Source: Phormidesmis sp.
Lineage (GTDB): Bacteria > Cyanobacteriota > Cyanobacteriia > Leptolyngbyales > Leptolyngbyaceae
Direction of reading: 5' to 3'
NCBI GenBank assembly: GCA_965248535.1
Contig: CBDFJR010000002.1
Span: forward strand, 2,176,001-2,240,000
DNA: 64,000 nt
Numbering within the stretch: position 1 is the first letter of the stretch; each line of letters begins with the position of its first letter. The translations under genes were made by a program, and so were the position numbers. Below are positions 1 to 64,000 of this stretch, piece by piece. The notes beneath the pieces are model-generated. The model did not search any database. It was not told the DNA's origin and saw only the letters and a program-made list of their open reading frames with translations.

Positions 1-2
1 GT

Positions 3-356
3 TTGGTTAGCGATGCTATTCTCTATGCAGCCGAACATCCCATTCGTGACTATATTGTTAGTGATGTGGGTCGCGTTTTAGATATTGCTCAAAGAATTTC
101 ACCCGGACTTGTCGATACATTGCTATTAGCAATCGGGTTTCCATTGCAAAAAACCGATGAGCCAAAGTCTGAAGACGCTCCCAATAATCTGTATGAGCCA
201 ATTCAAGGCTATGACAGAGTGAATGGCGATTTTGATCACCTAGAGATTCCCAGCATCACTGACCTACTGGATAAGGGCCCGTCCTTGGCGATCGGGGCGT
301 TCACCGTCGCCGCCTTGGGATTTGCTGCCCTAATGGGCAGATTTAACGATCGCTAG
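3..356 (+). CDS. C-terminal part of a probable SDR-family oxidoreductase (5' end outside window)
   Basis: ORF open at window edge; VSDAILYAAEHP.RD and NNLYEP..G..RV.GDF resemble C-terminal extensions of long bacterial SDRs. Confidence 0.55.
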   Translation: MVSDAILYAAEHPIRDYIVSDVGRVLDIAQRISPGLVDTLLLAIGFPLQKTDEPKSEDAPNNLYEPIQGYDRVNGDFDHLEIPSITDLLDKGPSLAIGAFTVAALGFAALMGRFNDR

Positions 357-1927
357 CCAGGCCCAATTAAAAACTCTGGCAGTGCCCGATCGTGCCACTC
401 TCCTTGCAGCCATTCCGACACAAACGGACGAATCAGAAACTTTACAGGTTCTCCGGCCTGCACATCGATTCTCAAAAATGAGTAAGGGCGGTGCTTGTAA
501 GAGCCTCTGCCCTCACGCCCCACAAATAGCTGCGATTTAGCAACCAAAACGTCTTCTTTGCCGTCTAGCGACTCGGTTAACTCGGCTCCTTCTCCTCTTT
601 GACGGCGCAAACTGTAGCCACTGCCGCCGCAGACAATCCAATTTGTGTGAGCATCACCATGCCCGGTGTCGGTCGATCGCAAATATTCTAAGCAGTGAGC
701 ATGACCATTGAGAACCAGATCGACGATCGGGCGGCCTTTCGTCAAAACCCCGACGGCTTGAGCCACCTCATCTAAGACGTGTCGCAGTCTTCGCCGCACC
801 GCCAGCGTCTGCGCTTGATGCCATTTAGTCGCCTCAGTCACATAGGGCGGATGGTGAAAAAACAGCACTCTGCCTCTTACCCCTGCTGTTTGCCAGGATT
901 GAATTAAACGATCGCGCAGCCATTCCAACTGGGCAACGTCTGCGATCGCGCTTTCATCTACATTCAGTTGCTTATCGATGTCTCGCTGCATTTCCTCAAG
1001 TTGTTCTAACTTGACCCGAATATCATCCATCTGCTCGGCATCTTGAGGTTGATCAGGGTTGAGAGTTTCTGATTGCCCTAGCAACTGCTGCATCTCTCGC
1101 TCTAGGGCTGCATATTGGGCTTCTAAGGTTCGGCGATAGGCTCGTCCTTCCGAGGTTTTGGGCAACGGTGTCGGCCCGTTAAACGTGTTGGAATCCAAGG
1201 CAAAAAAATCAACGCCGCCACTGCGAAACGTGTAATAACGGTTGGGTAAGCGGGTGAATTTTCCAGGTTCATAGCGCAGACATCGCCCTGTGTCTGTCTC
1301 AGCCGTGTAGTGACGATCGAGGTGCTCTCCTAGCCCGCCGCGCATCTCAACCGATCGCAGCACATCGAGAAATGCCTGAGCATAAGCCCGGCCCTGAAAC
1401 GAACCGTGCCAGCCGATATCAAAATCCAGTTTCGATCGCAGCAATCGCCGAATCGGATAGGTTAGCTGCATGGCCAACCCATAGGCAAAGGGCAGATCGT
1501 AGTAGTCATGGTTTCCTGGCACCGCCAAAAATGGCAGATTAAACACCATCTGATCATGGGAAATCTGGTTATAGCGCTCACCGCCGACGATGAATTCTCG
1601 ATAGGGCTTGATGAAATTTTTGAGATAAAACTCGCTAGAGCCAACCAGATAAATCACGTCGCCTGTGTGCAAGATAAAGCGAGAATCTTGGCGATGGTTG
1701 AGCATCTGCTGGGCAATCTGCCGTTGAGGGCTGTGACCTCGATGTTGCCCAGAGCCGCTATCGCCAATCACCAAAAACGAAAACTCTGGGGTGTCTGGTT
1801 GCCCATCGGCTAAGACGAGCCGAGTTTGATCAATGCCCCGATCGAGGATTGCGCTCGATCGCCACCGCACCCGCTCCTCCATTTTTTGAATCTTGACCGC
1901 GATCGTAGGATCAGACACAAATTGCAT
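353..1927 (-). CDS. Calcineurin-like metallophosphoesterase
   Basis: Motifs GDSG, HTGDVIY, PGNHDY, FHHPPY, GHAH. Confidence 0.85.
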   Translation of the reverse strand: MQFVSDPTIAVKIQKMEERVRWRSSAILDRGIDQTRLVLADGQPDTPEFSFLVIGDSGSGQHRGHSPQRQIAQQMLNHRQDSRFILHTGDVIYLVGSSEFYLKNFIKPYREFIVGGERYNQISHDQMVFNLPFLAVPGNHDYYDLPFAYGLAMQLTYPIRRLLRSKLDFDIGWHGSFQGRAYAQAFLDVLRSVEMRGGLGEHLDRHYTAETDTGRCLRYEPGKFTRLPNRYYTFRSGGVDFFALDSNTFNGPTPLPKTSEGRAYRRTLEAQYAALEREMQQLLGQSETLNPDQPQDAEQMDDIRVKLEQLEEMQRDIDKQLNVDESAIADVAQLEWLRDRLIQSWQTAGVRGRVLFFHHPPYVTEATKWHQAQTLAVRRRLRHVLDEVAQAVGVLTKGRPIVDLVLNGHAHCLEYLRSTDTGHGDAHTNWIVCGGSGYSLRRQRGEGAELTESLDGKEDVLVAKSQLFVGREGRGSYKHRPYSFLRIDVQAGEPVKFLIRPFVSEWLQGEWHDRALPEFLIGPG

Positions 1928-2297
1928 CGCTTCTTAACCCTGTATAAATTTCTATGGGCGATCGTAGTCGGACATCTGCCTCTATGGCCCTCTACTGTGG
2001 GCTAAACCTCGCACAACCTACCAGCAAAATTCTAGTGACCCGACTTGAAAGATTAAAGATTTAATAAATTCATTCCGTATATCAGGCTACATAAAAATGA
2101 TGAAGTGTTCTAGAAGTCAAGCCAGGACTCCGTTAAAAGTTTTATCTAACCCATAGATTAAGAATTGTACTAGGGTATACTGCTGAGGTCTCCATAAAAA
2201 TGTGTTTAGAGAAATCTAGACCTTCTTTAAACAGCCCCAGTGGGGTCTAAAGCTTTATGGGTCTTCTCAATCTAACGGTGTGAATACGGAAGTGATC

Positions 2298-4055
2298 ATG
2301 ATCAATAACTTAAAGTCGCTCTTTGCGACCCCAGCACTTTTGAGTGCTACTTTAACCGTGTCTGCGGCGATCGTAACGGCTGGCATCGCCAGTGCTGCTG
2401 ACGCACCCAAATCTCTCCAGACCGCTCAAGCTACCCCTGCTTCGACCAGCGTTGCCTCTCTCGATCAAGTCAAGGCTTATGGAAGCGAAGGTGCTAGCGC
2501 CGACGTTGGCCAAGTCACCTCGGTTTCTCAGCTTTCTGACGTGCGTCCAACTGACTGGGCGTTTCAAGCCCTGCAATCTCTCGTTGAGCGCTATGGCTGC
2601 ATCGCGGGCTACCCTGACAAAACCTATCGCGGCAACCGGGCCCTGACTCGCTATGAGTTTGCGGCTGGTTTGAATGCCTGCCTTGATCGGGTCAATGAGT
2701 TGATTGCGGCGGCAACGGCTGACCTGGTTAAAAAAGAAGACCTGGCAACCCTGCAAAAGCTGCAAGAAGAATTTGCGGCTGAATTGGCTACCTTGCGGGG
2801 TCGTGTTGATGCCTTAGAAGCTCGCACGACTACCCTTGAAAAGCAGCAATTCTCCACCACCACCAAGCTCAGAGGAGAAGTGATCTTCTCGGTTTCGGGT
2901 GCTTTGGGCGATGCTAAAGCGATCGGGTCTGTTCAACAAAGAGCGATTGACGCACTCCCAGCAGGAGCCGTCAGAGACGCGGCAAATAACGCGGCTCGCA
3001 ACAATCGAGTTGATGAAAACACCACCTTTAGCGATCGGGTTCGTCTTAGCCTTGTCACTAGCTTCACAGGCAAAGACTCCCTCTTGACCCGTCTGCAAGC
3101 GCGCAACATCACTGCTTTTGCAGATGCTACGGGCACCAACATGGCGCGTCTGTCTTATGAAGGCAGCAGTCCTGCTGGCACGGCTGCTAACAACTCATTG
3201 GCTGTAGACAAACTCTACTATCGCTTCCCGATCGGGGCAGGCACCGTGACGGTTGACGCAGTTGGGGGCGAGTTCTACAACAACGTGCCTAACTTTAACC
3301 CTCTACTTGCCAGCGATGGGCAGGGTTCAATTTCACGCTTTGGTCGATTCAACCCAACCTATCGTCAAGGCAACAGCAACAGCGGCAGTGGCTCTGGTGC
3401 GACGTTGAACTATCCGTTTGGCAAAGCGCTCACAGTGTCTTTGGGCTACCTGGCTGACAACGCCTCTGACCCCACTTCTGGAAGAGGTCTGTTTAACGGA
3501 TCTAATGCTGCTCTGGCTCAAGTGGCTTTCAAACCCACCCCGGCTGTTGACTTGGGTCTGACCTATGTTCGTGGTTACGATCGTGGTGGCAACGTTGCCG
3601 TCACCAGCGGCACGGGTAGCGCTCTGGCAAACCAGCCTTTTGGTGCAGGTGTTGCAACTTCTTCTGATCAATTTAACGTAGAAGCCGCTATTCGCCTCAC
3701 TCCTGGACTGACGCTGGCAGGCTGGGGTGGCTACACCAAAGCTCACCTCGAAAGCAAGGTGGCCAGCGCCGATGCCGACATCTGGAACTGGGCCGTCACG
3801 CTGGCCTTCCCTGACTTGGGTAAGAAGGGCAACTTGGCTGGAATCGTGTTTGGGCAGCCTCCTAAAGTCACCAGCAACGATATCGCAGGCCGCGAAGACC
3901 GGAACACCTCGTTCCACCTCGAAGGTCTCTATCGCTATCAGTTGAGCAACAACATCTCGATTACGCCGGGCATCATTGTGATCTTTAACCCAGAGAACAA
4001 TAACGTCAACGATACCGTATACGTGGGCACCGTTCGGACGACCTTCACGTTTTAA
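2298..4055 (+). CDS. Cyanobacterial outer-membrane porin (SLH domain + OprB-type beta-barrel)
   Basis: Signal-like N-terminus, QVTSVSQLSDVRPTDWAFQALQSLVERYGC SLH motif, FSTTTKL.GE barrel start, terminal RTTFTF; alternative GTG start 2280. Confidence 0.92.
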   Translation: MINNLKSLFATPALLSATLTVSAAIVTAGIASAADAPKSLQTAQATPASTSVASLDQVKAYGSEGASADVGQVTSVSQLSDVRPTDWAFQALQSLVERYGCIAGYPDKTYRGNRALTRYEFAAGLNACLDRVNELIAAATADLVKKEDLATLQKLQEEFAAELATLRGRVDALEARTTTLEKQQFSTTTKLRGEVIFSVSGALGDAKAIGSVQQRAIDALPAGAVRDAANNAARNNRVDENTTFSDRVRLSLVTSFTGKDSLLTRLQARNITAFADATGTNMARLSYEGSSPAGTAANNSLAVDKLYYRFPIGAGTVTVDAVGGEFYNNVPNFNPLLASDGQGSISRFGRFNPTYRQGNSNSGSGSGATLNYPFGKALTVSLGYLADNASDPTSGRGLFNGSNAALAQVAFKPTPAVDLGLTYVRGYDRGGNVAVTSGTGSALANQPFGAGVATSSDQFNVEAAIRLTPGLTLAGWGGYTKAHLESKVASADADIWNWAVTLAFPDLGKKGNLAGIVFGQPPKVTSNDIAGREDRNTSFHLEGLYRYQLSNNISITPGIIVIFNPENNNVNDTVYVGTVRTTFTF

Positions 4056-4084
4056 GCCCTTGAGTTAAATCAAGGTTTAAGTCT

Positions 4085-4111
4085 AAGCCCTGCCTCGTGC
4101 GGGGCTTTTTT
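4085..4111 (+). terminator. Rho-independent terminator of porin gene
   Basis: AAGCCCTGC-CTCGT-GCGGGGCTT followed by T run. Confidence 0.85.
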
Positions 4112-4131
4112 GGGGTTTGCAAATCTACTAA

Positions 4132-4157
4132 ACCCCAGTGGAAAACCGGGGTATACT
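4132..4157 (+). promoter_or_regulatory. Imperfect palindrome overlapping a TATACT -10 box; candidate Rrf2 operator
   Basis: ACCCCAGT-GGAAA-ACCGGGGT then TATACT (4152-4157), just upstream of the Rrf2-cysK operon. Confidence 0.4.
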
Positions 4158-4200
4158 TAAAAAGTTGGTCTTTCCAACGGAACCGCTCTCCTACCCTGTG

Positions 4201-4656
4201 ATGTCATCCGTGGAACTTTCTTGCAAGAGCGAGTATGCCCTTCTAGCCTTGATAGAATTGGCGGCTCATTATGATACGGGCGAACCTCTGCAAATTCGGC
4301 AGATTTCAGCCCAACAAAATATTCCCGATCGCTACCTTGAACAACTGCTGGCAACCCTCAGACGCGGCGGCATCATTCGCTCTCAGCGAGGGGCAAAAGG
4401 CGGCTATACCCTGGCTCGTGAACCCTGGAAAATCAACATCTTAGACGTGATCATTTGTCTAGACGGGTTAGAAACCCAGCCTAAAGAGCCAGATAACGAC
4501 CCTCGACATGATAAAACGATCGAAGGGGCCGTTATTCTTGAAATGTGGCAAGAAGCCCATCATGCCGCCAACGCAATTCTGCAAAAATATACGCTGCAAG
4601 ATCTGCGCGATCGCCGCGATTCTAGACAGCAACTCGATTTTATGTATTACATCTAA
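4201..4656 (+). CDS. Rrf2-family transcriptional regulator (CymR-like, cysteine metabolism)
   Basis: KSEYALLAL...IPDRYLEQLL..LRR.G...SQRGAKGGY; lacks the IscR three-Cys cluster; adjacent to cysK. Confidence 0.9.
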   Translation: MSSVELSCKSEYALLALIELAAHYDTGEPLQIRQISAQQNIPDRYLEQLLATLRRGGIIRSQRGAKGGYTLAREPWKINILDVIICLDGLETQPKEPDNDPRHDKTIEGAVILEMWQEAHHAANAILQKYTLQDLRDRRDSRQQLDFMYYI

Positions 4657-4668
4657 CTCCTTCTCGCC

Positions 4669-5628
4669 ATGCGTATTGCCCAAAACATTACTGAACTGAT
4701 TGGTCGCACTCCCCTCGTGCAGCTAAACCGGATTCCTCAAGCCGATGGCTGCGTTGCCCAAATTGTCGTCAAGCTAGAGGGCATGAATCCGTCTGCCTCA
4801 GTCAAAGACCGCATTGGCATCAGCATGATCAGCGCCGCCGAACGCGAGGGATTGATCCAACCCGGCAAAACGGTTTTGGTAGAGCCAACCTCAGGCAATA
4901 CGGGCATTGCTCTGGCGATGGCGGCGGCCGCTAAAGGCTATCGCTTGGTCTTGACCATGCCTGAAACCATGAGTTCTGAGCGGCGGGCGATGCTGCGGGC
5001 CTATGGGGCCGAGCTAGAGCTAACGCCGGGCATTGAGGGCATGGCGGGCTGCATTCAACGAGCGCAAAAAATCGTAGACTCAACGCCTCACGCCTATATG
5101 CTGCAACAGTTTCGCAACCCAGCTAACCCACAGGTGCATCGCGAAACCACTGCTGAAGAAATCTGGCAAGACACGGATGGGCAGGTGGATTTTGTGGTCG
5201 CGGGCATTGGCACGGGCGGCACGATCACGGGCGTGGCAGAGGTGCTAAAGCAGCGCAAGCCCTCGTTTCAAGCGATCGCGGTCGAGCCTACTACTAGCTC
5301 AGTTTTGTCGGGGGGTCGTCCGGGTGCTCACAAGATTCAAGGCATTGGAGCGGGCTTTATTCCTCCAGTCTTGAACGTGAGCTTGATTGACGAAGTGATT
5401 GCTGTGAGCGATGACGAAGCGATCGCTTATGGTCGTCGTCTGGCCCGTGAAGAAGGATTGCTCTCTGGCATCTCTAGCGGGGCGGCGCTGAAGGCAGCGA
5501 TCGTGGTGGGCAAGCGTCTCGAAAATGCCGGAAAGCTGATCGTGATGATTCAGCCCAGCTTTGGCGAGCGCTATCTCAGCACGGCCCTATTCCAAGATCC
5601 AGAACTGACTCTATCGAGAGAAGGTTAA
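4669..5628 (+). CDS. cysK: Cysteine synthase A
   Basis: [14 protein letters not shown] lysine, [32 protein letters not shown]. Confidence 0.96.
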
Positions 5629-5706
5629 AGAAGTCATGCAGGCTAAAGGGGAAATTTCTGGCTTTTTGCCCTTCACCGTTGACCCTCAGCCTTTTAAAAT
5701 GGCAAT

Positions 5707-6432
5707 ATGCCCCATTCTTCTAGCTACTACCAAACTTTAGACGTTGAACCCACCGCAACCCAGGCAGACATCAAGAAAGCCTATCGGCGGATGGCCAAGC
5801 TATTTCACCCCGATGTCAATCAAGACGCAGCCAATCACGACAAAATCACCCGCATCAACCAGGCTTATGAAGTGTTGGGCGATCCCCAAAGTCGCCGCTC
5901 TTATGATCATCAGCTTCAATATACGCTAGACCTAGAATCAGAGGGTGTGGCGGGCGAGAGCGCTAGCGATCGCCAAAAGCGCACCGCCGCCGCCCAAGAA
6001 CTCTATCGTCAACAGCGCCAGTCTGAGCAAGACGTTGATAGTCAACTCAAGCTGTGGCTGAATCGCGTTTATACGCCGATCAATCGGCAGCTAAATTTGA
6101 TCTTGCGGCCCTTTAAGGCTCAGATGAAAGAGCTTTCGGCTGACCCGTTTGATGATCAGTTGATGGAGGCGTTTCAGGCTTACATCGAAGATTGTCACAA
6201 GGCTTTGAGCAAAGCTCAGACGGTTTTGCGGTCTTTGCCTAATCCGGCGATCGCGGCCCGGGCCGCAGCTAATCTTTATCATTGCCTCAATCAAGTTTCT
6301 GATGGCATTGAGGAACTAGAATATTTCACGAATAATTACGACGATCGTCATCTCCATACCGGGCAAGAGCTATTTAGAATCGCTGAACGACTGCGGCGAG
6401 ATGCTTTGGCAGATGTGCGAGAACTGCGGTAG
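5707..6432 (+). CDS. J-domain (DnaJ-like) protein
   Basis: YY..L.V...A...DIKKAYR.MA..FHPD N-terminal J domain. Confidence 0.88.
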   Translation: MPHSSSYYQTLDVEPTATQADIKKAYRRMAKLFHPDVNQDAANHDKITRINQAYEVLGDPQSRRSYDHQLQYTLDLESEGVAGESASDRQKRTAAAQELYRQQRQSEQDVDSQLKLWLNRVYTPINRQLNLILRPFKAQMKELSADPFDDQLMEAFQAYIEDCHKALSKAQTVLRSLPNPAIAARAAANLYHCLNQVSDGIEELEYFTNNYDDRHLHTGQELFRIAERLRRDALADVRELR

Positions 6433-6472
6433 GACGGTGAGTTAAAGCCTGTCTGTTGCTTGCAGGGTCAAT

Positions 6473-6497
6473 GGGCACGGCGGTGCCATGCCCGTAC
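6473..6497 (-). repeat. REP-like palindrome, single copy
   Basis: GGGCACGGCGGTGCCATGCCCGTAC; reverse complement of the array unit core at 10630-10888. Confidence 0.8.
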
Positions 6498-6710
6498 ATA
6501 AATTGGGATCTTGGTTAAATCGACTACCGAAAGTTTTGCTTAACCAGGTTAACATTTGGTTAACTAGTCGTTAAAATAGAAAAGTTTCTTGCGGGCTGCA
6601 AGCCGCTGCGATCAAACCGTGAAGACTTCTAAAACCAGAAGTTTTGCGAAATCTAATCACGCTGGAGAAGGGAACTCTACAAGAACGCTTTTCTGATAAG
6701 GAGATAGAAA

Positions 6711-6971
6711 ATGACCGATCAATTTGACTTTTTGCACCCTCGTAGCCGCTATCGGGGCGAGGTCAAGCCCGAAAACCTGGTTTTTAATGCGAACCTACAG
6801 GAGTTTTCTCAACGCATCACCTATATTTGTTGCTTAGAAACTGGCGGCAAACTGACTCCCGCAGAGTCTTATCGAGAGATTAAATCGCTGTGGAAACAAC
6901 TCAAGCGCAGCAAAAAGCAGTTAGGGATTGGCAGCAACCCCACTCAGGAAAGAGGCGATGGGGCGACCTAA
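6711..6971 (+). CDS. Small conserved cyanobacterial hypothetical protein
   Basis: RBS AGGAGA; FL.PRS.YRG...PENL.FNANLQEF.QR...IC.LET.GK motif typical of a cyanobacterial family. Confidence 0.75.
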   Translation: MTDQFDFLHPRSRYRGEVKPENLVFNANLQEFSQRITYICCLETGGKLTPAESYREIKSLWKQLKRSKKQLGIGSNPTQERGDGAT

Positions 6972-6992
6972 ACGGATCTCAGGCTATCGAAA

Positions 6993-8126
6993 TTAGGCGG
7001 CGGTTGAGAGCGATCGACTCGCGACAACCCGCCGATAATAGCTTTGCAGTTGGCGGGTTGCGGCTGACCAACTCCAGCGCTCTGCCTCTTGGCGCGCATT
7101 GCGGCGCAGGGTTTCACGCTCTTCTGGGCTAGACAGCAGGCGTTGAGTAGCGGCGATCGCGCCCCGATCGTCCGTTGGGTCAAACAGATAGCCGTTGACT
7201 CCATCTTCTACAATGTCAGGAATGCCGCCCGATCGGGCCGCCACCACGGGGCACCCTGCGGCCATCGCTTCTAGCAAGACTAACCCTAAGGTCTCGGTGC
7301 GCGACGGAAAGACGAAAGCATCCGCCGAGGCAAAGGCAGCCGCCAACTCTTGACCGCCCAGATAGCCCACAAAATGAGTCCGAGTCTCGGCAAAATATTT
7401 TTCTAAGGTTTGGCGATTAGGGCCGTCACCCACGAGAGCCAGTCTAGCGTTGGGAATGGCTTCTAAAATGGGCTTGATGCGCTCGATTTCTTTTTCGGCA
7501 CCGAGGCGACCGACGTAGAGCAAAAGCGGATCTTCGGGGTGCCCCTGACTGAGGCGATCGCGCATTTCTAGACTTGCGAGATCGGGCTGAAAGGTTTCGG
7601 TGTCAACGCCGCGCTGCCAGAGGTCAACTCGCTCGATGCCATGCTCAGTCAGGGTTTGCACCATAGCAGTTGAGGTGCACAAGTTGAGCGCTGCCTGATT
7701 ATGTCCGGCTTTGAGCAACTCCCAGAGCAACCCTTCTAAGGCTCCTAACCCATAGTGTTGAAGATATTCGGGCAGGTGAGTGTGGTAGGAGGCCAGGATC
7801 GGAATATTGAGGGTTTTGCCATAAAACAGCCCGGCTAGACCCAGAATCGCCGGATTGACGACATGAATAATATCGGGGTCAAAGCGCGAAAGTTCTTCGC
7901 CGATCGCGGGGCGAGGCAGCGCCAGCTTTAACTCTGGATACATCGGTAATGGAAACCCAGACACCCCGTAAATCTTGGCTCCTTTGTGCTCGGTCAAACC
8001 GCCATCGGGGGAGAAGATCAACACGTCGTCTCCCAGGCGTTGAAGATGGTCAACGGTGTGGCGCAATCGGGTCACAATGCCGTCAACTTTGGGCAAAAAC
8101 GTCTCAGTGAATAGAGCGATTCGCAT
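6993..8126 (-). CDS. sqdX: Sulfoquinovosyldiacylglycerol synthase (GT4 glycosyltransferase)
   Basis: MRIALFTETFLPKVDGIVTRL; FPSRTETLGLVLLEAMAAG; downstream of sqdB. Confidence 0.9.
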   Translation of the reverse strand: MRIALFTETFLPKVDGIVTRLRHTVDHLQRLGDDVLIFSPDGGLTEHKGAKIYGVSGFPLPMYPELKLALPRPAIGEELSRFDPDIIHVVNPAILGLAGLFYGKTLNIPILASYHTHLPEYLQHYGLGALEGLLWELLKAGHNQAALNLCTSTAMVQTLTEHGIERVDLWQRGVDTETFQPDLASLEMRDRLSQGHPEDPLLLYVGRLGAEKEIERIKPILEAIPNARLALVGDGPNRQTLEKYFAETRTHFVGYLGGQELAAAFASADAFVFPSRTETLGLVLLEAMAAGCPVVAARSGGIPDIVEDGVNGYLFDPTDDRGAIAATQRLLSSPEERETLRRNARQEAERWSWSAATRQLQSYYRRVVASRSLSTAA

Positions 8127-8168
8127 AAGCAGTGAAATGAACACTATAAAATAGCTATCGGACGCGGA

Positions 8169-8453
8169 TCAATCTTTAGGCACGGTGCAGATTCCATGAA
8201 TTCCGATCGCGACGATCACCCCTCCTAATAAAACCCCAATGCCTTCAGCAAAGCAGTTGAGTCGATGCCGCATTTCTGCTGACTCGGCGATCGTCAGATC
8301 TCGTAAACTGGCGTTGGCTGCTGCCAGTTTTGCATAGTTTTGGTGACTCTTATCGAGCGCTGCCCAATCGGGAAACAGGAAGAAGCCGCTAATTAAAACA
8401 GCACCTAAGCCCGGCGCGATCGTGAAGGTTAACAAGACCAAAACTCGATTCAT
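8169..8453 (-). CDS. Small membrane protein, hypothetical
   Basis: 94 aa ORF with two hydrophobic segments between sqdB and sqdX. Confidence 0.65.
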   Translation of the reverse strand: MNRVLVLLTFTIAPGLGAVLISGFFLFPDWAALDKSHQNYAKLAAANASLRDLTIAESAEMRHRLNCFAEGIGVLLGGVIVAIGIHGICTVPKD

Positions 8454-8469
8454 AAACCGATGGGGTAAT

Positions 8470-9699
<1,230 letters not shown>

Positions 9700-9857
9700 T
9701 TAGGATTTGGATGACAGAGACTAGGTTTCAGGAGTTGATGGGACAAACTATCTCAAGGAATAATTTGTTCTTAATCTGGGCATTACCTGTTGCTAACGTG
9801 GCGATCGTGGGGCTTGGGGGAGGTAGTTTGGAACATTTCGTTAGTGGCGTGGATGCT

Positions 9858-9882
9858 GGGCACGGCGGTGCCATGCCCGTAC
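9858..9882 (-). repeat. REP-like palindrome, single copy
   Basis: Identical to 6473-6497; inverted relative to the array on the other side of cpcT. Confidence 0.8.
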
Positions 9883-9949
9883 GAGGGAGGAGTCTTCTGA
9901 GGGGATGTTAGGCTCTTGGGTCGATTTGGTTTTGCTGAATCTATGATCT

Positions 9950-10540
9950 CTAGACGGGGACTTCATCGGCAAAGCTGGCCCAGCGCACAAAGTCAAACGG
10001 CCCAGCGACAGAACCCCACACCAGTTCGTCGGTTTCAAGATCTCGGCCCCGATCGAGACTCAACAAGCGCTGATCATCGATCTCAAATTCGTTGTCTAAA
10101 TAGGTGCTCTGACCTTTGCGAACCACAACACAAGCTTTTCCTGGCTCTACTCGCCCTTTAAAGCTCTGTCCTGTCCATTCAACAATCATGCTACAGCCAG
10201 ACATTTTCTCAAGCTGGTCGATCGTCAGGGCTTGCAGCCGACTGATATCGCGAGATGCCCCATAAAATTTGGCTTCGTCGCGCACTTGGTAATGCTCGAT
10301 TTCAATATGTCCACCGTTTTCAACAAATTTGAGAACGCGCATCCGATAAGGGGTGTTGAGCATATAGTCATAAGCTTGCTCTAGAAAAAGACTGGCTCCT
10401 GACAGGAGCGCGATCGGCAATGGGCGCATACAAACTCGAATGTGAGCATAAAAAGGCGGATTTTCAAACGCTTGCGCTTGATTGCTAAAATCGGCTGACA
10501 TCAGGCGAAGCAGAGCGGCAATGTTGGTTGAATGGGTCAT
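9950..10540 (-). CDS. cpcT: Phycobiliprotein chromophore lyase, CpcT/CpeT family
   Basis: DFSNQAQAFENPPFYAHIRVC.RPLP...EQAYDY....PYR...DRG.D..T...VWGS..GPF. Confidence 0.88.
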   Translation of the reverse strand: MTHSTNIAALLRLMSADFSNQAQAFENPPFYAHIRVCMRPLPIALLSGASLFLEQAYDYMLNTPYRMRVLKFVENGGHIEIEHYQVRDEAKFYGASRDISRLQALTIDQLEKMSGCSMIVEWTGQSFKGRVEPGKACVVVRKGQSTYLDNEFEIDDQRLLSLDRGRDLETDELVWGSVAGPFDFVRWASFADEVPV

Positions 10541-10629
10541 GAATTCAAATCGGGTGACTAAATAAAAAGGTTAGATCAAACTAAAGATAAGTCTACCTAA
10601 GAGCCTGACACGACCCAGAAAAAACCCTC

Positions 10630-10888
10630 GTAAGGGCATGGCACCGCCGTGCCCAGTGTCTACGTGGCTAACCGATATCACTGTAAGGGCATGGCACCGC
10701 CGTGCCCAGTGTCTACGCAGCTAACCGATATCACCGTAAGGGCATGGCACCGCCGTGCCCAGTGTCTACGTGGCTAACCGATATCACTGTAAGGGCGTGG
10801 CACCGCCGTGCCCAGTGTCTACGTGGCTCATCACTGTAAGGGCATGGCACCGCCGTGCCCAGTGTCTACGTGGCTAACCGATATCACT
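10630..10888 (+). repeat. Tandem array of five REP-containing units (53, 53, 53, 47, 53 bp)
   Basis: Unit GTAAGGGCATGGCACCGCCGTGCCCAGTGTCTACGTGGCTAACCGATATCACT starts at 10630, 10683, 10736, 10789, 10836. Confidence 0.95.
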
Positions 10889-10943
10889 CAGTCCACAATT
10901 CTAAGCATTCTAAAGCTTGAAATTTGGAATGACTTCTTTCCGT

Positions 10944-11858
10944 TCAGTCTAACTGCCGTTTTTGCTCTAGGGCTAGCTTCGCCGCGCCGACGATGCCTGC
11001 CTGGTTGCCTAATTTTGCGGGTAAAAGCTGCAAGCCCTGACGAGAGCTAGGCATGACTCTCTGAGAAATCTCTGACCAGATCGCCGGAAAGAAAAATTCT
11101 GCACTGGCACTGATGCCGCCGCCCACCACGATCGCTTCGGGGGTCAACACATAGATCAGACTACTTAGCCCAATGCCCAAGTCTCGCCCATAGAGCCGCC
11201 AAAATTCTAAGGCATCGGGTTCACCTGCCTGAGCTAGCTTGCCGAGGTGGTCAGGCTCTAGCCCCGTGCGCCGCCGAATCGCCGCGATCGCCGCATATTG
11301 TTCGAGAGAACCACGATTGCCGCTATTGCACTGGGGCGCATCCTCAGCCGGGTTGAGGGCAATTAAGCCCAACTCGCCCGCAGAGCCGTCTCGCCCGACA
11401 AACAGGCGACCATTGAGAATAATTGCCCCGCCTACCCCGGTGCCCAGCGTCAGCAAGATTAAATTTTGAAAGGGCTGCCCTGCGCCTAACCAAGCCTCGC
11501 CCAAACCCGCACAGTTGGCATCGTTGGCCAGCACCGTCACCCGTCCGGTTTTAGCTTCGAGCCAATCGGCCAGCGGCACATCTTGCCAACCCGCCAGATT
11601 GATCGCCACCCTGGCAATTCGCCCCTTTGCGTCAGCAGGCCCCGGTGTGCCAACTCCGATCGCTCGGCTCTCATGATGAGGATCGACGAGAGCGATCGCG
11701 GCCACGATCGCCACTAACACGGCTTCTGGCGTTGCTGGCTGCGGCGTGGGCACCGCTAGGGACTGCAAACAAACACCCTCTGGGCTAAACCGCCCCAATT
11801 TGATGGCCGTTCCTCCCAAGTCGATGCCCAAAACTTGATTTCTGTCTGTCGATTCCAT
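10944..11858 (-). CDS. ROK-family sugar kinase (glucokinase-like)
   Basis: GIDLGGT, ANDANCAGLGE, LGTGVGG, GSAGELG. Confidence 0.9.
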   Translation of the reverse strand: MESTDRNQVLGIDLGGTAIKLGRFSPEGVCLQSLAVPTPQPATPEAVLVAIVAAIALVDPHHESRAIGVGTPGPADAKGRIARVAINLAGWQDVPLADWLEAKTGRVTVLANDANCAGLGEAWLGAGQPFQNLILLTLGTGVGGAIILNGRLFVGRDGSAGELGLIALNPAEDAPQCNSGNRGSLEQYAAIAAIRRRTGLEPDHLGKLAQAGEPDALEFWRLYGRDLGIGLSSLIYVLTPEAIVVGGGISASAEFFFPAIWSEISQRVMPSSRQGLQLLPAKLGNQAGIVGAAKLALEQKRQLD

Positions 11859-11922
11859 GCTGTCTCCAGTCTCGCCTCTCATCTGCAAGAACTCTAGACG
11901 TTATATCAGATCTGTTGCCCTT

Positions 11923-12156
11923 TTATGGCAGACCCCGCCAGGCCTGCGCCACAATCTCACTCAGCCAGCGACGCTGAGGCTGCTCTAGCAAGCTGTCATC
12001 TGCCAAAATTTCTGCCAGCAGGTCTTCTAAAGACTGCCCTTTGGCTCGTGCTAAATGAACCACCTCAGCGATCGCGGTGACAATTAGTTCTTCATTGACA
12101 GGTTTTTGTCGAAATGCAGCGATTTCTTGGTGATTCGCTGGAATAGGATAGTTCAT
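11923..12156 (-). CDS. Small hypothetical protein
   Basis: ORF with plausible composition; similar small genes are common in cyanobacteria. Confidence 0.6.
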   Translation of the reverse strand: MNYPIPANHQEIAAFRQKPVNEELIVTAIAEVVHLARAKGQSLEDLLAEILADDSLLEQPQRRWLSEIVAQAWRGLP

Positions 12157-12305
12157 GGCGGAGTTACACAGCGTTATAGTCGCAGTCAATTATGAGAGAG
12201 TTGTAAAGTTTCTTTAGAAAGTTTGGTATTCAGGAGTCTATCGTATTTTGATCCCCTGTCAAGCCCCTCTCCCTCGGTAAATTTATCGGAGTTTAGACCC
12301 CCCAA

Positions 12306-14495
12306 ATGAAAGAGATTCTTTATTTAGAGGTTCCTACCCCAAACACAGCACAGGTGATGCACTGGCTTCAGCAAGAGTATCAGCCAGAGATTGGGGAGAA
12401 AGTGCCGACAGCAGCAGGTTTTCGGCTGCGGCTGACTTCGCAAACCTCTCTAGAAACGGCCCATCAGCCTCAGCGATCGGCTCTTGAATCTGAGCACTCT
12501 GAAGAACTCTCGGTGTTTATTTGGACGCTTCAGCGCACCACTTATCTAAAGGTGTTTCGCTGGGGATCAGGATCTGATAAAGCAGATATCTCAATGAGAG
12601 CGCTGCCCCACGAAAAATCGTTTGTGCGGCATCTGACCCAAGCGATTAGAACACACTTTCCGCAAACCTATCCGGCACCGCCGCAAATTGATCTTTCAAA
12701 TCAGACGATTTTTGAGGCGTTGGCAGACACTTATCCCAAAACCGTCCACTATTTTCAGAAAATGCCCAATGGGGAAGCAGATCTGACTCGCGTCTATTGG
12801 TGGGAGCAGCGCTGGCGAGAAGGGGTCAGAAATCCTCAACAGCCTAAGCAAGTTGTTTTTCAAAATCACGAGCCGCCCAGTCTAAAAAATCCCATGCCTC
12901 CCGTCTATGACCTGATCTATGTCGGGGGTGCGCTGGGCACGATTCACGCTGCTGTGATGGCTCGGCTGGGCTATCGGGTGCTGCTGATCGAGCGCTTACC
13001 CTTTGGACGGATGAACCGCGAATGGAATATTTCGCGCAGTGAGTTTCAAAGTCTGATTGATTTAGAGTTGTTTACCCCGGCGGAGTTTGATCGGGTCATT
13101 GCTAGAGAATATGTAGACGGGTTTCACAAGTTTTTTGATGCCAACAATCCGCCGCAGGCAAAAGCGCGAGTGCTGCACACCCCGACGGTTTTAAACATCG
13201 CGATCGACTCCGATAAACTGCTAAAAATCTGTGGCGAAAAGCTGCGCGAGTGTGGCGGCGAGATCTGGGAAGAAACCGAGTTTTTGAGAGCCGACATTCG
13301 CCCCGATCGGGTCACGATTCAGACTCGGCATTTGCCCTCTCAGAGTCAAAAACAGGTGACCGGGCGGTTGCTGGTCGATGCGATGGGAACGGCCTCCCCG
13401 ATCGCTTGGCAACTCAACGGCGGCCGCGCCTTTGATAGTGTCTGTCCGACGGTGGGAGCGGTGATCAGCGATGGGTTTGAGCCAGGCGTGTGGGATGCTC
13501 AATTTGGCGATGTGCTCAACAGCCACGGTGATATCTCACGGGGGCGACAACTGATTTGGGAGCTATTTCCCGGCGCAGGACAGGACTTGACGTTCTACCT
13601 ATTTCACTATCATCAAGTGCATCCTGATAACCCCGGTTCGCTGTTAGAGATGTATGAAGATTTCTTTACGATCGTGCCCGAATATCGACGCTGCGACATG
13701 GACAAACTGGTGTGGAGCAAGCCGACGTTTGGCTACATTCCGGGTCACTTTAGCGTCAACGATCACGATCGTCAGGTGGCCTTTGATCGGCTGATGGCGA
13801 TCGGGGATGCTGCCTCCCTGCAATCCCCCCTTGTTTTTACAGGATTTGGGTCACTGGTGAGAAACCTCTCTCGCATGACTCATCTGCTAGACACGGCTCT
13901 CAAACACGATTTGTTGAAGGCTCGACACCTCGATCGCATTCGCGCTTATCAAAGTAATGTCGCGGTCACCTGGCTCTTTTCAAAAGGCATGATGGTGCCA
14001 ACAGGGCGATCGCTGCCGCCTCAGCAGGTAAATGCAATGCTCAACACCTTTTTTGATGTGTTGGCCACTCAGCCTCCTGACGTGGCAGAAGCGTTTATCA
14101 AAGACCGAGTGACCTGGCTCAGGTTTAACCAGATGGCGCTCATTGCGGCCTTTAAAAACCCATCCCTGCTGCTGTGGATCTGGGACATGGCAGGGGCAAA
14201 AGACCTGCTGCGCTGGCTCGGCAGCTACTTCAACTTTGGGCTAAATGCGCTGTTAAGCTGGATCTTTGCAGGCTGGCTGCCGGGAGTTTTGCACCGATCG
14301 CAGCCCTGGCTAGAGCCGCGGTTTCCGGCGCTGTGGCTGTGGTTATTGTCCCAGGCTTATGCCATCACCTATGGCATGGGCAAGCCCCAGGCAATGCCAA
14401 AACCACGATTCTCAGTTCGAGAGGTGCCCTCTAAACTATCAGACTCTCACCTAGACTCCGGGGCGACGACGAGAGAAAGTCAGGTTACAAGTTAA
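12306..14495 (+). CDS. cruA: Flavin-dependent oxidoreductase, probable CruA-type lycopene cyclase
   Basis: YDLIYVGGALG FAD motif, REWNISR, VCPTVG, GDAASLQSPL.FTGFGS; long N-terminal extension as in CruA. Confidence 0.7.
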   Translation: MKEILYLEVPTPNTAQVMHWLQQEYQPEIGEKVPTAAGFRLRLTSQTSLETAHQPQRSALESEHSEELSVFIWTLQRTTYLKVFRWGSGSDKADISMRALPHEKSFVRHLTQAIRTHFPQTYPAPPQIDLSNQTIFEALADTYPKTVHYFQKMPNGEADLTRVYWWEQRWREGVRNPQQPKQVVFQNHEPPSLKNPMPPVYDLIYVGGALGTIHAAVMARLGYRVLLIERLPFGRMNREWNISRSEFQSLIDLELFTPAEFDRVIAREYVDGFHKFFDANNPPQAKARVLHTPTVLNIAIDSDKLLKICGEKLRECGGEIWEETEFLRADIRPDRVTIQTRHLPSQSQKQVTGRLLVDAMGTASPIAWQLNGGRAFDSVCPTVGAVISDGFEPGVWDAQFGDVLNSHGDISRGRQLIWELFPGAGQDLTFYLFHYHQVHPDNPGSLLEMYEDFFTIVPEYRRCDMDKLVWSKPTFGYIPGHFSVNDHDRQVAFDRLMAIGDAASLQSPLVFTGFGSLVRNLSRMTHLLDTALKHDLLKARHLDRIRAYQSNVAVTWLFSKGMMVPTGRSLPPQQVNAMLNTFFDVLATQPPDVAEAFIKDRVTWLRFNQMALIAAFKNPSLLLWIWDMAGAKDLLRWLGSYFNFGLNALLSWIFAGWLPGVLHRSQPWLEPRFPALWLWLLSQAYAITYGMGKPQAMPKPRFSVREVPSKLSDSHLDSGATTRESQVTS

Positions 14496-14583
14496 ACAGC
14501 AAAATAGATCAGCCTCGCCAGAGTAGGGAACTTAGGGGGCAACCGTCTCGACGATGACAACTCAGAGGACTTTTACAGGTTAT

Positions 14584-15117
14584 TTAATCCACGATCCTTA
14601 AGTCCCGCGTTCCTGCTTTCACGTCGGTGGCTAAATCTGCCGGAGTCATGTCTTCATAGCGCTCAAAGGGCTGGTGAATCCAGGGGTTATCGGCCAAATA
14701 ATCGACATAATAATCGGGCTTGATCACCGAACAGGCTTTATACCAAAGCACCGCCGTTCTCACCTCTTCGATATAAAACCCATAGTGGTGCTCAAGCCAG
14801 GGAATCGATTTTTGCAACGTCACCCCAGAGTCTACTAAGTCATCGACGAGCAGAATATGACTACCAAGATTCGGCGTGGTCATGGTTAAGTCACGCGAAA
14901 ACACTAAGCTGCTGCGATTTTTTCCACTTCGATAAGAAGAGGTTGCCAAAATTGCCAGGGGCACGTTGTAGATGCGAGCTAAGACATCCCCCACTCGCAA
15001 GCCTCCTTTAGCCAGACAGACAATTTGATTAAATTCCCAATTAGACTTGTAGACTTGAGCGGCTAGGTGCTCGATCGTGCGGTGATAATCTGACCAAGAA
15101 ACATAAAGATCTGACAT
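14584..15117 (-). CDS. Type I phosphoribosyltransferase (purine PRT-like)
   Basis: ILLVDDLVDSGVT PRPP-binding motif. Confidence 0.88.
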   Translation of the reverse strand: MSDLYVSWSDYHRTIEHLAAQVYKSNWEFNQIVCLAKGGLRVGDVLARIYNVPLAILATSSYRSGKNRSSLVFSRDLTMTTPNLGSHILLVDDLVDSGVTLQKSIPWLEHHYGFYIEEVRTAVLWYKACSVIKPDYYVDYLADNPWIHQPFERYEDMTPADLATDVKAGTRDLRIVD

Positions 15118-15222
15118 GGGAAGGCGTATTAAGTCGGTTAAAGATTTGGCACGATTTAGACGATTGAACCCCAAAGATGATGAGAATAATACAACTGATC
15201 ACCCGGTTTCTTTGATGCCCTT

Positions 15223-16677
15223 ATGAATAATTCTGCCGATCGCTCTGCTGAAATGTCAGGGAAACTCAACTTAAGCACCAAGTTGGCCTACGGCGCAGGC
15301 GATCTCGGCCCCGCTATCACTGCCAACATCCTATCTGTATTTTTGCTTATTTTCTTTACCAATGTCGCCGGGCTAGAACCCGCAATGGCAGGCAGTATTG
15401 TGATGATCGGCAAAATCTGGGACGCAATTAATGACCCGATCGTGGGGATGATGAGCGATCGCACTCGCAGCCGCTGGGGCCGCCGTCACCCCTGGATGAT
15501 TTTTGGCGCGATTCCCTTCGGGATTTTCTTCTTTTTGCAATGGCTAGTGCCCCATTTCAGCAACGATCCAGCCGCCAACCAGTGGGGCTTGTTCTGGTAC
15601 TACGTGGTGATTAGCATTTTCTTCAACAGCTTCTATACGGCTGTCAACTTGCCCTACACGGCTCTCACGCCTGAACTCACCCAAGACTATGATGAACGCA
15701 CAAACCTCAACAGCTTTCGGTTTGGGTTTTCCATTGGTGGCAGCATTCTGTCACTTCTTCTGGTAGGACGCATCTTTGACATTCCATCGCTGGTCAATCA
15801 CCCTATTCAGCAGCATTTAGTCATGGGCGCAGTCTGTGCTGTCATCTCGGTTCTACCCCTATATTGGTGCGTTTGGGGCACTCGAAAGCGAGTCAAAGAA
15901 ACAGAGCGCCTGCGTCAAGAAACGAGTAATGAGGTGTCAATTCCCTATGTCGAACAGCTTAAGATCGTCTTCAACAACAAACCTTTTTTGTTTGTGATTG
16001 GGATTTATCTTTGTTCTTGGCTTGCATTGCAAAATACTGTTTCAGTGATTCCCTACTTTGTTAAGAACTGGATGGGACTGACTACACAGGATTTTATTAA
16101 TGTAATTATTGCGGTTCAAGTGACAGCATTTATCATGCTGTTTGTGTGGAAGGAGGTCAGCGAACGAGTTGGCAAAAAAGCAGTTTACTTTATGGGCATG
16201 ACAATCTGGATCATTGCCGAAATTGGACTGTTTATGGTGCAACCCGGTCAGATTTGGCTGATGTATGCCTTAGCTGTGATGGCAGGGTTTGGAGTCTCAA
16301 CGGCTTATCTAATTCCCTGGTCAATGATTCCAGATGTGATCGAGCTAGACGAGTTGCAGACAGGGCAACGCCGCGAAGGAGTGTTTTACGCCTTCATGGT
16401 GCTGCTACAAAAAGTGGCCTTGGCGATCGGGCTATTTCTCGTCGGTTGGGTGCTGCAACAATCGGGCTTTCTAAAGACCCTCGCCGGGGAGGCAGAATCG
16501 ATCCAACCCGCCTCGGCGCTTTGGGCCATTCGCGTTCTCGTCGGCCCGGCTCCTCTCGTTGTTTTAATTATTGGCTTGATATTAGCCTACTTCTACCCGA
16601 TCACTAAAGAGGTTCATGCTGAAATTTTGCTCAAGCTGCAAGAGCGCAATCGTCAACGATCGTCCGATAACCCCTAG
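15223..16677 (+). CDS. MFS transporter, GPH (MelB-like) family
   Basis: KLAYGAGD, WDAINDP..G..SDRTRSRWGRR.PW, TGQRREG; about 12 hydrophobic segments. Confidence 0.9.
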   Translation: MNNSADRSAEMSGKLNLSTKLAYGAGDLGPAITANILSVFLLIFFTNVAGLEPAMAGSIVMIGKIWDAINDPIVGMMSDRTRSRWGRRHPWMIFGAIPFGIFFFLQWLVPHFSNDPAANQWGLFWYYVVISIFFNSFYTAVNLPYTALTPELTQDYDERTNLNSFRFGFSIGGSILSLLLVGRIFDIPSLVNHPIQQHLVMGAVCAVISVLPLYWCVWGTRKRVKETERLRQETSNEVSIPYVEQLKIVFNNKPFLFVIGIYLCSWLALQNTVSVIPYFVKNWMGLTTQDFINVIIAVQVTAFIMLFVWKEVSERVGKKAVYFMGMTIWIIAEIGLFMVQPGQIWLMYALAVMAGFGVSTAYLIPWSMIPDVIELDELQTGQRREGVFYAFMVLLQKVALAIGLFLVGWVLQQSGFLKTLAGEAESIQPASALWAIRVLVGPAPLVVLIIGLILAYFYPITKEVHAEILLKLQERNRQRSSDNP

Positions 16678-16694
16678 TTTTTTTGCCTGACTTG

Positions 16695-17189
16695 TCACCA
16701 GCCCCAAGAGCCAGGTTCCCCTTTAAACGGCCCCACGATATTGCTCGTCACCCAGCCCCCATAGAAGTTTCCGGGCTGTGGGGTCACCCTTTCACCATCG
16801 ACATAGCAAGCCTCCATCGGCGCAGCATAGAAGGCAATGTAGTGCTCGATCGCTGCAAACTCAGGAGTCGGATGGGCATAATACCAGGCCACATCGATCG
16901 CTTGCTGATCGCCCACTGACACCGTGTAATAGCTGCCCGACCCCTTCCACTCGCAGTAGGTCGATCGGGCAGAGGCAACCAAATACTGCATCTGAATGTC
17001 ATCCGGCGGAATGTAATAAACGGGCGGATGGCTCGTTTCTAGCACCCGCATCGCCCGCCGCGTGTCGGCAATGACTTCGCCATTGAACACGACTTGAATC
17101 GGCTTTTCAGTCAACTCTAATCGAGGCGGACGGGGATAATCCCACACAGATTCTTGACCAAGCAGCGGAGCGATCGGGTGAGGACGCAT
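16695..17189 (-). CDS. DUF427 domain protein
   Basis: ESVWDYPRPP, VLETSHPPVYYIP, CEWKG, GGWVT...GPFKG. Confidence 0.88.
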   Translation of the reverse strand: MRPHPIAPLLGQESVWDYPRPPRLELTEKPIQVVFNGEVIADTRRAMRVLETSHPPVYYIPPDDIQMQYLVASARSTYCEWKGSGSYYTVSVGDQQAIDVAWYYAHPTPEFAAIEHYIAFYAAPMEACYVDGERVTPQPGNFYGGWVTSNIVGPFKGEPGSWGW

Positions 17190-17367
17190 GAAAAACTCTT
17201 AAAACACTGTATGCACGATCGGCACTTAGGCGCAGGACATTATCATGCCCGCTGCCCATGTGCATAGCCCATAATACCTAATCCACAATCGCAAAGGGAC
17301 ACGATCGCACCGCATCCCCATTGACTTTCTATCTAAAGACGCTCTATCTAAACTCGTTGTCTAGCCC

Positions 17368-18123
17368 TTACCAAAGAGCACGAACTCCACCATTTCCACC
17401 ACCACTGGGGGTCGAAGAAGGCGTAGTCGTCGTGCTGTCGGGAGCCGTCGAGGGCGTAGTCGTCGTGCTGTCGGGAGTCATCGGCATAGTAGAGCCATCA
17501 GGAGCCGTCGAGGGCGTGGTCATGGTGCCAGGCGTGCCAGGAATGCTGCTGGGGGTCGTCGTAGAATCGGTAGGGTTGTTGCCACCCGGCGAGATAGAGC
17601 CACCCGGTGCCGCAGTCGGCGCACCCATTGTGCTGGGCATTGAAGAATCGCGAGGCGAAGTCGGCACCACTACATCGTTTGTGGAACCGCTCGGTGCCGA
17701 CGAAGGATTAGTAGGGGTGCCGCTCGGTGTCGCGGTTGAGTCTGTCGAACTGCCCTGAGGCGAACGGTTCAAGGTAGGCCCAAGGTTAGACGGTTCTGCG
17801 GTAGGGGCAGAAGAGGGGCTGGTGGGGGTGCCGCTCGGTGTCGCGCTGGTTCCTGATTTGCCGCCTCTGTCTAGGTTAGGAACCGTGTCGCTAGGCTGAG
17901 ACATGCTTCCTGATGAAGACCCGCCCATCGATTGGGCAACGCGATTGTAGGGAGCTTCACTAAAAATCGTCGGGTTAGGATTGACCTTCGAGAGTGAAGG
18001 GCTGGCTGACAAAGCAGGCAATGACAACAGAGAGCTTGCGCCTGCAAACCCCAAAGTGCCCAAGAGTTTTGCCCACAGTTTTGTGGTGTTAGAAGCGCTA
18101 GCGCGTTGATTCGTTCCGTTCAT
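17368..18123 (-). CDS. Probable secreted Ser/Thr/Pro/Gly-rich low-complexity protein
   Basis: RBS AAGGAG, signal-like N-terminus, internal repeats ATPSGTPT and STTTTPS. Confidence 0.7.
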   Translation of the reverse strand: MNGTNQRASASNTTKLWAKLLGTLGFAGASSLLSLPALSASPSLSKVNPNPTIFSEAPYNRVAQSMGGSSSGSMSQPSDTVPNLDRGGKSGTSATPSGTPTSPSSAPTAEPSNLGPTLNRSPQGSSTDSTATPSGTPTNPSSAPSGSTNDVVVPTSPRDSSMPSTMGAPTAAPGGSISPGGNNPTDSTTTPSSIPGTPGTMTTPSTAPDGSTMPMTPDSTTTTPSTAPDSTTTTPSSTPSGGGNGGVRALW

Positions 18124-18340
18124 GTTGATCTCCTTACTATTGATGATCTGGCAACCCCAGAGGCTGCTTTTTAAGAGCCAAAATCGCGGCTCATTGCTGC
18201 ACGAATAATCTGAATTGGGATCATCGCCACTTGCCAGAAGTGTAAGGATTCACTAGGTAGGGATACTCTCCCCCCGGATATAGATCTATGTTTCTCAACA
18301 AATACTCAACAAATTCTTAACAGAACTGTGGTGTTACTCC

Positions 18341-18880
18341 TTACTTGATGACTGTGACTACTGTCCCTAGGTTGATCTGTTCAAAAAGTTCTGCAATATC
18401 TTTGACATACATGCGAACGCAGCCATGAGAGGCCGCTTTGCCTACAGAAAGGGGAGTCGGGGTGCCATGAAACCCGATCGCGTTTTTGCCATCTGTCCAA
18501 AACCCAAGCCAGTAGCCGCCCAGGGGGTTCTCAGGGTCTTTGCCCGCAACTTTTTCGCCTGTGAAGGGATGAACCCAGATTGGGTTTCTGACTTTTTGCA
18601 TGACTTGAAACGTACCCGTCGGCGTTTCCCACCCAGGGCGACCGACCGCGATCGGGTAGGTTTTGACTTTGACATCAGCTTGATAAAGCGTAACCTGACG
18701 CTTGCTGAGACTAATTTCTAGCCGCAGAGGTTGAGTCTCAGGCTGGATTTGAACCACATTGGGAGATTGAATCGGCAGGGTCTCGATCGCCAGTCCTATT
18801 TGAGGAACGGTGAGGGCGGCGATCGTGCCCAACCAGCCCAAGAGTCTAAGAGAGTGCTTCAGCATCCACAAATCCGACAA
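18341..18880 (-). CDS. L,D-transpeptidase (ErfK/YcfS/YnhG family)
   Basis: YPIAVG..GWETPTG, IGFHGT......GKAASHGCVRM. Confidence 0.9.
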   Translation of the reverse strand: MSDLWMLKHSLRLLGWLGTIAALTVPQIGLAIETLPIQSPNVVQIQPETQPLRLEISLSKRQVTLYQADVKVKTYPIAVGRPGWETPTGTFQVMQKVRNPIWVHPFTGEKVAGKDPENPLGGYWLGFWTDGKNAIGFHGTPTPLSVGKAASHGCVRMYVKDIAELFEQINLGTVVTVIK

Positions 18881-19000
18881 AACTACTTCGATGAGCGAAA
18901 CAGGTTCAGCGATCGCCCATCATCCATCCAGAGACGGAAAATTGCCCCGCACCGGGTTAAAACCGTCATGGGTCTTTGGGCACCGATCGCTAAAGCATTT

Positions 19001-19396
19001 TCATTGATTCGTGGCTAAAAATTGCTTCAGACTCAAAAGACTAAGGGTTTGTCCCAAATTAATCGGCAGCACTGAGATGCCCTCAATGCGCGACTGCACC
19101 CAACCATCGCCCCACGCCCATTCGTGAAAGCCATCAATGCCCTGACTGAGCAAAAACCGCACCCGATTGGCTTCGGCAATCTCAACCTGATGGTGAATCG
19201 CGATCGCGCCTGCCCAACTCATAAACGTCAACCCTGAATGCAGCGTATCGGGCAACCCAGGAGAAAACCGCTCAAACCAAAGCCATTGAGAGAACTGTGT
19301 AGGGTTAGCGAGACTCTGACGCAGCACCGCTTCAGACGCTTCAACCTCGATCCGCACACTGCTCTGTTGAAAAATACCAAACATCAGACCAATCAA
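19001..19396 (-). CDS. Conserved hypothetical protein (possible SRPBCC-like fold)
   Basis: 131 aa ORF, GIDGFHEW.WGDGWVQS.IEG. Confidence 0.6.
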   Translation of the reverse strand: MIGLMFGIFQQSSVRIEVEASEAVLRQSLANPTQFSQWLWFERFSPGLPDTLHSGLTFMSWAGAIAIHHQVEIAEANRVRFLLSQGIDGFHEWAWGDGWVQSRIEGISVLPINLGQTLSLLSLKQFLATNQ

Positions 19397-19628
19397 TAGG
19401 GGGCATGGGTTTAGTATGGCAAACTCTGAGAGTTAGCGACGGTCAAACGCTAAATCTCGGTGGGCGCGATCGGGTTCACCATTAATGCTATAAATTCTCA
19501 ATAATAGTGGTAATATCTCAGTGAGATTCCACAAAACTGATGGCGTAAGATGACGATCGGTGTCCGGTCTCCCGGCAACGGCTGTCCCTTGTGACTGATT
19601 ACGCTGCACCCCTATTTCTAAACGTGTT

Positions 19629-20348
19629 ATGCCTCATTTGCCTGCGGTTCTTTGGTTGAGTGCAAGTCCGAGTTTGCAGCGGTTTAATCAACCTCTTTTG
19701 CGATATTTGGCTTCCCAAATCAGGGTCACTCAGTGGGAATATTGCCAAACTCTTGATGAAGCTAGTTCTCTCGAACAGGCAGTGGCGCTGCTAGATGATT
19801 ATCTGCAAGAATGTGACCAGCCCATTCACCTGGCAGGGCATGGCATCAGCGGCGTAGTCGGCTTGATCTGTGCCCGCCTCAACTCTAAAAGAGTGCGATC
19901 GCTGACCTTGCTCTCGGTTGCACCGCAGCCTGCCATCACCTGGCACACTCATTACTACATTCAGCGGCAGTTGATGCCTTGCAGCAGACAGCAGATCTTG
20001 GCTCAAATTGCCCGAAGTTTGTTTGGTTGTGAGTTGCCCCTGGCCGCTAAAGAGTTGGTCAAAATGCTCGATCGTGACTTAGAACTGTCTCCCAGTCCGC
20101 ACTCGCTGTTTAAGCTGCGGGAGCTAGCAAAAGGCGGCATCTCGCAGCCACTCCTGATCTGCGGCAGCAAAACTGACCCGATCGTTGACCCAAAAATGCT
20201 AGAAGGATGGCGATTTTGGCTCAAGCCAGACGACTTTTTGCAACAGTTTCCAGCGGGGCATCACTTTTTCCACACGGCTCACCCTCAGCAAGTAGGGGAT
20301 GCGTTGCTTAATTTTTGGCAAACGATGGACTCAGAAGCAGATGATTGA
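19629..20348 (+). CDS. Alpha/beta-fold hydrolase, resembling the iron-stress-associated IsiC-type family
   Basis: HLAGHGISG nucleophile-elbow variant, CGS..D, GHHFFH. Confidence 0.7.
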   Translation: MPHLPAVLWLSASPSLQRFNQPLLRYLASQIRVTQWEYCQTLDEASSLEQAVALLDDYLQECDQPIHLAGHGISGVVGLICARLNSKRVRSLTLLSVAPQPAITWHTHYYIQRQLMPCSRQQILAQIARSLFGCELPLAAKELVKMLDRDLELSPSPHSLFKLRELAKGGISQPLLICGSKTDPIVDPKMLEGWRFWLKPDDFLQQFPAGHHFFHTAHPQQVGDALLNFWQTMDSEADD

Positions 20349-20507
20349 TCTCAGATCTGACCCCCGTTCCCACCCTGCAAAACTCCGGTCTGAAGGCTAA
20401 GATCTACGCGCTAGACGAGTATTTTTTGTTACAGACAATACTTCTTGGGGGTGAAGCTAATTGCTTCTTAAATCAGTGAGCATAGACCTACTCGTGTAGA
20501 TCCCCCT

Positions 20508-20906
20508 ATGAATTCTTTGATGCATCCGCTTCATCAAGCCAACGATCGCATCTTGATTGTCGATGATCTAGCTGACAATTCTTTTCTGCTGCAAACGCTT
20601 TTAGAAAATGAGGGCTATCAAGTAGACGTGGCAGATAGCGGTCAAGAAGCCTTAGAAAAAGTTGTGGCAGCCCCCCCAGCGTTAATATTGCTCGACGTGA
20701 TGATGCCAGGCATGAATGGCTTTGAGGTGACCCGACGGATTCGCCAAAACAGTCGGCTGCCGTTTATTCCGATCGTGCTGGTGTCGGGTTATGACCAGCC
20801 AGATCTTGAGCAGGGGCAAACCCTAGGCGCTAACGGATTTATTCGCAAGCCCATCGATTTTGAAGACGTGATCACCCAGGTTAGAACCCTGCTAGAGAGA
20901 AACTAA
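20508..20906 (+). CDS. Single-domain response regulator
   Basis: ILIVDD, LLDVMMPGMNG, KP. Confidence 0.9.
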   Translation: MNSLMHPLHQANDRILIVDDLADNSFLLQTLLENEGYQVDVADSGQEALEKVVAAPPALILLDVMMPGMNGFEVTRRIRQNSRLPFIPIVLVSGYDQPDLEQGQTLGANGFIRKPIDFEDVITQVRTLLERN

Positions 20907-21015
20907 CTCGCAAAGCTCTACCTAAAGGAAGAGCCTTAACGGGACTCAATTTATCGGATTATAAAAAGGACTAAATTCAATTTTGAAGTTTAATTTAAAC
21001 TAGTGTGGTTAAGCG

Positions 21016-22623
21016 GTGTTTGAAAGCGGGACAACGGGCGTGAGGGCTGAAGAACGATCGGCGATCGGCATGGCTTTGCAGCAGCAAGAGCAAGAGTTTG
21101 AAACCACCTTTGACCTAGCAGGGGTCGGCATTGCTCACGTTAGCACCACAGGGCAATGGCTTAGAGTCAATCAGCAACTCTGCGAGATCGTTGGCTATTC
21201 TCACCAAGAGTTGGCGCAGAAAACCTTTCAAGAAATTACCCACCCTGAAGATCTCGCCTCTGATCTGGAGCTTATGCACCAACTGCTGGCGGGTGAGATT
21301 CCTGATTACTCGTTAGAAAAACGATATATCCACAAAAACGGTAGCCTGATTTGGATCAATCTCACGGTTTCTTTGGTGCACAAACCGGATGGCAATCCTA
21401 AATATTTCATTTCAGTGATTAAAGATATCGGCGATCGCAAGCAGGCTGAAGCCGAACGGAAGCGCTATGAAGCGGAACTCAAACAAACCAGAGACGAGAG
21501 CGATCGCTTCTTTACACTCTCGCTCGATCTGCTCTGTGTCGCAGGCATGGATGGCTACTTTAAGCGCATCAACCCCGCATTTGAACGGATTTTGGGCTAC
21601 AGCGCTGACGAATTGCTGGGCCAACCCTTTTTAGAATTTGTGCACCCTGACGATCGGGCCACCACGCTGGCACAAGTGGAGACGCTCCTCGGCGGAGCCA
21701 CCACGATGCATTTTGAAAACCGCTATCGCTGTCAAGATGGCTCTTATCGGTGGCTCGACTGGGTGAGCGTGCCCGTTGTGTCAGAAGGTCTGATTTATGC
21801 CGTCGCCCATGATGTCACTCAACGCAAACAAGCCGAACTCGAAATTAAGCAGCTCAACGAAGACCTAGAGTCAAGAGTCAAACAGCGCACCGCTCAACTC
21901 GAAGCGGCTAACCGTGAGCTAGAGTCATTTTCTTATTCGGTGTCTCATGATCTGCGGGCACCTTTGCGGCACATCGCGGGGTTTGTGGGGTTGCTCAAAG
22001 CGCGACTCGCATTGTTTGATCTGGATGAAACCAGCGATCGCTACATCGCCACGATCGCCGAAACGACTCGACAAGCTGGGGTGTTGATCGATGATCTGCT
22101 GACCTTTTCGCGCATGGGGCGATCGGAGATGCACACCATCACCTTTAGCCTGGCAGAATTGCTCAAAGAAGTGAAGCGAGAAATTGATATCGATGCAGGC
22201 GATCGCGTCATTCATTGGAAAATTCACCCCCTTCCGGTGATTCAGGGCGATCCATCTATGCTCAGGCTGGTTCTCCGCAATTTGCTCGAAAATGCAGCCA
22301 AATACACCCGGTTAACTCCAAAAACCGAGATAGAATTTGGCAGCTTTGACCACCCAGATGAAATAATATTCTTTGTGCGGGATAATGGCATTGGTTTCGA
22401 TATGCGATATGTTGGCAAGCTGTTTGGCATCTTTCAAAGACTCCATGCTGGCACTCAGTTTGAGGGCACTGGCATCGGGTTAGCAAACGTCCAGCGCATC
22501 ATTCACCGTCACGGGGGGCGCGTCTGGGCCGAGGGAGAAGTCGAGCACGGAGCAACGTTTTATTTTTCGTTGCCCAAACATCGCACACAGCAACTAAACG
22601 GGTTACTGATCTCAGACCACTGA
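21016..22623 (+). CDS. Two-PAS sensor histidine kinase (Cph1-like kinase core)
   Basis: Two PAS/PAC domains, FSYSVSHDLRAPLR H-box, DNGIGF, GTGIGLA; ATG alternative start 21070. Confidence 0.92.
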   Translation: MFESGTTGVRAEERSAIGMALQQQEQEFETTFDLAGVGIAHVSTTGQWLRVNQQLCEIVGYSHQELAQKTFQEITHPEDLASDLELMHQLLAGEIPDYSLEKRYIHKNGSLIWINLTVSLVHKPDGNPKYFISVIKDIGDRKQAEAERKRYEAELKQTRDESDRFFTLSLDLLCVAGMDGYFKRINPAFERILGYSADELLGQPFLEFVHPDDRATTLAQVETLLGGATTMHFENRYRCQDGSYRWLDWVSVPVVSEGLIYAVAHDVTQRKQAELEIKQLNEDLESRVKQRTAQLEAANRELESFSYSVSHDLRAPLRHIAGFVGLLKARLALFDLDETSDRYIATIAETTRQAGVLIDDLLTFSRMGRSEMHTITFSLAELLKEVKREIDIDAGDRVIHWKIHPLPVIQGDPSMLRLVLRNLLENAAKYTRLTPKTEIEFGSFDHPDEIIFFVRDNGIGFDMRYVGKLFGIFQRLHAGTQFEGTGIGLANVQRIIHRHGGRVWAEGEVEHGATFYFSLPKHRTQQLNGLLISDH

Positions 22624-22713
22624 CCCTGACAATTTGACGACGCACTGCCGACTACTGCACTACCAAACGACTGCGGAACCTCGGACTACGAAGTAAGGAG
22701 TATCAACTCAGCA

Positions 22714-23178
22714 ATGCCAGAGCCGGATATGAGACGTATTTTGCTAGTCGAAGACAGTTCAAACGATGTGGAATTGATCCTGAACTCGCTGTCTGAAAAT
22801 CATCTAGCCAATGAAGTGGTGGTCGTGCGAGATGGCGAAGAGGCGCTAAATTATCTCTATCGTCGCGGTATCTTTAAAATGAGAATGGAGGGCAACCCGG
22901 TGGTGGTATTGCTCGATCTCAAGCTTCCTAAGCTAAATGGCATGGAAGTGATGACCCAACTCAAGGCCGATCCTGCGTTTCGCCTGATCCCGATCGTGGT
23001 CTTAACATCATCGCGAGAAGAGCCTGACCTGCTGCGCTGCTATGAATTAGGAGCCAACGCCTATGTCGTTAAACCAATCGATTTTCACGAGTTTGTCGAT
23101 GTCATTAAACAAGTCGGTCTATTTTGGGCGGTCGTAAACCAGCCGCCACCGGGATCGCTGCCCTCGATCGCTCGATAG
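22714..23178 (+). CDS. Rcp1-like response regulator
   Basis: ILLVED, LLDLKLPK..G, IPIVVLTSS, ANAYVVKP. Confidence 0.9.
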   Translation: MPEPDMRRILLVEDSSNDVELILNSLSENHLANEVVVVRDGEEALNYLYRRGIFKMRMEGNPVVVLLDLKLPKLNGMEVMTQLKADPAFRLIPIVVLTSSREEPDLLRCYELGANAYVVKPIDFHEFVDVIKQVGLFWAVVNQPPPGSLPSIAR

Positions 23179-23200
23179 TCCTGTCCGGTTTTCTAAAGCA

Positions 23201-23239
23201 CTGTAGAGTGGGCACTCGTGAAAAGTCCCCACTCTACAG
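23201..23239. repeat. Intergenic GTAG...CTAC stem-loop (REP-like)
   Basis: CTGTAGAGTGGGCACT-CGTGAAA-AGTCCCCACTCTACAG. Confidence 0.6.
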
Positions 23240-23275
23240 ACCCTCTAACGGATACGAATATCCCAGGAAAAGGTT

Positions 23276-25243
23276 ATGCCATCACTGCAATTTCTGCTGT
23301 TAGAAGATAGTGATCTAGATGCCGAACTGATTAAAGCCGTGCTAACAGCAGGGAACCTTGATTGTGAGTTAATGCTGGTGCAGACTCGACCCGCGTTTAT
23401 AGAAGCGCTCACAACTACAAACTTTGATTTGATTTTGTCTGATTATTCGCTGCCCAGCTTTGATGGACTTGCAGCGTTAGAAATCGCCCGCGATCTGTGC
23501 CCTGATGTGCCGTTTATTTTAGTGTCTGGCACTCTAGGCGAAGAATTAGCGATCGAGACCCTCAAAAGTGGCGCGACTGACTATGTGCTCAAGCAGCGAT
23601 TAGGGCGATTAATTCCTGCGGTGACTCGTGCCCTGAGAGAGGCTCAAGAACGCCGCAACTATCAGCAAGCCACTGCCGCGCTGCACCTGAGCGAACGCCG
23701 CTTTCGCACCTTAGCCGATGCCGTGCCCAACTTTATTTGGATCAATAATTCTCAAGGTGAGTCGGAATATTTCAACGCTCGCTGGCAGTCATTTACAGGC
23801 ATCTCATCCACAGCCACCCAAGGGCTAAACTGGGTCGCCATTACCCACCCAGACGATGCTGACCGGGTGGTCGAGACGAGAATGACGGGCATTCTGTCGG
23901 GCAACCCCTATGAAATTGAGTGTCGAATTCGTCGCTATGATGGGGTTTATCGGTGGCACCTAGTGCGGGTGGTGCCCTTCAAAGATGAGCAAGATCAGTT
24001 GCTCTATTGGTATGGCACGGCAACCGATGTGGATGACGCTAAACGGCTCTATCACCAGGCCGAAGAAGCCAATCGCATTAAAGACGAGTTTTTGGCCGTG
24101 CTCTCTCATGAACTGCGAACGCCGCTGAACCCGATCGTGGGTTGGTCAAAGCTGCTGCGGGCTAAACCCCATGACCCGGTGACGCTAGCGCGAGGGCTAG
24201 AAACCATTGAGCGCAATGCTCAAATTCAAACTCAGCTAATCGAAGATCTGCTAGATGTGTCGCGAATCTTGCGCGGCAAAGTAAGCTTAAATGCTCAACC
24301 AACCAATTTAGTAACGGTGATTGAATCGGCATTAGAAACCGTTCGGTTATCGGCAGAGGCAAAGTTTATAGACTTAGAGTTTAATTCAAGCGATCATACA
24401 GAAATGAATCAGCCTGACAATACAGGCTATATCGCCTTGGGTGATGCAGGTCGATTGCAGCAGGTGATCTGGAATTTATTGTCTAACGCGGTTAAATTTA
24501 CGCCCAATCGAGGTCGAGTTGAGATTGAACTGACAACTGAGGTTGGGATGAATAGTGCTGACGATCGCTATGCCAAAATCACAGTCCGCGACACGGGCAA
24601 AGGCATTGCTGCTCATTTTTTGCCCTATGTGTTTGAGTCTTTTCGGCAAGCAGACGGCAGCACCACGCGCACCTTTGGCGGTTTGGGGTTGGGGCTAGCG
24701 ATCGTGCGTCATTTGATCGAGCTTCATGGGGGCACTGTTGAGGCCGCGAGTCTGGGTGAAGAGCAAGGGTCAACCTTTGTGGTCAGGCTGCCGATGTTAA
24801 CGAGTGGTGGGCGACCCGTGCCGGAGCCAAAACAGGTCTCTCTGGCTTCGTCTCTGCCCTTGGTAGGTCTGCAAATTTTGATCGTTGACGATGAGCCAGA
24901 CACTCTGGATTGGATGACCGTTTTATTAGAGCAGTCGGGGGCGATCGTGCGGTCAGCTTCGTCAGTCGCAAGGGCGATCGCGGCGATCGCTGAGTTGAAA
25001 CCCAACATTCTTCTGAGCGATATCGGGATGCCTGGCGAAGATGGCTATATGCTGCTCAAACAGGTGAGAGCGCAAGAAGCTGAGGGTCATCAGATTCCGG
25101 CGATCGCCCTGACCGCCTATGCCAGAGCCGAAGATCGAGAACGAGCAATCTCGGCTGGGTTCCAAGATCATTTGACCAAGCCGATCGAGCCAAAACAATT
25201 GATTAGCGCGATTGCTAAACTCTGCTGCTCAGTTCAAGTTTAA
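23276..25243 (+). CDS. Hybrid histidine kinase (REC-PAS-HisKA-HATPase-REC)
   Basis: N-terminal REC, PAS, LSHELRTPL, GGLGLGL, C-terminal REC. Confidence 0.92.
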   Translation: MPSLQFLLLEDSDLDAELIKAVLTAGNLDCELMLVQTRPAFIEALTTTNFDLILSDYSLPSFDGLAALEIARDLCPDVPFILVSGTLGEELAIETLKSGATDYVLKQRLGRLIPAVTRALREAQERRNYQQATAALHLSERRFRTLADAVPNFIWINNSQGESEYFNARWQSFTGISSTATQGLNWVAITHPDDADRVVETRMTGILSGNPYEIECRIRRYDGVYRWHLVRVVPFKDEQDQLLYWYGTATDVDDAKRLYHQAEEANRIKDEFLAVLSHELRTPLNPIVGWSKLLRAKPHDPVTLARGLETIERNAQIQTQLIEDLLDVSRILRGKVSLNAQPTNLVTVIESALETVRLSAEAKFIDLEFNSSDHTEMNQPDNTGYIALGDAGRLQQVIWNLLSNAVKFTPNRGRVEIELTTEVGMNSADDRYAKITVRDTGKGIAAHFLPYVFESFRQADGSTTRTFGGLGLGLAIVRHLIELHGGTVEAASLGEEQGSTFVVRLPMLTSGGRPVPEPKQVSLASSLPLVGLQILIVDDEPDTLDWMTVLLEQSGAIVRSASSVARAIAAIAELKPNILLSDIGMPGEDGYMLLKQVRAQEAEGHQIPAIALTAYARAEDRERAISAGFQDHLTKPIEPKQLISAIAKLCCSVQV

Positions 25244-25296
25244 TTCTCCCTACAAAAATGGGGCACAGCAACGCCGCACCCCTAGAAATCTATTAG

Positions 25297-25569
25297 ACCT
25301 CCGGCATAAATAGAATTTTAGAGATAAAAGGCATTGGGAATAAGCCCAACCGCGCCAAAGCTATCATCGGCTACCTCTCCCGCTACCGCCTCGACACCTT
25401 CGCGCACCCCCACTGGACAGCCTATCTTCATCTCCTCGCTCACCGCGATCGCGCCGACCTCATGCAAGACCTCGCTACGCTGCATCCTGCCATTTCTCAT
25501 CTCGGCGGAGAAGCCGCCATCCGAGGCCTGGTCGATGCCATGCGCGACGTATGCAATCAATGGAAATGA
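25297..25569 (+). pseudogene. Start-less C-terminal remnant resembling cyanobacterial NB-ARC/STAND repeat proteins
   Basis: Frame not in ORF track: ...WTAYLHLLAHRDRADLMQDLATLHPAISHLGGEAAIRGLVDAMRDVCNQWK*; in-frame TAG at 25294, no start upstream of the homologous part. Confidence 0.55.
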
Positions 25570-25614
25570 GGCAGAAGCGATAAACTGAAAGTGAATCTGT
25601 ATCCCCGATCGCCC

Positions 25615-25851
25615 ATGCTCACCCAAGAATTAGAACAACAACTCCTTGGTCTTGAACCCGAAGAAAAACAGCGGCTCATTCAACTCCTCAGCGAAAGTCT
25701 CCCCGCCTCCAATCCAGCCTCAACTTCCCAACCTACTCCCCAAAGTCTTGTCGAATTCCTACAAAATTCCCCCCTCGCTGAAGCGCTTGCCAGTGGTGAA
25801 CTTGACCTCACCCGCGATCAAAGTCCTATCCCCGATCGCGTTAATCTATGA
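25615..25851 (+). CDS. Probable antitoxin (VapB-like partner)
   Basis: Small ORF overlapping the PIN gene (ATGA); ends ELDLTRDQSP.PDR. Confidence 0.7.
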   Translation: MLTQELEQQLLGLEPEEKQRLIQLLSESLPASNPASTSQPTPQSLVEFLQNSPLAEALASGELDLTRDQSPIPDRVNL

Positions 25852-26270
25852 CCTATTTGCTCGACACCTGTATCCTCTCAGAAGGTGCAGCGAAACAACC
25901 GAATCCCAACGTCATTCACTGGCTCACTACACAACCGATAGAGACGCTTTATCTCAGCGCAATCTCGATCGGCGAAATCTCCAAAGGGATCAACAAAATG
26001 CCAGAATCCCAGCGCAAAACTAATTTAGAAACCTGGCTCTACCAAGATTTACTCGTTCGCTTCGATTGCAGGATTCTCTCCCTGAATGTAGAGGTGATGC
26101 TAGCGTGGGGCGATTTGGTCGGCAAGCTGCAAACCCAAGGACTCGCCTTGCCCATTCTTGACTCACTCATCGCAGCCACCGCGATCCACCAGAGACTACG
26201 CCTAGTAACTCGCAACGAAAAAGACTTCAACAAAACGGGACTCACGATCGTGAATCCGTTTAACCCTTAA
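25848..26270 (+). CDS. vapC: VapC-family PIN toxin
   Basis: YLLDTCILSE, SIGEI.KG, DSLIAATA, LVTRNEKDF. Confidence 0.9.
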   Translation: MTYLLDTCILSEGAAKQPNPNVIHWLTTQPIETLYLSAISIGEISKGINKMPESQRKTNLETWLYQDLLVRFDCRILSLNVEVMLAWGDLVGKLQTQGLALPILDSLIAATAIHQRLRLVTRNEKDFNKTGLTIVNPFNP

Positions 26271-26312
26271 CTTGATTGTGCATCTCAGCGGAGCAGCCGC
26301 CATCCGAAGCAG

Positions 26313-26484
26313 TTAACGTCAGTTCGACGAGTTTTTCGCTTCGTTCTCGCGGCTTTTGCCCTCTAAATCCCCTGTTTTAGGGGACTTTAAGCCAACATTT
26401 CCGGTTCAAAGTCCCACTTGTGTGAGATTTAGGGGGCTTTCCGACTTCACCATCGCAGCGAACCTTCTATCGAACTGACGTTAA
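26313..26484. mobile_element. MITE-like element, 172 bp, with 15 bp perfect terminal inverted repeats
   Basis: TTAACGTCAGTTCGA (26313-26327) / TCGAACTGACGTTAA (26470-26484); internal CCCTCTAAATC...GATTTAGGGG palindrome. Confidence 0.7.
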
Positions 26485-26488
26485 ACCC

Positions 26489-28972
26489 CTAAGCAGCCAT
26501 CTCAACCGCAACTTTGGATTGTGCTCGGCTAACGTGCACCTGACCGTCTGGATCGATATCCACGATCGCCGCATCGCCTGTTTGAATCTGACCCGACAAG
26601 AACGCTTCTGCCAGGCTGTCTTCTAAAAGTCTAGCGATCGCTCGACGCAGCGGACGCGCCCCATAGCTGGGATTGTAGCCTTCAGAAACCACACGAGCTT
26701 TGAAGCGATCGCTGACCTCCAGCCCGATGCCCTGCTCACTCAACCGAGACGCAGCTTCGTAAATCAGCAGATCGGCAATTTGGGTCACCTCGTCGAGACT
26801 CAACTGACGGAAGACGATAATCTCGTCTAGACGGTTGAGAAACTCAGGACGGAAGTAGTTTTTCAACTCGTCGTTGACCTGGGTGCGAATGCGGCTATAT
26901 TGAGCCGAGTCTTGCGTCTCGGTCGAAATCTCAAAGCCCAGACCAGCGCCACCTTTCTCGATCGCCTTTGAGCCGAGGTTAGAAGTCATAATCAGCAGCG
27001 TGTTTTTAAAGCTGACGGTGCGACCTTTAGCATCGGTGAGATGACCTTCGTCTAACAGTTGCAGCAGCATATTAAACACATCGGGATGCGCCTTCTCAAT
27101 CTCGTCAAACAGCACCACGGTGTAGGGTTTGCGACGCACAGCTTCGGTGAGTTGTCCGCCTTCGTCATAGCCCACATAGCCCGGAGGCGACCCGATCAGT
27201 TTGGAAACGGTGTGAGACTCCATAAACTCAGACATATCGAGCCTAATCATCGCCTCCTCAGAGCCAAACACAGTAGCAGCTAAGGCTTTAGCGAGTTCGG
27301 TTTTGCCAACACCCGTGGGGCCAGAGAAGATAAAGCTAGCGATCGGGCGATCGGGACTTTGCAGCCCAACTCTGGCGCGCTTGATCGCCCGCGAGACGGC
27401 GGTGACGGCTTCCTGCTGTCCGATAATGCGCTCATGCAGGGTGTCTTCTAAGTGCAGCAAGAGGGCAGATTCCGATTCGGTGAGCTTGTTAACCGGAATG
27501 CTCGTCCAAGACGACACCACTTGAGCAATGTCTTCTTCGGTGACGATCGGAGACACCACCGGAGTTGATTCTCCTGACGTTTGCCCCCGCGCTGCTTGAA
27601 TTTGCGCTTCGAGTTCTAACTCACGATCGCGCAGTTTTCCAGCTTCGATAAAGTCTTGCGCTTCAACAGTGGCTTGTTTGGTCAGCTTGATCTGGCGCAA
27701 TTCTTGCTTGAGGGCTTTGGCTGGCGACTGATAAGAGTGTCTCAACCGCACGAGAGAACTCGCTTCGTCAATTAAATCGATCGCTTTATCAGGCAAGAAT
27801 CGATCAGTGATATAGCGATCGGAGAATTTAGCCGCCGCTATAATCGCAGCATTGCTAATCGTGAGTTGATGGTGTTGCTCATAGCGATCGCGCAGCCCAC
27901 GCAAAATCTCGATCGTTTCGTCAACCGACGGTTCGCCCACCATCACAGGTTGAAATCGTCGCTCTAGGGCAGCGTCGCGCTCAATGTGTTGGCGATATTC
28001 ATCCAGCGTCGTGGCTCCAATGCACTGGATTTCGCCTCTAGCCAAAGCTGGCTTGAGCAGATTAGCCGCGTCCATTCCGCCTTCTGTGCCGCCTGCGCCT
28101 ACCAGGGTGTGAATCTCGTCAATCACCAAAATGATGTTGGTAGACTGCCGCACTTCTTGCAGAATGTTGTTGAGACGCTCTTCAAAGTCACCCCGAAACT
28201 TGGTGCCTGCTAACAGAGACCCGATTTCTAAGCTGATGATCTGTTTGCCTTGCAGCAGTTCGGGAATGTCTTGATTATAAATTCGCAGCGCTAACCCTTC
28301 GGCGATCGCGGTTTTGCCGACTCCCGGTTCGCCCACTAACACCGGATTGTTTTTGGTGCGACGACCGAGAATTTGAATGACGCGATCGATCTCAGTTTGC
28401 CGACCGACGACGGGATCGAGTTTGCCTTCTGCGGCGAGGCGACTCCAGTTGGTGCCAAATTCCTCAAGGGCGGGGGTGCGATCGCTAGCAGACTTCTTGC
28501 CAGGACGCTCTTTGACATTGCCCGCCGGAACTGAGGCAATCTCACCCAGAGCGCGAATGATCTCGGTGCGAATCTGCGCGAGATCAACGCCAAAGTTAGT
28601 CAGCACCTTAGCGCCAACGCCTTGACTGTCTTGCACCAAACTGAGTAACAAGTGCTCAGGGTGGACGTAGCGATGATCAAGTTGGCGAGCCTGCTCAAAA
28701 GCGTTTTCTAGAATGCTGCGCGTCTTAGGCGTGAAGGGGAGATCTGCTAAGGTTGATCCCGTGCTTCTGCCGACGATTTTTTCGACTTCTAGGCGCGCTT
28801 TTTCTAAGGTGATGCCAAACTCATTGAGCACGGTGACGGCGATCGTGTCTTTCTGTCTGAGTAAGCCCAGCAGAACGGCCTCAGTGCCCACAGAGTTTTG
28901 CCGCAGGCGGCGAGCTTCTTCTTGGGCAAACATGATGGCAGCGATCGCCTGATTGGTGAAATTTTCAAACAT
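26489..28972 (-). CDS. clpC: ATP-dependent Clp protease ATP-binding subunit, ClpC-like
   Basis: Clp N repeats, two Walker A motifs ([16 protein letters not shown]), LGF ClpP-docking loop; appears to be a divergent paralogue. Confidence 0.85.
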
Positions 28973-29450
28973 CGAGACTTTCTCCACTAAGCTATGTCAG
29001 CTTAAGTAGGCAAAGCGCCTAACGTTAGACATTTTTGGGGCGGCTGTTGGGCAAAACCTTGAGAATGTGTCGTGGCGTGATCTGCACCTACTTAGTCAAA
29101 CGTTGACGGTCTTGGCAAAAACGGTGAATCAGGGATGTGAATAAGTCACTAACCGTCCATTCCTCAACACGTAAACTTTTCTTTCTTTATGTTTCCCTAA
29201 TGTAGCGAGGGCTAAACAGATGCAACTAGGGAGGAAAACCGCCGTAAAAGAGAACGGGTGAAGGACGGTCAGGGGAGGGGTTAGAGGCGGTTATTACCCT
29301 TGACTTGGGCAGGGTCTTATGAGCAAAATCTTAATATTTCTATCTCTTGAGAGACTTTAATTTCAGCGATATACTGCCTGCGAAGCGAGAACGTTCTTGC
29401 GTCAAAGACTCACCTCTCGATCGTGCACTAACTTTTGGAGACTTCTAAGA

Positions 29451-29718
29451 ATGAATATTATTGCTTGGGCTATTTTGGGCATTGTGGCAGGGGCGATCGC
29501 CAAGCTGCTTTACCCTGGCGATCAGGGTGGCAACATTCTCAGCACAATGATTTTGGGAATTCTTGGCGCATTTTTGGGCGGCAGTGTGGTGACGTTGGTG
29601 ACAACAGGCACGATTTCTCTAGCAACGCTTCCTGGGGTTCCGGGGCTGGTGGTGGCGATTTTGGGAGTCTATGATTGCGATCTTCTTGTGGGGATTGATC
29701 GCTCGCGACGTGGTTTAA
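29451..29718 (+). pseudogene. GlsB/YeaQ/YmgE (transglycosylase-associated) membrane protein with +1 frameshift
   Basis: MNIIAWAILGIVAGAIAKLLYPG...; removing one base near 29668 restores (A)MIAIFLWGLIARDVV*. Confidence 0.75.
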
Positions 29719-29949
29719 CTCATTCTGACTGACAAATTTTGAACTTTCCCTAGATTTAGTTCGGCTGTCAGCGTGCAGGTTTTCCGCGCCGGAAGGGTTC
29801 GCCGTGCTACCTGTGCGTGAGTCCTCCGGCTTAATTTTTGACACTTTGACAAAACCCCAACTTCAGATTGTTTACAAACGGTGCGTCTTGATCTAAACAG
29901 ATAGATGGAAAACGAATCTCTAAGCCGCGATCGTCAGTGAGAATTTGAT

Positions 29950-31425
29950 ATGTATATTGTGCAAATTGCATCGGAATGCGCCCCCGTCATCAAGGCTGGA
30001 GGGTTAGGCGATGTCGTCTATGGCCTCAGTCGAGAATTAGAAAATCGCGGCAACACCGTCGAGCTAATTTTGCCGATGTATGACTGCATGAGATTCGATC
30101 ACATTTGGGGGTTGCACGACGCTTACCGCGATTTGTCAGTGCCTTGGAATGGGGGCGCGATCGTCTGTGACGTTCACTGCGGTTGGGTGCATGGGCGATT
30201 GTGTTTCTTTATCAAGCCTAAGTCAGAAGAAGGGTTCTTCGATCGCGGCGTTTACTATGGCAGTTCAGATGACACGATGCGGTTTGCTTTCTTTAGCAAA
30301 GCCGCTTTAGAATTCTTACTCAGAAGCAATAAACGACCGGATGTGATCCACTGCCACGATTGGCAAACGGGATTAATTCCCGTGATGTTGTTCGAGATTT
30401 ATAAATATCATGGCATGGCTGATCAGCGCGTTTGCTATACCATTCACAATTTCAAGCATCAGGGCATTACTGGAAGTGACATTCTTAAAGCCACTGGGCT
30501 AAATCAAGAGGATTATTATTTTCAATACGATCGCTTGCGCGATAACTTCAATCCTTTCGCGCTCAATGTGATGAAAGGCGGCATTGTCTACTCAAATTTT
30601 GTCAATACGGTGTCCCCCCATCACGCTTGGGAAGCGCACTACACCGAAGTTGGCTGTGGGTTGAGTCACACGATTCACCTCAACGAAGAGCGATTTTCGG
30701 GAATTCTCAACGGCATTGACGATCAGTTTTGGAACCCAGAGAGCGATCGCTACATTCCATCTCACTACAGCAAAGATGATTTGACCGCCAAAGCAAAAAA
30801 TAAAAAGGCGTTGAGAGAGCGTCTGTTGCTGCAAGATTCAGATAAGCCGCTCATTTGTTATATCGGGCGGTTAGATGAGCAAAAAGGTGTTCATCTTGTT
30901 CATCACGCGATTTATTATGCCCTCAAAAAAGGGGCACAGTTTGTCTTATTGGGGTCAGCAACCGAGCCGGGAATTAATGCCAAGTTTCAGCACGAAAAAG
31001 CATTTCTCAATGAGAATCCCGACTGTCATTTAGAGTTAGGCTTCAACGAAGAATTATCTCATTTAATCTATGCCGGAGCCGATATGATTGTCGTCCCTAG
31101 CAACTATGAGCCATGCGGATTGACGCAGATGATTGGGCTGCACTATGGCACCGTTCCGATCGTGCGAGGCGTTGGTGGTTTATTGGATACAGTCTTCGAT
31201 CGAGACTATGATTCCAGTCAGCCGCCCCAAAAACGCAACGGCTATGTGTTCTACCAAACCGACGAAAAAGCCCTAGAATCGGCGATGGATAGAGCGATCG
31301 GGCTTTATCAACACGCCCCCGAAGAGTATGAACAACTGGTCATTCAAGGGATGAACTATGACTATTCATGGCACAATCCGGCCGAGGAATATTTGAAGAT
31401 TTACGAGTTTATTCGTCACAAATAA
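29950..31425 (+). CDS. glgA: Glycogen synthase
   Basis: KAGGLGDV, HCHDWQTG, GILNGID, PSNYEPCGL.Q. Confidence 0.95.
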   Translation: MYIVQIASECAPVIKAGGLGDVVYGLSRELENRGNTVELILPMYDCMRFDHIWGLHDAYRDLSVPWNGGAIVCDVHCGWVHGRLCFFIKPKSEEGFFDRGVYYGSSDDTMRFAFFSKAALEFLLRSNKRPDVIHCHDWQTGLIPVMLFEIYKYHGMADQRVCYTIHNFKHQGITGSDILKATGLNQEDYYFQYDRLRDNFNPFALNVMKGGIVYSNFVNTVSPHHAWEAHYTEVGCGLSHTIHLNEERFSGILNGIDDQFWNPESDRYIPSHYSKDDLTAKAKNKKALRERLLLQDSDKPLICYIGRLDEQKGVHLVHHAIYYALKKGAQFVLLGSATEPGINAKFQHEKAFLNENPDCHLELGFNEELSHLIYAGADMIVVPSNYEPCGLTQMIGLHYGTVPIVRGVGGLLDTVFDRDYDSSQPPQKRNGYVFYQTDEKALESAMDRAIGLYQHAPEEYEQLVIQGMNYDYSWHNPAEEYLKIYEFIRHK

Positions 31426-31439
31426 GCTTGTGGTCGGGC

Positions 31440-31538
31440 GATCGACTCATTAATCGGTGTCTAAATCTAGCGATGAACGTAATGAATTCTGTCAATTTTG
31501 TTTTGGAGATCAGCAGCGATGATCCAAGTAAAGAGTGA
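31440..31538 (+). pseudogene. C-terminal remnant of a PIN-type toxin
   Basis: DRLINRCLNLAMNVMNSVNFVLEISSDDPSKE* overlapping the next gene; resembles the D.RL...MNP..F end of PIN proteins. Confidence 0.5.
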
Positions 31539-31734
31539 ACAACAGATCTTACAGGAAGGATTACAAATTCTTCTATCAAATATGGAGCCATCCGAGGTGG
31601 CTCGGTTTTGGGCAGCCTGCAATTTAGGAGGGAGTAACTATCTCAACTTGAAGGATGAACTTTTTGCACAAGAATCAGTAGATAGTCTATATTCCAAAAT
31701 TCTAGATTTTCAGTCGTCGGCACAGGAAGTCTAA
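31519..31734 (+). CDS. Small hypothetical protein, probable antitoxin-type partner
   Basis: 71 aa, MIQVKSEQQILQEGLQILL...VARFW...G..NY. Confidence 0.6.
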   Translation: MIQVKSEQQILQEGLQILLSNMEPSEVARFWAACNLGGSNYLNLKDELFAQESVDSLYSKILDFQSSAQEV

Positions 31735-31873
31735 TAACGCCGTAGAGCATTCGCGCAGAGTCTTCATGCCGCGTTCTAGTGTAGGCTGTTGCCTAATTCA
31801 ACCGAGAAATATTTGAAGATTTACGAGTTTATTCGTCACAAATAAGCGTGTGTGCAATGTTCCACGCAATCAG

Positions 31874-33841
31874 CTAACAAATGCGATCGCGCCCTTCGCT
31901 CTTGGCTCGATAGAGGGCTTGGTCTACCTGCATCAGCAATTGTTCTGGGGCAGTTTCCTCGCTAGGGATCAGACTGGCAACCCCAAAACTGACCGTCACA
32001 AAATGGCTCACTTCAGACCGTTGATGGGGTCGCGCTAAGTCTCGAATGTGAGATTGAATCGCGATCGCCACCTCTCTAGCTCCTGCCAAATCAGTGTTGG
32101 GTAACAGCACCGCAAACTCTTCGCCCCCATAGCGAGCAGCCAAATCAGAAGGACGGCGCACCGCCGCAGCAATGGCACTAGACACATGGCACAGACAATC
32201 GTCGCCCACCTGGTGCCCATAGGTATCGTTATATTGTTTGAAATAATCAATATCACAGAGAATCAACGACAGCGGCAATTGATCGCGTTTCATTCTCTGC
32301 CATTCTTGCATTAGCCGCTCATCAAACCGTCGTCGATTAGCAATTTGAGTCAGCCCATCTAAATAAGCTAGACGCTGAAGCTCTTGATTAGCTGCTTGAA
32401 GAGCCACCTCAGCCGCCGCCCGATGTTCAATTTCCTGCTGAAGCGCTTGAGTCCGATCGCTCACATTTTGTTCTAACAATCGCGAATAATCTTCAAGCTG
32501 TTGACGAGACTGCTGGATTTCTTGACTCATTTGGTTAAACAAGACCGCCAACGTAAACAACTCGCGAATCCCTGAAACCTGCACCTGATGTCTAAAATCG
32601 CCCTGAGCAATCTTTTGACTCGCTTGACTCAACCCTCTAATCGATTTAACCAGCCAATGACTGATCAACGTGTTCAAAATAATCACCCCTGTGAGGGCCG
32701 TGACACAGAGCCAGATGGTTGCTTGGGTTCCCTCATGAATTTGAGACATTACATCTGACGCGGGCACCACAATCACGATCAGCCAATCTAGACCGGGCTT
32801 CTGTGAAAAAGGCACCACTTGAACAAAATGGGATTGTTGGTCGAGGTTGTAACGGATAGTTTTCTGCTCCTGAATGGTGGCAAAATCACTAAATTGTTCA
32901 CGCAACGATCGGGCAGTTTCTCTAATCAATGGGGTCTTGCTATGCAGCACATTGACCCGGCGTGGTGATTGACCCGGAACCTTGCGGAAGGGCGGCTCTT
33001 GGCTAGAACTGGCCACCAACAACCCCGGTGCCTCTAATTCGTTGCGCGATCGCTCAATCAAAAACGTCATTCCTGAAGGACTAACGGGGTTTTGCGCCAA
33101 AAAGGTTTGAATGCCCAACAGTGAAATATCAGAAGCACTCACCCCGATGAATGTTCCGGCCCGATCGTAGAGGGGTTGACTGGCGGCAATAAACACAGTT
33201 CCCGGCGTAAAGCCCGGATAGATACTTGTCCAGATTGCTGTTTTGGCAGCAACCGCTTCTTTATACCACGGGCGGGTTCGAGCATCAAAAATGGGTTGCT
33301 CTACTCTGAGTAGATCAGTAAGCATTCCTTGTTCATTAGTGTCATAGTAAGTGCCGTAGTAGTGCGTCGATCGGTTGGAGACTGAGAACTGTAGATTTTG
33401 ATGCTCTCCGGGCCGCCAAACTCCAAGGCTGCTACCATCTTGTTCAGCCCCTAGGGTAACCCACGTCAGGTTACTAAACAACTGCATTTGCTGCCAGAGA
33501 TATTGTTCTCTTTGCCGATCGGGTCGATTGAAGTCTAGCCTCAAATCACCTCGACGAATTGCATCACTGTTGAGTTGATTTGCCAAGTGAGCAGTCATCA
33601 GATAACTGGTTAGTTTTTGTTCAATCCGCTTGCTAAACTCGTTCATAAGTTGGTTGGTTAAATCTTCCACCGATCGCTGTCCATTGCGATAAGAGAGATA
33701 ACCCACACACCCAACAACCGTCACAACTTGCACAATAAACGGCACGATCAGCATCCAAGGCAGAGAAATTTTCCAACCGGATTTCTGCCCTTCTTTTGAT
33801 GGTCTACTGACCTCACCAGCGCGATTTCTATGAATATTCAA
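31874..33841 (-). CDS. Membrane diguanylate cyclase (Cache-HAMP-GGDEF)
   Basis: Two TM segments, DARTRPWY Cache motif, DGLTQIANRR, RYGGEEF. Confidence 0.92.
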   Translation of the reverse strand: MNIHRNRAGEVSRPSKEGQKSGWKISLPWMLIVPFIVQVVTVVGCVGYLSYRNGQRSVEDLTNQLMNEFSKRIEQKLTSYLMTAHLANQLNSDAIRRGDLRLDFNRPDRQREQYLWQQMQLFSNLTWVTLGAEQDGSSLGVWRPGEHQNLQFSVSNRSTHYYGTYYDTNEQGMLTDLLRVEQPIFDARTRPWYKEAVAAKTAIWTSIYPGFTPGTVFIAASQPLYDRAGTFIGVSASDISLLGIQTFLAQNPVSPSGMTFLIERSRNELEAPGLLVASSSQEPPFRKVPGQSPRRVNVLHSKTPLIRETARSLREQFSDFATIQEQKTIRYNLDQQSHFVQVVPFSQKPGLDWLIVIVVPASDVMSQIHEGTQATIWLCVTALTGVIILNTLISHWLVKSIRGLSQASQKIAQGDFRHQVQVSGIRELFTLAVLFNQMSQEIQQSRQQLEDYSRLLEQNVSDRTQALQQEIEHRAAAEVALQAANQELQRLAYLDGLTQIANRRRFDERLMQEWQRMKRDQLPLSLILCDIDYFKQYNDTYGHQVGDDCLCHVSSAIAAAVRRPSDLAARYGGEEFAVLLPNTDLAGAREVAIAIQSHIRDLARPHQRSEVSHFVTVSFGVASLIPSEETAPEQLLMQVDQALYRAKSEGRDRIC

Positions 33842-34570
33842 AGGTTTTCATCAGGTTAAACCATTCAAATCTAGTTAATTTTTTAGACAATGTAAAAAAT
33901 TAACTATGTTCGACTATTCTAGATTCTGAGTTGCCAAACTTGAACGTTGAGCCTATAGAAATTAGCGACGGTGAACTAACCAGCCAAGTGGAACAGATAT
34001 AGCCTGTGCAGGCAGAAGACAGGCTCCGTCAATCATTTGAGGCTGGCATATAAGCTGTGGGACTTCCCGATCGTCAGTCAAATTTACCGACTATTCAGGG
34101 TGCTCAACAGAAACCTTAGGTAATAGTTAGATAATGGTTTAGTTAAGCTATGGTTAAGGCATTTGAACTTACCAATTGCGGCAGATCTTAAAACAGCAAT
34201 CCTAAAACTGCCTAAAGGTGTTGTAGCGCTTAGACAGTCGCAGAAAAGTGAAGGCAATCGTAAAAAGGTCATCATGCAAAAAGCCTCTGGACGTCTTGCC
34301 GTGTTTCGACTCCAGAGGCTTTTCGATTCGATTTGCTCCTCACACCTCTATACTATGCAGCACTCGACCGAATTTGTCTACTTTTTGATGTGACAGATCT
34401 CAAATTGGCTCAGGTGTTTGATCTCCACTCTTTGAGAATGGCAACGCTGCTGAGGCTCGATCGCCGATCAACTCCCCTAGAACTGACCAAACAAAAATCT
34501 TCCTGCTCAGAGAAATTAACTCAGGCTACAACTATTATTTGAGTGTAGGTGTTCCTTCAGGGGCAAATGT

Positions 34571-35221
34571 ATGAACCCGATTGAGTTTCCCGCCCTCCGC
34601 ATTTTGATCATAGAAGATGATCCCATGATGCAGCTAGGTTTAGAACAATCGCTTGAAGACTATCCTCAACTGACGATCGTAGGTCAAGCAACCGATGGAT
34701 ATCTGGGCGTTGAGGCGGCTCTCAGGCTAAAACCAGACCTGATCGTGATGGATATCGGTCTGCCCCGCATGGATGGCATCGCGGCCACTCAGCAGATCAA
34801 AGCAGCGTTACCCAATGTTCGGGTCGTGATGCTCACCTCTCACACCGCAGAAACTGAAATTATTGCCGCCCTCTCTAGCGGTGCAGATGCCTATTGCATC
34901 AAAGGCTCTGACATCAATCGACTGCTTGCAGCCATATCGGCGGCCCAAGAAGGAGCTACCTATTTAGATCCCCAGATCGCCCGCCGAGTCGTAGAGCACC
35001 TCAAGCCTCCCTCTGCGGCCACTAACATTGGGCAACTTTCGCCACGAGAGCTAGAGGTCTTAAAATTAATGGTCGAAGGCTGTAGCAATCCTGAAATTGC
35101 AACCGCGCTCTACCTCAGCCCCAATACGATTAAGACGCACATTCGCGGCATTATGAATAAGCTCTCAGTCGATGATCGGGTGCAGGCGGCTGTGGTTGCG
35201 CTGCGAGCAGGGTTAGTCTAA
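34571..35221 (+). CDS. NarL/LuxR-family response regulator
   Basis: REC domain + LSPRELEVL...GCSN.EIA..L..S..T.KTH HTH. Confidence 0.93.
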   Translation: MNPIEFPALRILIIEDDPMMQLGLEQSLEDYPQLTIVGQATDGYLGVEAALRLKPDLIVMDIGLPRMDGIAATQQIKAALPNVRVVMLTSHTAETEIIAALSSGADAYCIKGSDINRLLAAISAAQEGATYLDPQIARRVVEHLKPPSAATNIGQLSPRELEVLKLMVEGCSNPEIATALYLSPNTIKTHIRGIMNKLSVDDRVQAAVVALRAGLV

Positions 35222-36376
35222 GCCGCGATCGGGCCGTTCAAAACGAGATCAAAACGAGGAACGATCGCTAACCATGATGCGTCTCTTGACCCTACCATCG
35301 CTGTTCTTTCACGATCAAAGCTCGGCTCATAACCTCAAAATCTCAACGGACTCGATCAATCGCTAAACCTTAGATTTAGTCAATTAGAGCACAAGTTTAT
35401 AGGCAAAATGACTCAACGATCGAGCACCAAAATCCTCAATTTAATCAGAGAGCAGGTGTCTGCTATAAACGCATAGATTAGAGCAAGCGTCAATATTCAT
35501 CAGCATTTCTGCGAAAAGCAACCATTTTAGAAAACTAGCGTTTTGAGAAACGTTGCTAACGCGCCGATTCCTAATCTTCGTGAGCGTTAAAGATGGGTGA
35601 GCCAGCCACGATCGGACTGCAAACGCCCTCTCTCGGCACAATGCAAGTTTTTATCAAACGAAAGTCCATCTTTCTCTAATCAGAGCTATAATGACATCTC
35701 GATTATTCTACGAAAAAGTGAAGCAGCCGCGAAAAACTTTTTTGCTAGCGAAAAAAATCTGTTAAGAAAATGACTAACAATTCAGAAGCTTCTGTTAGAA
35801 CGAGCGGTAACTGTAAATCCTTTACTAATTCGCAATAAGAAAAGTAAATCAGCAAGATTTGCAAATGTCATCATAATTTACTTTCTCACCCACAAATTAA
35901 GAAATCATCATTAGAATGAAGTTGTATGATTAAAAAGTGGTTGAGCAAGTTATGAGGAGTAGATGCTCAAGTTAAGCGCAGTTTCATCTGAGACACACTG
36001 TGTTTATGTCAATTAGACATCTGTGTCGCATTTTGCCGATAAGGTGATGAAAGTCTTGGTGCTTGAGCACCTTTTCCCGGTTCGCCTGACCCTAACCCCG
36101 CGTTGTCTTAGTGAAACGCCAACCTATTGAGAAGTGCCATAAACTGGCCTTTCTGAAGGGCTTGGTTGTCCATTCACTTTGTAAACGTCACTCAACGATC
36201 GTGCTCTATGGTTTCACTGCAATTTTTCACGCTCAGGGTAATTTAACCCTTTTGAAGGAAGGCAAACCTAGAGGTGCAACTGCTAACGTTAGGGTGCTTC
36301 ATTCTCCTGGTCTGACTGTTCCCTTCTTCAAGCCATCAGAGTTACGTCGTTTTGCCATATGCCTGGATTGAGACAG

Positions 36377-36760
36377 ATGAAATTTGAGGATATTTACCAA
36401 TTTTTTAAAGACCCACCACCCTTTTATCTCAACAAAGAGTTGGCGGTATGCTACGTTCTTGCAGTTCTCTTGCGGGACGATTCTTACGGAACTGAACTGA
36501 TCCAATTATTGGAATCAGAACATCCCCTCTATCGTCTTTCAGACACGGTGCTCTACAGCGCCCTCAAGTTTCTTGAAGACGAAGAGATGGTCACAGGCTA
36601 TTGGAAAAAAGTAGAGGGCAGAGGTCGCCCTCGCCGGATGTATCAGATCCGGTCTGAGGCAATGCCTCAAGCACAAGACCTGGCCAGGCTTTGGCAAGAT
36701 TATGCCGTCAAGCGTGATCACCCCAGTCAAATGCCTCAAGCCAGTGGCTCAGAGCGATAA
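36377..36760 (+). CDS. pex: PadR-family circadian regulator Pex
   Basis: MKFEDIYQFF..PPP.YL.KELAVCY.L..L....SYGTELIQ......YRLSDTVLY.AL.FLE...GRGRPRRMY. Confidence 0.85.
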   Translation: MKFEDIYQFFKDPPPFYLNKELAVCYVLAVLLRDDSYGTELIQLLESEHPLYRLSDTVLYSALKFLEDEEMVTGYWKKVEGRGRPRRMYQIRSEAMPQAQDLARLWQDYAVKRDHPSQMPQASGSER

Positions 36761-36837
36761 ACTATCCAGGTTCTAAAAGTTATCCATTGTTGACTAAACT
36801 GGAGGAGACAGGACGCTTTTACAACCTGGCTGATTTA

Positions 36838-37365
36838 ATGATTACCTCGGTCATTCCCTCTACTTTTTTTCTGACCATTTTGATGACGATCGGGCTGGTC
36901 TTTTTCATTAAAGCATCCGTCAAAGATCGAACTCAGGTGCTCAAACTGACCTCTGACCAATCAGAAGTCTCTCTGTTAACTCAACTGCGGCAATATTTTG
37001 ATCAGCGCGCTTATCGCGTCACATCACTAGATGCCGCCCAGAATGAAGTCACCTTTGAGGGCAGAGTGCGCCCTAGCCTGTTTATGGCAGGCTTTTTAGT
37101 TTCGATGGCGGCAACCGGGGCCCTGTGCCTCGTCTTGATGTTGTCTTACCTACTTCCAGATCAGTCTAAACTTTGGCTGAGTCTACTGCTCCTGTCTCCC
37201 TTGGCAGGAGTATTTTATTGGCAAGGGGCCGGGCGATCGGAGCAAGTCTCCCTCAAAATCGAGTCGGTGCCTGATGCAGCGAGCAAAAGCCTGATTACCG
37301 TCACTGCCCACCGCGACGAGCTGGCAGCGCTACAGCGCGTTTTAGGATTAAAAACGGTCGCCTAA
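36838..37365 (+). CDS. Cofactor assembly of complex C subunit B (Ccb1-like)
   Basis: STFFLT.L..IGL.FFIKASVKDRT...FEG.VRPS...AHRDEL. Confidence 0.82.
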   Translation: MITSVIPSTFFLTILMTIGLVFFIKASVKDRTQVLKLTSDQSEVSLLTQLRQYFDQRAYRVTSLDAAQNEVTFEGRVRPSLFMAGFLVSMAATGALCLVLMLSYLLPDQSKLWLSLLLLSPLAGVFYWQGAGRSEQVSLKIESVPDAASKSLITVTAHRDELAALQRVLGLKTVA

Positions 37366-37378
37366 CCATCTTGTTGAG

Positions 37379-37414
37379 AAGCCCCTTCAAGGTTCTCAGC
37401 TTGAGGGGGCTTTT
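37379..37414 (+). terminator. Rho-independent terminator
   Basis: AAGCCCCTTCAAG-loop-CTTGAGGGGGCTT followed by TT. Confidence 0.75.
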
Positions 37415-37647
37415 GATGAGACAGACTGTGCAGAACTAACCCAACGAACTATCTCTAGCCTGAGACAGATTTTAACGATCGTTCTCAGACTTTACAATCA
37501 TCCGAAGCGCAGTTCTGCCTACTGATACCTACTGAGTGAATCAACCGTTTACTCAGCTTAATCAGCACTTTAACCGTTTCCCATGACGTTCAACCGATCA
37601 AAGCGACAGTCTGGCTAAACGAGGGAGGAGAGGGAGGATGCTGATCT

Positions 37648-37965
37648 CTAATGACTCTTTGGAGAAGCCCCAATAGGTTCTAGCTCGTCGTCGTTAGTTT
37701 TTAAACTGGGGAACAGAAAATGATTTTCTTCGACATATTGCGCCCCAAAAAGCCCCTTCTCAGCCCAGAAATACCGATCTGTGGTATGCTCGTTTCTCTT
37801 GACCAGCAACAGTGCGGGAGGAAGAATGCCTTCGGAATGAATGAACTTTCGAGCCGCCGTGACAGGTTTGTCTTCGCCACACTCGATGCTGTATTGAGGC
37901 ACATGTTCTAAGATTCTGCGCCCTTCTTGCCGCCGCCGACTCTTACGCTTACGTCTCCTTGCCAA
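37648..37965 (-). CDS. DUF3155-family protein
   Basis: TTG start, ARRRKRKSRRRQEGRRIL..VPQ...KPVTAAR...NEHTTDRYFW.EKGLF. Confidence 0.82.
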   Translation of the reverse strand: MARRRKRKSRRRQEGRRILEHVPQYSIECGEDKPVTAARKFIHSEGILPPALLLVKRNEHTTDRYFWAEKGLFGAQYVEENHFLFPSLKTNDDELEPIGASPKSH

Positions 37966-38357
37966 ACCCCTTACCTCCTTAATCTCAACTGTCAAGTTGT
38001 AGTGATCGTTACAAAAGCCGTCGCAAGTATAGCGGCTCTGGCCCCAGATATCAACTTCCCTTAACGCAACGATACAAAATTTTAAGCTTTCGGCAAGATG
38101 GCTTCAAGAGCGCACTCAGAACGCCTTAAATTGGCGCTTGCTGACCTCAAACTTATCGGCTGTAACTGCGTGTAGGGACGCTCCTAAACTATAGAATGAC
38201 ACGTTGAACGGGCAATATAGACTGACATTGAGCCAGCAGCGTTAGTCCGTTCATTGATTAAAATCTAGAGTGCTAGCGTGGAGTGATGCCGCTACTACTA
38301 ACTTACGAGGGTTCAATGCTTAAGTCAATCTTAATTTAAGCCGAGGTATCTGAGGGC

Positions 38358-39716
38358 GTGTTGATGCCGACCAGTTCAGAATTTGTAGCGTTGTGTCGAT
38401 CGCAAGTTGCTCTGCTGACTCAACTGTTGGGAGCTTCTCTGAGCGCGGTCTATTTGACTGATGAATTGGTCGAGGGCGTTGAAGCCCAGATTGTGCCAGT
38501 AGCGGCCTACCCTGAGTCGGTAGCCCTAGAAAAATCGAGTCAGTTTGTGCTGCCTCCAGCCGCTGAGGTTTTGGCTTCAACCCCTCGCCAGATCTCGGCC
38601 AGCTTGCGCGCTCCTAAACCGCTGACTGCTGCTGACAAGCCAAAGACTGGTTCTGCCGTGTCTCAGCCTCTTCAAAATCATCTGGTAGAGCAACGGCAGA
38701 TTGTGTTGCCGCTAATTCATGAAGGGATGGTTTTGGGTCTGTTAGTGACTGAGCGCAGCGATCGCCCGTGGACGACGTGGGAACGTAGCCAGATTGAGCG
38801 AGTGGCTGCCACGATCGCCCTCGCCTGCGTGATGGATCAACGCGCTCAGTGGCTAGAGCAAACTCGCCGTCAGCAGAGACTTTTGCAGAATGAGCAGCAT
38901 GACGTTCTAGATAATTTGCTGCATCAGTTTAAAAATCCTCTGACGGCACTTCGCACCTTTGGCAAGCTTTTATTAAGGCGCTTGCGACCTGAAGACTCTA
39001 ATCGAGAAGTCGCAACCAGCGTTGTGCGAGAGAGCGATCGCTTACAAGATCTCTTGCAGCAGTTCGATCGGGCTATTGATCTAGAAGAGATAGACCTGAT
39101 ATCAGTGGAGGTTGGTGAAGACCCGCTATCTGGGGTCGATCGACCGATTCCATTACTTCCGGCGGGAGTTTTGACGGGTTCAAGTCTGACGTTAGAAGCT
39201 TGCTCAGTCACCGAAATTTTGCAGCCCCTTTTGAAGTCGGCCGAAGCGATCGCCCAAGAAGAAGACTTAGCAATCCGAGAATCGATTTCAGCCAATTTGC
39301 CGTTGGTGTGGGCAAATCAGGGGGCGCTGCGCGAGGTGTTGAGCAATTTGATTGACAATGCGCTCAAATACACTGCGCCCGGCGGACAGGTGCATATTCG
39401 AGCCGATGCCCAAGACGATCGGGTGATTTTGCGCGTCACCAACACTGGGCACAGCATTCCACCGCAAGATCTGCCTCATTTATTTGAGCGACACTATCGC
39501 GGGGTGCAGGCAAGCACCGAGATTCCGGGGACGGGTTTGGGGCTAGCGATCGCTCGTCGCTTAGTAGAGCAAATGCACGGCGAAATTGAAGTCTTTAGCC
39601 CCATGCAAACGGGGGACTGGATCTCAGATCATTCTGACCAGCCGCCCAAAGAGCAAGGGACAACGTTTGTGGTGAAACTAGCCGTTGCGAACAGAAGGGA
39701 TGAATTAGATGCCTGA
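38358..39716 (+). CDS. GAF-domain sensor histidine kinase
   Basis: SSEFVALC.SQ N-terminus, LLHQFKNPLTAL H-box, NLIDNALKY, GTGLGL. Confidence 0.88.
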   Translation: MLMPTSSEFVALCRSQVALLTQLLGASLSAVYLTDELVEGVEAQIVPVAAYPESVALEKSSQFVLPPAAEVLASTPRQISASLRAPKPLTAADKPKTGSAVSQPLQNHLVEQRQIVLPLIHEGMVLGLLVTERSDRPWTTWERSQIERVAATIALACVMDQRAQWLEQTRRQQRLLQNEQHDVLDNLLHQFKNPLTALRTFGKLLLRRLRPEDSNREVATSVVRESDRLQDLLQQFDRAIDLEEIDLISVEVGEDPLSGVDRPIPLLPAGVLTGSSLTLEACSVTEILQPLLKSAEAIAQEEDLAIRESISANLPLVWANQGALREVLSNLIDNALKYTAPGGQVHIRADAQDDRVILRVTNTGHSIPPQDLPHLFERHYRGVQASTEIPGTGLGLAIARRLVEQMHGEIEVFSPMQTGDWISDHSDQPPKEQGTTFVVKLAVANRRDELDA

Positions 39717-39776
39717 TGGTTTCGTTCTTGGGGGAGGTTGTGAATTAATTAGGCTTGGTGACTGGCAGGGTCTAGG

Positions 39777-39801
39777 GGGCACGGCAGTGCCGTGCCCGTA
39801 C
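39777..39801 (-). repeat. REP-like palindrome, single copy
   Basis: GGGCACGGCAGTGCCGTGCCCGTAC between convergent genes. Confidence 0.8.
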
Positions 39802-39858
39802 TGGGTCTGCTGCGCTAGGGCGGGGGCTGGTTTTGTTTAATCCATAATCCCTGGGTGT

Positions 39859-41097
39859 CTATCGGGGCAAGACCAGATCGCTATTGAGTCGCAGATTTAG
39901 GTCAGCGTTGGGTTTGATAGAGATCAGATCAACTTTATCGCTGCCGAAGATCAAACCTGCTAGGGCACCGGCCCCTGTGCCGATCAAGACTTCTCCAGCT
40001 TTGATGTTGCGATCGCCCGTCACTGCCGAGATTCCCGCTGCGGCCGCAGAACCTAAAGCAGCATCTTTGATAATCGAGCCAACATTGGCACCGCGCCGGA
40101 CGGTTTCGGTTTCGGTAATGGCGTTAGACGTGGCCTCGATCGCGATCGGTTGACCATTGGCCACCGTCAGTTGACTCGCAACAAACTGCGCCTGACCATT
40201 GGCCACCACCAGTTGACCTGACACCTGACTGCCCGCCGGAATCAGCACGGCCCCAGTAGAGGTAACGATGTTTTGAGCCACCTCAAGGGTGATGGGGGTC
40301 GGGTTTGGCTCATTCTTAGCGAGCAAAATCTTGTCAGCTTTTGCATAGCGGAGAGGAATTGAGGTGCCCGCCGGAATTTTCACCTGCTGGGGCTGAGGCG
40401 TAACGGCCTGACCCACAATGTAGGGAGACTGAATCGCGGAAACCTGCCCAGTGCTCACCAACGCCTGATAGATAAAAGCAGCCACTTCAGCGCGGGTCGC
40501 CACCTGGTTGGGGTTGAGCAACTGCACATCGGGATAGTTGACAACAATGCGGCGTTCGGCGGCGGCGGCGATGCTGCCTCGCGCATAGCCCGGAATGTCA
40601 GCCGCGTCGCGGAAGAGTTGCAGCGTGGTGTCAGCCGGGGCCGTGCTGGCATATTGCAGCCCGTTGGCTAGAGAAACCAGCGATTGAGCGCGAGGAATGT
40701 TTTCACCGGGGCGGAAAGAACCACCGGGATAGCCTGCCAAAAAGCCGCTGGCATAAGCTGTTTGAATGGCTTCATAGCCCCAATAGCTAGTCGGAACATC
40801 GGTGAAGTTGATCGCGCTCCGAACTTTGGGCGCATTGGGAAAAGCCTGACGAATCATGGCAGCAAACTGAGCACGGGTCACTGGGTCATTGGGGCGAAAC
40901 GAGCCATCGGGGAACCCTTTGATGACATTCCGGGAGGCTAGCTCTTGAATAAAGCTACTTGCCCAATAGTTTGAAGAGACATCAGAGAAAGTAGTTTGAG
41001 CAAATGCAGGCGCAGAAATCACGATCGGAGCCGTTGCAGATGCCGTGATGCCCAAGGTGAGTAAGAGAGCAGTTCCAGACTTAAAAGCGATAGACAT
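39859..41097 (-). CDS. S-layer homology (SLH) domain protein
   Basis: Signal peptide, three SLH repeats (FSDV...YWA, GFPDGSFRP...TRAQ). Confidence 0.88.
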   Translation of the reverse strand: MSIAFKSGTALLLTLGITASATAPIVISAPAFAQTTFSDVSSNYWASSFIQELASRNVIKGFPDGSFRPNDPVTRAQFAAMIRQAFPNAPKVRSAINFTDVPTSYWGYEAIQTAYASGFLAGYPGGSFRPGENIPRAQSLVSLANGLQYASTAPADTTLQLFRDAADIPGYARGSIAAAAERRIVVNYPDVQLLNPNQVATRAEVAAFIYQALVSTGQVSAIQSPYIVGQAVTPQPQQVKIPAGTSIPLRYAKADKILLAKNEPNPTPITLEVAQNIVTSTGAVLIPAGSQVSGQLVVANGQAQFVASQLTVANGQPIAIEATSNAITETETVRRGANVGSIIKDAALGSAAAAGISAVTGDRNIKAGEVLIGTGAGALAGLIFGSDKVDLISIKPNADLNLRLNSDLVLPR

Positions 41098-41542
41098 ATG
41101 AGTCGTTCCCAACTGATTGCGTTAATTTTTAACTTGATCAAATAGACAGTGAATGGGTTAAGAAATCTTGTCATCTGACTACAGATAGATTTGTAATCTT
41201 TTCTGAAATATCGTTGTAGATTGCAGATTTTTAACGCCCACTCTGTCCACCTTTATGTATCCCAAGACCTTGGACAAAAGAGAGATGTTTCCAGAACTAT
41301 GACACTTTGAGAAGTGGTTCTAAATCAGCCTATTAATGAGGCCTTAAATGAGTTCAAATCAGCCGTCTTTGTAGATTACGAAATATTTTCGCTAAACTGG
41401 CTGCCCATCTACCGTATGATTGACAGCAAGATAGCAAAGCTAGTTTCTCCCATCATCGCTATCAAGTCTGACTCAAGCGCTCTCTGCAAGATCACTGCCC
41501 AGACTAGAATTCAGAGCACTGATTCGTCAAAAGCCCCCCCTT

Positions 41543-42811
41543 ATGATGTCAGCGGTTGACTATCTTCAAGCCTTGCAAGACTGCTGCCGAGACGACGAGG
41601 CGTTTGCACGACTCAGAGAACTGCTCATTCATCTGCCCTCCAGTGACGAGAGCCTGCGAGACTCAGAGCAAAAGTTTGCTATCGCATTTCGCTGTAGCCC
41701 CAGCGCGATCGCCCTCACGACCCTACCCGAAGGACGACTGTTTGAAGTCAACGATCGCTTCTGCGAGATCGTCGGCTACTCAAGAGAAGAGGTGATCGGG
41801 TACACGGTTTCAGAACTTGGCATTTGGGCAAATCTCGACGATCGGGTCAAAATCATTCAACTGCTGCAAAAGCAAGGATTTGTTCGCAACTCAGAGCTAG
41901 ATTTTTTAAGGAAATCAGGAGAAAAAATCGTTGCGCTCTTTTCGGCTGAGGTGATTTATATTCAGGATCAGCCCTGCGTCTTGAGTGTGACCCATGACAT
42001 TACTGAAATTGCCCAACTCTATCAGCAGATTCAGCGGCTCAACGCCGGGCTAGAGCGCCAAGTTGCCCAACGCACTGCCGAACTGCAACAAAAAATGCAT
42101 GAACTTCAAGAACTCAGTCAGCTTAAAGAAGATTTTTTGCACGCTGTCTCCCATGATTTAAGAACTCCGATGATGGGGCTGGCGATCGTGACTCAAAATC
42201 TGCTCAAACATGGCTCAAATAAATCAGAGATCATCCCAGTTGCTCGCTCAATATTACACCGCATCTCCCACAGTTGCGATCGTCAGCTTGATCTGATTCA
42301 CTCACTTTTAGAAGCCCATTCTAGCGATCGCAAAGGCATAGTTTTGCACTATGAATCTCTTCAACTAGATGCATTCCTGAAAACCGTCATTGAAGATTTA
42401 GAGCCTTTGATTTTAGAGAATCAGGCCACCTTAGCCTATCAGAGTGAGCCGACCCTACCCTTTGTCACGGTCGATCGCATCCAGCTTCAACGAGTGTTTG
42501 AAAACCTGATTACAAACGCCCTTCAGCACAATCCACCTGGGCTAGCTCTGACCTTGAGGGCAACCGTCAATGCTGACTTAGTGTACTGCGAGATTCAAGA
42601 CAACGGCATTGGCATGAAGCCCGAAGACTGTGAGCATTTGTTCGATCGCTATGCCCGCGGCCCACGAGCACGGCGATCGGCAGGCATCGGGCTAGGGCTT
42701 TATCTCTGTCGGCAGATTATCACCGCTCACGGCGGGCAGATTGGAGCCATCAGCCACTTGGGGAAAGGGGCAAGATTTTGGTTTACGCTGCCGATAGGAG
42801 GCGACGGATGA
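41543..42811 (+). CDS. PAS sensor histidine kinase
   Basis: PAS, VSHDLRTP, DNGIG, GIGLGL. Confidence 0.9.
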   Translation: MMSAVDYLQALQDCCRDDEAFARLRELLIHLPSSDESLRDSEQKFAIAFRCSPSAIALTTLPEGRLFEVNDRFCEIVGYSREEVIGYTVSELGIWANLDDRVKIIQLLQKQGFVRNSELDFLRKSGEKIVALFSAEVIYIQDQPCVLSVTHDITEIAQLYQQIQRLNAGLERQVAQRTAELQQKMHELQELSQLKEDFLHAVSHDLRTPMMGLAIVTQNLLKHGSNKSEIIPVARSILHRISHSCDRQLDLIHSLLEAHSSDRKGIVLHYESLQLDAFLKTVIEDLEPLILENQATLAYQSEPTLPFVTVDRIQLQRVFENLITNALQHNPPGLALTLRATVNADLVYCEIQDNGIGMKPEDCEHLFDRYARGPRARRSAGIGLGLYLCRQIITAHGGQIGAISHLGKGARFWFTLPIGGDG

Positions 42812-43494
42812 GGGATGATTGGCTCCCTGCTTATAAAGCAAAACAGGTGCGAGAAGCAGGGCGGCAATATTATGTCACCGATCGCGGCGATCGTGTTCCC
42901 AGTGTGACGGCGATTCTCAACGCGACTAAACCGCCAGAGCAGCGCAAAGCCCTATTCGACTGGCAGCAGCGTATCGGAGTTGAGGAAGCCTCGCAAATCA
43001 CGCGGGCAGCCAGTCGGCGCGGCACCGGAACCCATCGCCATGTGCAGCGATTTCTTCAAGGTGAGACGACTCCGTGCCCCGAAGCGGTGCGCCCCTATTG
43101 GGAAAGTCTGGAACCGATCGTAAAAGCGATCGAGCACGTTCGGTTAGTCGAGGGTCAAATATTTCACGACGAACTGCGCTATGGAGGCGTAGTAGATTGT
43201 GTTGCCAGTTTTGAAGGCACGCCCTGCATCTGTGAGTGGAAGACGGCGGATAAGCCGAAACAAACGGTCGATCGCTTATATGATTATCCCTTGCAGTTGG
43301 CGGCCTATTGCGGGGCAGTCAACCAGCTTTATCAAGACTATGACTTAAATTTGCGCCATGCGCTGCTGGTGGTGGCGATTCCAGAAATGCCTGCCGAGGT
43401 GTTTTGGTTTGAGCCAGAGGCGATGACGGACTATTGGGAGCAGTGGGAGGAGCGCGTCGATCGCTTTTGGCGCAGGCAGGGATATTTTCGATGA
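42808..43494 (+). CDS. PD-(D/E)XK exonuclease-family protein
   Basis: PSVTAIL, RGT..H, VEG, YGG.VD, EWKT, LQL.AY. Confidence 0.8.
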   Translation: MRDDWLPAYKAKQVREAGRQYYVTDRGDRVPSVTAILNATKPPEQRKALFDWQQRIGVEEASQITRAASRRGTGTHRHVQRFLQGETTPCPEAVRPYWESLEPIVKAIEHVRLVEGQIFHDELRYGGVVDCVASFEGTPCICEWKTADKPKQTVDRLYDYPLQLAAYCGAVNQLYQDYDLNLRHALLVVAIPEMPAEVFWFEPEAMTDYWEQWEERVDRFWRRQGYFR

Positions 43495-43535
43495 GGGGCG
43501 TGAATTATATGAGATCGGTTATTTGGGTAGGGGCA

Positions 43536-43730
43536 ATGCCCATTAGTTGATACAGTGCTGTTGCTCAGGTTCACGACCACCCGTGGAACGATACCCTGAT
43601 CGAGCGCTTGCCCACTGGTGGATTGCTCCTGGTCGATCTGGGCTGCCTCAATTTTGTCTGGTTCGAGGCGTTCACCCAGGCAAACAAGTCCTTTCTCACC
43701 CGTTGCAATCAACAGAGACTTCCCAATTGA
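43536..43730 (+). pseudogene. IS4-family transposase internal fragment
   Basis: Frame not in ORF track: PIS*YSAVAQVHDHPWNDTLIERLPTGGLLLVDLGCLNFVWFEAFTQANKSFLTR; resembles the HD...LP.G.LL..DLG....WF......FxTR DDE segment. Confidence 0.6.
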
Positions 43731-43736
43731 CGATCG

Positions 43737-44456
43737 CTATCGAATCAGCCCTGTTCTCAAAGCGCGGACGGCAACCTGAGTCCGATCGTCGGCTCCGAGT
43801 TTGTTGAGAATGTTGCGGACGTGAGTTTTGACAGTGCCGACTGTGATGTAGAGCTTGGCCGCAATCTCAGCGTTGCTGCATCCATCGACGATTAACGCCA
43901 AGACTTCTAACTCTCTAACCGTGAGAGGGTAAGCCGGAATAAAATCACCATCTTTTTCAGATAACCCATTAATCGTGATGGTGTTAGGTGCAGCATTCAC
44001 GCCTGCGTTGGCGTAAGCTTTTTGAGACTGTTGCAGCACGATGCGCGCGATCGCCGGATCAATCCAGACGTTGCCTTCAGCAGTGGTTCTGAGCGCTTCA
44101 GTCAATTGGTCGATCGTGGCATTTTTCATGCAATAAGAGTCGGCACCCGCCGCAAAAGCCGCCAAAACCGTGTCTTCATTATCCTGCATGGTCATGATCA
44201 GAATCTTGGTGGCGATCGCTTCTCCGGCCTGCTGAAACCGTTTGAACTGCTGAGTGAGTTCGATCCCGGTCATGTCAGGCAGACCCACATCGACGATCGC
44301 GACATCTGACGGCACTGACCTTAACAGCATCAGCCCTGTTTTGGCATCTCTGGCTTCGCCGACGACCTCAATGTCTTCTCGCTGCTGAAGCGCCGATCTT
44401 AGTCCAATGCGGGTTAGATCATGATCTTCGATAATTACGACACGTAACTGGTGCAT
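43737..44456 (-). CDS. NarL/LuxR-family response regulator
   Basis: REC + LT.RELEVL.LIV.GCSN.EIA HTH. Confidence 0.92.
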   Translation of the reverse strand: MHQLRVVIIEDHDLTRIGLRSALQQREDIEVVGEARDAKTGLMLLRSVPSDVAIVDVGLPDMTGIELTQQFKRFQQAGEAIATKILIMTMQDNEDTVLAAFAAGADSYCMKNATIDQLTEALRTTAEGNVWIDPAIARIVLQQSQKAYANAGVNAAPNTITINGLSEKDGDFIPAYPLTVRELEVLALIVDGCSNAEIAAKLYITVGTVKTHVRNILNKLGADDRTQVAVRALRTGLIR

Positions 44457-44708
44457 TACTCAGCCTCTAGCAAATTTAGACAAAAGTTAAAATATCCTCA
44501 GCAGCAAGTCACTCTTTTGAAGGGTGATCTCTACTTGAGAAAATCTTATGGGCAACACACCCATTGCTCTGTCTACCTTTAGAAGCTTCTTTCCTCTCTC
44601 GCTAGACAGAGATGTTTATCGCTGCGACTCCCACGTCATATTATTCAGCCTTCAAATAGTTTTTTGATTGCTCTATCTAAAAGACTGTGGACTAGCTAGA
44701 ATTGCCAC

Positions 44709-44740
44709 TAGATAAGCTCCCAAAGATGGAAGCTTATCTA
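44709..44740. other. Near-perfect 32 bp palindrome (terminator or operator)
   Basis: TAGATAAGCTCCCA-AAGA-TGGAAGCTTATCTA. Confidence 0.5.
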
Positions 44741-44769
44741 ATGTTGCTCTCTCGCTACAACAGACAATT

Positions 44770-45307
44770 TACCGACCTCTACCCTCGATCGGCACAGCCA
44801 GCCCTTAGCTTTGGGTAGCCTGGCAATTTTCTTAGCACGATTGTCGAATTAGAGACAGCCAGAGCTCTCCAAGTTTATTGCAAGCCAACAGTCTGTAGAG
44901 TTCCATTGTTGGGAGGATTTTGGTCAAGACATCTCGATCTCAATGCCATACAAAACTGTTGTTCGGCTTAAGCGGCGGCTGTAAGAGTTTGCGATCGCAT
45001 AGTTAATGTTGCTGTCTGTGATCACTGCGCCAGTTCAAAATGAAGTTTTGGTCGTTACTGCCCACAACTCGGGGCAACCACTGGGTTAGGCGTTATGCCT
45101 GATTCGGTTTTGACCTGGTAGCGATCGTGCTCCATTCCGTTAGCGGGTTTGTAGTCAACCGTTTGCCCTCCAGAATTTTGACCTCTGACCGTGCCCAACT
45201 GAGTCATTTTGATCGTCATAGCGGTCTCCGCCTCGACCCTCTAGCCCTGCAAGAGAGTATGACAACTGGCAAATTCATTAATTCTAGTTTTCATCGGTGT
45301 CCACTAA
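44770..45307 (-). repeat. Degenerate, insertion-expanded tandem copy of the M23 gene 3' end
   Basis: Collinear blocks shared with about 45370-45563, including an exact 18-mer TGACCGTGCCCAACTGAG and a 12-mer ACCGTTTGCCCT. Confidence 0.8.
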
Positions 45308-45343
45308 GATCGTAGTACGGAGAGGATGCGCGGACAGATTCAC

Positions 45344-46252
45344 TTAGCGTCTAATAGGTTTGGGATCTTCTGCTACCCAACCAAGTTTAGAGTTCGATCG
45401 CACTTCAAAATGCAAGTGGGGGGCACTAGAGCTAGGCGTTCCGGTTTTGCCTACGGTGGCGATCGTGGCTCCGCGTTTCACCGTTTGCCCTGTTTTGACC
45501 TTGACCGTGCCCAACTGAGCATAGCGAGTTTGATAGCCCTGCTGATGGTTGATCACCACTAAATTTCCATAGGCTCCTTGCTGCCCTGCAAAGGCGATCG
45601 TGCCATCTGCGATCGCTAAAACAGGTGCGCCCAGGGCTGCCGCGAGATCCAATCCGGTATGAAACACGGGCTGATCGCGTCCGGTCGGGAGATACCACCC
45701 ATAGCCGAGAACCACGCTGGCGTTAGCCGAGAGCGGATAGCCCGATAACTCGCCAGAATTAGCTTGGGGAGCAGATTGTTCTTCTAAAGGCGACCAATTG
45801 ACCCCCGGCACAAACACCACTCTGGGCGCAGGTTGACAGCCGTTGATCTCAAACAACACATCGGGCCGCACTCTATAGTGAGCCGCCACACTTCGCAAAC
45901 TCTCACCGACTGCAACTTCGGCTCGAATGCCATTGTAGGGAGGGATGAGAATGTCTGCTCCGATCGGAGCGTTCCCTGTTCTCAACACTGGGTTCATGCC
46001 CATCAGCGTTGCAGGAATTAGATTATATTTTCGAGCAATCCCTTCCAAAGTTTCGCCTGCCGCGACTTTGTGACGCACGAGGCGAGATAGAGCCGGAGCC
46101 TGACAGACTGAGTTGGGTGGGGCCGCGTTTGTGGAGGTTGCCATGATTCCGAGCAGCAAGCAGGCTAGCCAGGTAGGGGACGCGATCGCGCCCGTTAAAA
46201 AATTAAATCGACCCATTAACTCTCTATTCACAATAAAATTTTCTGTATTCAC
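45344..46252 (-). CDS. LysM + M23 family metallopeptidase
   Basis: HKVAAGETL..IA LysM, FHTGLDL, YGNLVVI.H, PHLHFEVR. Confidence 0.9.
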   Translation of the reverse strand: MNTENFIVNRELMGRFNFLTGAIASPTWLACLLLGIMATSTNAAPPNSVCQAPALSRLVRHKVAAGETLEGIARKYNLIPATLMGMNPVLRTGNAPIGADILIPPYNGIRAEVAVGESLRSVAAHYRVRPDVLFEINGCQPAPRVVFVPGVNWSPLEEQSAPQANSGELSGYPLSANASVVLGYGWYLPTGRDQPVFHTGLDLAAALGAPVLAIADGTIAFAGQQGAYGNLVVINHQQGYQTRYAQLGTVKVKTGQTVKRGATIATVGKTGTPSSSAPHLHFEVRSNSKLGWVAEDPKPIRR

Positions 46253-46836
46253 AGTTTAGCGGCCAGGATTTGAGCGGCAGTGAGCGCCAGCCCCGGAAAA
46301 ATGGGCGACTGAATGGGGCGATCGTCCTGATATTCTGTCAAATCGTAAAAGCCCTGATCGAGAACGCAAAGGGTCACTTTGCCTGCTAACGGGTCTACGA
46401 TCCAATATTCGAGGATGTCTAGCAGCCCATATTCAGCGCGCTTAGAGCGATAATCGTCGGTTTTGCTAGAAGGGCTAACGACCTCGACCACTAAAATAGG
46501 CGGCGGCTCATTGAAGTTGATCACCGCTTCTCGGTTTGCCATGGCTTCCCACTGGGCGATCGGCAAAACGGTGACATCGGGGATGCGGGAGGTCTCCCAA
46601 CTTCGGCCGCGGGGCGATCGAACGCCAACTAGTGATGATAAAGCAACCCAAGGCTGTCCTGATTGGCTGATGTTGTCTTCAAACTGACGAGTCAGGAAGC
46701 GAATAATAGCTCCATGTTTTCCGGTGCCTAGGCTCATAGGGACGAGTTCTCCATCGACGAGTTCATAGCGGGTGTCTGTGCCGTCGCTGTAGACGAGATA
46801 TTCTTCAAAGGTGAACTTTTGAGTCGTGGTGGTCAT
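46249..46836 (-). CDS. Uma2-family endonuclease
   Basis: TFEEYL, RYELVDG, RIPD, LVVEVVSP, EYWIVDP. Confidence 0.9.
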   Translation of the reverse strand: MTTTTQKFTFEEYLVYSDGTDTRYELVDGELVPMSLGTGKHGAIIRFLTRQFEDNISQSGQPWVALSSLVGVRSPRGRSWETSRIPDVTVLPIAQWEAMANREAVINFNEPPPILVVEVVSPSSKTDDYRSKRAEYGLLDILEYWIVDPLAGKVTLCVLDQGFYDLTEYQDDRPIQSPIFPGLALTAAQILAAKL

Positions 46837-46909
46837 AAAACGGACTCCTGGCTAAGGTTCATTCATCAAGAGCAAGAGATTTTTTGACCAATCCCTTCCT
46901 GCTTTTAGT

Positions 46910-48423
46910 TTAATGGGTTGGCATGAGGACTTTTTCTGAGGTCATGCCCGCTTTAAGCTGGTCGATTACCGCTAATCGAAGGTCTCGTTTTTCCGAGACG
47001 AGTTTCACGCCCGGTTGTTTCAACGTCAAGAAGTCTAATCCCGTCTCGCGACCCGACATGAGAAAATCATTGACCGCAACTCGATAGGTTTGGGTGTCTA
47101 CGATCGCTCTCCCATTAATGAGCCATGCTTGTTGGTTTTGGGTGACGTTGGCGGTTTGCAAAAATCCCCCCGTTCCTCGATTGGCTTGCCCCTGCGTTAA
47201 GACGCGCTTGATTAAACTCCCTGGCATCTCCACAGACAGCACTTTGCCGCCAAAGGGCAAAATCCGAATCACGTCATATTGAGTGATCGGCCCGGCTGGC
47301 AGCAAATCATCAATGCGAATTGCGCCACCGTTAAAGACGAGCAAGATCGGCGTTGCCTGCTTCTTTTAACATGGCTGTGGCGATCAGATCCGTCAGATTA
47401 GTAGAGCGATCGCGCACGCTTTCTTCTAATCCATCCAGCGTTTCGCGAGTGGTGGCGATGACTTGATCTGGCTCAAAGCCTTTGGCCCGAAAGCCTGCAA
47501 ACCCCCGATCGAGCCATTGTTTAACAATCTCGGCGGTGCGGCGATCGTCAGAGATCGCATCGGTAATGGGCTGAAGTCGAGAGACAATTTTGAGTTTTTG
47601 AGTTGTGGTCTCGTAGGTCAAATCGTGAATATAAACCGTCCGAGCGTTGGCATCTGCTTTAAAGATCGGCGTGAAATCTCGACCGCGCCATTGCTGAATA
47701 TTTTCGTGCTCGTGGCCGCCCAAAATTAAGTCTATTTCTGGAATGGTTTGCGCGAGGCGCTGATCCTGTTCGAGGGGCAGATGAGTCACTGCGATGATCA
47801 TGTCTACCCGACCTTTGAGGGCGCGCACTTGCTCAGAAGCGGCGGCGATCGGGTCGCTAAAGCTCACATAGTTGGGGTGATTGCTGTCTAACGTCAAGCC
47901 GATTAGCCCAACCCGCAAGACTTCACGCTTTCCGGTGGGGTTGGGGTCGCTGGCAACTGAGAAAACCACCGATCGCGGCACCCCTGCCAACGGTTTGCCT
48001 GACGCATCGGAAACATTGCTTGAAAACCAGGTGAACCGCGATTCTTTTAAGCGTTGATAAAATGATTGTTCGCTCAAATCAAATTCATGATTGCCAAACG
48101 TAGCGTAATTAAATCCGACTGCGTTCATCACTGCAATCATTTGTTCCCCGGCGATCGGCTTGCCGTTGACTTGCGCCGTCCCCAACGCAGAAGGGACTAA
48201 AAGAGTCACCTGCCAAAATGGTGTAAGTGCGAGGATTTTCTTTGAGCAATTGCTGACGCAGAGTGGCGACTCGCGCTAATCCACCCCGTGTGCCGCCCTC
48301 GATCGGCGTAATCTCGTAGACATCATTTAGCTGTAGGAGCCTGAGCGTGATCGGCACGGCCAAAACTGGCTGAGTTAGCCCGATCGCCACGAGCGGTAAA
48401 ATCCATGCCTGCCATTTTTTCAT
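46910..48423 (-). pseudogene. Secreted bifunctional metallophosphatase/5'-nucleotidase split by two +1 frameshifts
   Basis: NDVYE, AGD, GNHEFD, GGHEH, NGGAIR, PFG motifs spread over three ORFs; extra base near 48192 and near 47339. Confidence 0.85.
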
Positions 48424-48506
48424 CTATCTTTGTCCTTAAACCAGTTCTATATGGTAGTTTCAACTGAATGCAACCTACACCTTTTATCAAATAGTTCTCG
48501 TTTTTT

Positions 48507-49913
48507 ATGGATTCCAGGCTGCTCAAACAAGAAGCAAATCTGCTCTATAAATCCCTAATGCCGCTCTTAGAGATGAAGGCAGCGTTGGCCGACGTTATTT
48601 TGCTCGATTTAGCCAAACTGATTCAGCTATGCGGGCGCAGCAGCGGTCAAGTGAGGACAGCAGAACTGTTGGCTTATCTCGTGATTTATGCGTTGATAAA
48701 ACGCGATGCCGACAAGCTAGACGCAGCCATTAACCGATGGGAGCGATCGCCTGAAGATCGCCTCGCAGGTCAGAAATTAGCGCTGCAACTGATCTTAGAT
48801 CTCACCCAAAATCAGCCTTCTGACTCATTTCAGTTGCCATCGATCTTAAATCGACTAGATGAAGAAAAGGGAACTCACTATCTCGGTGATGCCACCAACG
48901 CGATCTATAAATTTGCTCAAGCGATCGTCAAAGCTGATGGCACGGTCAGTTTGCAAGATTTAGAAGCACTCTCGTTAATTTGGCAAGAACTCCATTCTTA
49001 TCGCCCGTTAGACGCGGCTCAAGAAGGTCTGCCTGTGACTCCGATCGCTGAGACTTCGGCTGATCTCGATCGCGTCTTAGAAGAAGCCCTCGCCGAACTC
49101 AATGACCTGACAGGCATGAGCAACATCAAAGAAGAAGTGAAAACGCTAGCCAATTTTCTCAAGGTGCAAAAGATCCGATCGCAGCGGGGTTTAGCTAAAA
49201 CAACGGTTTCTCTTCACGCGGTTTTTTGTGGCCCGCCCGGAACGGGAAAAACTACCGTGGCGCGATTGATGGGGCGCATTTATAAAGGACTGGGGTTTTT
49301 GTCTCAAGGGCACTTGGTCGAAACCGATCGCTCTGGCATGGTGGCGGGATACGTCGGTCAAACTGCAAAACAGGTGGATGATCTGATTAAATCAGCGCTG
49401 AATGGCGTGCTGTTTATTGATGAAGCCTATGCGCTGGTGCCCGGAGAATCGGGGCGCGATTTTGGGCAAGAAGCGATCGATGTGTTGCTCAAACGCATGG
49501 AAGATCACCGCGATCGCTTGGTCGTAATTGTGGCAGGTTACACCGATGAAATGACGACCTTTATTGAGTCCAATCCAGGGTTAGAATCGCGCTTTAATCG
49601 CTATTTTTATTTCAATCATTACAAGCCCGAAGAGTTGCTCTCTATTTTTGAAAAAATGGCAGGCAAAAGTCATTTCAATCTGGCTCCGGGCAGTAGTGAA
49701 AAGCTGCAAAACCTGTTCACCGATCTGTATGAACATCGCGATAAAACTTTTGGCAACGCGAGACTGGTTCGCAATTTGTTTGAGAAAAGTCTGGAACGAC
49801 AAGCCAATCGTTTAGCCGTTCTTTCGTCTCTGAGCGATGAGTTGCTGACGACACTGTTGCCCGAAGATATCCCCGATCGGGTGGCTGGCGTTCAAACCGA
49901 ACGAGAGTCTTGA
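48507..49913 (+). CDS. AAA+ ATPase, CbbX/SpoVK-like, with N-terminal TerB-like helical domain
   Basis: GPPGTGKTTVAR, LFIDEAY, SNPGLESRF, GNARLVRN. Confidence 0.85.
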   Translation: MDSRLLKQEANLLYKSLMPLLEMKAALADVILLDLAKLIQLCGRSSGQVRTAELLAYLVIYALIKRDADKLDAAINRWERSPEDRLAGQKLALQLILDLTQNQPSDSFQLPSILNRLDEEKGTHYLGDATNAIYKFAQAIVKADGTVSLQDLEALSLIWQELHSYRPLDAAQEGLPVTPIAETSADLDRVLEEALAELNDLTGMSNIKEEVKTLANFLKVQKIRSQRGLAKTTVSLHAVFCGPPGTGKTTVARLMGRIYKGLGFLSQGHLVETDRSGMVAGYVGQTAKQVDDLIKSALNGVLFIDEAYALVPGESGRDFGQEAIDVLLKRMEDHRDRLVVIVAGYTDEMTTFIESNPGLESRFNRYFYFNHYKPEELLSIFEKMAGKSHFNLAPGSSEKLQNLFTDLYEHRDKTFGNARLVRNLFEKSLERQANRLAVLSSLSDELLTTLLPEDIPDRVAGVQTERES

Positions 49914-50016
49914 GTCACCAAACAACTGTCTGCGAAATTTCGTGCTGTGGCTCTAAGTTTAGTAGTTTCTCTTGTTAACTCAATCGCGTTAAAACTGGGT
50001 GGAGATTAAAGGTGAC

Positions 50017-50607
50017 ATGGCACTAGAAGATTGGTATCAATTAGCTAGCTCTATTGAAATTATTGATGAACCTTCGGGAATAGAATTACTGACCTTAGAA
50101 GAAGCTCTAGCTTTTGAAAAGAAGCATGGTTTTCTGCTACCGCAAGACTACAAGGAGTTTTGTCAGGTTTTTGGAACCGGAAGAGCAGCAAAATGTGTCA
50201 ATTTATATTGTGCAACAGACACCTTGATTCTTCAGCAGGAACTACTCTATTTGACGATAAAAAATATATCTGATTTTCCATCAAGTAGCGTTCAGGAAGA
50301 TTTTCTAAAAGTAGACCTTATACAAAATTCTTTTTATTTTGGAGATGATTCGGGAAGTTGTATGTTTATGTGGGATTTGAGAACCTATAGCAACCTAGAT
50401 AGTAGCTATGACAGCTATTTGGGAGTTTGGGATTCACCTTCGGATAGCTTTGCGGAAGACTATAAATATTTAGGACGGTCTTTTTTCGACCTTGTAAACG
50501 AATTCACATTTGCGGGTAGGATATTTGAGCTAGATCAAGGTGACTCAAAAGAGCCATCTTCTCCCGATCGTATTTTTGAGAGATATATTAATCGCTCAAT
50601 CGTTTAA
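50017..50607 (+). CDS. SMI1/KNR4-family immunity-type protein
   Basis: FEKKHGFLLPQDYKEF...FG.G, FGDD; visibly AT-richer than neighbours. Confidence 0.75.
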   Translation: MALEDWYQLASSIEIIDEPSGIELLTLEEALAFEKKHGFLLPQDYKEFCQVFGTGRAAKCVNLYCATDTLILQQELLYLTIKNISDFPSSSVQEDFLKVDLIQNSFYFGDDSGSCMFMWDLRTYSNLDSSYDSYLGVWDSPSDSFAEDYKYLGRSFFDLVNEFTFAGRIFELDQGDSKEPSSPDRIFERYINRSIV

Positions 50608-50650
50608 AGTAGGCTCGCAATTAAGTGATTTAGAGAGCCACTTATCTCAA

Positions 50651-51181
50651 TTATTTCTTCTGCTTATATTCGCTGCCGTCTGGCATTCTAGCGCCGCCAA
50701 GTTTTGCCCCTTCTAGGGTTGCGCCTGCCATTTTTGCCTTGACAAGGTTGGCCTTTTGAAGATTGGCTTGATTGAGATTTGCGCCTCTGAGATCGGCCCC
50801 TTCTAAAATCGCTTCTTGCAAGTTTGCGCCCGACAGATCGGCATTTCTTAAATCGCTGCCAAACAGGTTAGCTTTTGTTAAATTTGCGCCCTGCAAGTTG
50901 GCACCTTTTAACTGAACCAGCGCTAAATTTGCCCGATCGCCCTTCACATTGCTCAAGTTGGCTGAGTTGAGTTTAGCCCCTTGTAGTGCTGCTGCACTCA
51001 AATTAGCACCTGTTAAATTAACACCATCCAACACATAGTTATAGAGGCTCGCCTTTGACAAATCGCAGTTTTCGCAGTCGCCAGAGTTGAGCAATTTTTG
51101 CACCTGAGTCGGATTGGCAGCCCGCACCGCTGCCCCTAACGTTAAGCTCAGAGAGACCGCGATCGCCAGAGAATGTTTCAT
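50651..51181 (-). CDS. Pentapeptide repeat protein (secreted)
   Basis: Signal peptide, C..CDL, A(N/D)Lxx repeats. Confidence 0.9.
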   Translation of the reverse strand: MKHSLAIAVSLSLTLGAAVRAANPTQVQKLLNSGDCENCDLSKASLYNYVLDGVNLTGANLSAAALQGAKLNSANLSNVKGDRANLALVQLKGANLQGANLTKANLFGSDLRNADLSGANLQEAILEGADLRGANLNQANLQKANLVKAKMAGATLEGAKLGGARMPDGSEYKQKK

Positions 51182-51239
51182 AAATAGCGCCAAATTTGTG
51201 ACAACTCGTTTAAGTTAAGCATATCGAAGGAGAACCCCT

Positions 51240-51572
51240 ATGGATAACTACTACAAACCCGAACACTTGCCCCATTTTGGTCACATTGCCGAGGGCAGCC
51301 CTGAGTTAGCAGAGAAGTTTTTTGCTTACTATGGAGCCGTGTTTGCAGAAGGGGCATTGTCAAAGCGAGAAAAAGCGTTGATTGCGCTGGCGGTGGCTCA
51401 TACGGTTCAGTGTCCTTATTGCATTGAGGCTTATTCTAAGGAGTCGTTGCAGCAAGGCTCAGACCTAGAGCAAATGACCGAAGCTGTCCACGTTGCGACG
51501 GCTATCCGGGGCGGGTCGTCGCTGATTCATGGCTTGCAAATGTTAGATCACGTCCACAAACTGACGATGTGA
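51240..51572 (+). CDS. AhpD/CMD-like protein associated with the arsenosugar radical SAM enzyme
   Basis: GALS.REK.LIALAVAH..QCPYCI; typical neighbour of arsS. Confidence 0.85.
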   Translation: MDNYYKPEHLPHFGHIAEGSPELAEKFFAYYGAVFAEGALSKREKALIALAVAHTVQCPYCIEAYSKESLQQGSDLEQMTEAVHVATAIRGGSSLIHGLQMLDHVHKLTM

Positions 51573-51747
51573 GGTCGGCGATCGCTTCGAGTGACCCGCA
51601 AGGAATCGCACTAAAATCGAGTGCAGCACTCACAGCGCGGACAATGCTAGAGCGATCGCCACAATAGTCAGGCGGTCTTCAGTCTCAGTGGCAAGAGAGT
51701 CCGATCTTGACAGGCTATGATAGAGGCAAAGTCTTGATCAGTCTGCT

Positions 51748-52038
51748 ATGCAAACCCTTACTGATATTGGTACGCTGATTATCCAAACGCCCGCAGTCTG
51801 CGGTGGTCGTCCGCGTATTGCTGGACATCGAACTACTGTGCAAAATATTGCGATCGACTTCAATGCCGGGATGAAACCAGAAGACATTATTTCTGAGAAG
51901 CCATACCTAACATTGGCTGAAGTTTATGCAGCATTAGCCTACTACTACGCTAATCAGAAGACGATCGATGCAGATATTATGAGCGATGATGCAGCGTTCG
52001 ACCCTTTGGAAGCTGAACACAGGGCACAGAGGCAGTGA
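51748..52038 (+). CDS. DUF433 antitoxin-like protein
   Basis: P.VCGGRPRIAG.R..V, YAALAYY. Confidence 0.88.
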   Translation: MQTLTDIGTLIIQTPAVCGGRPRIAGHRTTVQNIAIDFNAGMKPEDIISEKPYLTLAEVYAALAYYYANQKTIDADIMSDDAAFDPLEAEHRAQRQ

Positions 52039-52406
52039 ACCAGATTCGTTTATACATCGATGAGGATAGCTTTAACAAATCCCTGATTGCCGCCTTCCGC
52101 AGCGCAGACATCGACGTGATCACGGTTGCGGATGTCAGTAAACAGAGTTGTTCTGATGAGGATCAGCTTACTTGGGCATCAGAAAACGAGCGAGCCATCT
52201 ACAGCTATAATCGACGAGATTTTTGCCGCTTGCATGGAGAATTCCTGTCAACAAAGCACAATCACGCAGGAATTATTGTACTGCGGCAATAACGTTACTC
52301 AGTGGGACAACAGCTAAGAGGAATACTGACACTAATAGATATCCGAACAGCAAAAGATATGGTGAATCAATTGGTGTTCCTGAGTGCCTATATTGATAGT
52401 AATTAG
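52035..52406 (+). pseudogene. DUF5615 PIN-like toxin with premature stop
   Basis: RLYIDED...SDEDQL..A....R..YSYN..DF...HAGII; TAA at 52290 followed by in-frame RYSVGQQLRG...NQLVFL to TAG 52406. Confidence 0.82.
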
Positions 52407-52440
52407 AGATTCCTAATTTTCTTATTCCATAGTTATTTGA

Positions 52441-53562
52441 GTGATGGAATTTTCTGATCCGATCGTGCCCTCCGATTCCAATCGTCAAGAAATGGCATCT
52501 AAACCTACGTCTCTGCTCAAGCGGCACTCACCGTTATCGTCTTCTGACTATCAGCGCCAAGTTTTAGCGGCGATCGCTCTAGCAAAAACGCCCCACGACG
52601 GGGACTTTTCCCAGACGCTGGCTGCAAATGATTGGCAAAAACTCACGCCTGGCAAGTTAGAAATTTTTCAGATCAACATTGGCAAATTGTGCAATATGAG
52701 TTGTCGTCATTGTCATGTGGATGCAGGCCCCGATCGCACTCAAGAAAACATGAACCGCGAGACGATCGACCTGTGTTTACGCGCCCTTGACCTGACTGAA
52801 GCCCACACGGTGGATATCACGGGAGGCGCACCAGAGCTAAACCCTCATTTTCGCTATCTGGTTGATCAGTGTGTAGAGCGCGGAAAACACATCATCGATC
52901 GCTGCAATCTCACTGTTTTGCTGCTGCCTGGGATGGAAGATTTGCCCCAGTGGTTTGGCGATCGTGGAGTCGAAATCGTCTGCTCTCTGCCTCACTATCG
53001 CCAGCGCAACACCGATGCTCAACGCGGCGACGGCACCTTTGAGAAGTCGATCGAGGCTCTGCACCGCCTCAACGCGGTTGGCTATGGACAGGGAAACCCC
53101 GATCGTCAGTTAACGCTGATGAGCAATCCGGTGGGGGCATTTTTGGCCAGTGGTCAGACCAAGCTAGAAGCCGAATGGAAAGCCGGACTGCAAAAAAACT
53201 ACGGAATTCGCTTCGATCGTTTGATCACGCTCAACAATATGCCGATCTCTCGCTATCTCGAATGGCTAGAGCAGTCGGGCAACTTGCAGGAGTATATGGA
53301 ATTGTTGGTTAATTCCTTCAATCCGGCGACTGTCAATGGTTTGATGTGTCGCAACACGATCTCGATCGCCTGGGATGGACGGCTCTATGACTGCGACTTT
53401 AATCAAATGCTGGAATTGGACTGTCAGGGAGTTGCGACTCAACCGATGCACCTGCGAGACTTTGATCCCATCCAGCTAGCAACGCGGGAGATTGTCACCG
53501 ATCGCCACTGTTTTGGCTGCACCGCCGGGGCCGGAAGTTCTTGCGGAGGAGCGTTAGATTAA
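52441..53562 (+). CDS. arsS: Arsenosugar biosynthesis radical SAM protein
   Basis: CNMSCRHC, DITGGAPE, GLMCR, YDCDFNQML, HCFGCTAGAGSSCGG. Confidence 0.85.
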   Translation: MMEFSDPIVPSDSNRQEMASKPTSLLKRHSPLSSSDYQRQVLAAIALAKTPHDGDFSQTLAANDWQKLTPGKLEIFQINIGKLCNMSCRHCHVDAGPDRTQENMNRETIDLCLRALDLTEAHTVDITGGAPELNPHFRYLVDQCVERGKHIIDRCNLTVLLLPGMEDLPQWFGDRGVEIVCSLPHYRQRNTDAQRGDGTFEKSIEALHRLNAVGYGQGNPDRQLTLMSNPVGAFLASGQTKLEAEWKAGLQKNYGIRFDRLITLNNMPISRYLEWLEQSGNLQEYMELLVNSFNPATVNGLMCRNTISIAWDGRLYDCDFNQMLELDCQGVATQPMHLRDFDPIQLATREIVTDRHCFGCTAGAGSSCGGALD

Positions 53563-53589
53563 GACTTAAATCTCTTATTTTCGTCGCCT

Positions 53590-54939
53590 ATGTTGCCCGA
53601 AACGCTTAAACTTCGTCGCCAAAAACTTGCTGATTTGATCGATGTGCCTGTGATTCTCTGGTCTGGGGGCCCCGCTTCGCGCAACTTTCCGGCTAACGTC
53701 TTTCCCTTTCGGGCCAGCAGTCATTTTCTTTATTTTGCGGGCTTGCCTTTAGAGAATGCGGCGATTCGCTTAGAGTCGGGCAGGTTGACGCTGTTTTTAG
53801 ACGAGTCCAGCCCAGCCAGCGCGCTTTGGCACGGCGCATCTCCCACGCGAGCCGAAATCGCTGCCCAGATCGGTGCAGATGAGGCTTATCCGCGATCGGC
53901 ACTCAAAGATCAGGCGCTGGGGGCAGCAACGGTGGCAGTTCAAGATAGTCTGACCCGATCGGAACAGGCCCGGTTGCTCGATCGTCCAATTTCTAACGAT
54001 CCAAAAGGCATTGATTTAAAGCTGACTACCGCGATCGTGGCGTTGCGATTAATTCACGACGAGGCGGCTCTAGCAGAAATTCGCAAAGCAGCGGCGGTCA
54101 CGGTCAAAGCTCATCAAGCTGGAATGGCAGCTACGCCCAGCGCCACCGTTGAAGCCGACGTGAGGGCGGCCATGGAGAGCGTCATTATAGCGAATGGCAT
54201 GACCTGCGCCTATGGCAGCATTGTTACCGTTCACGGCGAAGTGTTGCATAACGATCGCTATCATCATCCTCTGCGCTCAACCGATTTGCTGTTAGCCGAT
54301 GTCGGGGCTGAAACCCCCACAGGCTGGGCATCTGACGTGACACGAACTTGGGCAACGTCGGGCAAATTCTCTCCGACGCAGCGCGACTTATACAATGTTG
54401 TTCTCGCTGCCCACGATGCCTGCATTGCAGCCCTTCGCCCCGGCGTGGAGTATCGGGAGATTCACCTGTTGGCGAGTCACACGATCGCCGCCGGGCTGGT
54501 CGATTTAGGAATTTTGCGTGGTCAACCTGCCGATCTGGTCGAACAAGATGCCCATGCGCTGTTCTTTCCCCACGGAGTCGGGCATCTTTTGGGGCTAGAT
54601 GTCCACGATATGGAAGATTTGGGCGACCTGGCAGGCTATGCCCCCGGCAGAACTCGCAGCCCGCGATTTGGGCTAGGCTATCTGCGGCTCGATCGACCCT
54701 TGCAGACTGGGATGGTGGTAACGATCGAGCCAGGGTTCTATCAGGTTCCTGCCATTTTGCAAGACTCAGAGCGCCGTGAAACCTATCGCGATGTCGTCAA
54801 CTGGGATCGGTTGGCAGATTTCAGCGACGTGCGCGGCATTCGGATCGAAGATGATGTGCTCATAACAGAAACTGGCTCAGAGGTTTTGACGGCAGCGCTA
54901 CCCACGAGTGTGGAGGCGATCGAACACTTCGTCAGGTAA
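53590..54939 (+). CDS. Xaa-Pro aminopeptidase (M24B)
   Basis: LADVG, ASDVTRT, HGVGH.LGLDVHD, TIEPG, GIRIEDD. Confidence 0.92.
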   Translation: MLPETLKLRRQKLADLIDVPVILWSGGPASRNFPANVFPFRASSHFLYFAGLPLENAAIRLESGRLTLFLDESSPASALWHGASPTRAEIAAQIGADEAYPRSALKDQALGAATVAVQDSLTRSEQARLLDRPISNDPKGIDLKLTTAIVALRLIHDEAALAEIRKAAAVTVKAHQAGMAATPSATVEADVRAAMESVIIANGMTCAYGSIVTVHGEVLHNDRYHHPLRSTDLLLADVGAETPTGWASDVTRTWATSGKFSPTQRDLYNVVLAAHDACIAALRPGVEYREIHLLASHTIAAGLVDLGILRGQPADLVEQDAHALFFPHGVGHLLGLDVHDMEDLGDLAGYAPGRTRSPRFGLGYLRLDRPLQTGMVVTIEPGFYQVPAILQDSERRETYRDVVNWDRLADFSDVRGIRIEDDVLITETGSEVLTAALPTSVEAIEHFVR

Positions 54940-55091
54940 ATGCTCTGTAATTTTGGAAGGAGCGGGTGCGATCGTGGCAGACGGCAAGGAAACCTCCTTC
55001 GCTCCAATGATTTGTTAGCCTGCTTCGTTTTGGATGGTGGTCATTTGAAAGTAGCGTTCGCTAAAATCGTAGTTTTCAAGCAGGGGGTTCA

Positions 55092-55148
55092 ATGCTGAAG
55101 TTCTACTGCAATCCGGTCTCTGCAAATGTGCGTCGAGTCTGGGTCTGA
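55092..55148 (+). pseudogene. N-terminal remnant of a glutathione S-transferase
   Basis: RBS-like AGGGGG, MLKFYCNPVSANVRRVWV*. Confidence 0.45.
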
Positions 55149-55191
55149 TATTTTTCCTATTGCATCCGTCTCTCTTTGCATCGAAACCCTG

Positions 55192-55220
55192 GTAGGGCAA
55201 GCATCTAAACATTGCCCTAC
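55192..55220. repeat. GTAG...CTAC stem-loop (REP-like)
   Basis: GTAGGGCAA-GCATCTAAACA-TTGCCCTAC. Confidence 0.55.
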
Positions 55221-55229
55221 ATCAGTCTT

Positions 55230-55626
55230 GTGAACTACCTACACCAACCGCTAGGCGGTATGCTGTAGGCTTCCCAATTCATCGGGAAGCGCCTCTAGAA
55301 CTCCGTAATTCCGTTGGTCTTACCTTCCCTCCAAGGGCAGCAGTCCTGGTTCCCAAGACCCAATCTTTTAAACAGTCATGACTAGCTGCTTCGACCGCTT
55401 GGTTTTCACGATCCTGATTGCTTGGTTTTTGCAATCTTCGCAGCGTTGATGTTGCTTTGCCGAAAGTATATCAGAACGAACGCTTCGTTTGTAAAAGTTT
55501 GGTGATGTCTTGCCTGCCTTGCTTGCTCTCCAGCTTCGGTGAAGACCGCAAACAAGACGGCAAGACATCACCCTGGCTTTCATCCCACACCAAACGAAAC
55601 GTTATGGCGTGGGGATTCCCGCCGAA
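55230..55626 (-). mobile_element. Non-autonomous IS200/IS605 (TnpB-type) derivative
   Basis: Minus strand: left-end hairpin CCCCACGCCA...TGGTGTGGGA, tnpB-tail-like GTRTAALGGKVRP, right end ...CCTACA...TGTAGGTAGTTCAC; no transposase ORF. Confidence 0.7.
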
Positions 55627-55637
55627 CTAGCTAAGGG

Positions 55638-56603
55638 CTATCGAACGGCAGCAGAAATCTCATCAAGAATTTCTTTTGCGCCTTTCTCAATCAGTTGATG
55701 AGCCAGTTGAGTGCCTAACGCTTCAGCCTCAGCAGCCGTTCCCGAAACCTCACCTTTGACGACTTTTTGCCCGTCTACACTCGCTACAATTCCAGTTAGC
55801 GTCAGCGTGTCGGCATTGAGAACAGTGTTGACCCCGATCGGAACCTGACATCCCCCTTCGAGTTCTCTTAAAAAGGCCCGTTCTGCATAGCAGCGATAGG
55901 CTGTCGGCCGATGCTCTAGGGCTTTGATCACCGATAGAATCTCGGCATCGTCGCTGCGGCACTCAATGCCTAATGCACCTTGCCCAACGGCATGAAGCGA
56001 GATCTCAGCCGGAATGACTTGATCGACGCGATCGCCCAACCCTAATCGCTCCAAGCCCGCCACCGCCAGAATCAGCGCGTCATATTCCCCCGCGTCTAAC
56101 TTTGCCAGCCGAGTAATCACATTGCCGCGCACATCTTTAAACGCAAAGTGCGGGAAGTGATGACGAAGCTGCGCCAATCGTCTGAGCGAAGAAGTCCCGA
56201 TCACAGCCCCTTCTGGCAGCGTGTCGAGTTGCTTGCCTTTGTGCTTTGCATTCACTACTAGCGCATCGGCGGGATTTTCTCGATCGGTGATGCACCCCAG
56301 CATCAGCCCTTCGGGTAGTCGCGTCGGCAGATCTTTGAGGGAGTGAACGGCAAAATCAATCTCTTGATTCAGCATCCCGACTTCTAATTCTTTGGTAAAC
56401 AGTCCTTTGTCGCCAATCTTGGCCAACGCGACATCTAGGATTTTGTCACCCTGAGTGCTCATCGTGTGAACTTCAAAGGTGCGATCGGGAAACGCTTTTT
56501 GCAACTCTGCCTGCACCCAATGGGTTTGCACAAGCGCAAGCTGACTTTTGCGAGAACCGATGCGAATCGTGCGGCTAGAAACGGGTGAGGTGGTGAGAGA
56601 CAT
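55638..56603 (-). CDS. hemC: Hydroxymethylbilane synthase (porphobilinogen deaminase)
   Basis: [46 protein letters not shown]. Confidence 0.97.
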
Positions 56604-56717
56604 ATCAACGAATGGTTTGAAACTGGCTTTCATTTTGACTCTTTCCACCTTACCGCAGTGTGTTGCCCCGATCGTCAGCGTCTCGCGATCGCAATCGTTA
56701 CAGATAGTTAAGCTGGG

Positions 56718-57668
56718 CTATGACCCGACGTGCAAAACGGCTTTGCCGAGAAACTGGCGATCGATGAGTTGTTGGGCCACGGTGGCGATCTCTGTCCACG
56801 AAGCCTCGATCGAGATATGCGGCTTTAGCTGCTCGGCGGCGATCAAATTCAGCAATCGCTGTAGCCCGATCGTGGCTGATTCATGGCGCAACTCGTGGAA
56901 CAACATCAGCCCATAGAGTTTTGCCCCGTTGCTGACTCCATAAAAGCGCTGGGCGTTGAAGGTGACTTCGTTGCCGCCAGAGGTGCCAAACAGCACAACC
57001 GTCCCATCTTCAGCGACAGAACTCAGAGCCGCTGAAAGCGTTTTTCCGCCCACGGATTCCACAATCAAATCATAGGCAGCGGGGTCACGATCGAGGGGAA
57101 GCGATTCGCCGAGGACGATCGTGTGTGCGCCTGCGGCTTTGACCAGCGCCTCAGCCTCTGGTTGACGAATGTGGGCGGTCACCGTTGCCCCAGACAGCCG
57201 CGCTAGTTGAATGGCAAAATGACCCACACCGCCCGATGCGCCCGTGATCAAGACTGATTTTCCGAGCAGTAGACCACCCTGCTTGAGCGCGTGATAAGCC
57301 GTTAGCCCGGCGACGGGTAAGGTTGAGGCTTGGGCAAACGAAACCGATTCTGGAAGCGGCGCGATCGCGTTGACGGGCACTGCCACCACCTCGCCCCAGG
57401 CACCCGATCTGACAAATCCCACGACTCGCGTTCCGGCTTTGGGGCTTGACCCGTCTGCTGCCTCAGTTTCGATAGTGCCTGCCAGATCCCAACCGGGTTG
57501 CCACCCGGCCTCTGCGGTCTGCGATCGCCGAATCTCACCGCGATTGAGAGAGATCGCTGCAACCCGAATCAGGGCTTGATCGGGTGCCGGGGTGGGCGAG
57601 TCAACGCTGCTCAGGGCCAGCCGTCCCGATATCGTAGGATCAACGACGATCGCTTGAATTTTGCTCAT
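56718..57668 (-). CDS. MDR-family (quinone oxidoreductase-like) dehydrogenase
   Basis: PGWDLAG, LPVAGLTA, ITGASGGVG. Confidence 0.88.
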   Translation of the reverse strand: MSKIQAIVVDPTISGRLALSSVDSPTPAPDQALIRVAAISLNRGEIRRSQTAEAGWQPGWDLAGTIETEAADGSSPKAGTRVVGFVRSGAWGEVVAVPVNAIAPLPESVSFAQASTLPVAGLTAYHALKQGGLLLGKSVLITGASGGVGHFAIQLARLSGATVTAHIRQPEAEALVKAAGAHTIVLGESLPLDRDPAAYDLIVESVGGKTLSAALSSVAEDGTVVLFGTSGGNEVTFNAQRFYGVSNGAKLYGLMLFHELRHESATIGLQRLLNLIAAEQLKPHISIEASWTEIATVAQQLIDRQFLGKAVLHVGS

Positions 57669-57889
57669 AATGACTTCTCTGATGAGGGGGCTAGAGTTAA
57701 AGATTGGCGAATGCCAGATCGATCACTTTAGTAATATAAATTAAAATATTGACAGAGCACGATCGCCAACACCTCGTTAAACAAACCACACGTCTGTAGC
57801 AAATAGATCTCTGATAGGATCTAATCAGACTTCACAGCAGACAGGATTTGGTTTAATCTCTGTCTGCTTCAACAGGCTGACGTGCGCTA

Positions 57890-58993
57890 ATGCTACATCC
57901 CATTCAACCCGCTGCTCTTAAAAAGAATTGCTTGCCGCCGCCTCTCCAGCCAGGGCTTGCTTTAACTGCGCTTGCGCCCATGCAAGATGTGACCGATCTA
58001 TTTTTCATGAGTGTGATCGATCACTACGGCAGTCCCGATTATTTTTTTACTGAATATTTTCGCGTCTATGACAACTCAGGGTTAGACAAAAAGACGCTGC
58101 GATCGATTACCGAAAACTCCACCGACCGTCCTATTTTTGCTCAACTGATCGGCGAGAATATTCCCAATCTGGTGCGGGTTGCTCAAGCGCTGAGTCACTA
58201 CCCGATCGCGGGCATCGACCTAAATATGGGCTGTCCGGCACCTCGGATTTATCGCAAAAACGTCGGCGGCGGGCTGCTGCGCGATCCTGAGAAGGTGTAT
58301 CGGATTTTAAGCGAACTGCGCGAAGCCGTTTCTGGACGATTGACCGTTAAAATGCGGATTGGGTTTGACGACACTGCCAACTTCGATCGCATTCTCAATT
58401 TAATTAACGAATGCGATATCGATCTATTGAGCCTGCATGGTCGCACCGTTAAAGAAATGTATCACAGCGCCGTACATTACGATTTAATTGCTCATGCAGT
58501 GCAGCGAGTCAATTGTCCTGTTTTAGCCAATGGTAATGTGACTTCTGCCGCGTCAGCGTTGACTGTTTTATCTAAGACAAAAGCCGCAGGCGTGATGGTC
58601 GGCCGGGCAGCCATTCGCAACCCCTGGATTTTTAAGCAAATTCGTCAAGCCCTGAGCGGTCAACCCGTTTCGGTGGTCACGCTGGCTGAAGTTCACGATT
58701 ATATTGAGCGATTGCGACAAACGACAACCGCGCAAACCGTTCCTGAGCGGGCGCGAGTGAGTTATCTCAAACTGTATCTCAACTACATCGCTCAGGGTGT
58801 AGATTCGGCCGGGGCTTTTCAGCGAGAAATGCGGCTTGCCAAAACTGAACCAGAGTTATTTGGAGTTTGCGATCGCCACCTGTTGAGCAACCCAGACCGA
58901 GCCTTTGCGTCAGAGCCTTATCTGGGTGTGGTGGCACGCCCTAACTGCGAGACGACCCGCGACCCAATTGTTCAAATTATAAGCGTCATTTAG
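57890..58993 (+). CDS. tRNA-dihydrouridine synthase family protein
   Basis: LAPMQDVT, IDLNMGCP, VKMRIG, LHGRT, ANGNV, VMVGR. Confidence 0.88.
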   Translation: MLHPIQPAALKKNCLPPPLQPGLALTALAPMQDVTDLFFMSVIDHYGSPDYFFTEYFRVYDNSGLDKKTLRSITENSTDRPIFAQLIGENIPNLVRVAQALSHYPIAGIDLNMGCPAPRIYRKNVGGGLLRDPEKVYRILSELREAVSGRLTVKMRIGFDDTANFDRILNLINECDIDLLSLHGRTVKEMYHSAVHYDLIAHAVQRVNCPVLANGNVTSAASALTVLSKTKAAGVMVGRAAIRNPWIFKQIRQALSGQPVSVVTLAEVHDYIERLRQTTTAQTVPERARVSYLKLYLNYIAQGVDSAGAFQREMRLAKTEPELFGVCDRHLLSNPDRAFASEPYLGVVARPNCETTRDPIVQIISVI

Positions 58994-59173
58994 CGATCGC
59001 TCTCCCATTTTTTCATCGACAGCCACAGCGCTTAACGAGAATTCTGGCAACCTATCAAAAGGATGAAACCCTTGACTGATATGAAGCCAAAGAACTTCTG
59101 TCTAAGGAGCGGTTTGAACAGTGGGCTAAATCAAGTAGAACTAAAAGGTCAAATCCTATGGAGATTGTAGTCT

Positions 59174-59620
59174 ATGAAACTGAATTATTTTGTGAAACAG
59201 CTTTCGACGATCGGGCGTTGGCTGACGGCCGCTCTGTTTTGTGTATCAGCGATCGTGTTCATCTGGCAGGGTGCTTTTTTCTCAGACTCCGCAGCAGTAG
59301 CGGCTCCTGCACCTTTGATTGCGGCATCTGATGCAGGTAACCAGGTCAAGCAAAAAGCTCGTGAAGACGCTGGACAAACTAAGAACTTCATTCGAGATAC
59401 GGCCGATAAAGTTGAGAAGACTGCTAACAAAAACGCCGATCGGGTTGAGAATGCAGCAGACGGCAAAGGCAGTTTTGTTGAACGCAAAGCCAAACGAGAT
59501 GCAGCCCGCATTGAGAAAAGAGCAGAACAAGATGCAGCTCGAACTGAGAAGGCAGTAGACAAAACAAAGAATGCTGTCGAAGGCACCGTTGATAAAATCA
59601 AGAGTGCTTTTCGCAAATAA
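59174..59620 (+). CDS. Secreted/anchored LEA-like stress protein, hypothetical
   Basis: RBS GGAG, one TM, Ala/Lys/Asp-rich helical repeats. Confidence 0.65.
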   Translation: MKLNYFVKQLSTIGRWLTAALFCVSAIVFIWQGAFFSDSAAVAAPAPLIAASDAGNQVKQKAREDAGQTKNFIRDTADKVEKTANKNADRVENAADGKGSFVERKAKRDAARIEKRAEQDAARTEKAVDKTKNAVEGTVDKIKSAFRK

Positions 59621-59837
59621 ATGGTAAGCAGACGTTAATAGATTTCTGTACATTGTTTTATCGTTCGATCTAAATTCAGATGAATTCAATCTGATCTGAT
59701 GAAGCAATGTACACGAATCAGGTAGTTCAGATTTATAAAAGCAAATCTTATCAGTTTCGTCTATGGGCTAATGATTAATCTACTGACTAGATATTAAACA
59801 GTTCAATAAATACAAAAATAAATAAAAGTGTGATGAA

Positions 59838-60509
59838 ATGATCATTGTCCATCATTTAAATAATTCTCGTTCTCAACGCATTCTGTGGCTGCTAGAAGAA
59901 CTCGATCTAGACTATGACGTTAAACGCTATGAACGTGACCCCAAAACGATGCTAGCACCCGCATCGCTGCGGGCAGTGCATCCCCTAGGCAAGTCACCTG
60001 TGATTACAGATAGTGGGCTAACTCTGGCTGAGTCAGGTGCCATTGTTGAATATTTAGTCGATCGCTATGGCAACGGGCGACTGGCTCCAGCCTTGGGCAC
60101 CCCAGAGCGCCTGCGCTACACGTATTGGCTACACTATGCAGAAGGGTCTGCAATGCCGCCCTTATTGTTAAATCTTGTGTTTAACCAAGTCGAAAAGGGA
60201 TCAATGCCCTTTTTTGCAAAACCGATCGCTCGATCGATTGTGCGTCGCGTCAAAGAGTCATTTATCGAACCTCAAATTGCCCAGCATTTAGATTATCTAG
60301 AGACAGAAATCAGCAAAACCTCATGGTTCGTGGGCAACGAATTCACTGCGGCTGATATTCAAATGAGCTTTCCGCTAGAGGCAGCGGCTACGCGGGCGGG
60401 CTTAGATGCAAGCCGGCCTCATCTGATGGGCTTTCTCGATCGCATTCATGCACGTCCGGCTTATGCGCGGGCGCTGCAACGCGGTGGCCCCTACGAGCTT
60501 TTGAGTTAA
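59838..60509 (+). CDS. Glutathione S-transferase
   Basis: HHLNNSRSQRILW.LEEL, HPLGKSPV, ESGAI, TAADI. Confidence 0.92.
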   Translation: MIIVHHLNNSRSQRILWLLEELDLDYDVKRYERDPKTMLAPASLRAVHPLGKSPVITDSGLTLAESGAIVEYLVDRYGNGRLAPALGTPERLRYTYWLHYAEGSAMPPLLLNLVFNQVEKGSMPFFAKPIARSIVRRVKESFIEPQIAQHLDYLETEISKTSWFVGNEFTAADIQMSFPLEAAATRAGLDASRPHLMGFLDRIHARPAYARALQRGGPYELLS

Positions 60510-60674
60510 CGCGATCGGTTGCTAGTTCAGCAATCAATAGAAAAACACGGTAACGTCGAGGATATTGAGCGATGAGTGTCTAAAGGCAACTGCAAGATCA
60601 AAGTCGTCAGGCGATCCATAATAGAGTCACCCAATCGTTTTGTTAACGTTAGCCCGATCGTAGAGAAACCCTCA

Positions 60675-60935
60675 ATGGAACCATCAACCCTAGAAGGCAC
60701 CTGGGAAGAAATTCTTCAACACACTGCTCAACTCGCGGGGCAGCGCGTCAGAGTAACCATCTTGACCACCGAATTGTCAGAGCCTAAGAATTCCTCGCAA
60801 TCTTCTCAAAACTTGTCAGAGTTCTCTAGTCGGACAACTTCATCGTCTCATCAAGATCCCTTATCTAGATTCATTGGGGCTGTTTCCCACGGCGCTCTAG
60901 CTGCCAACTTGGACGATGAACTCTATGGTGGCTAA
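60675..60935 (+). CDS. Probable antitoxin
   Basis: LEGTWEEI......GQRVRVT, ends DPL..FIG......LDDELYG; overlaps PIN gene. Confidence 0.7.
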   Translation: MEPSTLEGTWEEILQHTAQLAGQRVRVTILTTELSEPKNSSQSSQNLSEFSSRTTSSSHQDPLSRFIGAVSHGALAANLDDELYGG

Positions 60936-61353
60936 ACTGTTTATCGACACTTGGGGCTGGCTCACGCTGCATGATCAAGGTGAACGAAAACACCAAGAAG
61001 CTAAACAAGTTTATCAATGTGCGATCGCTCAGAATAGCTGGGTCTACACAACTGATTACGTACTTGACGAAACCTTCACATTCTTTTTTAAGCGTCTGCC
61101 TGCTCCTCATGCAGATCAATCCATGAACGATCTATTGGCAAGCTTCCACACCAAAAATTTCCATCTCATTCGCATTACTCAAGAACGGTTTTCTCAAACC
61201 CAAGCTCTCCGTTCTAAGCTGCTCGACAAGCCTCAGATTTCATTCACCGATCTAAGATCTATGGTTGTGATGCAAGAGTTCTCAATCTTGGAAGTTTTAA
61301 CCGAAGACGCTCACTTTAGTCATGTTGGAATGGGGTTTCAACGGGTTCCATAA
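60925..61353 (+). CDS. VapC-family PIN toxin
   Basis: LFIDTWGW, TTDYVLDE, ISFTD, LTEDAHF. Confidence 0.85.
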   Translation: MVAKLFIDTWGWLTLHDQGERKHQEAKQVYQCAIAQNSWVYTTDYVLDETFTFFFKRLPAPHADQSMNDLLASFHTKNFHLIRITQERFSQTQALRSKLLDKPQISFTDLRSMVVMQEFSILEVLTEDAHFSHVGMGFQRVP

Positions 61354-61386
61354 AATAATCGCAATTATTTGAGCGATCGTGCCTCA

Positions 61387-61757
61387 TCAGACCCATCCCA
61401 AAGAGAAGACTAACCAGCCGATCGCGGCACCTCATAACACCAGCCACACTGCATTGATGCGAAATCGAACCGCTAAAATTGCGCTAGCGATCGCGATCAT
61501 CACAGCCCAAACGTCTACGCAAGGAGTCGTCGATTTTTCTAAGGTTGAGATTGCTAACTGCAACGTGATCCCGATCATCAATGCTAACGCACTTGCATTC
61601 ACTACATTCAAAAACGCAGACGACCATTTTGATCGCTGCAAATAAGGAATTAGAGGATTCAGCGCAACGACCCAGATAAACAAAGGCAAAAAAATTCCTA
61701 CCGTGGCCACCACCGCACCGGGAATGCCTGCGATCACATAGCCGATAAACGTTGCCC
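61387..61757 (-). pseudogene. Chromate transporter (ChrA) C-terminal fragment
   Basis: ATFIGY..AG..GA.VAT.GIFLP...R.S....AFL..VNA; in-frame TGA at 61432-61434; 5' two thirds missing. Confidence 0.78.
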
Positions 61758-61811
61758 CAAACTGGGCAGTCAGAGAAGCCATTCACACCACCATTCAGTA
61801 ACGCCCCGGTT

Positions 61812-62024
61812 CTATCGTTTGGTCACCATTTGCCATAGATATTGCCCAAACTCCCACACCTGCTGCATGAGTTTATCGGCCCCGATGCCAAAAACAAATT
61901 GCATCACGAGCACGATCGCCGCAATCACCAGAGCAGTGCTGACGGTGGCCTTCACGACTTTGATCAGCCAAGTGAAGACCAAAACGGAAATCACGATCGC
62001 TGCCCCAACAAGAATCAAGTTCAT
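61812..62024 (-). CDS. Small membrane protein, hypothetical
   Basis: 70 aa, two hydrophobic segments. Confidence 0.7.
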   Translation of the reverse strand: MNLILVGAAIVISVLVFTWLIKVVKATVSTALVIAAIVLVMQFVFGIGADKLMQQVWEFGQYLWQMVTKR

Positions 62025-62027
62025 AAG

Positions 62028-62855
62028 TCAAAGTCTGTCGCGTCTTTTACAGTATCCTATTGATCGGGAAAAATCGGTATGATTCAGGTCGGCTTGATCA
62101 AATCGAGCATCGGTCAAATTTGTGCCTTGAAAAGACGTAGTAGAGGCGAGTTTGAGCGATCGTAGAATCGATTTAAGCGAGTTTAGCGTCAGCCAAACAT
62201 AGATCAAAGCGGCGATCGCCCAAGCAAATCCGATGCTCTGCTGGGCGCTGAGACTGACGCTAGCTGTCGCACCCAGCAAAAAGGCGGCTGCATAAGTGGT
62301 CACAGTTGTGAGAGTCGCGATCGCGATCTTAATCAACGTCTGATGACCAAAGACGCAAGCCACCAATAGCACCAAACCTGCGGCAATGGCACCCGCGATC
62401 GCGACAGTCGGGTTGTTTCCCGATGCACTCCCGGCATAAAAAAATCCGAGTAATGCGCCCGACACAACTGCCGAGACCGTGCCTGCAAGTCGGCTAATTT
62501 TGAGAGAAATATTTTTTAACAAACTGACCCCAGCACTCGCGCCCGCAAGACTCAAAACTCCATATAAGACCAGCACAAGCGACCAAGCAGAACCATCGGG
62601 TATCTGCCCCAGAGCGCTGAAAATCAACCGAGACAACGCATCTGCGATCAGCAGCGCGATCGCGATCGTGATGCCGCTCAACCCCACAAGTTTTTGGGGC
62701 GAGAGTCCTGCTTTGACCCGCTCAAAATTTGCGCCTGCGAGTTGAGCATGGTTGAAGTTGCAGCCTCGAATATCAGCCCCGCTAAAGTCAGCGCCCTGGA
62801 GATTTTGGTGTTGAAACGATCGCGCCTGAAGATTTTGATTTTTAAAGGAAGTCAT
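62028..62855 (-). CDS. Pentapeptide-repeat membrane protein
   Basis: N- and C-terminal pentapeptide repeats flanking about 6 TM segments. Confidence 0.8.
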   Translation of the reverse strand: MTSFKNQNLQARSFQHQNLQGADFSGADIRGCNFNHAQLAGANFERVKAGLSPQKLVGLSGITIAIALLIADALSRLIFSALGQIPDGSAWSLVLVLYGVLSLAGASAGVSLLKNISLKISRLAGTVSAVVSGALLGFFYAGSASGNNPTVAIAGAIAAGLVLLVACVFGHQTLIKIAIATLTTVTTYAAAFLLGATASVSLSAQQSIGFAWAIAALIYVWLTLNSLKSILRSLKLASTTSFQGTNLTDARFDQADLNHTDFSRSIGYCKRRDRL

Positions 62856-62896
62856 AGAAGAGGCTAAAGTTGAAATGGTTTTCGAGTGCTCAGAGC

Positions 62897-63781
62897 ATGA
62901 ATCAGAATCGTCAATCGCTTGAACATCGATTATGGAGTGGATTGGGAATCGGGTTACTCTTGATGCCCATAGTTGCTTACGGGATGCCGCATTTTTTGCG
63001 TCCGGTTCGCGCTCCTGAGACTCGATCGCTGTTTCAAGGCATCGACTATCGACGCGAGATCCGATCGCTGCCTCGCCCGATCGTGATTCACATCGTCACG
63101 ATCGACTTGACGGCACCCAACGTTCGCGCTTTTGTGACTCCCGGCACGATCATTGACGACACCGAAGTCAACGCCCGCACCACGTCTAGGTTTCTTAGTG
63201 AATTTGGTCTCAAACTGGCAATTAACGCAAATTTTTTCTACCGCTTCCGAGAAGAAACCCCGTGGGATTATTTTCCTCACGCTGGCGATCGGGTGAATAA
63301 TGTGGGACAAGTCACCTCTAATGGGCAAACCTATTCTCCCTCAGAATCTGAGTGGGCAGCGGTTTGTTTTGGGTCTCGCCGAGCGCAGATGATAGAAGGC
63401 ACCTGTCCGGCAGAGACCCTGCAAGCAGTTGCCGGAAACGAGGTGCTGATCAAGGCAGGAAAGCCCGTGGCTAAAGCAGCAAAATCAGATAAGCCCTATC
63501 CCCGATCGGTGGTGGCGATCGATGCAACAGGCAAAAAACTTTGGCTAATTTTAGTAGACGGCAAACAGCGTCTCTACAGCGAAGGCATGACGATCGCAGA
63601 ACTCACTAATTTTGTCCAACAGTTAGGCGTTGATTCGACCCTCAATCTGGATGGCGGCGGATCGGTGACGTTGGCCGTGGCGACTCCCCTCGGTGCAAAA
63701 ATTCTCAATTCCCCGATTCAAAATAAGATTCCGATGAATGAACGCCCTGTTGCGAGTCATTTAGGATTTTACGCAAACTAA
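62897..63781 (+). CDS. Phosphodiester glycosidase (NAGPA/DUF2233) family protein
   Basis: AINANFF, YPRS, VDG.Q, NLDGGGS, ERPV. Confidence 0.82.
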   Translation: MNQNRQSLEHRLWSGLGIGLLLMPIVAYGMPHFLRPVRAPETRSLFQGIDYRREIRSLPRPIVIHIVTIDLTAPNVRAFVTPGTIIDDTEVNARTTSRFLSEFGLKLAINANFFYRFREETPWDYFPHAGDRVNNVGQVTSNGQTYSPSESEWAAVCFGSRRAQMIEGTCPAETLQAVAGNEVLIKAGKPVAKAAKSDKPYPRSVVAIDATGKKLWLILVDGKQRLYSEGMTIAELTNFVQQLGVDSTLNLDGGGSVTLAVATPLGAKILNSPIQNKIPMNERPVASHLGFYAN

Positions 63782-63783
63782 CC

Positions 63784-64000
63784 TCATCTCAACACCCATC
63801 CCAAAAACCGCTCAGTGTAATAGAGCGCTAGCTGATTGCTCACGCCATTAAACACCGCATCAAACGCATGATCTGCCCAGGGAATTTCTAAAAAGACCGC
63901 CTGACTGCCCACAGACTGTAGCCGATCGAATAAGCCTTTACCAAATTTTGCTTGCACAATGTGATCACGACCGCCATAAATCAACAGAGTCGGCGGCATC
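63784..64000 (-). CDS. Alpha/beta hydrolase, C-terminal part (5' end outside window)
   Basis: PPTLLIYG..DH.V, PWADHAFD. Confidence 0.75.
   Translation of the reverse strand, partial: MPPTLLIYGGRDHIVQAKFGKGLFDRLQSVGSQAVFLEIPWADHAFDAVFNGVSNQLALYYTERFLGWVLR

Follow-up and report, generated by a model that had tools for sequence, protein, structure and literature searches.

The locus studied here raises the question why pieces of a gene reappear, in their original order, in the DNA directly downstream of that gene, and whether the letters deposited for this DNA are those that the cells carry. The window, i.e. the whole stretch of 64,000 nucleotides that was analysed (C2:2176001-2240000), belongs to the genome of a filamentous cyanobacterium sampled here as 5.03 Mb, and the assembly is otherwise of good quality with five contigs and 99.76% completeness. 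One side of the locus is formed by an intact minus-strand gene from the ORF list that encodes a LysM and peptidase M23 protein of 302 aa (45344-46252; Pfam Peptidase_M23 with E 2.1e-32, LysM with E 8.8e-8). Its last conserved codons, D-P-K-P-I, lie at 45353-45367 on the same strand and are followed by R-R-stop, and the 3' end of the gene has orthologous counterparts in all seven congeners, at 81-88% identity. The other side is a response-regulator gene, also on the minus strand (43737-44456; Pfam Response_reg and GerE), 887 nt beyond the M23 gene, and the region upstream of it (44457-44614, minus strand) is conserved and matched in the same seven congeners.

This upstream region holds an inverted repeat at 44567-44611, CTCTGTCTA ... 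TAGACAGAG, with a loop of 26 nt. It is mostly retained in the seven congeners and may represent an operator or an RNA hairpin; a terminator-like hairpin on the minus strand (44564-44548) adjoins it. On the other side of the M23 gene two overlapping minus-strand ORFs (46910-47344 and 47331-48209), of 144 aa and 292 aa, look from their sequence like the halves of one gene of the 5'-nucleotidase/metallophosphoesterase type with a putative frameshift near 47335, which would be either a true pseudogene or an assembly indel, and their DNA found no match in five congeners.

Comparison of the flanks showed that a block of about 738 nt (44615-45352) is seen only in this assembly. The two flanks are 27-45 nt apart in seven of seven congeneric genomes vs about 740 nt here, and all three public runs that carry the flanks lack coverage of any bin between 44629 and 45333. 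A contig of run X2 with a depth of 125 joins position 44614 to 45366 via 39 other letters, and a contig of run X1 shows no difference over 44334-44614 (281 nt) and then continues with the same letters as X2. These data are contigs, which lose rare variants, and they possibly represent other strains and not the source sample. Public runs thus do skip the region, as the earlier note had asked of any evidence against its reading, with the reservation that they need not be the source of the assembly. The block was found in none of 89 other genomes of the family, a sample of 400 genomes of the class held no near-identical copy, and an exact-word scan of the genome_contigs collection returned no match. 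The corresponding scans of metagenome_contigs also gave no match, and are uninformative as the lineage's own flank word was likewise found zero times.

We then asked how much of the block is an echo of the M23 gene. According to the earlier note about 200 nt of the 3' end recur as about 540 nt, and the exact words on which this was based are indeed there, with an 18-mer at 45186-45203 equal to 45502-45519 and a 12-mer at 45158-45169 equal to 45480-45491. Several further blocks of 8-10 nt from the 3' end also recur downstream in the same order, 316-346 nt away, and a blastn comparison of the window with itself aligns 45442-45522 with 45105-45207 over 106 columns, 28 of them gap columns, at E 4.5e-8. 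A chance origin, already regarded as very unlikely, can be dismissed with z values of 15.8 (cheap gaps) and 19.5 (standard gaps) for the M23 3' end against 45250-45090, and of 16-18 against the whole intergenic block with dinucleotide shuffles. When the same 3' end was compared with 27,540 strand-windows of the whole genome, the echo ranked at the top with a score of 62, the gene itself set aside, and the runner-up reached 45. The alignment score is also highest for the M23 allele of this genome, with 137 vs 55-105.5 for the alleles of the seven congeners.

So the echo is real, but its size had been overestimated, as significance is confined to 45250-45090. About 138 nt of the gene (45433-45570, minus strand, as delimited by the alignments) correspond to about 160-190 nt of copy. 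Outside this part the shuffle tests returned z of about -0.1 to -0.6 for 45343-45251, 0.7-2.5 for 45089-44966, 0.6-1.5 for 44965-44770 and 1.4-3.1 for 44769-44615. In a separate test the last 66 nt of the gene gave p of about 0.003 against 44995-44615, and this match sits at 44791-44732, elsewhere than the distal blocks had been placed, so that their placement was not borne out. A copy of a copy, i.e. a series of successive echoes, was rejected with z of -0.1 between the distal and the proximal part, and an echo of the left flank stays below significance (z 0.8-2.2).

The identity of the material between the M23 pieces was first hinted at by weak colinear DNA matches to a contig of genome G097 that encodes a DUF4394 (PF14339) protein; Pfam assigns the proteins of this contig, L019, to DUF4394 with E 1.1e-147. 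An intact relative is the single-domain DUF4394 gene of 291 aa in genome G288 (L025:1138-2013; protein P0001). Comparison with it revealed the remnant of a complete DUF4394 gene on the minus strand (44769-45294), running from an ATG at 45294-45292 to the natural stop codon at 44771-44769 and measuring 526 nt vs 876 nt in the intact relative. It begins with MKTRINEF... where G288 has MKTRISRF..., and its motifs follow in family order as DYKPANGM, NPVV, RVVGSNDQNFILN (45071-45033), TGAVITDSNINYA, SRTTVLYGIEIEM, DRDVLT, QNPPNNGTLQTVG (44922-44884), ALAVSNSTI and GLAVPI, with 12 of 13 residues matched in QNPPNNGTLQTVG. The proteins of L019 and G288 match the block in tblastn with best E values of 8e-7 and 1.3e-9, respectively. 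At the DNA level the G288 gene gave z of 6.7-8.0 for 45250-45090, 20-22 for 45089-44966 and 12-19.5 for 44965-44770. Membership in DUF4394 is thus seen as ordered similarity along the domain, in tblastn as well as in DNA comparisons with z up to 22. The 49 nt that separate the M23 stop codon from the remnant ATG (45295-45343, minus strand), tested jointly with 44 nt at the start of the remnant (45343-45251), are weakly G288-like (z 3.0-7.1) and not M23-like. The sequence past the remnant stop (44615-44768, minus strand) is significantly like neither gene (z at most 3.1); a hairpin with 17-nt arms was found there at 44706-44743 in a repeat search, and 44616-44629 has, judged by eye only, TTATCG and CTGC in common with the ancestral spacer.

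The block is a DUF4394 remnant and not a working gene, with a broken frame and a similarity that does not reach the Pfam cut-off. Its frame changes at least five times and holds several in-frame stops. Depending on the gap cost, 17-32 deletions remove 372-407 nt in total from the intact gene, while only 2-8 insertions add 13-28 nt; between 16 of 17 and 27 of 32 deletions have a length that three does not divide, and the largest measure 31-65 nt. In the aligned blocks the DUF4394 sequence is 19-26% different from its nearest relatives, with 30, 18 and 40 mismatches at the first, second and third codon positions. The earlier note had described the copy as having no coding frame, which is correct for an open frame and overlooks the broken gene that is colinear from the ATG at 45294 to the stop at 44771-44769. 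Likewise, the presumed inserts that lengthen distally are not filler, as the material between the M23 blocks consists of DUF4394 remains in colinear order from ATG to stop. The full HIP1 site at 44991-44998, which had been assigned to the copy, does exist, and it lies within a DUF4394-like part (z 20-22) and not in significantly M23-like sequence; it arises where, compared with the intact DUF4394 gene, 7 nt are lost between ...TATGC and GATCGC....

A search of the own genome with the PF14339 profile gave no match at E of 0.001 or below, and the profile was also absent from four congeners, with G097 as positive control giving three matches. Within the genus as sampled here, the gene thus counts as foreign. 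The copies in G288 and G097 (L025:1138-2013 and L019:101-470) are 95% identical over 335 nt, with mismatches of 4, 0 and 14 by codon position, even though the two genomes belong to two cyanobacterial families, and this likeness suggests a recent horizontal transfer of the DUF4394 gene. Apart from the G288 gene, a donor search with the G288 protein yielded relatives of 50% identity or less, and our literature search found no mention of DUF4394.

Both identities meet in the echo proper, the dual-identity core at 45090-45250 on the minus strand, in which M23- and DUF4394-derived pieces alternate and which is significantly similar to both genes at once (z 15.8-19.5 for M23, 6.7-8.0 for G288). Against the M23 3' end, the DUF4394 genes of other genomes reach only background scores of 22-26. 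Followed along the strand, the pieces come as the DUF4394 island GGTCGAGGCGGAGAC, the M23 18-mer and a hybrid of both, GTCAGAGGTCAAAATTCTGGAGGGCAAACGGT, in which M23 and DUF4394 letters are mixed at a grain of 1-7 nt, down to single-base hybrids. Behind it come the DUF4394 24-mer that encodes DYKPANGM, the M23 piece GGAGCACGATCGCTACCAGGTCAAAACCG, DUF4394 again with GAATCAGG, M23 with AACGCCTA, and from there on DUF4394. Each series retains the order of its own gene, and the M23 offsets climb from 292 to 346. The island that encodes DYKPANGM shares 20 of 24 nt with G288, and the protein alignment scores 53 vs a null of 30.4+-5.1, a value reached in none of 500 shuffles. The points at which the sequence switches between the two genes carry short shared sequences, e.g. 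GTCA and GGGCAAA. The M23 pieces show about one mismatch in about 90 aligned pairs of the core by our own count in the printed alignment. As they are nearly free of mismatches and fit best to the allele of this genome, they must be recent, whereas the host sequence has diverged by 19-26%.

An ORF of 54 codons crosses the echo (45055-45219, minus strand). It is putative and very probably not a gene, with a codon-usage score of -0.47 bits per codon in its frame vs +0.19 for the M23 gene and no protein relative at E of 1 or below among longer proteins. The large echo blocks tend to preserve the reading frame (6 of 9 by our count, p about 0.04), which we attribute to the underlying DUF4394 frame. 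A single contiguous tandem or segmental duplicate of the M23 end was rejected, as DUF4394 islands and 28 gap columns out of 106 break the copy, and so was the slow decay of such a duplicate, for which the substitutions are too few and the inserts belong to another gene.

Other classes of elements were also considered for the block. Exact matches of at least 13 nt elsewhere in the genome number 206, with a longest match of 16 nt, which is the chance level, the 18-mer of the gene excepted; a sensitive blastn of the block against the genome gave scores inside the range of 20 shuffled queries. The proposal that the inserts were templated from elsewhere in the genome was supported by neither search, and a repeat element (IS, MITE or dispersed repeat) was rejected for having no further copies in the genome. 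An integrative element with a duplicated attachment site does not fit either, since the M23-like stretch is contained in the insert, close to the end next to the gene, and no repeat is seen at the opposite end. A diversity-generating retroelement was discarded, as the repeat lengths are unequal and the differences are indels rather than base changes. The block holds no ORF of at least 40 aa besides the one of 54 codons, and a search of 44300-45700 against Rfam gave no match at E of 1 or below. In a genome-wide scan for k-mer chains the echo is among very few non-tandem, multi-step stretched chains out of 113 listed, and the other stretched chains that were inspected are situated in repeat arrays. 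No second case of such an echo was found in two k-mer chain scans and a sliding comparison of the window, which turned up tandem arrays and ordinary repeats.

Among the repeats of the window is a tandem array of units of about 53 nt, 91-100% alike, at 10629-10888, with a partial inverted copy about 750 nt off (9835-9927, 75-82% identity). A 72-nt imperfect palindrome, 77% self-complementary in blastn, is located at 55501-55572.

The oligonucleotide usage of the block is similar to that of real intergenic DNA of its own genome also at higher order. The log-odds of an order-5 vs an order-1 model is 0.0295 for the block vs -0.066+-0.022 in dinucleotide shuffles, of which none in 300 scored as high; the whole block has a z of 4.4, and for the distal 373 nt, too, none of 300 shuffles reached its value. 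The lowest order-5 log-odds of the genome were found elsewhere, at C2:2089000-2093500, C1:36600-40600 and C5:873900-878000, which are probably foreign islands. On the basis of this genome-like usage we agree that the block is not random read noise. Raw, unpolished long-read sequence would explain that the differences are mostly indels and that the block is missing from other data, but the usage unlike that of shuffles, the exact 18- and 12-nt blocks, the conserved protein motifs such as QNPPNNGTLQTVG and deletions of up to 31-65 nt all speak against it, and we regard this origin as hardly credible.

The edge of the block on the M23 side looks natural. At the D-P-K-P-I codons (45353-45367) the window differs from X2, as seen by eye, at all five third positions and at no others, and these variants are those of the congeners L004 and L007, which belong to another clade, and not those of L002 and L003. 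Near the junction X2 and the window show 3 differences in 60 nt and further in 1 in 209. Judged from these letters, the 3' end of the M23 gene seems to contain a recombination edge, and the synonymous-only differences argue that the allele is real and recombined, on the right side of the block at any rate.

What has to be explained is a block that is specific to this assembly, that derives from a DUF4394 gene from start to stop and in which M23 and DUF4394 pieces are interleaved in both gene orders. The explanation to which we give somewhat better than an even chance is that a DUF4394 insertion really exists here as a strain-variable feature, and that the sequence deposited for it was corrupted when a consensus or polishing step merged unlike reads. 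A horizontally acquired DUF4394 gene would have been inserted between the M23 and the response-regulator gene in some strains, and an alignment-and-vote consensus (assembly, bridging or polishing) would have been run on reads that disagree in structure. Columns that mix gene-bearing and gapped reads would shorten the gene by many small deletions, and reads of the M23 3' end stacked on the 5' half of the DUF4394 gene over 160 nt would let the path hop between both. We infer the consensus step as producer of the block from two features: the ordered interleaving of two unrelated sequences, a pattern that a path through an alignment graph gives, and the damage, which is nearly all deletion and fits a vote between gene-bearing and gapped reads. 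The recent date of the M23 pieces and the near uniqueness of the echo in the genome also speak for it. It is these two features, combined with the finding that independent data lack the block, that make us judge an artefact most likely, and in this case the deposited sequence of the block probably differs from what the cells carry. Against it stand the genome-like composition, the otherwise good assembly and the natural-looking junction with differences at third positions only. The public runs, being contigs that lose rare variants and may stem from other strains, count against it too, as does, for a source about 95% like G288, the fit of the codon-position mismatches to neutral decay. The explanation is further weakened as we found no mechanism at the level of reads that would place the M23 3' end 316 nt out of register.

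The main rival is a mosaic pseudogene that really formed in vivo; its two forms taken together are possible, though clearly short of an even chance. In one of them, which we consider unlikely, a newly acquired DUF4394 gene would have been rebuilt in one burst by error-prone template-switching repair or replication (SPDIR- or MMBIR-like), an event in which many short stretches would have been lost and short patches of the M23 gene next to it copied in. The composition and the junction with its synonymous differences agree with this, as do the near identity of the M23 patches to the adjacent gene and the short shared sequences at the switches, and the part of the SPDIR report available to us (bioRxiv 10.1101/2023.11.22.568220) describes patches of 3 to about 100 bp from ectopic templates as a bacterial mutation class. 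However, microhomology-guided switching would not be expected to give at least three alternations from M23 to DUF4394 that all advance in order on either template, several events at the SPDIR rate given there would be very unlikely within 160 nt, and the block is missing from the contigs of a strain with identical flanks. That a single shredding event removed at least 17 short stretches and wrote ordered M23 patches from 316 nt upstream into a real block seems improbable to us. Rather improbable, too, is the second form, an old pseudogene that would have decayed in another lineage of the genus and reached this strain through homologous recombination, the crossovers lying in the M23 3' end and upstream of the regulator, and that would have received its M23 patches later by short conversion. 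It would account for the third-position variants at 45353-45367 that match the clade of L004 and L007 and not the X2 form, and for the higher number of differences to X2 near the junction than further in; if the source was about 95% like G288, neutral decay of about 13% is compatible with the mismatches at the three codon positions (30, 18, 40), and the gene seems mobile, with 95%-alike copies in two different families. But a donor is found in none of the 7 congeners, 89 family genomes and 400 class genomes, PF14339 is absent from the four congeners examined with the G097 control (three matches), and the M23 patches are of a much more recent date than the sequence that hosts them. We also know of no mechanism for conversion between unrelated sequences, which counts against this form. 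The original proposal of the earlier note, in which the last 200 nt were duplicated and then stretched to 540 nt by inserts, untemplated or foreign-templated, that grow with distance, does predict ordered exact blocks with rising offsets, but the M23 similarity is limited to about 160 nt, and the "inserts" as well as everything distal to them are DUF4394 in gene order, so that we now hold it to be very improbable.

Compared with known systems, the block is like a decayed, horizontally acquired gene in its ordered motifs from start to stop, its frameshifts, its net loss of about 350 nt and the absence of the family from the rest of the genome, and unlike one in the patches of a neighbouring gene embedded in the remnant. 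Deletions are also many relative to substitutions here when compared with the usual ratio in bacterial pseudogenes. A second echo in the same window offers another comparison. At 31382-31428 and 31802-31848 a 47-nt direct repeat with two mismatches represents the 3' end of a plus-strand gene (29950-31425), and the two copies flank about 420 nt in which a small intact ORF of 71 aa lies at about 31519-31734. A sequence with 82% identity to the core of this insert occurs on a different contig of congener G007, and four congeners match the region of the gene only as far as its end; from the sequence it looks like an ordinary insertion that brought along a spare copy of the gene's end. In both cases the 3' end of a gene reappears downstream of strain-variable DNA, but there it is a clean 47-nt repeat beyond the insert and here a shredded near-side copy inside another gene.

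Assemblers are known to merge closely related strains into one consensus, as reported for strain collapse by Flye in the available part of the Strainberry paper (PMC8302730). The locus is like such a consensus in that a short and a gene-bearing form appear to coexist in the species and in that the deposited sequence resembles a vote between unlike sequences. It is unlike the cases in that part of the paper, which concern near-identical strains, as an interleaved hybrid of two unrelated genes is seen here, and the literature excerpts that we searched held no description of an assembly artefact of this kind. SPDIR events, for which the accessible part of the report (bioRxiv 10.1101/2023.11.22.568220) gives a wild-type frequency of about 1e-12 to 1e-13 per cell, are similar in placing short patches from an unrelated template at microhomologies. 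As described there they are single rare events, in contrast to the several strictly ordered patches within 160 nt found here, and several ordered events at this distance would therefore be new.

In summary, the meaning of the locus depends on which of these explanations is correct. If a consensus artefact is the true origin, a near-complete reference assembly of high quality can carry an invented hybrid at a strain-variable site, and such a hybrid with its genome-like composition passes composition filters and may be taken for exotic biology. What the site really contains would in this case be nothing unusual, namely an accessory DUF4394 gene that some strains carry between two core genes. If instead the block is real and was shredded in a single event, it would be the footprint of a processive, error-prone synthesis on two templates, which is undescribed in bacteria, in a polyploid filamentous cyanobacterium, and should the ordered interleaving of unrelated genes at a grain of 1-25 nt be confirmed in reads, it would need a new mutational mechanism.
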